IMG/VR virus record: IMGVR_UViG_3300040816_000489
Span: 1-28,354 of that record
Reading direction: 5' to 3' (one strand)
Source of the DNA: a virus
Taxonomy: Duplodnaviria > Caudoviricetes
DNA length: 28,354 nucleotides
Made by a program: the position numbers and the translations under genes
Shown here: piece by piece, positions 1 to 28,354 of the stretch
Position numbering within the stretch: position 1 is the stretch's first letter
How the letters are laid out: each line of letters begins with the position of its first letter
Notes under the pieces: generated by a model
The model's input: the letters and a program-made list of their open reading frames with translations, nothing else
Told to the model about the DNA's origin: nothing
Database searches by the model: none

Positions 1-2
1 GT

Positions 3-158
3 ATTGCAGAAGCAACTCCTATCAACAATGGTGATGGTAGTTGGTCTTATGAATACAGACCTGCTTATGGTATGAACATAGATAGAATTGATAACCAAGT
101 TACCAATTACTATAGAAGTACTTACCGCTTACAACTTGGACTTAAATACGTTTTCTAA
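3..158 (+). CDS. 3' end of a probable outer-membrane beta-barrel protein (TonB-dependent receptor-like), truncated by the window edge
   Basis: Frame 3 is open from the window start: IAEATPINNGDGSWSYEYRPAYGMNIDRIDNQVTNYYRSTYRLQLGLKYVF*. It ends in an alternating amphipathic strand with terminal Phe (beta-signal) and is followed by a terminator. Not in the ORF track. Confidence 0.6.
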   Translation: MAEATPINNGDGSWSYEYRPAYGMNIDRIDNQVTNYYRSTYRLQLGLKYVF

Positions 159-177
159 ACGAATCCAAGAACAGAAT

Positions 178-203
178 AAAGGGTGTTTTTTGGCACCCTT
201 TTT
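178..203 (+). terminator. Rho-independent terminator
   Basis: AAAGGGTGTT-tttt-GGCACCCTTT stem followed by a T run, just after the stop at 158. Confidence 0.75.
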
Positions 204-204
204 C

Positions 205-233
205 TTGACTTCTAATCCATATGGCAGTATAAT
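205..233 (+). promoter_or_regulatory. sigma70-type early promoter, leaderless start for dnaJ
   Basis: TTGACT-17 bp-TATAAT. ATG at 240 lies 6 nt after the -10 box and has no SD. Confidence 0.8.
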
Positions 234-239
234 AAGTTT

Positions 240-1037
240 ATGGATCACTACAATACTCTTGGCGTACAACGAGACGCGACAGAACAGGATATAAAGAAAG
301 CATACCGCAAACTTGCGAGTAAGCATCATCCTGATAAAGGTGGTGATCAAGAACAGTTTAAAAGGATACAGGGAGCATATGAAGTTCTAAGTGATCCAAA
401 CAAAAGGGCTCAATATGATAATCCTAATCCTTTTGAACAGTTCGCAGGTGGCGGAGGCTTTGGTGATATATTCGGAGATATATTTGGACAACGTAGGCAG
501 CCAAGTAGAAACCCTGACGGAGTAGTAGATGTTTCTATTACATTGTTGCAGGCTTATACAGGTACTGATATAGTTGTAAATACTGGATACGCAAACCTTA
601 CTGTTAAAATAGATCAAGGATTAGATGTAGGCTCTAAATTAAGATTAAGTGGCAAAGGTCCTGTTAGATATAGGGAACTTCCACCGGGCGACTTGATTGT
701 GAGAATTCATATTGATGCTCCTACAAATTGGGGGAGAGATGGAAGACACCTCTTTCAACGATTTAATATCAATGCCATTGATGCTATGACTGGGTGCGAA
801 GTTATTATAAGACATCTAGATAACAAAAGGTATACACTAACGGTTCCGCCGGGTACTGCTCCAGGCAGTAGATTGAAAATGAAAGGCTTAGGTATGATTA
901 AACCTAACAGTTCTATTGTAGGTGATCTATATATTATTATAGATTTAGATGTGCCCAAGATAACTGACGACGAAGACAAGCAAACTTTAAATAATATTAA
1001 GGAAAAACATAATTATGGAAAGCAAGTATATAGATAA
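240..1037 (+). CDS. dnaJ: DnaJ-class co-chaperone (CbpA/class B type, no zinc finger)
   Basis: N-terminal J domain with HPD (KHHPDKGGD), short G/F region, C-terminal substrate-binding repeats (GDLIVRI, GDLYIII), no CxxCxGxG repeats. Confidence 0.92.
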
Positions 1038-3204
1038 TATCATAGAAAATGCTGTATCGTTTGCTACTGACAAGAAGCACGAATATGTTACTTTAGAACA
1101 TATTATGATGTGTCTGTTAGAAGAAGAATCGGTACTTGAATTATTAGATGATATGCACGTTGTATCTAAAAATATTATAGAAGATATAAATCATTATCTA
1201 GATGATCCTAACTTAAATGCTTTAGTTTCTACATATGGTGCAAAAGGGTTACCAAAGAAAACTGTAAGCATAGAGAGGGTCATACAACGTTGTCTTGCCC
1301 AAGTTATCTTCTCAGGACGAACTGAGATAAAACCACTAGATTTATTTGTAAGCATCTTAAACGAAGAAAACAGTTTTGCTTGTTACTTTGTAAATCTTAA
1401 TGGTGCTAACAAAAATAATGTAATAGAATTTTTAGAGAATAAATTTAGAAGCAACAAAAATCAAGAACTTTTAGAAGACTTTACAAAAAATTTAAATCAC
1501 GAAGCACAAGAAAACAAAATAGATAAATTAATAGGAAGACACACGGAAGTAGATGATCTAGTACATATTCTTGCAAGACGTAAAAAGAATAATTGTGTTC
1601 TTATTGGAGAGCCTGGTGTAGGTAAAACTGCTATAGCAGAAGGACTTGCAAAAAGAATTGTAGACGGCGAAGTACCAGACGCAATACAGAATAAAATTGT
1701 TTATAGTTTAAGTGTAGGTGATATACTTGCTGGCACTAGATATAGAGGTGACTTTGAAGAAAGATTTAAGAACGTATTAGAAACATTAGAAGATAGTCCT
1801 AATGCTATTTTGTTTATAGATGAAATACATATGATAATGGGTGCCGGTAGTGCAGGTGGTAGTAGTGTAGACATTGCTAATTTGATAAAACCTATCTTAG
1901 GTAAAGGCAAACTACTTACTATTGGTGCAACAACACCAGATGAATTTGCAGATAGTTTTGAAAAAGATAGAGCATTGATGCGTAGATTTGCTAGGCTAGA
2001 TGTTAAAGAAACTGATATTGAAAGCACTAAACAAATTCTTAAAGGTTTAAATAATTACTACGAAACATTCCACAAAGTTACTTACTCAGAAAGTATATTA
2101 GAAAAAGCAGTAGATCTCTGTGATAGATATATTAAGAACAAAGCATTTCCAGACAAAGCATTAGATGTAGTTGATGCCGCAGGTGCTACAGTAAAACTTA
2201 GAGGAGATAAGGTAGTTGAACTATCAGATATTGTTTCAGTAATTAGTAAAATATCTAATATAGGTAAAGATGTTGTTGACACTGATAGCAAAGATGGATA
2301 TAAAACATTAGATAGCAGAATTAAAACAAAAGTGTTTGGACAAGACGAAGCAATAGATAAAATTGTTGAAAGCATAGTTGTAAGTAAATCCGGACTCAGA
2401 GAAAAGAATAAACCAATTGGTTCTTTCTTATTTGTAGGACCTACTGGAGTTGGTAAAACAGAAACAGCAAAACAATTAGCAGAAGAACTTGAATCTAAGT
2501 TAGTAAAAATTGATATGTCTGAGTACATGGAAAGACATAGTGTAAGTAAACTGATTGGTGCTCCTCCAGGTTATGTTGGACATGCTGAAGGTAAGATGGG
2601 TCAAGGACAATTACTTGCAGAAGTAGAAGAGAATCCTAATTGTGTATTGCTGTTAGATGAAGTAGAGAAAGCCGCACCAGAAGTATTACAAGTATTGCTA
2701 CAAGTAATGGACGATGGCAGACTTACAGGAGCAACAGGTAAAGTTGTAGACTTTAGTAATGTTGTATTACTAATGACAAGTAACTTAGGCGCCGCTGATG
2801 CAGAAACAAAGAAAATTGGTTTCGGTGATCAAACTAAATCTAGTGCAGTCAGTAAAGCAGTTGAAAAATTCTTTACACCAGAGTTTAGAAATAGATTAGA
2901 TTCTGTAATACGATTTAATAAACTAAGTAAAGATCTTATGTTACTTATTGTTGATAAATTAGTAAAAGAAACAAACAATCTATTACAAGAAAATGAAAGT
3001 TCAATTACTATTTCATTAACTGATGTTGCTAGACAGCAATTAGCAGAAGATGGCTATGAGCCTAGCATGGGTGCTAGACCGTTAAAACGAGCGTTCGAAG
3101 AAAATATTAAAAAGCCATTGAGTAAAAAGATTGTATTTGAAGATCTTAAAGATATCAATATAGAAGTAACATACACAGACACATATGAATTTACAACCAA
3201 TTGA
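1015..3204 (+). CDS. clpA: ClpA-like AAA+ ATP-dependent unfoldase
   Basis: Clp N-domain (HEYVTLEH), Walker A GEPGVGKT and GPTGVGKT, Walker B LFIDEIH and LLLDEVEK, pore loop GYVG, IGF ClpP-docking loop (KKIGFG), no ClpB middle domain. Confidence 0.92.
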
Positions 3205-3835
3205 GTTACGAACAGGGCAACTAGTAACACCTTTAGGTACTAAGTATAAAGGCTTTTCAGTCGAGCCTAGCAGTATTATATTCTTCTATCAGTATCCATA
3301 TAAGATAAGATTAGAAGGTAATAATACACACTATAATATTCCTGAAATAAGAAAAATGGGTATTGAGTTGTACGATATGTTTACATATTCACATGAATAT
3401 AAAATTTTTGAAAATACTAGTAGCATAAATTTATATACAAATAATTTAGACGTTATCGATACTGTTATAGAAAATTATGGACATCTTGTTGTAAACATTG
3501 TAGGTCCTATCGATAAAGACAATATCAAAATGTTAGAAACTTTTACACCTAGTATAATATATAGAAATAAATATTGGTATAGTAAATACGATACTAAAAT
3601 AGAATTTTATGTGCCTTATAAAAGTCCTGTTATAGATACAGTAAAACTTAGAGAGGACATTTACTCGTTTGTAAAAGAAAATTTTACAATGGCTCAATGG
3701 TACAATTCAAATTCTAGAATATGGGTAGATAACTTTCTGTATTGCAAATCAGAAGATTTAAAAGAAGTATCTGCCTTTTTAAAGATCAATTTTTCTGATT
3801 ATATTGTAAATATACAGAAGATTCGATTATATTGA
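3185..3835 (+). CDS. hypothetical protein
   Basis: 216-aa ORF overlapping the clpA stop and ending 9 nt before the lysozyme. No motif recognised. Confidence 0.7.
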   Translation: MNLQPIELRTGQLVTPLGTKYKGFSVEPSSIIFFYQYPYKIRLEGNNTHYNIPEIRKMGIELYDMFTYSHEYKIFENTSSINLYTNNLDVIDTVIENYGHLVVNIVGPIDKDNIKMLETFTPSIIYRNKYWYSKYDTKIEFYVPYKSPVIDTVKLREDIYSFVKENFTMAQWYNSNSRIWVDNFLYCKSEDLKEVSAFLKINFSDYIVNIQKIRLY

Positions 3836-3844
3836 GGAGAATAT

Positions 3845-4309
3845 ATGTTTTTTAGAAAAGACACAACGTTAGATAGAGAAGCAGTCTTTGAACAATTAAA
3901 AATAGATGAAGGTGTTGTATACGAAGTATATCACGATCATTTAGGATTACCAACATTTGGTGTTGGCCATTTGGTTTTAGAATCAGACCCAGAATATGGA
4001 AAGCCAGTAGGAACTCCTGTAGATGAGGATAGAGTGAAAGAATGTTTTGAAAAAGATCTAGATACTGCAATATCAGAGTGTGAAGTATTATATGAAGACT
4101 TTGGTGATTGGCCAGACGAAGTTCAACAAATATTAGTAAACATGATGTTTAATATGGGCAGAACAAGATTATCAGGATTTAAAAACTTTAAGAAAGCACT
4201 TGAAGAACAAGACTGGAAACAAGCCGGCGTTGAAGGCAGAGATTCAAAATGGTACCGACAGGTTACTAATCGTGCTGAACGTTTAATGGAAAGATTAGAA
4301 AAAGTCTAA
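3845..4309 (+). CDS. T4-type phage lysozyme (GH24 muramidase, endolysin candidate)
   Basis: IDEG...YHDHLGLPTFGVGH (Glu-x8-Asp-x5-Thr catalytic pattern), NMMFNMG, SKWYRQVTNRAERL. SD GAGGAG upstream. Confidence 0.9.
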   Translation: MFFRKDTTLDREAVFEQLKIDEGVVYEVYHDHLGLPTFGVGHLVLESDPEYGKPVGTPVDEDRVKECFEKDLDTAISECEVLYEDFGDWPDEVQQILVNMMFNMGRTRLSGFKNFKKALEEQDWKQAGVEGRDSKWYRQVTNRAERLMERLEKV

Positions 4310-4311
4310 GT

Positions 4312-4319
4312 GATAAATA
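4312..4319 (+). promoter_or_regulatory. putative late promoter (GATAAATA)
   Basis: Resembles the T4 late promoter TATAAATA. The same 8-mer recurs upstream of genes at 4782, 9732, 13061 and 15281. Confidence 0.7.
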
Positions 4320-4342
4320 GTATTATCATTTAGAGGAATACT

Positions 4343-4777
4343 ATGCCAATAAACAGAAGAAGTATGAACATGTTTGATGCATCAGGCACAGACATGAATA
4401 AGTACGGGACAGAAATTAAAGGTGATGCTTATTACGGATATAGTGATGGCTATCATACACTCCAAGTTACTTATGCAGAATTTGTTGGCAGATTTAGAAT
4501 CCAATGTACATTATCTTTAGAACCAACTAGTACAGATTGGTTTGATTTAGTACCAGACACTACTATATACGGCAGTTTAACTGATCAGGCAGTTGCATAT
4601 AATCCAGATGGATACATACAATTTAATGCTAATGATCCAGCAACTGGTTCAGCGGCGTATACATTCCAGGGAAACTTTACCTTTGTTAGATGTTATATGG
4701 ACAGAGAACATATAGGTGATGGCGAAACATACGATTCAAGTTACGGTCAAATCTCCAGAGTAATTCTTTCTGCATAA
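4343..4777 (+). CDS. hypothetical protein, probably virion-associated (beta-rich)
   Basis: 144 aa, SD GAGG, preceded by the late motif, first gene of the structural block. Confidence 0.7.
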   Translation: MPINRRSMNMFDASGTDMNKYGTEIKGDAYYGYSDGYHTLQVTYAEFVGRFRIQCTLSLEPTSTDWFDLVPDTTIYGSLTDQAVAYNPDGYIQFNANDPATGSAAYTFQGNFTFVRCYMDREHIGDGETYDSSYGQISRVILSA

Positions 4778-4781
4778 AGTT

Positions 4782-4789
4782 GATAAATA
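4782..4789 (+). promoter_or_regulatory. putative late promoter (GATAAATA)
   Basis: Intergenic copy of the motif, overlapping a perfect 16-bp palindrome TAGTGTTATAACACTA (4788-4803). Confidence 0.7.
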
Positions 4790-4819
4790 GTGTTATAACA
4801 CTAATTTAGGACAACTTGG

Positions 4820-7687
4820 ATGGCATTTGCAAACACCTTCATAACATTAGATGACGTAGACGTTTCCAGCCTTACTGCTGGTAAATTTTTAAGAGTACGA
4901 CCAAACGGTAATGTAGAAGTTCATCAAACAGATTTAGAAATGGATATGATATCAGATGTAATTACATCTGGTGCTTATACTCCTAGTGCTGGCCAAGTTC
5001 TAGTTTATAATAACGACGGCAATTGGAAACCAGGTACTGCTGATGTTTACAGTATGGGCAATGGTCTTAATAAAAGTGGACTTACTCTAAATGTACAAGC
5101 AGGCAGTGGCGGTGGACTAACTGCAAACAGTAATGGTGTTTATATTGCAGACATTTCTAATATTGCTGGAACATACGGCAATAGTTCTTATGTACCTACA
5201 ATTACAGTAAACAGCAAAGGACAAATAACTGCTGTTACACCAGTTGCAACAACAGTAGAAGAAGCACAAAGTTTAAATGCAAGTTATGTAGGAAACGTAA
5301 TAGGTACCTCAGGGCAACTTACTGTAACTGGCGGTTCAGGTGTAAATTCTAATGCTACATTAAATTTAGTTGCAACAGGCGTTACATCAGGTGTGTACGG
5401 TAATACAACACATATTCCTCAAATTACAGTTGACACTTATGGAAGAATACAAAACGTTGATATGGTCAACGTTACAGGCAATGTGTCAGGTGGTTCCGGA
5501 GGTAATGTACAACTAGCATATAAAAATATTGCAGTAAGTGGACAAACAACATTAAGTGCTGATCAGGCTGAAGATACTTTAACATTTGAAGGTGGTACAG
5601 GATTTGATTGGACCACAACACCGAGCGAAGATAAGGTTACAGTTAGTGCAAATGCCACAGCACTAGCAGGCCTTTTAGATTTATCTGGACTTAATGATGT
5701 AGATGCAACAGGCATTACAAACGGACAAGTTTTAGTTTGGAATAGTAGTACAAGTAAATTTGAAGCAGGAGACCAAACAGGTTCAGGTGGTGGTAGTAAT
5801 GTTACTTTAACAGATTTTAGTGTAACAACAGCAACACCAAGTGGTAACGGCAGTTTAACGTATGACAATGCAGGTGTATTTACATTTACACCAGCAGATA
5901 CAAGTGCAGGTGGCATAGATACTGCTGGAGTAGATGCACACCTAAATGTAAGTGGTGCAAGTACCAATGATGTATTAAGTTGGAATGGTAGTGATTATGC
6001 CTGGGTAGCACAAAGCGGCGGCAGTGGTAATTATAGTGATTCTAATGTTGCAAGTTTCTTAAGTACAAACAGTTATAGTAATGTTGCATATGGCAACACA
6101 GAAGTTCAAGTATATTTAGATGCTCAGGGTTACAGTAATGTAGACAATGATGCACAAAATTTAAGTTGGGATTCAGCGGCTTCTAATTTAAGTATTAGCG
6201 GTGGTAATAATGTAGACTTATCAGCACTAGAGCAAACACTTAGTATTTCAGGTAATGTTATTACAATCAGTGGTAACAATGATACAGTTGATCTTACAAC
6301 AGCATTAAGTGTTTACCAAACAAGTTCAGAGGCCACAACTGCAAATACAAACATGCAGGCATACGTTGATGCAGAAGTTACAAAACTTATAGGTGGTGCT
6401 AATGTAAACTTAGACAGTTTGGCAGAAGTTGCCAATGCATTAGCAAATAGCAATACAGAATTAAGCACAGTTGCATTCACTGGAACATACAGTGACTTGC
6501 AAACAAGACCAACAATTAGTTTAGCAGGTAGTGACCTAACATACGATGGAACAACTATTGATCTATCAGGAGTAGGCGCAACAGGACCTCAGGGTCCACA
6601 GGGTAATACTGGTTCAACTGGTGCAACTGGTACAGGAATTACTAATGCAGTAATTACTAGTAATGATCTCATACTAACATATTCAAATACATCTGTACAA
6701 AATTTAGGTAATATAAGAGGCCCAGTGGGTCCAACAGGTGCTACAGGTTCTCAGGGACCACAAGGTGATACGGGTGATACTGGACCACAGGGTAATACTG
6801 GTGCTACAGGTCCACAAGGACCACAGGGTAATGTAGGTGCTACTGGTCCTCAGGGTGCTGGACTAAATGATGTAAGTGTTACAACAGCAAGTGCAAGTGG
6901 CAGTGGTAGTTTAGCATATAATAGTGGTAGTGGTGTATTTACATTTACTCCACCAGACCTAAGCAGTTACTTAACAAGCGAAACTGACAACCAAACATTA
7001 AGTTTAGTAGGCAATGTTATCACAATCAGTGGTAGCGGTAGCACAGTAGACTTAACGTCTATACTAGGAACAGGCGGTGGCGGTTCTGGAGACATAGAAG
7101 GTGTCACAGCAGGAACCGGATTAAGTGGCGGCGGTACTAGTGGTACTGTTACTGTAAATTTAGACGATACATCAGTTACTCCAGGCACATATGGTAGTTC
7201 TACAAAAAGTGCAAGAATTACAGTTGATCAACAAGGTAGAATTACAGGTGTTACTGAATCTACTATATCAGGCGGCGGTGGAGGAGGCGGTGCCTCTGTT
7301 GAAATGTTTAAACTTAATTATGCTAGTAGCGGACAATTAAGTGGTACATCAAATGTTACCTCAGGTATTTCAAGTATTAATATCGATAGTGCAAGTGGCG
7401 GAGAAGTTACTATAACATTTGATAGTGGTACATATAACATACCACCTGCTTCAATAATGTTTTATGGATATGATTATACTAACAACAAATATAACATGAT
7501 ACCATTTGATACATCAGTAACATTTCATGAAGTTCCAGGAGGAGGTTCAAGTGGTTCTCCTACATTGTTTGATGCGGCAAGCCCAGTAGCAATGAGTATT
7601 AGATTAAGAGAAACAGAAACTGGTGCAAGTAGAGGCGGCTTTGGTACAACAACCCATGCGTGGGTCAGAATGGTTATGTTTGGGTAA
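4820..7687 (+). CDS. tail fibre / virion fibre protein with collagen-like segments
   Basis: 955 aa, G/S/T/N-rich. Fibre repeats GxYGxxxxxxxITVxxxGxI (3x), GQVLVW/YN modules, [11 protein letters not shown] motif, Gly-X-Y runs. Confidence 0.8.
6575..6861 (+). repeat. collagen-like Gly-X-Y repeats (two runs)
   Basis: [21 protein letters not shown] from 6575 and [46 protein letters not shown] from 6719. Confidence 0.9.
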
Positions 7688-7697
7688 GGTATAATTT

Positions 7698-9713
7698 ATG
7701 TCTACTAGTTATAGAAGTAATCAAATAAAACTAAACTATCCTAATAAGGTGTTAGGTGTTAGTGCGACTTCTATTACAGGTTCAAGTTATTGGCCTCATG
7801 CTAATGGAAGTGCTGATCCATGGTACGAATCAGCAGGAAGTCCTAGGTACTATCAATGGACAGTTACATTTACTGTAACTGCTCAAACTCATGGTTCTCA
7901 TTTAACACGTGATGATTTTCAATACAATGGTTTAGATGTTGTTGTTGGAGATTGGATAGCAGGTGCTACGTCAGGTCAATGTTTAAAGATTATTTCTATA
8001 TCAGCAAAAACAAAAACAGAAGTAACATGTGTGGTTGAAGATTGGTTACGTTATAACACATTTGCAAGTACAAGTGGTAATGGTATTTTTAATACAGGAG
8101 CCGCAGTAATTTTTAGTGTTAACGAAAATGGATTACCTATGTTAGATCCATTGCCAACAACAGTAGCCGGTAGTTTCTATGCATTAGTAATGAGTAGGTT
8201 TCAGTATCTTAACCCACAAGTAAATTATGTATTAGAACAAACAGCACATGGTTTTACTAAAGGTGATGTTATAAGTGTTACTAGTGAAGGTTTTTCAAAA
8301 GCAAATTCGCTAACAGCAGATAGAATGATAGGCGTTGTTACAGAATCAGGACCAGGACCTGATTATTTTATGGTATTACCTAATAACAGAATTATAGATT
8401 TTGATCCAACAATACCAGGAAGTCAAGGCGATTACATTTATGTTGATTCTGACGGGACTCTCAGTAATACTAGTTCTGGAACCAACAAAGTTGCATTCTT
8501 AAACATACAAAGTGCTGTACCTACAGAATTAACAGGAGACCAAGGTAACCCTGTATTAGGTGACGGCAATGTTATAACATTTAATAGCATACCAATAACC
8601 TTTAGTGGTACAGGCGGCGAATCTAATGTTAGTGAGATCGCAGAGCAAATAAATGCTGAAACCAGCAATCATAATATTGTAGCATCAGTATTGCCGTTAG
8701 AAAACACAATAACCTCAGATGGACCTAATACAATATATGGATTAGTAGGCGGTTATACACCTTTTAGTGCATACATTGATAGTGGTAGTGGCAACACACT
8801 TATTAACTTTACCAGCAATGGTAGTGTGTATGCTACTGTTAGTACACCACAAGATATGGCTACAGATATTAATGCGGCTAACATAGCCAACTTAACTGTA
8901 ACTGCAACAGCAACAGTATTAACATTATCAGAAGTCAATGGTAATGCTATATCTATTAGCAACGGTAATGCAGACACCGGCGGATATTATTATGTAGGTG
9001 TTAGTAATATATCAGGATTGCCGGCAAGTACAAGTGCCACTAATGCAGATAAGTTGAGGTTAACAAGATCAGATGGTGGCGAAGTTTTAATTTTTGAAGA
9101 TTCGGATTTATTCCAAACACAAACAGGAATAAGTTCTGCACATACTGGTAGCATACCGTTAGCAATGAACATTGAACAAGGTGTGCGTACAGGTGGTACT
9201 ACAGTGGTAGGTACAATAAGTGCCAGAGATGCTCTTGTACCAGCGGCAGGTGACCAAGCATACGTTACCAACAAAGGTGATGGTGAGTGGGGATTATATT
9301 TGTATACAGGTAGTTCCTGGGAAGAGATATCTAACCAAGATAGTGCTACTGTAGATGCTAAAACATTATCTACAACATTTACAATGCCTGCAGGAGGCTT
9401 TGGTAATAGCACAACAAACAATTTAGGAAATATATCTCCAGGCAGAAAAATAATGAATGTTACTGTAAATGTCGATACAGCATTTACTGGTTATAGTGGC
9501 AATGTATTACCTAATATTGAAGTAGGTACTATTGCAGATGCCGATATTTATGTAGATGAAGTAAGTAACGATCTCACAGAAACTACTGACTTTGTTACCA
9601 CGCCAGATTATGTGTATCCTGCTACAGAGACACAAGATCAAGTCATAAGAGTAAGGTGTAATCATTATCAAGCATCCGCTGGAAATGTTACCGTCACACT
9701 TACTTACGTTTAA
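7698..9713 (+). CDS. putative virion structural protein (tail/baseplate-associated)
   Basis: 671 aa, T/S/G-rich beta-type composition, lies between two fibre-like genes. Specific family not recognised. Confidence 0.65.
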   Translation: MSTSYRSNQIKLNYPNKVLGVSATSITGSSYWPHANGSADPWYESAGSPRYYQWTVTFTVTAQTHGSHLTRDDFQYNGLDVVVGDWIAGATSGQCLKIISISAKTKTEVTCVVEDWLRYNTFASTSGNGIFNTGAAVIFSVNENGLPMLDPLPTTVAGSFYALVMSRFQYLNPQVNYVLEQTAHGFTKGDVISVTSEGFSKANSLTADRMIGVVTESGPGPDYFMVLPNNRIIDFDPTIPGSQGDYIYVDSDGTLSNTSSGTNKVAFLNIQSAVPTELTGDQGNPVLGDGNVITFNSIPITFSGTGGESNVSEIAEQINAETSNHNIVASVLPLENTITSDGPNTIYGLVGGYTPFSAYIDSGSGNTLINFTSNGSVYATVSTPQDMATDINAANIANLTVTATATVLTLSEVNGNAISISNGNADTGGYYYVGVSNISGLPASTSATNADKLRLTRSDGGEVLIFEDSDLFQTQTGISSAHTGSIPLAMNIEQGVRTGGTTVVGTISARDALVPAAGDQAYVTNKGDGEWGLYLYTGSSWEEISNQDSATVDAKTLSTTFTMPAGGFGNSTTNNLGNISPGRKIMNVTVNVDTAFTGYSGNVLPNIEVGTIADADIYVDEVSNDLTETTDFVTTPDYVYPATETQDQVIRVRCNHYQASAGNVTVTLTYV

Positions 9714-9731
9714 ACTCTTTTAACATTTTTA

Positions 9732-9739
9732 GATAAATA
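9732..9739 (+). promoter_or_regulatory. putative late promoter (GATAAATA)
   Basis: Intergenic, followed by the small hairpin ATGAG-gaga-CTCAT (9745-9758) and SD AAGGAG at 9778. Confidence 0.7.
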
Positions 9740-9790
9740 CATACATGAGGAGACTCATAATTCGAATTAGAAATCTTAAGGAGAACATAA

Positions 9791-12700
9791 ATGGCGGATA
9801 TTAAAAACTTTGGTATCAAAGGTATATCGTCAGACGTTCAAATGGGTAAAAGTGGCGGTCGTTTAAAGTACGATGCTAGTAATAACCGATTTGATCTAAC
9901 TCAATCAGATGGCTCAACACTAGAAGACATACGTTTTGGTAGTGTAACATCAGGTAGTTGGACAGCAACGTCTATAGGCGCACAATACGGTGGTACTGGC
10001 CAAGACTTTAGTTCCTCTACAGGTATAGTTACATTTTCTAGCGGTACAGCAAGTGCTGGTAATATTTCATTAAGTGATTCAACTTTAATTGATAGTACTA
10101 GTCAACTTCCAGTAGAACAGGGTGGTACAGGGGCAACTTCAGCCTCAGGTGCCAGAACTGCGTTAGGATTAGGTAACATTGCAACTCAGGCTTCAAACAG
10201 TATAGATATTGATGGCGGCGCCATTGATGGAACTGCTATTGGTGCCAATAGTGCAAGTACTATTGTAGGAACAACAATAACAGCAAATTCCGGCTTTACA
10301 GGAAATTTAACAGGTGTGGCAGATGACGCAGATGGTCTTTCATCAGCGGTTACTGTAGCATTAACTGGCGACATTACTGGAAGTGCAACTTTCCAAGACG
10401 CTGGTGATACTGCATCTATCACAACCACATTACCTACTGTTAATAGTAATACAGGTTCATTTGGTAGTTCAAGTGCTATTCCAGTAATTACTGTTAATGC
10501 TAAAGGGCAAATCACAGCAGTTACTACTGCGGCAACTTCAAGTGTATTAACAATCGGTGCTGATAATGGCAGTGATGATACTGTAACAGTTGGAACAGAT
10601 ACCCTTAACTTTGTAGGTACAAGTAACGAAATAGAAACAACAGTTAGTGATAACCAAATTCAAATTGGTTTACCTGATGACGTAACAATAGGTAATAACC
10701 TAAGTGTTACAGGTAGTTTCTTATCAGATGATATTACTTCTAGTGCGATTAGCATTGCAGGTGATGCCACAATTACTGGTAACTTAACAGTACAAGGTAC
10801 GCAAACTGTAATTGAATCAACAACCGTACAAACTGAAGATGCAATCTTCAGAGTAAACAGTAACGGTGCAGACACTGATGCTGGGTTTGAAGCAAATGCA
10901 AACGGTGTAATCAAACAAATCCTTTACACATCAGTTGGTGATGAGTGGGACTTTGGTTCAGAAAATGTTAAGGCTTCATCTTTTGAAGGTGACTTAACAG
11001 GTGATGTAACTGGTGATGTAACTGGTACAGTTAGCAGTATTGCTAACCATAACACTGGTAATTTAAGTGAAGGGTCAAACCTTTATTATACAACTGCAAG
11101 AGCAAATAGTGCCATAGATGCATATATTAGTGGCGACACTGGTATTACTGTAACAAGTGGTGCAATTGACCTAGATGATACTGCGGTAACTCCAGGAGCA
11201 TATGGTAGTTCTACAGCAGTTCCTACTTTTACAGTAGATCAGCAAGGTAGAATCACAGCGGCTGGTACAGCAAGTATCTCTACTTCACTAACAATCCAAT
11301 CAGACGATGCGGCGGATAACGTTGTAGCATTAGCAACTGATAAGTTGAAGTTATTAGGTGGTAACAACATTACTACTTCTAACTCAGCGGATGATGTTAC
11401 GATTACACTAGATAGTACACTAACAGGCTTAACAGCAGTTACAGCCTCAGGTGCTATTACTGGTGGTAGTCTTACTGACGGTACAGCAACAATGACAGGT
11501 GGAGCCCTTACTGGCTTAACTGGTGCATTAACTACATCAGGAACTGTAACAGGTGGTACATTAACTGACGGTACATTAAGTATTAATTCTGGTAATATTA
11601 CATCAGGTGTAAATGCAACATTTAGTGGTGCAGTTGAAGGCGGCAGTTTAACTGACGGTACTTTAACAGCAACAAGTGGTGCTATTACTGGTGCAACTAA
11701 CATTACTGGTTCAGGTACATTAACTGGTGGAACATTAACTGACGGTACTGCTTCTATGAGCAGTGGTGCTTTAACAGGCGTAACAAATGTTACTGCTTCA
11801 GGCACAGTACAGTTTGGTTCATTAAGTGACGGTTCAATCACTGTTACTGCATTCGTTGATGAGGACAATATGGCATCAGATAGTGCTACATTGATTCCTA
11901 CACAACAATCAGTTAAAGCATACGTTGATGCTTCAGTTGGTGCGGCAACATTAAATGTTGACGGTGATTCAACTACAGGATCAATTGATCTTGATAGTGC
12001 TAACTTAGGTATCCTAGGCACAAGCAATGAAATTACAACTAGCATGTCTGGTGGTAATCTTACTATTGCATTAGCAGATTCAGTAAGTGGTCTAACAAGT
12101 GTTAGTGCTACAACAATTACTGATGGTACTGCTTCTTTGAGTGCAGGTGCTCTAACAGGTGTTACTAGTATTGCTACATCAGGTGATGTAACAGTTGGTG
12201 GTAACTTAACTGTAAGTGGTTCAACAACAAGTGTAAACTCAACTAACACAACTATTGAAGATACATTACTTGTTTTACAATCAGGCTTAACTGGTGCTAA
12301 CCCTAACGATATCGGTCTTATCCTTGAAAGAGGTTCAGATGGCGATAACGGATTCTTAGGTTGGGATCAGAGTGAAGATAGATTCATGGCGGCTACAACA
12401 ACTGCTGATGGTTCAGGTACAGGTGACTTGACACTAACAGCGGCTGATTTTGAAGCGGCAGGGTTGATTGGTACAAGTGCTACAATCAGTGGTGCAGTAA
12501 GTTTTGGTACATTAACAGACTCAGGTGAGAGCATTGCTGTTACTAAGTTTGTTGATGAAGCAGATGGCATTAGCAATAATGACAATGATACTACTATTCC
12601 AACTTCAGCGGCAGTTATTGACTACGTTGAAAACAATGGTGGTGACGGCCTCTTATTAAGAGCGTCATTTACTGCGGACAGTAGTGCAACTACTTTTGAC

Positions 12701-13015
12701 ATTGGTACTGTGCCAAACGTTGCAGGTAGAACTTACTATGCTGAAAAGATTGTATTTAAAGTAAGTACAGCATTTAGTGGTGGTTCATTTAACCATATTC
12801 TTGTTAAAGAAAATGGCGGTTCAGGTAATACAATAGTAGCGGCGGTTGACGCAGATGCATCAACTCTCGGTTCATACATTGTAGAACTTGATGGTGATGA
12901 TACACTAACTAAGAATGCTAGTGTACAAGTTCAATTCATGCAGGCAGATGGTAGCACACCGGCTACAACAACTTCTGGTGTAATGGTTGCAAGTGTACAT
13001 TACAATTATGTATAA
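9791..13015 (+). CDS. long virion fibre / structural protein with internal repeats
   Basis: 1074 aa, very T/S/G/D-rich. Shares ITVxxxGxIT fibre modules with the 4820 ORF; GGTG and GDLTGDVTG motifs typical of phage fibres. Confidence 0.8.
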   Translation: MADIKNFGIKGISSDVQMGKSGGRLKYDASNNRFDLTQSDGSTLEDIRFGSVTSGSWTATSIGAQYGGTGQDFSSSTGIVTFSSGTASAGNISLSDSTLIDSTSQLPVEQGGTGATSASGARTALGLGNIATQASNSIDIDGGAIDGTAIGANSASTIVGTTITANSGFTGNLTGVADDADGLSSAVTVALTGDITGSATFQDAGDTASITTTLPTVNSNTGSFGSSSAIPVITVNAKGQITAVTTAATSSVLTIGADNGSDDTVTVGTDTLNFVGTSNEIETTVSDNQIQIGLPDDVTIGNNLSVTGSFLSDDITSSAISIAGDATITGNLTVQGTQTVIESTTVQTEDAIFRVNSNGADTDAGFEANANGVIKQILYTSVGDEWDFGSENVKASSFEGDLTGDVTGDVTGTVSSIANHNTGNLSEGSNLYYTTARANSAIDAYISGDTGITVTSGAIDLDDTAVTPGAYGSSTAVPTFTVDQQGRITAAGTASISTSLTIQSDDAADNVVALATDKLKLLGGNNITTSNSADDVTITLDSTLTGLTAVTASGAITGGSLTDGTATMTGGALTGLTGALTTSGTVTGGTLTDGTLSINSGNITSGVNATFSGAVEGGSLTDGTLTATSGAITGATNITGSGTLTGGTLTDGTASMSSGALTGVTNVTASGTVQFGSLSDGSITVTAFVDEDNMASDSATLIPTQQSVKAYVDASVGAATLNVDGDSTTGSIDLDSANLGILGTSNEITTSMSGGNLTIALADSVSGLTSVSATTITDGTASLSAGALTGVTSIATSGDVTVGGNLTVSGSTTSVNSTNTTIEDTLLVLQSGLTGANPNDIGLILERGSDGDNGFLGWDQSEDRFMAATTTADGSGTGDLTLTAADFEAAGLIGTSATISGAVSFGTLTDSGESIAVTKFVDEADGISNNDNDTTIPTSAAVIDYVENNGGDGLLLRASFTADSSATTFDIGTVPNVAGRTYYAEKIVFKVSTAFSGGSFNHILVKENGGSGNTIVAAVDADASTLGSYIVELDGDDTLTKNASVQVQFMQADGSTPATTTSGVMVASVHYNYV
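11462..11835 (+). repeat. degenerate tandem repeat of about 29-30 aa (GGxLTDGT...GAxTG) inside the fibre gene
   Basis: ACTGACGGTAC core recurs with 87-90 nt spacing (about 11474, 11564, 11651, 11738), with a degenerate fifth copy (AGTGACGGTTC) at about 11825. Confidence 0.8.
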
Positions 13016-13034
13016 TAGTTAGCAATGACTCTAT

Positions 13035-13058
13035 AGGGCTCTTAGGAGCCCTTTTTTT
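13035..13058 (+). terminator. Rho-independent terminator ending the structural operon
   Basis: AGGGCTC-ttag-GAGCCCT followed by TTTTTT. Confidence 0.9.
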
Positions 13059-13060
13059 AT

Positions 13061-13068
13061 GATAAATA
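13061..13068 (+). promoter_or_regulatory. putative late promoter (GATAAATA) driving the riboswitch transcript
   Basis: Lies directly after the terminator and is followed by the perfect hairpin ATGTAACA-gcaa-TGTTACAT (13072-13091). Confidence 0.65.
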
Positions 13069-13089
13069 AATATGTAACAGCAATGTTAC

Positions 13090-13137
13090 ATCGTTCATCT
13101 CGAAAGAGACGGAAGTAGTCATAAGACGAAGGAACGC
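13090..13137 (+). ncRNA. glutamine riboswitch aptamer 1 (glnA RNA motif)
   Basis: P1 CGTTC/GAACG, P2 TCTC-gaaa-GAGA, junction CGGAAGTA, P3 GTC-ataa-GAC, GAAG E-loop strand and trailing C. Matches the three-way-junction/E-loop architecture of glnA aptamers as I recall it. Confidence 0.85.
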
Positions 13138-13141
13138 CGAA

Positions 13142-13202
13142 ATCGTTCATTCACTCTAAATGTAGCAGTGAACGGAAGTAGGTAATAGTACCGAAGGAAC
13201 GC
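13142..13202 (+). ncRNA. glutamine riboswitch aptamer 2 (glnA RNA motif, tandem copy)
   Basis: Same invariant blocks (ATCGTTCAT, ACGGAAGTAG, CGAAGGAACGC) with different but still paired stems: P2 TTCACT...AGTGAA, P3 GGTA-atag-TACC. Confidence 0.85.
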
Positions 13203-13223
13203 ATCTTTGTAAAAGGAGATGAC

Positions 13224-13385
13224 ATGACTAAGTATCAAATAGCACAATTCAAACGTGCAGTGAAACGTGATTTGTCCAAAAAATTCAGCAAGCCTGAAAA
13301 TAAGTTATCTAGTGTAAGATATAATTTCCCCAGAGAACCTGAGAGAAGTTTACCTGACTACATAGCAAATAACCCTTGGTATTAA
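13224..13385 (+). CDS. 53-aa small protein downstream of the tandem riboswitch
   Basis: MTKYQIAQFKRAVKRDLSKKFSKPENKLSSVRYNFPREPERSLPDYIANNPWY*. SD AAGGAG at 13213-13218, terminator right after the stop. Below the ORF-track cut-off. Confidence 0.8.
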   Translation: MTKYQIAQFKRAVKRDLSKKFSKPENKLSSVRYNFPREPERSLPDYIANNPWY

Positions 13386-13391
13386 TCAATT

Positions 13392-13410
13392 AAGGGGCTA
13401 CGGCCCCTTT
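13392..13410. terminator. hairpin terminator between convergent genes (possibly bidirectional)
   Basis: AAGGGGC-tacg-GCCCCTTT with a cUACGg tetraloop. Overlaps the stop codon of the minus-strand ORF. Confidence 0.75.
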
Positions 13411-13973
13411 CTATCACTTACAAGAAAACTTAAACACAATAATTGCGTATCTACCATACTTTGATTCGGAGTGAATCCCCATGGGATATGTGAAGGCCAA
13501 AATATATATTTAAAGTTTCTAGGTGCTACTGAAAAGTTTCGTTTTTGTGTTCTATGTCTATCTGCATAAGTTCTAATAGAGAAATCTTCTAAGTATAAAT
13601 GACTACCTTTATTAGTAGATTGTAGCCAACAGCACCCATTGTACCATCTACATGATTCCATGTTTATAGGATAACTATGATCTGGTTTTATACTTACTAT
13701 ATATGGGTTTAGTATGTCTACTTCTGTTTTAACATCTAAGAATTGTTTCTTTGCATGGTTTATAAATGTATTCCCCATTAGAAATGCTAGTTGTTGAAAT
13801 GAATTTTCTAAAGGTATTTCTCTATCTGTAATAGACCCAAAGTTCATTTTTTGAGCCTTGCCTGAGTCTAAATCTTTTATTAAGTCTTTTCGTAATGTAT
13901 TTTTAATAGTACTATCTATTTGTAATGTGCCTTCAAATACATAATTAGGGAATAAATTTATTGTTTTTGCCAT
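13398..13973 (-). CDS. 2OG-Fe(II) oxygenase-fold protein (TIGR02466-like), metal ligands apparently lost
   Basis: N-terminal NLFPNYV and C-terminal YIFWPSHIPWGFTPNQS...LSF echo the LFPT.../FPSWLxHxVxPN...RxSxSFN pattern. Start reassigned to the ATG at 13973 (MAKTINLF). Confidence 0.55.
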   Translation of the reverse strand: MAKTINLFPNYVFEGTLQIDSTIKNTLRKDLIKDLDSGKAQKMNFGSITDREIPLENSFQQLAFLMGNTFINHAKKQFLDVKTEVDILNPYIVSIKPDHSYPINMESCRWYNGCCWLQSTNKGSHLYLEDFSIRTYADRHRTQKRNFSVAPRNFKYIFWPSHIPWGFTPNQSMVDTQLLCLSFLVSDRKGP

Positions 13974-13994
13974 ACTACTATTTAACAAAAAAGG

Positions 13995-14023
13995 TTGACT
14001 TTGATTAATAAAACTAGTATAAT
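13995..14023 (+). promoter_or_regulatory. sigma70-type early promoter, leaderless start
   Basis: TTGACT-17 bp-TATAAT, A-rich UP-like tract upstream, ATG at 14030 lies 6 nt after the -10 box. Confidence 0.8.
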
Positions 14024-14029
14024 ATGTGT

Positions 14030-14617
14030 ATGAAAAAAGATAAAATTATATTAACAGACTGCGATGGTGTAGTATTAGATTGGGAAGAAGGCTTCTCAGT
14101 TTGGATGGAACATCACGGACATTCAACTGTGGAAGGATACAAAACAATGTATAATGTTGGTGACCGTTATGGTATAAGCAAAGAGCAAGGTTCCCAAATG
14201 GTAAAAGTGTTTAACGAAAGTGCGGCAATAGGATTTTTGCCACCGCTTAGAGACGCTCAATACTTTGTCAAAAAGTTACACGAGCAACATCAATACAAGT
14301 TCATAGCAATTACAAGTTTAAGTTTAGACCCATATGCAAAAGAATTAAGAACTCGAAATCTTAATAAATTATTTGGTGATGCATTTATAGAGGTAGTGTG
14401 TTTAGATACTGGTGCAGATAAAAATGAAATACTTGCAGAATATGGACCTAAGTATGCTGGTAACTATTGGATAGAAGATAAACCAGAAAATTTACAAGCA
14501 GGTATTAATGTAGGACTTACAGGTATACTTGTAGAGCATGGCCATAACATGGATTATGAAGGTGATGCTACAGTTGTTAAGAATTGGAAAGAAATTTATA
14601 ATTTAATTACGAGGTAG
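14030..14617 (+). CDS. HAD-superfamily phosphatase / 5'(3')-deoxyribonucleotidase (T4 gp30.2-like)
   Basis: Motif I ILTDCDGV, motif II ITS, motif III K, motif IV WIEDKPEN. Start moved from 14024 to 14030. Confidence 0.85.
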   Translation: MKKDKIILTDCDGVVLDWEEGFSVWMEHHGHSTVEGYKTMYNVGDRYGISKEQGSQMVKVFNESAAIGFLPPLRDAQYFVKKLHEQHQYKFIAITSLSLDPYAKELRTRNLNKLFGDAFIEVVCLDTGADKNEILAEYGPKYAGNYWIEDKPENLQAGINVGLTGILVEHGHNMDYEGDATVVKNWKEIYNLITR

Positions 14618-14619
14618 AA

Positions 14620-15282
14620 ATGTTCCCAACATTAGAAGTTATATCAGTTAGTTGTGCCATTCATAGAATTAATAATGGATTTATTAGTAAACAAGCAGTT
14701 CAACTAGATAAAAAACATGAAGGCAAAAAGGCTAATAGCGACTTGTTATATTCTTATTTTTTCTCTGAAAACAAAGTAGCCGTTTTACAAGAAGATAGAG
14801 ATTTAGCAGTAGAAGTTATAGACTATTTAAAAGGATTAAGTTTCAAAGCAATAGAACGTGAACTTACTGACTTTGAATCTAATGTACTTAAATTAGTAAA
14901 TACTGTTGAAATCGGTAAAGATAAAATTGGAATGGCTTCTAGTTTACCTAGAGTATATATTAATAAAATAGATCAAGACAATTGGACTAGTAGAGAAACA
15001 CAATTATCTACTACTAGCCAAGCAATTGGAGAATTAAATAATAGAAGTTCTTTTGATGCAACTATTGAATATGTACGATATATTCCTAAGACAATGAGTT
15101 ATCTAATTTCATGTAGTGTAGACGATAAACATATTCTTAAATTTTTTGCTGATAAACTTATAAAGCCAGGCACCAATATTAAAATTGAAGGCTATGTAAA
15201 ATCTCAAAATAGAGGACGTTATCACAACGGTATTGAAACTATTATCAACAGAACTAATATATCTGAAGTCATTAATAACTGA
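14620..15282 (+). CDS. hypothetical protein, possible C-terminal OB-fold
   Basis: 220 aa, SD GAGG. C-terminal beta pattern (IKPGTNIKIEGYVK...ETIINR) is reminiscent of OB folds. Confidence 0.65.
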   Translation: MFPTLEVISVSCAIHRINNGFISKQAVQLDKKHEGKKANSDLLYSYFFSENKVAVLQEDRDLAVEVIDYLKGLSFKAIERELTDFESNVLKLVNTVEIGKDKIGMASSLPRVYINKIDQDNWTSRETQLSTTSQAIGELNNRSSFDATIEYVRYIPKTMSYLISCSVDDKHILKFFADKLIKPGTNIKIEGYVKSQNRGRYHNGIETIINRTNISEVINN

Positions 15283-15311
15283 TAAATACTACTACAATAG
15301 GTAGGAGTATT
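15281..15311 (+). promoter_or_regulatory. late promoter GATAAATA plus SD-sequestering hairpin
   Basis: AATACTACTAC (15285-15295) pairs 10 of 11 with GTAGGAGTATT (15301-15311), which contains the SD AGGAG. Confidence 0.7.
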
Positions 15312-15313
15312 AC

Positions 15314-15643
15314 ATGACAGAAGAAGTAACCAAAACAGCGACACACCATCCTGCCGATACAAACGGAGATGGTAAAGTGTCAAAAGCAGAAGAGGCTATG
15401 TACCTCGAATTTAAACGTAAAGAATTAGAAGACGCAGATGCTATGAGAGATGCCCAACGTAAGATGGCATGGTTCTCATTATTTGGAATGCTATTATATC
15501 CGTTTGCGGTTGTAGTTGCAAGTTTAGCCGGCTTAGATGAAGCACAAAAAACACTAGGCAGTATGGCACCAACATACTTTGTAGCAGTAGCAGGTATTGT
15601 TGCCGCATTCTTTGGTGCTCAAGCATTTGCTAAAGGTAAGTAA
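15314..15643 (+). CDS. small two-TM membrane protein with an EF-hand-like loop (holin candidate)
   Basis: DTNGDGKVSKAE loop, two hydrophobic helices (MAWFSLFGMLLYPFAVVVASLAG; YFVAVAGIVAAFFGAQAF), basic C-terminus. Confidence 0.6.
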   Translation: MTEEVTKTATHHPADTNGDGKVSKAEEAMYLEFKRKELEDADAMRDAQRKMAWFSLFGMLLYPFAVVVASLAGLDEAQKTLGSMAPTYFVAVAGIVAAFFGAQAFAKGK

Positions 15644-15648
15644 ATTAT

Positions 15649-15957
15649 ATGTTCACTAAACACTTTGTAAGAATGTTGACACGAGAAGAACTCAGTGATG
15701 AGGACGTTATTGTGTATCACGACATTGTGCAAAGTGTTGTACCAACAAAAGTACTTACTGCATACGATGAAGAAAAAGAACAAGTTGGTATAGAAGTTAT
15801 TGGTTATACCAGCGAAGATTCTGAAGGCGATATGTGGATATATGAAATTATTCTTGTAGACGAGATTGATGCAGAAGAAGGCGATAAAATATCAGAAGTT
15901 CTTTTTGATGAGTTCGAAGATATACAATTTACATTTGAAGCATCAGTAGAAGTATGA
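15649..15957 (+). CDS. acidic hypothetical protein
   Basis: 102-aa D/E-rich ORF, tightly packed, ATGA overlap with the next gene. Confidence 0.7.
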   Translation: MFTKHFVRMLTREELSDEDVIVYHDIVQSVVPTKVLTAYDEEKEQVGIEVIGYTSEDSEGDMWIYEIILVDEIDAEEGDKISEVLFDEFEDIQFTFEASVEV

Positions 15958-16157
15958 TCATAACCGTCCATTACGTGGACAACGAATTTGTTGCATTTGA
16001 TGAAAATAATAATAGGGTTACTGATAGAAACATCTTAGAACAAATTACTTTTCAACCTTTTCCAGGATACAAAGGTGTATTAACATTTAATATACCAACC
16101 GATAAAACTACTCCAACTATATCTGAACCTTTAGATATTAATATAAACCTCAAATAA
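15954..16157 (+). CDS. hypothetical protein
   Basis: 67 aa, ATGA-coupled to the upstream ORF, ends just before a promoter. Confidence 0.6.
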   Translation: MIITVHYVDNEFVAFDENNNRVTDRNILEQITFQPFPGYKGVLTFNIPTDKTTPTISEPLDININLK

Positions 16158-16160
16158 CAG

Positions 16161-16189
16161 TTGACTTAGCCGATAATACCTGTTATACT
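16161..16189 (+). promoter_or_regulatory. sigma70-type promoter
   Basis: TTGACT-17 bp-TATACT with an extended TG. A late-like AATAAATA follows at 16201-16208. Confidence 0.75.
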
Positions 16190-16233
16190 GTTACAACACA
16201 AATAAATATTAATGTTGATACAAAGAGGTAAAT

Positions 16234-16500
16234 ATGTCAGGATTCAACAAAACATTCAATCAAGAAGAAATCGCAAGACTTAAAAAATTAATTCAAGAAG
16301 GCGACCAAGTACTTTACGAAGTAGATGCTCTAAATGAAGGCTTACGTGATACTGTAAAGGCTATAGCAGAAGAAATGCAATTAAAACCAAGCATTTTAAT
16401 GAAAGCCGTAAAAGTTGCACATAAGGCTAAGTTTACAGATGAACGTAATAACTTTGACGAATTAGAAACAATTTTAGAAGTCGTTGGTAAAACCCTTTAA
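16234..16500 (+). CDS. T4 DsbA / GapR-like double-stranded DNA-binding protein
   Basis: 88-aa helical protein (LKKLIQEG...LRDTVKAIAEEMQLKPSILMKAVKVAHK) with the size and pattern of the DsbA/DUF2312 family. SD GAGGT. Confidence 0.65.
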   Translation: MSGFNKTFNQEEIARLKKLIQEGDQVLYEVDALNEGLRDTVKAIAEEMQLKPSILMKAVKVAHKAKFTDERNNFDELETILEVVGKTL

Positions 16501-16507
16501 TAATCAT

Positions 16508-16536
16508 TTGACTTCAGCACTAATCTGCTGTACAAT
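16508..16536 (+). promoter_or_regulatory. sigma70-type promoter, leaderless start for the DNA polymerase
   Basis: TTGACT-17 bp-TACAAT. ATG at 16543 lies 6 nt after the -10 box, no SD. Confidence 0.8.
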
Positions 16537-16542
16537 ACAAGT

Positions 16543-19227
16543 ATGAGTTATGTAGACGCCTTCCACGATAAAACTAAGGACATTATTACAGTTGTCGAGC
16601 GTGTTGACGGCAAAAGAATCTACACAGAATTACAACCTGAATACAACTTTTTTTATAAAGATCCTAGAGGTAAGCATAAGAGTATATATGGGGAATCAGT
16701 ATCTGAAGTTAGGTGTAAATCAGAAAAAGATTTTAGAAAAAATGTTGGCATTAATAAACACAACGGATTGTATGAAAGTGATGTTAGGCCAATCAATAAA
16801 ACACTAGCAAAGCATTTCAACGGAGCAGAACCTCCCAAACTGCATACAGCATTTTTTGATATTGAGGTAGACTTTGATCCACAACGTGGATATAGTTCAC
16901 CTAACGATCCCTTTACACCAATTACTGCAATAGGTGTTTATTTAGATTGGATGGATGCAATGATATGTTTAGCAGTTCCTCCTAAGACTTTAACTTGGGA
17001 ACAAGCACAAGAAATTGCAACAGAACTTCCAGAAGTTATCTTATATAGGACTGAAGCAGAGATGTTAGAAACATTTCTAGATCTTATAGAAGATGCAGAT
17101 GTACTAAGTGGTTGGAATTCAGAAGGTTACGATATTCCTTACACAATGAATCGTATAATTAGAACGTTAGGTAAAGCACAGACTAGACGTATGTGCCTTA
17201 TGAACAAGTTGCCTAAAGAAAGAAAGTTTGAGCAGTATGGTAACGAAAATGTTAGTTATGACCTAGTAGGTCGTGTACATTTAGACTATTTACAACTGTA
17301 TAGAAAGTATAACTATGAAGAGCGACACAGTTACAGACTAGACTATATCGGTGAAATGGAAATAGGTGAGAAGAAGGTAGCCTATGAAGGTTCGTTGGAT
17401 AGACTTTACAATCACGACTTTCTCAAGTTTTTAGAGTATAATATTCAAGACACAATTTTATTACATAAGTTAGATCAAAAACTACAGTTCATTGACTTGG
17501 CTAACACTATTGCACATGACAATACTGTATTACTTCCTGTAACAATGGGTGCTGTGGCAACTACAGAACAAGCAATTATTAATGAAGCACATAGACGCAA
17601 TATGGTTGTACCAGATAGAAAACGTGTACCTGAAGAAGATACTACAGCGGCAGGTGCCTATGTGGCTTTTCCTAAAAAAGGATTCCATGAGTGGATAGGC
17701 AGTATGGACTTAAACAGTCTATACCCTAGTGTGTTCAGAGCATTGAACATGGGTGCAGAAACGATTGTAGGACAACTTAGACAAGATTATACAGAACAAG
17801 AAATAAATGAAAAGATTTCATTAGAAAAGAAATCATTTGCAGATGCTTGGTTAGGTAAGTTCGGTAGCAATGAATATGAAATGACTATGGCCAAAGATGT
17901 TAATCATACAATGCATTTAGACATGGAAGATGGTACTACACATGAAGTAACAGGTGCTGACGTATATAACTTAGTATTCAATAGCGGCCAACCATGGAAC
18001 ATTAGTGCTAATGGTACAATATTTACAACTGATGTGCAAGGCATTGTGCCTGGTTTGTTAGAGCGTTGGTATGCAGAAAGGCAAGAACTACAGGCCAAAA
18101 AGAAAGAGGCAACTACTGATGCCGAGAAGGCATTTTGGGATAAGAGGCAATTGGTTAAAAAGATTAACTTGAACAGTTTGTATGGTGCGATATTGAATCC
18201 AGGCTGTAGGTTCTTTGATAAACGTATTGGTCAGAGTACTACACTTACAGGCAGAATGATTACAAAACATATGGGTGCAGAAACAAATAAAATGCTCACT
18301 GGTAAATATGATCATACCGGAGATACAATTATTTACGGTGATACTGACTCTGTATACTTTACTGCCACTAGTGCCTTGCCAGAAGGCGAAGAATTAAATT
18401 TAGAAAGTGCTACTAAGTTATATGATCATATTTCAGATACTGTTAGTGATACATTCCCTCAATGGTTAAAAGACACATTTAATGTTCCGTTAGTAGCAGG
18501 ACAAGTTATGAAAGCAGGTAGAGAGGTAGTTGGTAGATCAGGTCTTTTTATTACAAAGAAAAGATATGCAATTAATGTATTGGACTTAGAAGGTTGGCGT
18601 CCAGAAGGTGGCAAACTAAAGATCATGGGGTTAGATATCAAAAGATCAGATACTCCAGAGTTTGTGCAAGATTGGTTAGAAGAATTACTACTTATGTCGC
18701 TTAATGCAGAAGGTGAAGACAAAGTTATTGCAAGAATAAAAGAACTCAAAGCAGAGTTTAAAAGTTTAGACCCGTGGCTCAAAGGTATGCCTAAAAGATG
18801 TAACAACTTAACTATGTACACACAGAAGTTGTTAGAACAAGCATCAGTACCAGAAAACTATAGACTGCATAAGTTAGAAGCAGTAAAAAATGAAGGCAAA
18901 AGTAATATGATTCCAGGCCATGTTAGAGCAAGTATTAATTGGAACAATCTTAAAAAAGCAAACAGCGACAACTATAGTATGCCAGTTACTGATGGTGCTA
19001 AAGTTATTGTGTGTAGACTTAAGAATAATCCAATGGGGTATACGAGTGTAGCATATCCTACAGATGAACTTAAACTGCCACAGTGGTTTAAAGATTTGCC
19101 GTTTGATGAAGATGGTATGGAAGAAGCAGTATTAGATAAAAAATTACATAATGTGTTAGGCGCAATGAACTTTGATTTAGATAGAATGAATGAAAGTGAA
19201 ACTTTACAAGCATTTTTTGATTTCTAA
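16543..19227 (+). CDS. family B DNA polymerase with 3'-5' exonuclease (T4 gp43-like)
   Basis: Exo I FFDIEVD, Exo II WNSEGYDIPY, Exo III YNIQD, motif A DLNSLYPS, motif B KINLNSLYG, motif C YGDTDS, KKRY. C-terminal LQAFFDF clamp-binding-like tail. Confidence 0.97.
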   Translation: MSYVDAFHDKTKDIITVVERVDGKRIYTELQPEYNFFYKDPRGKHKSIYGESVSEVRCKSEKDFRKNVGINKHNGLYESDVRPINKTLAKHFNGAEPPKLHTAFFDIEVDFDPQRGYSSPNDPFTPITAIGVYLDWMDAMICLAVPPKTLTWEQAQEIATELPEVILYRTEAEMLETFLDLIEDADVLSGWNSEGYDIPYTMNRIIRTLGKAQTRRMCLMNKLPKERKFEQYGNENVSYDLVGRVHLDYLQLYRKYNYEERHSYRLDYIGEMEIGEKKVAYEGSLDRLYNHDFLKFLEYNIQDTILLHKLDQKLQFIDLANTIAHDNTVLLPVTMGAVATTEQAIINEAHRRNMVVPDRKRVPEEDTTAAGAYVAFPKKGFHEWIGSMDLNSLYPSVFRALNMGAETIVGQLRQDYTEQEINEKISLEKKSFADAWLGKFGSNEYEMTMAKDVNHTMHLDMEDGTTHEVTGADVYNLVFNSGQPWNISANGTIFTTDVQGIVPGLLERWYAERQELQAKKKEATTDAEKAFWDKRQLVKKINLNSLYGAILNPGCRFFDKRIGQSTTLTGRMITKHMGAETNKMLTGKYDHTGDTIIYGDTDSVYFTATSALPEGEELNLESATKLYDHISDTVSDTFPQWLKDTFNVPLVAGQVMKAGREVVGRSGLFITKKRYAINVLDLEGWRPEGGKLKIMGLDIKRSDTPEFVQDWLEELLLMSLNAEGEDKVIARIKELKAEFKSLDPWLKGMPKRCNNLTMYTQKLLEQASVPENYRLHKLEAVKNEGKSNMIPGHVRASINWNNLKKANSDNYSMPVTDGAKVIVCRLKNNPMGYTSVAYPTDELKLPQWFKDLPFDEDGMEEAVLDKKLHNVLGAMNFDLDRMNESETLQAFFDF

Positions 19228-19258
19228 AAAGAAATCGAAAAAAATGGCAATAAAAACC

Positions 19259-19286
19259 TTGACAAATCTAAATAAACATGTATAAT
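19259..19286 (+). promoter_or_regulatory. sigma70-type promoter
   Basis: TTGACA-16 bp-TATAAT upstream of an SD (GGAG) and the ATG at 19313. Confidence 0.75.
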
Positions 19287-19312
19287 AAGTTATATTCTTG
19301 GAGAAAAACAAT

Positions 19313-20059
19313 ATGGCAATTAAAGATATTTTAAAAGATGTATTAAAACATACACATGGCTTAGGCATCTTTGACATGGTAAAGATTACAGGAACATTAG
19401 ATAAAACAGAAGTAGAAACTGTTGATGCTGAAAAAACTGTTATCTTTAAAGGCGAAACACATACTGCGGTCCCAGACTTTGTAGATTCTACAATAGGACT
19501 TAGTAGATTAGGTATTTTACAAGGTGACTTAAACTATCCTGGCTTCGATGAAGAAGGTGCTACAATTAAAGTTGTAAGGCAAGATCGTAATGGAGTTGAT
19601 ACTCCTGTTGAAGTAGAATTTATAAGTCCAGAAGGTAATGACGCACATTATAGATTTATGCTAGAAGATGTTATTAACCAGCAACTTAAAAGTATTAAAT
19701 TCAAAGGTGCTGATTTTGATATTAATATTATACCTAGTGAAAAGAATCTAAAAGACTTACAGTACTTTAACAATGTATTAGGTGCCTTTGAACAATACTT
19801 TAGTCCAAAGACAGATGGTACTAGTTTATGGTTCCATATTGGTGATGGCGTAAGTGACAGAACAAAAATTTTAATTAATAGTGATATTGATGGTAGTGTT
19901 ACTAAAGATTGGAGATGGCCTTTAGATATTGTACTTAAAATTTTAAATTTAAGTAAAACAAGTAATGTTGTTATGAGCATAAACGATCAAGGTTTATTAC
20001 AAATTATTGTAGACAGTGGTTTAGCAAAATATACATATCTATTACCTGCAAAGAGTTAA
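19313..20059 (+). CDS. probable DNA polymerase sliding clamp (gp45/PCNA fold)
   Basis: About 248 aa directly after the polymerase. Two-domain alpha/beta pattern ending in the PCNA-like strand pair GLLQIIVDSGLAKYTYLLPAK. Start reassigned to the SD-preceded ATG at 19313. Confidence 0.6.
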   Translation: MAIKDILKDVLKHTHGLGIFDMVKITGTLDKTEVETVDAEKTVIFKGETHTAVPDFVDSTIGLSRLGILQGDLNYPGFDEEGATIKVVRQDRNGVDTPVEVEFISPEGNDAHYRFMLEDVINQQLKSIKFKGADFDINIIPSEKNLKDLQYFNNVLGAFEQYFSPKTDGTSLWFHIGDGVSDRTKILINSDIDGSVTKDWRWPLDIVLKILNLSKTSNVVMSINDQGLLQIIVDSGLAKYTYLLPAKS

Positions 20060-20062
20060 ATT

Positions 20063-21649
20063 ATGAGTGATTTAGGCAAGACACAAAGCGACTATGCAGT
20101 CTACTTACCTGCTATTAGTAGTTTTTATACAAAACAATTACAGAAGTTTTTAGATAACCCAGATGAGTATAGAACTATTGAAGGGTTTGAAAAAGGTCTT
20201 GCAGGTTTAGATTTTCTTAAAGATGATAGTTATTTTCACTATCCATATGGTTTATATTCGGCTGGTCATGCCATGTTAGACACTACTAAAAGTGATAAAG
20301 ATGAAGCCATGATTCAAGGCAGAGATCGTAATAAAACTATGATACTAGGCGATTCAGGTGGATTCCAGATTGCTACTGGTGTACTTAAAATGGATTGGAG
20401 TAATGCCAAAGATCTTAATGATCCTGCAAGATTGGCATTGTGTGAGAAAATTCTTAAATGGGAAGAACATACAGCCGATTGGGCAATGACACTAGATATT
20501 CCAGGCTTTGCGGCGGCACCACCATATAGCGAAAAAACAGGACTTACTGATTTCCAAGATACAGTAGATATATCAGTTCTCAACTTAGATTATTTTTTAA
20601 AGAATAGAAATCCAGAGAAGTGTAAATTTTTAAATGTGTTATCAGGTTCTGATGAATATACGTCAGATGTTTGGTATGATGCAGTTAAACATTTCAGTGA
20701 TCCGGCATTTGTTAAAGACGTATACGGAGATGAATCGAAAGCACTAGAAGGTTATGCATTTGCAGGTATAAACATGCGTAATATGAGATGTGTGCTAAAG
20801 CGAATTCTAAAACTCCGCGAAGATGGTTTACTTAAAGACAAAGGCTGGATTCACTTTCTTGGTACTGGCAGACTGCAATGGGCATGTCACTTAACCAGTA
20901 TTCAAAGAATGTTGCGTAAACATGATTCACCTAACATCACACTATCGTTTGATGCGGCATCACCGTTTGTTAATACAGCATATGGACAAACTTATGCATA
21001 CAACATATTTGAGAATAAAGGCAAAAGATTTGGTTACTTTATGGATAGAGCATTTGATAATCAAAAATTTAAAGGTTCTAAACTTCCTGCACCTTTTGGT
21101 CATTCACCTGTTATGAATAGACTTACTATCGGTGACTTATGTTGTATGGCGGAAGGTGACTTAGATAGAAATGGTAAAGCAAAAGAAAAAACTTCTACAA
21201 GTTGGGATACACTAAGTTATATTTTATATATGGGGCATAGTGTGTTTAATCATATATCAGCAGTACAAGAAGCAAACAGACTAGTTGATATTGAAAAACA
21301 TAGAATAAATTGGTCTTACAAAGACTTTATAAATGATAAGAAAAGTAAAGCAACAAATGACATATCTCCTTATGTACCTGCAGACGTAATTGCGTTTGAC
21401 AGTTTTGTACAAGAAGTATTAGATCCTGCTTGTCCTAATCCACATGAACTGATTGATCAGTATGATAAACTTATACAGCAAATTAACTTTGGTATATATA
21501 AAGTTCAAAGTGAAGATCCTGATGCACCAGTAAATGCTTTCTTTGAAGAAGAAGATACTGGATCAAGTGAAATATTTGAAGATCAAGAAAGAGACTTTCA
21601 TGATATAATGATGGACCCTGCAATGATGGAGCAATTCTTTGAAGAATAG
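20063..21649 (+). CDS. dpdA: tRNA-guanine transglycosylase-fold protein, DpdA-like (7-deazaguanine insertion into DNA)
   Basis: TGT catalytic motif ILGDSGGFQ (Asp at 20351), MTLDIP, WIHFLG, SFDAAS. Clustered with folE, queE and a queD-like gene. Confidence 0.8.
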   Translation: MSDLGKTQSDYAVYLPAISSFYTKQLQKFLDNPDEYRTIEGFEKGLAGLDFLKDDSYFHYPYGLYSAGHAMLDTTKSDKDEAMIQGRDRNKTMILGDSGGFQIATGVLKMDWSNAKDLNDPARLALCEKILKWEEHTADWAMTLDIPGFAAAPPYSEKTGLTDFQDTVDISVLNLDYFLKNRNPEKCKFLNVLSGSDEYTSDVWYDAVKHFSDPAFVKDVYGDESKALEGYAFAGINMRNMRCVLKRILKLREDGLLKDKGWIHFLGTGRLQWACHLTSIQRMLRKHDSPNITLSFDAASPFVNTAYGQTYAYNIFENKGKRFGYFMDRAFDNQKFKGSKLPAPFGHSPVMNRLTIGDLCCMAEGDLDRNGKAKEKTSTSWDTLSYILYMGHSVFNHISAVQEANRLVDIEKHRINWSYKDFINDKKSKATNDISPYVPADVIAFDSFVQEVLDPACPNPHELIDQYDKLIQQINFGIYKVQSEDPDAPVNAFFEEEDTGSSEIFEDQERDFHDIMMDPAMMEQFFEE

Positions 21650-22151
21650 AGAAGGTCACACTGATGACACAAAATTTTTTATTGGCACTGAAGTGGAGCA
21701 TAGTCCTGCTTACGGTCAAAGAACTTTATTTGTTATTGGTGTGCAAAATCCTAAAGAGATATTAGCACGAGCATTAAACAATGGATGCCCACATATCTAT
21801 TTAGGTGCCAATCAGAGTTTCAAACCAGACAGTGAAGAAGAATGGAAAGAATGGACATTTGTTATTAACACTTTGTTAGACGCAGACATTTGGGTTACTC
21901 TTGATTACGATATTAACCTGCATGAAGAAGTATTACTTAATAATTGGTGTAAGAGAAGTACGTTTATTCCAATGATAAGTGTTAAGTTGCCATTTATAAA
22001 AGAACTTAATTATAATGCAACTTTAAAAATAGATGATATAGGTTTTAACGAATCTAATCCAGGTGTGTGGACTCATAGTGTACATGAACTTATGGATAGA
22101 AAACAATTTACAGACTGGACCAAATACACCAAGGATGAAATAATAAAATGA
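21639..22151 (+). CDS. hypothetical protein coupled to dpdA
   Basis: 170 aa, TTG start with SD GGAG at 21628, overlaps the dpdA stop. Alpha/beta pattern (GTEVEHSP, HIYLGANQSF, LKIDD). Confidence 0.75.
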   Translation: MKNREGHTDDTKFFIGTEVEHSPAYGQRTLFVIGVQNPKEILARALNNGCPHIYLGANQSFKPDSEEEWKEWTFVINTLLDADIWVTLDYDINLHEEVLLNNWCKRSTFIPMISVKLPFIKELNYNATLKIDDIGFNESNPGVWTHSVHELMDRKQFTDWTKYTKDEIIK

Positions 22152-22324
22152 AAATACAGTTGACAAGTACCGATAATGATGGTATAATAACTACAGTAGA
22201 TTTGGATTGTGACTTTAGCGATTATGATGATATACAAGAGTTTTTTGAAATTATTGTAAAATTTTGCGTTAAAAATGGTGCAGAATTTCCAGAAGAGATA
22301 TTAGAATATCTTTATGACGACTAA
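22148..22324 (+). CDS. 58-aa acidic hypothetical protein
   Basis: MKIQLTSTDNDGIITTVDLDCDFSDYDDIQEFFEIIVKFCVKNGAEFPEEILEYLYDD*. ATGA overlap with the upstream stop and fills the gap exactly. Not in the ORF track. Confidence 0.6.
   Translation: MKIQLTSTDNDGIITTVDLDCDFSDYDDIQEFFEIIVKFCVKNGAEFPEEILEYLYDD
22160..22188 (+). promoter_or_regulatory. perfect-consensus sigma70 promoter
   Basis: TTGACA-17 bp-TGgTATAAT, located inside the small ORF at 22148. Confidence 0.75.
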
Positions 22325-22547
22325 GTTTTGGACACATGAATGTGGCAATAGTGGCACAACACAAACATTACATGGTGAACCGTGTAATTGGTGCAATATT
22401 ACTGAGGAAGATATGAAAGATAAAGCATTAATAGAAAGACATGATATACTTACAAATCCTTTAGATGAAGAAAAAGAAGGAAGTTGGTATGAAGGTGGCA
22501 ATCCATATAAAGATGATAATACATTTGATCCGGAGGTAGATGATTAA
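22314..22547 (+). CDS. small protein with a possible zinc-binding N-terminus and acidic tail
   Basis: HEC...CNWC. The stop overlaps the next start (TAATG). Confidence 0.6.
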   Translation: MTTKFWTHECGNSGTTQTLHGEPCNWCNITEEDMKDKALIERHDILTNPLDEEKEGSWYEGGNPYKDDNTFDPEVDD

Positions 22548-22984
22548 TGAGAAGTATATGGGTAACATTTAGTAAAGAGGGTATACATTACTACCCTGGT
22601 GCAGACACAAACCCTGCAACCGCAACAGGTGATGAATATGATGTATCCTTTTTAGGATACAAGCACAGACACATATTTCACTTTAAAGTTTGGATTGAAG
22701 TGTTCCACGATGACAGGGACATAGAATTTATACAGTTTAAGAGATGGCTTGAAAGTTTGTATAACGAAGAAGTTATACAACTTAACAACAAGTCTTGTGA
22801 AATGATAGCAGACAATTTAGCGGAACAGATACAAGATAGGTATCCAGGACGTTATGTAAAGATTTCAGTAGCCGAAGATAACGAAAACGGCTGTGAAATG
22901 GAGTATCCAGTTGAAGAATTGGATGGTCCAAACTTCGATGTCGAAGAAAGCGACATCGTAGATGTTTTTAATAGTTTAAAATAA
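22547..22984 (+). CDS. QueD/PTPS-like tunnel-fold protein with LxxxHRHxF (DpdL-like paralogue)
   Basis: EGIH...LGYKHRHIF...DIEF...LNNKSCEMIA...VAEDNENG follows the QueD layout but lacks the canonical CxxxHGH. SD GGAGG. Confidence 0.75.
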   Translation: MRSIWVTFSKEGIHYYPGADTNPATATGDEYDVSFLGYKHRHIFHFKVWIEVFHDDRDIEFIQFKRWLESLYNEEVIQLNNKSCEMIADNLAEQIQDRYPGRYVKISVAEDNENGCEMEYPVEELDGPNFDVEESDIVDVFNSLK

Positions 22985-22995
22985 AGGAGAAAATT

Positions 22996-23175
22996 ATGAC
23001 AGAGACACATTTACAACTAAAGGCTTTAATAGAAGAATATACTATGGAGCATGAAAAATTTGAAGTTAATGGCGTCAAAGCCTCAGCCGCAAGAGCAAGA
23101 AAGGCTCTTATGGAAATTTCAAAACTTTGTAAAACAAGAAGAGGCGAGATTCAAGATAAAAAGAACTCAATGTAA
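22996..23175 (+). CDS. histone H1-like Hc1-family small protein (59 aa)
   Basis: MTETHLQLKALIEEYTMEHEKFEVNGVKASAARARKALMEISKLCKTRRGEIQDKKNSM*. GxKAxAxRARKxL signature, strong SD AAGGAG. Not in the ORF track. Confidence 0.75.
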   Translation: MTETHLQLKALIEEYTMEHEKFEVNGVKASAARARKALMEISKLCKTRRGEIQDKKNSM

Positions 23176-23312
23176 TGGCCGAAAAAGAAAAAACACCTAA
23201 AAAGATCTCAAAAGACGAGGCTGATAAACTTCAGGATTATGCACAAGGTCTCGATGATGAGATTTCGCATACTGTTGATTATGGTGGCTTAGAGGACGAT
23301 ATCGAAGAATGA
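23175..23312 (+). CDS. 45-aa hypothetical protein
   Basis: MAEKEKTPKKISKDEADKLQDYAQGLDDEISHTVDYGGLEDDIEE*. TAATG and ATGA overlaps at both ends. Confidence 0.6.
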   Translation: MAEKEKTPKKISKDEADKLQDYAQGLDDEISHTVDYGGLEDDIEE

Positions 23313-24364
23313 CTGTATTTTTAGTAGAACTAGAACCTGTAGAAACACGTTATACTGCTCAATGGAAAGAACATTTGTCTGATCAAATGATTTTTGCTGG
23401 CTTAGAAGTAGAAGTGATTACAGGTCCTAGTGATGCTCCACAAGATACTACACCAGGTGCTTTTTTAAATTTCAGTGGAACTAACTACTGGAAAAGTGAA
23501 CAACTTAAAACAATAAGTAATATGTTCGCTGAAGGCAAAATACAAGACGGCGATTATTTTCTTTATACTGATGCTTGGAATCCTACTGTAATACAATTAA
23601 AGTACATGGCAGAATTACTAGGCGTTGATATAAAAATAGGTGGTATGTGGCATGCCGGCAGTTATGATCCAGCAGACTTTTTAGGAAGACTTATTGGAGA
23701 TGCTCCGTGGGTCAGACTTGCAGAAGAAAGTATGTTTAATGTATTTGATCATAACTTTTTTGCAACACAATTCCATATAGATATGTTCCTTGAAGCATTT
23801 CCTAATGTAGATCAAAGTAAGATTTATAAAGTAGGATGGCCTATGGAATATATGAATCATTTATTAGCAGATTTTAGAATTTCTGCTAATAAGATGGATT
23901 TAGTACTATTTCCACATAGAATTGCTCCTGAAAAGCAAGTTGAAATCTTTAAAGACTTAGCAAAAGAAATAACTGAAGCAGAGTTTGTTATTTGTCAAGA
24001 TAGACAATTAACTAAAGAAGAATATCATATGCTACTTTCAAGAGCAAAAATTGTGTTTAGTGCTAACACTCAAGAAACACTAGGTATTAGTTGTTTTGAA
24101 GGTGCTATTGTAGGTGCCTATCCTATGGTACCTGATAGGCTCAGTTATACAGAAATGTATGCTGATAAATTTAAATATCCAAGTGAATGGACTGAAGATT
24201 GGTCTAGTTACTTGGCTAACAAAGATAAACTGGTTGCACATATCAGATCAATTCTAAATTTAAATTTAGAAGAAGATATTGAAAATTTAACAAACAGTTT
24301 ATCATCTGGCTTCTTTAGTGGTAAGGCACTATATGATGTCATACGAGGAAAACAAGATGAATAA
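23309..24364 (+). CDS. GT-B (GT4-like) glycosyltransferase, resembling the GTDC1/QTMAN (DUF3524) family
   Basis: C-terminal nucleotide-sugar domain LFPHRIAPEK...FSANTQETLGISCFEGAIVGAYPMVPDRLSYTEM with an E-x7-E motif. Confidence 0.8.
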   Translation: MTVFLVELEPVETRYTAQWKEHLSDQMIFAGLEVEVITGPSDAPQDTTPGAFLNFSGTNYWKSEQLKTISNMFAEGKIQDGDYFLYTDAWNPTVIQLKYMAELLGVDIKIGGMWHAGSYDPADFLGRLIGDAPWVRLAEESMFNVFDHNFFATQFHIDMFLEAFPNVDQSKIYKVGWPMEYMNHLLADFRISANKMDLVLFPHRIAPEKQVEIFKDLAKEITEAEFVICQDRQLTKEEYHMLLSRAKIVFSANTQETLGISCFEGAIVGAYPMVPDRLSYTEMYADKFKYPSEWTEDWSSYLANKDKLVAHIRSILNLNLEEDIENLTNSLSSGFFSGKALYDVIRGKQDE

Positions 24365-25313
24365 AGAAACACAAAAAACAATTTTGGTTACTGGAGGAAG
24401 TGGATTTATAGGTAGTGTTACTTGTAAACTATTAGTCGACAGTGGGTATAATGTTATTAATGTTGATAGAATAAAACGTCAGCAAGAAGGAGTAACACAA
24501 TATCCATTTGATATACACAATCATCAAATAAAAGGAATTTTACAATTAGTTAAGCCAGATGCTATAATACATTTAGCCGCTGATCATAGTGTTCCTAAAA
24601 GTATTGTTGAACCGTCAAAGTATTACTTTAATAATGTTGCTAACACAATCGCATTATTAAACAATGCCGTAGAAGCAGGTGTTGAAAATTTTGTGTTTAG
24701 TAGTTCTAGTTCAGTGTATGGGGATTCGGAGTTTCTTGTAAATTCAGAAGATGATCCAACCTTTCCAAAAACACCATATGGTAAAACTAAATCTATTGTA
24801 GAAGGTATACTAAAGGACTATTCATCTGCATATGATTTTAATCATGTGAGTTTACGTTATTTTTGTGCCGCTGGTAGTTACAAAGGCTTAGGATATCAAT
24901 TAGAACCTAAGGAGCATATACTACCTATACTAGTAGAAACTGCTTTAAACGACGGGACATTTACTATAAACGGCGATGATTACGACACTATAGATGGTAC
25001 TAATGTTAGAGATTATACTCATGTATTTGATATTGCTACGGCTCATATTGCCGCATTGAATTATTTGTTTGATACAAAAAGCAGTAACGTATTTAATATA
25101 GGTGCTGGATCACCACAGAGTATTAAACAAGTTGTTAGTGAAGTAGAAAAACAACTTGACAAAACTATAAACGTAGAAATTGGGCCTAGAAGAGAAGGAG
25201 ATGCTGTTAAGACAGATGCTAATAATTCTAAGTCATTAGATATGTTAGGTTGGGAGCCTCAATTCGGTATTGTTGATATTGTAAGAGATGAGATAGAATA
25301 TCAAAAAAAATAA
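24357..25313 (+). CDS. galE: UDP-glucose 4-epimerase-like extended SDR
   Basis: TGGSGFIG, HLAA, FSSSSSVYG, YGKTK (YxxxK), LRYF, DGTNVRDYTHV, RREGD. Start reassigned to the ATG at 24357 after SD GAGG. Confidence 0.88.
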   Translation: MNKETQKTILVTGGSGFIGSVTCKLLVDSGYNVINVDRIKRQQEGVTQYPFDIHNHQIKGILQLVKPDAIIHLAADHSVPKSIVEPSKYYFNNVANTIALLNNAVEAGVENFVFSSSSSVYGDSEFLVNSEDDPTFPKTPYGKTKSIVEGILKDYSSAYDFNHVSLRYFCAAGSYKGLGYQLEPKEHILPILVETALNDGTFTINGDDYDTIDGTNVRDYTHVFDIATAHIAALNYLFDTKSSNVFNIGAGSPQSIKQVVSEVEKQLDKTINVEIGPRREGDAVKTDANNSKSLDMLGWEPQFGIVDIVRDEIEYQKK

Positions 25314-25341
25314 TTGACAATAACTAAAAATCTGTTATACT
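25314..25341 (+). promoter_or_regulatory. sigma70-type promoter, leaderless start
   Basis: TTGACA-16 bp-TATACT with an extended TG. ATG at 25347 lies 5 nt after the -10 box, no SD. Confidence 0.75.
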
Positions 25342-25346
25342 AAAGT

Positions 25347-25823
25347 ATGGAAAAATTACATTATTCATTCATAGATTTACAAAAAGACCTAAATAGTATC
25401 ATACAACAAATGGTAGTTGATGGTTTTAAACCCGATGTTATTATAGGTCCTGGCAGAGGAGGATTTATTCCAGGAGTTATGCTTAGTCATTATTTTGGTG
25501 CTCCTTTTGAAGGTATTAGATGGCAACAACGTGATGGTAATATCAAAGATGATAAAACTTTGAAACATATTATGCAAAAACATATGGGCGATAATATTTT
25601 GGTTATTGATGATATAAACGATACTGGTACAACATTAAAATCAATATTTGAAATTATTAATACTGAAATAGAAAGTCCTGCAAGTAGAATAGACGATGTT
25701 AGGTGTGCTACATTATTTTCCAAGGCTCAAAGTAACTTTGGCGGCGTAGATTATATTGGTAGAGAACTAACACCCGAAAATGATCCATGGGTTGTTTTTC
25801 CTTATGAGGAGTGGTGGAAGTGA
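25347..25823 (+). CDS. type I phosphoribosyltransferase (xanthine/guanine PRT-like)
   Basis: GPGRGG, PRPP-binding loop ILVIDDINDTGTT, C-terminal WVVFPYE as in Gpt-type enzymes. Confidence 0.88.
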   Translation: MEKLHYSFIDLQKDLNSIIQQMVVDGFKPDVIIGPGRGGFIPGVMLSHYFGAPFEGIRWQQRDGNIKDDKTLKHIMQKHMGDNILVIDDINDTGTTLKSIFEIINTEIESPASRIDDVRCATLFSKAQSNFGGVDYIGRELTPENDPWVVFPYEEWWK

Positions 25824-26059
25824 GTACGGTACAAAGTCTTACAAATCATTTAAAACATTTAGAAGACATACACCGAGAACTAGATAAAAAGATCACAAGG
25901 CATTGGGAACATCATGATAGTGATGAAAAAATAAAGAAAGAGAAGTTTGAAAAACTTGCTCTAAAAAGAGAAATAGAAGAACTAAAAGAAAGAATAGAAC
26001 AAAAGGACATCCACGTCCATAACTCGGAGAAACAAGATGGAAACAAGCAAGAAGATTAA
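25820..26059 (+). CDS. DUF465/YdcH-like small coiled-coil protein
   Basis: LEDIHRELDKKI...KKEKFEKLALKREI. GTG start at 25820 with SD GAGGAG, overlapping the upstream TGA. Confidence 0.6.
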   Translation: MSTVQSLTNHLKHLEDIHRELDKKITRHWEHHDSDEKIKKEKFEKLALKREIEELKERIEQKDIHVHNSEKQDGNKQED

Positions 26060-26726
26060 ACAACGATTGCAAGAAGCCGGTGATAGGTTTTGGGCAGGAG
26101 ATAATATTTCTGCACACATTAAAGAGGGAGAAAAGCAACAACTAATCGACGAACTTGCAATTAAGTTTGAAGATGTATTACAAGGACTTGTAATTGATAC
26201 TGAGAATGACCCTAACAGTAACGACACAGGTAGGCGTCTAGCAAAGATGTATATCAACGAACTAATGGCTGGTAGGTATGAGCCTATGCCTAATGCAACT
26301 GCTTTCCCGAATGACAGTGATGATAGATACGAAGGTATGTTAGTAGTAAGAAGTGAACTTACAAGTATGTGTTCGCATCATCATCAAATAGTTAGAGGTG
26401 TAGCATATATTGGTATTATTGCCGCAGACAAATTAATTGGACTAAGTAAATACACAAGAATTGCACAATGGTGTGCAATGCGTGGAACACTACAAGAAGA
26501 ACTTGCTAACGACATTGTTAGAGAGATTCAAAAGGCCACAGGTGCCGAACATTTAGGTGTGTATGTACAGGCTACACATGGTTGCGTTGAGAACAGAGGT
26601 GTTAAGGCACATAGCAGTCTTACACAAACAACTGTTCTTAAAGGTGCGTTCAAAGATGACGCAGGTACAAAGAAAGAGTTTATGGATAACATTAAACTAC
26701 AACAACAATATTCCTGCGATAAGTAA
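26037..26726 (+). CDS. folE: GTP cyclohydrolase I
   Basis: SMCSHHH zinc motif, GLSKYTR, LQEEL, ATHGCVENRGV. Confidence 0.95.
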   Translation: METSKKIKQRLQEAGDRFWAGDNISAHIKEGEKQQLIDELAIKFEDVLQGLVIDTENDPNSNDTGRRLAKMYINELMAGRYEPMPNATAFPNDSDDRYEGMLVVRSELTSMCSHHHQIVRGVAYIGIIAADKLIGLSKYTRIAQWCAMRGTLQEELANDIVREIQKATGAEHLGVYVQATHGCVENRGVKAHSSLTQTTVLKGAFKDDAGTKKEFMDNIKLQQQYSCDK

Positions 26727-27226
26727 TGATTGCTAATAGAAACGGCCATTTGATATACGGTAAACGTGCTGTCTTAATAAGAGATGTTACTGAATCTGTA
26801 TGTGATAGAAAGAAAATGGATTGGTTAACTCAAAGATTTCCATTAGCAGAACATGAAGTTTTTGAGTGTATTGATTGTATTGCTGACTTAGAAGACTTAG
26901 GTCCAGGTGAACATTTAAAATTAAATAATGCTGGTGATGAACAAGATGTACAATTAGAAACAATTAGTATCTCAGATACAATTTTTCTAAAACTTATACA
27001 GTTTGGTAGAATATATAATCCGGAATGTACTGATATAGATTTATTATTTGATCAAGGTTTTAAAGTTGCATCTATAGAAGTATTTGAAGATTTAGTAGCA
27101 GGACATAGTAATTTTGAAAATTCAGAATTGCATTCTCAAGTGTATAGTGCATACAAAAGATGTCTAGGAAATACTATAGAGAATCATGTTATGTTAAATT
27201 TATTAAAGGAATCAAATGACACTTAA
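26726..27226 (+). CDS. hypothetical protein
   Basis: 166 aa between folE and queE with overlaps at both ends. No motif recognised. Confidence 0.7.
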   Translation: MIANRNGHLIYGKRAVLIRDVTESVCDRKKMDWLTQRFPLAEHEVFECIDCIADLEDLGPGEHLKLNNAGDEQDVQLETISISDTIFLKLIQFGRIYNPECTDIDLLFDQGFKVASIEVFEDLVAGHSNFENSELHSQVYSAYKRCLGNTIENHVMLNLLKESNDT

Positions 27227-28106
27227 ATACAGCGAAACATTTTATTCTGCACAAGGAGAAGGCCAATATGTTGGTATCCCTAGTTTGTGGATGAGATTTT
27301 TCCTATGTAATTTACAATGTAATGGATTTGGACAAAGTGATCCAACCGATCCAAGCACATATGATTTACCTTATGAAAAGTTAGATATCACAGACATAAC
27401 AAATGTATTTGATTTGCCTGTGTTTGAAAAAGGTTGTGATAGCAGTTATACTTGGAGTAAGAAATACAAACACTTAATAACAGATAAGACGGTAGAGGAG
27501 GCTGTAGACGAACTTACGGCACTTCTACCGCACTCTCAATTTGTACATCCTGCTACAGGGCAAAGTGTACATATGGTGTTTACAGGCGGCGAGCCAATGC
27601 TTAAAAACACACAGCCTGGTATGATGCAAGTTATAGAAGAATTTAAACGCAGAAACAATCAACCTATGAATGTTACTGTAGAAACAAATGGCACAAAGCC
27701 TATCACAGACGAGTTTGCTGAATACATACAACGTGAATATCCAGCATGGGCTAATGGTTCTGAATGGTACTGGAGTCTAAGTCCTAAACTGTGGAGTACT
27801 GCTGGTGAGAAGAATAAGAAAGCAATCAAGCCAGAAGTAATTGGTAGATATGCAGAAGTTAGTCCACATGGTCAACTTAAATTTGTAGTAAATGGAACAG
27901 AAGAGAGTTGGCGTGAAGTAGAAGAACATACAAAACTATTTAGAGATGCCGGCTGTAACTTCCCTGTATGGATTATGGGAGTTGGCGGCACATTTGAAGG
28001 CTTAGTACAAACTGAAGCCACAATAGCCGATGAGGCAATACAACGTGGATATAATTATACTAGCAGAGTCCACGTACACATATATGGAAATGCAATAGGA
28101 AAATAA
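27216..28106 (+). CDS. queE: 7-carboxy-7-deazaguanine synthase (radical SAM)
   Basis: SETFYSAQGEG, CNLQC...GCDS, FTGGEP, VETNGT, LSPK, RVHVHIYG. Confidence 0.9.
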   Translation: MTLKYSETFYSAQGEGQYVGIPSLWMRFFLCNLQCNGFGQSDPTDPSTYDLPYEKLDITDITNVFDLPVFEKGCDSSYTWSKKYKHLITDKTVEEAVDELTALLPHSQFVHPATGQSVHMVFTGGEPMLKNTQPGMMQVIEEFKRRNNQPMNVTVETNGTKPITDEFAEYIQREYPAWANGSEWYWSLSPKLWSTAGEKNKKAIKPEVIGRYAEVSPHGQLKFVVNGTEESWREVEEHTKLFRDAGCNFPVWIMGVGGTFEGLVQTEATIADEAIQRGYNYTSRVHVHIYGNAIGK

Positions 28107-28107
28107 T

Positions 28108-28354
28108 ATGAACGAACATGATAAAAACTTTTTAAAAAATATGAGTCCGTTATTGATAGCGGCACTTGTTATGTTTTTTATGTTAGTAGCATTTGAAACT
28201 AAAGCGGATGATCACAATTACACAGAACATGGTATACTTATTACTGAACAAGATTTACAAGTTAAAAGTATCAGGGTAAACAGTATTAGAGGTTACACTA
28301 TAGTAGATAATGATACTATAAGAGTTAGAACTAATAGACGAGAAGAATTTGATA
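28108..28354 (+). CDS. 5' part of a secreted or membrane-anchored protein, truncated by the window edge
   Basis: MNEHDKNFLKNMSPLLIAALVMFFMLVAFETKADDH... has a hydrophobic signal-like segment with TKA/D as a possible cleavage site. Frame open to the end. Confidence 0.65.
   Translation, partial: MNEHDKNFLKNMSPLLIAALVMFFMLVAFETKADDHNYTEHGILITEQDLQVKSIRVNSIRGYTIVDNDTIRVRTNRREEFD

Follow-up and report, generated by a model that had tools for sequence, protein, structure and literature searches.

The window, as we call the whole 28,354-nt stretch of viral DNA analysed here (IMG/VR record IMGVR_UViG_3300040816_000489), harbours an accessory, mobile stand-alone cassette in which tandem glutamine-I riboswitch aptamers precede the gene of a 53-aa basic protein, a payload that is swappable with a DUF4278 protein. 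Judging from its conservation and codon changes, the small ORF is a real coding gene family under protein-level selection. We tentatively propose, with somewhat less than even confidence, that the cassette is switched ON by glutamine late in infection and that its protein acts as a brake on nitrogen assimilation by the host, with type II glutamine synthetase (GS II) as the likeliest target. All parts of the cassette that a first-pass annotation had delineated were recovered in place when the sequence was re-read, folded and compared with Rfam.

Architecture of the cassette

The upstream neighbour is a long tail-type gene (9791-13015) with an intrinsic terminator (13035..13059, + strand) detected by a terminator scan that called five terminator-like sites in the window versus 1.3 +/- 1.2 in shuffled sequence. 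Directly after it lies GATAAATA (13061..13068, +), a T4-late-like motif and a variant of the TATAAATA-like element that stands ahead of late genes in T4-type phages. All five copies of GATAAATA in the window are intergenic, in the 4.2% of bases that lie between genes, and sit 31-163 nt upstream of a gene; three of the five precede virion or tail genes, and the replication genes carry TTGAC-17-TA[TC]AAT sites instead. This distribution, which lends support to the late-type promoter of the first-pass annotation, suggests that GATAAATA is probably a late promoter of this phage. The sequence TAAATA precedes 39 of 40 family cassettes against a background of 2.8%. Between promoter and aptamers the minimum free energy fold forms a 5' stem-loop with a GCAA loop (13072..13091, +), which is probably RNA-stabilising and optional in relatives; this interval holds a hairpin in 38 of 73 loci.

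At the 3' end the proposed terminator stood in part: a strong GC-rich hairpin (13392..13412, no strand assigned, -12.2 kcal/mol) is predicted between the small ORF and a convergent 2OG-Fe(II) oxygenase-like gene, but its T tail is short and the terminator scanner did not call it. A fold of -8 kcal/mol or lower follows the ORF in 72 of 73 loci, a count without a shuffled control. Parts of the region are contained in six RNA-library runs, all as assembled, strandless contigs. One mismatch-free contig, in a single run, spans 13216-13379 of the ORF stretch; three of the remaining runs have contigs without ORF coverage, and two extend just into the first or last bases of the ORF; contig gaps of this kind are no evidence. 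In five RNA runs from four studies, contigs of the upstream gene end at 13025-13037, and in two DNA runs they extend to 13118, a weak hint that fits a terminator upstream of the cassette.

The whole window contains two Rfam matches, both to the glutamine-I (glnA) model RF01739. Aptamer 1 (13090..13140, +) scores 60.8 bits (E 2.5e-11) and aptamer 2 (13142..13205, +) 60.3 bits (E 3.6e-11), each over model positions 1-53 and against a gathering score of 35, so that the tandem glutamine riboswitch claimed at first reading passed the covariance-model check. The two copies share their junction sequences and differ in their P2/P3 stems, again as had been described, and by analogy with their class they would bind glutamine. 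The stretch 13141-13181, in the region of aptamer 2, matches aptamer 1 of a SAR86 chromosomal cassette at all 41 nt. The accompanying statement that riboswitches are rare in phages has to be dropped for this class: glutamine riboswitches are not rare in marine viral contigs and occur in about 620 IMG/VR stretches, an estimate extrapolated from 13 of 64 parts.

The expression platform is a 7-bp hairpin (13202..13221, +) that begins at C13202, the conserved C after P1 that in RF01739 opens a helix burying the Shine-Dalgarno (SD) sequence, here 13214-13219. Its energy of -5.0 kcal/mol falls to -2.4 without the first C-G pair. Among 22 distinct family linkers, 21 form a stem of at least 5 bp from this C, and stem positions 2-7 are occupied by several pair types, a covariation that supports the hairpin reported at first pass; across viruses such a stem occurs in 75 of 99 distinct linkers versus 14% after shuffling. 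When both P1 stems are enforced and C13202 is withdrawn, the cost of opening the segment from SD to AUG drops from 5.2 to 2.9 kcal/mol and the SD stays mostly paired; with P1 left free, withdrawal of C13202 does not open the SD in the folding model, because the model refolds. In the gifB leader of Synechocystis PCC 6803, SD release is postulated to occur via a G23-C60 pair, and the Synechocystis glutamine switch is reported to be ON in vivo (PMC6212724). The earlier suggestion of ribosome-binding-site release through the conserved C matches this published model and agrees with covariation and folding. By analogy, glutamine would very probably turn translation ON by weakening the SD hairpin.

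The protein family and its carriers

The ORF (13224..13385, +) encodes a protein with a pI of 10.1 and a GRAVY of -1.18, and no transmembrane segment. Its first 27 residues contain 9 K/R and 2 D/E, which bears out the basic N-terminal half noted earlier. The family shares a plan of N-terminal helix (residues 3-22), variable linker and conserved C-terminal LPxYIxxNP[FWY]Y motif. In the AlphaFold2 model (47-row alignment, pTM 0.35) helix 3-22 is predicted with confidence, the linker with little, and the chain closes in a short C-terminal turn. M1, T2 and the P, Y, N, P and Y of the C-terminal motif are invariant, with synonymous codon changes at P, Y and N of that motif; the uncorrected pN/pS, computed from non-independent pairs, is lower in the final 11 codons (0.28) than in the helix (0.62). 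The protein matches nothing in Pfam, PHROGs or NCBIfam and has no usable match in the ESM Atlas. The sole PDB profile-search match, yeast Slu7, has an E of 0.51 and was judged to be chance.

A family profile retrieved 140 proteins among 492 candidates; nine weak loci (L136-L144), which match only the C-terminal 16-17 residues, were excluded. All of the first 11 viral loci carry two aptamers, a count that includes near-copies and one identical locus. When metagenomes were searched by protein alone and 7 of the 80 loci were dropped for a short flank, 71 of the remaining 73 had two aptamer ends, one had one and one had none; TAAATA was present in 67 of them. The homologue search that the first-pass annotation had called for thus yields a conserved, unnamed family that travels with the same tandem leader. 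Among 8000 scored proteins no longer, fused form was found, the one match being a gene call extended upstream through the leader, and GenBank phages contain neither a relative of the peptide nor of the tandem leader.

The family is one of several behind such switches. Viral aptamers lead 132 distinct ORFs of at least 20 aa (27-81 aa long, all net basic), in a set restricted to clusters with an SD and ATG within 50 nt and drawn partly from a second scan aimed at the 53-aa family. DUF4278 is matched by 21 of the 132, 10 of them above the cut-off. At least five other unnamed small basic families (28-65 aa) follow viral glnA aptamers behind TAAATA promoters (L012-L131). In a Porticoccaceae MAG (L342:2168-2347, +), tandem aptamers lead a 60-aa triple-YRG peptide, one stretch of which is near-identical to the SAR86 PII T-loop.

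The 28-kb record encodes DnaJ, a Clp-type ATPase, lysozyme, tail genes, PolB and folE/queE-like genes. The best PolB matches, compared by identity and without a tree, are Phosso (47%), 2.275.O (44%), and Atu_ph07 and PBECO4 (43%), whose genomes measure 320-490 kb. Related contigs reach 250-322 kb, and the phage looks like a marine jumbo myovirus, perhaps of the Atu_ph07/PBECO4 kind. The window also encodes a histone H1-like Hc1 protein (PF07432, 22996-23175) and a PRTase, folE and queE-like cluster (25347-28106), which we take to suggest 7-deazaguanine DNA modification. A 336-aa antisense ORF (11239-12249, -) within a repetitive 1074-aa gene is probably a shadow of repeat codons.

The mobility of the cassette is apparent from synteny. 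Eighty loci were anchored on the downstream HAD-like gene. The upstream tail gene is visible in 30 of them, and, near-copies included, the aptamer cassette is present in 15 of these 30 and absent from 15. Fourteen of the 15 cassettes hold the 53-aa family and one (L573), behind tandem aptamers, a triple-YRG protein with a DUF4278 score of 37.5 bits. The same protein occurs at L094, whose leader shares 79 exact nt with that of the window. The family cassette also occupies sites behind T4-like major head genes and in the neighbourhood of regA, helicase and tail sheath genes.

The cellular copies recovered all come from SAR86 genomes, where tandem aptamers precede the same kind of ORF amid ordinary chromosomal genes. 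Twelve of 266 SAR86-order genomes match the family (seven strongly, one cut by a contig end and four by weak hits to a divergent peptide). These cassettes adjoin no nitrogen genes and their promoters, read by eye, are sigma70-like and not late-type; in all five tested carriers the sole aptamers above cut-off are those leading the family peptide. The family was not found in 187 genomes of another marine order, that of G267 (labelled Pelagibacteraceae), or in 399 further scored genomes of the class sample. The host of the phage is somewhat more probably of SAR86 type than not, and SAR86 phages have been predicted (PMC5332604; bioRxiv 10.64898/2026.03.20.713316). In an unrooted tree of 56 columns, however, the SAR86 peptides fall into a single small clade amid phage copies of far greater diversity, and the nearest kin of the window protein lie outside it, which counts against a simple host origin. 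A cyanobacterial host is less likely, because the longest exact cellular match outside SAR86-like loci and one proteobacterial MAG is 16 nt, versus 41 nt for SAR86. RF01739 has also been reported within SAR86 deletions (PMC12379486). Two more SAR86-like chromosomal peptides of 53-54 aa lie behind tandem aptamers (L386, L394-L396, L285); they have a basic N-terminal part and an aromatic tail unlike that of the window family.

Candidate targets in host nitrogen control

A GS II-like enzyme is encoded by 226 of the 266 SAR86-order genomes (E 1e-50 or better, below the GlnII cut-off), and type I GlnA exceeds its cut-off in seven. Most of these genomes (G001-G266) encode a GS II of eukaryote type, about 323-336 aa long. 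GlnE was found in 0 of the 266, which are incomplete genomes, and in 3 of 14 controls. GS II is generally not adenylylated, so a lack of GlnE would be expected whether or not an inhibitor exists. GlnD and two PII genes, one of which adjoins an amt-like gene, are present in all five SAR86 cassette carriers examined. The gene behind the aptamer is glnII itself in another SAR86 branch (13 of 35 among the matches listed); in marine heterotrophs glnII, amt and gltB/D likewise follow the aptamer (amt and glt identified by eye from their translations), which is therefore a nitrogen-regulon element in these organisms. In G215, glnII adjoins an ntrB-like gene.

On the mechanism that we favour, the late promoter would yield an mRNA of about 340 nt between the two terminators, as motif placement suggests. 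Without glutamine, hairpin 13202-13221 would hide the SD; glutamine binding would pull C13202 into a long-range G-C pair and so weaken the hairpin, as the gifB model, covariation and folding indicate. At high glutamine a basic helix and a conserved aromatic tail on a loose linker would thus be made. This protein would bind a host nitrogen enzyme, most likely GS II in a host that lacks GlnE, and act like the cyanobacterial inactivating factors IF7/IF17 without being their homologue, sparing ATP and glutamate that virion production needs. The idea of a nitrogen-linked effector is plausible and is indirectly supported by the SAR86 copies, in an order without GlnE hits, and by a DUF4278 protein, from the family of the N-terminal domain of IF17, that takes the same phage slot. 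In addition, GS-binding small proteins are known from several phyla (PMC10651883), 27 of 121 family proteins retain the DUF4278-type YRG motif, and the SAR86 order combines the missing GlnE with a widespread GS II-like enzyme. Several observations weigh against such a brake. The large majority of SAR86-order genomes do without the cassette, as do half of the syntenic phages, and the SAR86 copies lie away from nitrogen genes. There is no IF7-like profile similarity, none of 40 family ORFs hits DUF4278, and the window protein lacks YRG; moreover, IF17 reportedly does not need its DUF4278 part to inhibit GS (PMC6316151). RNA coverage of the ORF amounts to one contig, and the modelled shift keeps the SD mostly paired. 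When the peptide was co-folded with two copies of SAR86 GS II, without folded controls, the scores were 0.01, 0.59 and 0.00, which weigh on neither side. We consider it an even call whether the target lies in nitrogen assimilation, and glutamine synthetase itself is a rather doubtful candidate.

The same switch could instead serve a family that mimics the PII T-loop or regulates the PII circuit, plugging AmtB or decoying GlnD at high glutamine. The YRG consensus of aptamer-led peptides, [LG]xYRG[VA]xY, resembles the SAR86 PII T-loop LYRGSEY, the L342 peptide contains LYRGAEYQVD, the hosts possess the PII, GlnD and amt-like genes described above, and YRG persists in the minority of family members just mentioned. 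DUF4278-type peptides may indeed be T-loop mimics, whose three repeats would match the AmtB trimer; the literature searched, partly judged by listing, contains no description of such mimicry. Yet YRG is absent from the window protein and 94 of its 121 relatives, the invariant residues sit in the termini and the likeness is at motif level, which makes a PII target unlikely for the family as a whole. To an action on phage development, through lysis timing, late translation or nucleic-acid binding that tunes burst or lysis to host nitrogen, we assign a similarly low probability. It would suit the late-type promoter, the strongly basic helix, the position of the cassette next to capsid and tail genes in phages of two types and a phage diversity of the family far above its host diversity, and lysis control has been speculated upon for the phage Melnitz (PMC9004378). 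Support for lysis timing is limited to that speculation, the protein has no transmembrane segment, its payload position is interchangeable with DUF4278, and intact SAR86 chromosomal copies stand behind promoters that by eye are sigma70-like.

The phage copy might also be a decoy or activator that counters a host regulator or stabilises GS, so that nitrogen keeps flowing to virions. High glutamine benefits the phage, activation of GS by a small protein is described in Methanosarcina (PMC10651883), and the first five residues of the SAR86 peptide recur at the start of GS II from the same clade. An end-product-induced activator makes poor regulatory sense, though, both conserved termini are common to phage and host copies and the five-residue match may be chance; this alternative is thus improbable. 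The shared start is seen in G215, between GS II (L404:1198-2166, -) and the peptide (L392:1501-1638, -), and may be chance or a recombination relic; in the clade with aptamer-led glnII, GS II starts differently. Hardly more credible is a nitrogen sink or neutral passenger without specific target, or an RNA that is itself the functional product. The uniformly basic character of all 132 aptamer-led viral ORFs, their several unrelated families and the patchy distribution would fit, but the C-terminal P, Y, N, P and Y are invariant despite synonymous codon change, the SD hairpin is conserved and the promoter has been exchanged for the phage type. Returning to the GS II brake, it can be combined with T-loop mimicry in one scheme that we regard as unlikely in its entirety: marine phages of multiple lineages would carry glutamine-gated mini-proteins that usurp host nitrogen control, the 53-aa family being the first protein regulator of type II GS, in place of the missing GlnE in SAR86, and its YRG-bearing DUF4278 slot-mates being PII T-loop mimics.

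Relation to known glutamine switches

The closest parallel is the gifB/IF17 leader of Synechocystis PCC 6803, which has the same aptamer class, an SD-burying helix that starts from the conserved C and a small basic protein downstream (PMC6212724). In contrast to it, the window leader is tandem, phage-borne and driven by a late-type promoter, its protein is neither IF17 nor DUF4278, and the cellular relatives of the family are heterotrophic SAR86 with GS II. Like IF7, IF17 and DUF4278 proteins, the family is small, basic, largely unstructured and nitrogen-regulated (PMC6316151). It differs from IF7/IF17 in having no profile similarity, no three-arginine pattern and GS II as the likely host enzyme, and the DUF4278 YRGxxY motif is present in 27 of 121 relatives and absent from the window protein. 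Identity with IF17/DUF4278 (PF14105) was rejected, since 0 of 40 family ORFs match at E 0.1. Identity with IF7 (gifA) fared no better: in an hhalign comparison with 15 cyanobacterial proteins that follow the aptamer, share three invariant arginines and are taken here to be IF7-like, the probability was 0.2%. In many cyanobacteria the glnA aptamer leads such three-arginine proteins and not gifB alone (L266, L277, L284, L310, L313, L316, L331, L337, L338, L349, L375 and others), and these too are presumably IF7-like.

Tandem glnA RNAs have long been known, as have the short ORFs of 17-100 aa and no known family that follow the glutamine-linked Downstream-peptide motif (Weinberg 2010, PMC2864571). 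Unlike the window ORF, the latter follow the type 2 motif in cyanobacteria, and the accessible parts of that paper mention no phage or SAR86 family. The 53-aa family and a phage regulator of GS are not described in the literature searched, which consisted mostly of listings and did not extend to supplements or subscription papers. Until now the module of a glutamine riboswitch followed by a small basic protein was thought to be cyanobacterial; it is now common to an uncultured heterotroph and at least two phage lineages and has been rewired to a phage late promoter. If the protein regulates GS II or the PII/AmtB circuit, the module would show how streamlined bacteria without GlnE stop nitrogen assimilation, and it would be the first metabolite-sensing switch of a phage with a defined host target.

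The presence of a glutamine riboswitch in a phage is no novelty in itself, as such switches have been published, cyanophages included (PMC9004378, PMC9964418, PMC9602691). RF01739 is reported in the marine myophages Melnitz (OM43), Mosig (SAR11), AG-345-P14 and S-CREM1, and the switches of the Melnitz/Mosig type are described as controlling ssrA (PMC9004378, PMC9964418). These four phages, unlike the window, have single aptamers and other peptide families. Melnitz and Mosig resemble it in the order of aptamer, SD and small basic ORF (32 aa and 51 aa, respectively). In Melnitz (MZ577097.1, L469) the aptamer (706-754) follows the tmRNA matches (281-698) and is succeeded by an SD hairpin and by a basic ORF of 32 aa, unannotated on that strand (706-875); in Mosig (MT647606.1, L470:710-935) it lies directly before a 51-aa hypothetical basic protein. 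Because the Melnitz aptamer follows the tmRNA and precedes the 32-aa ORF, its published ssrA assignment looks misplaced. The layout would reassign the likely target of this switch, for which cultured OM43 and SAR11 phage-host pairs exist.
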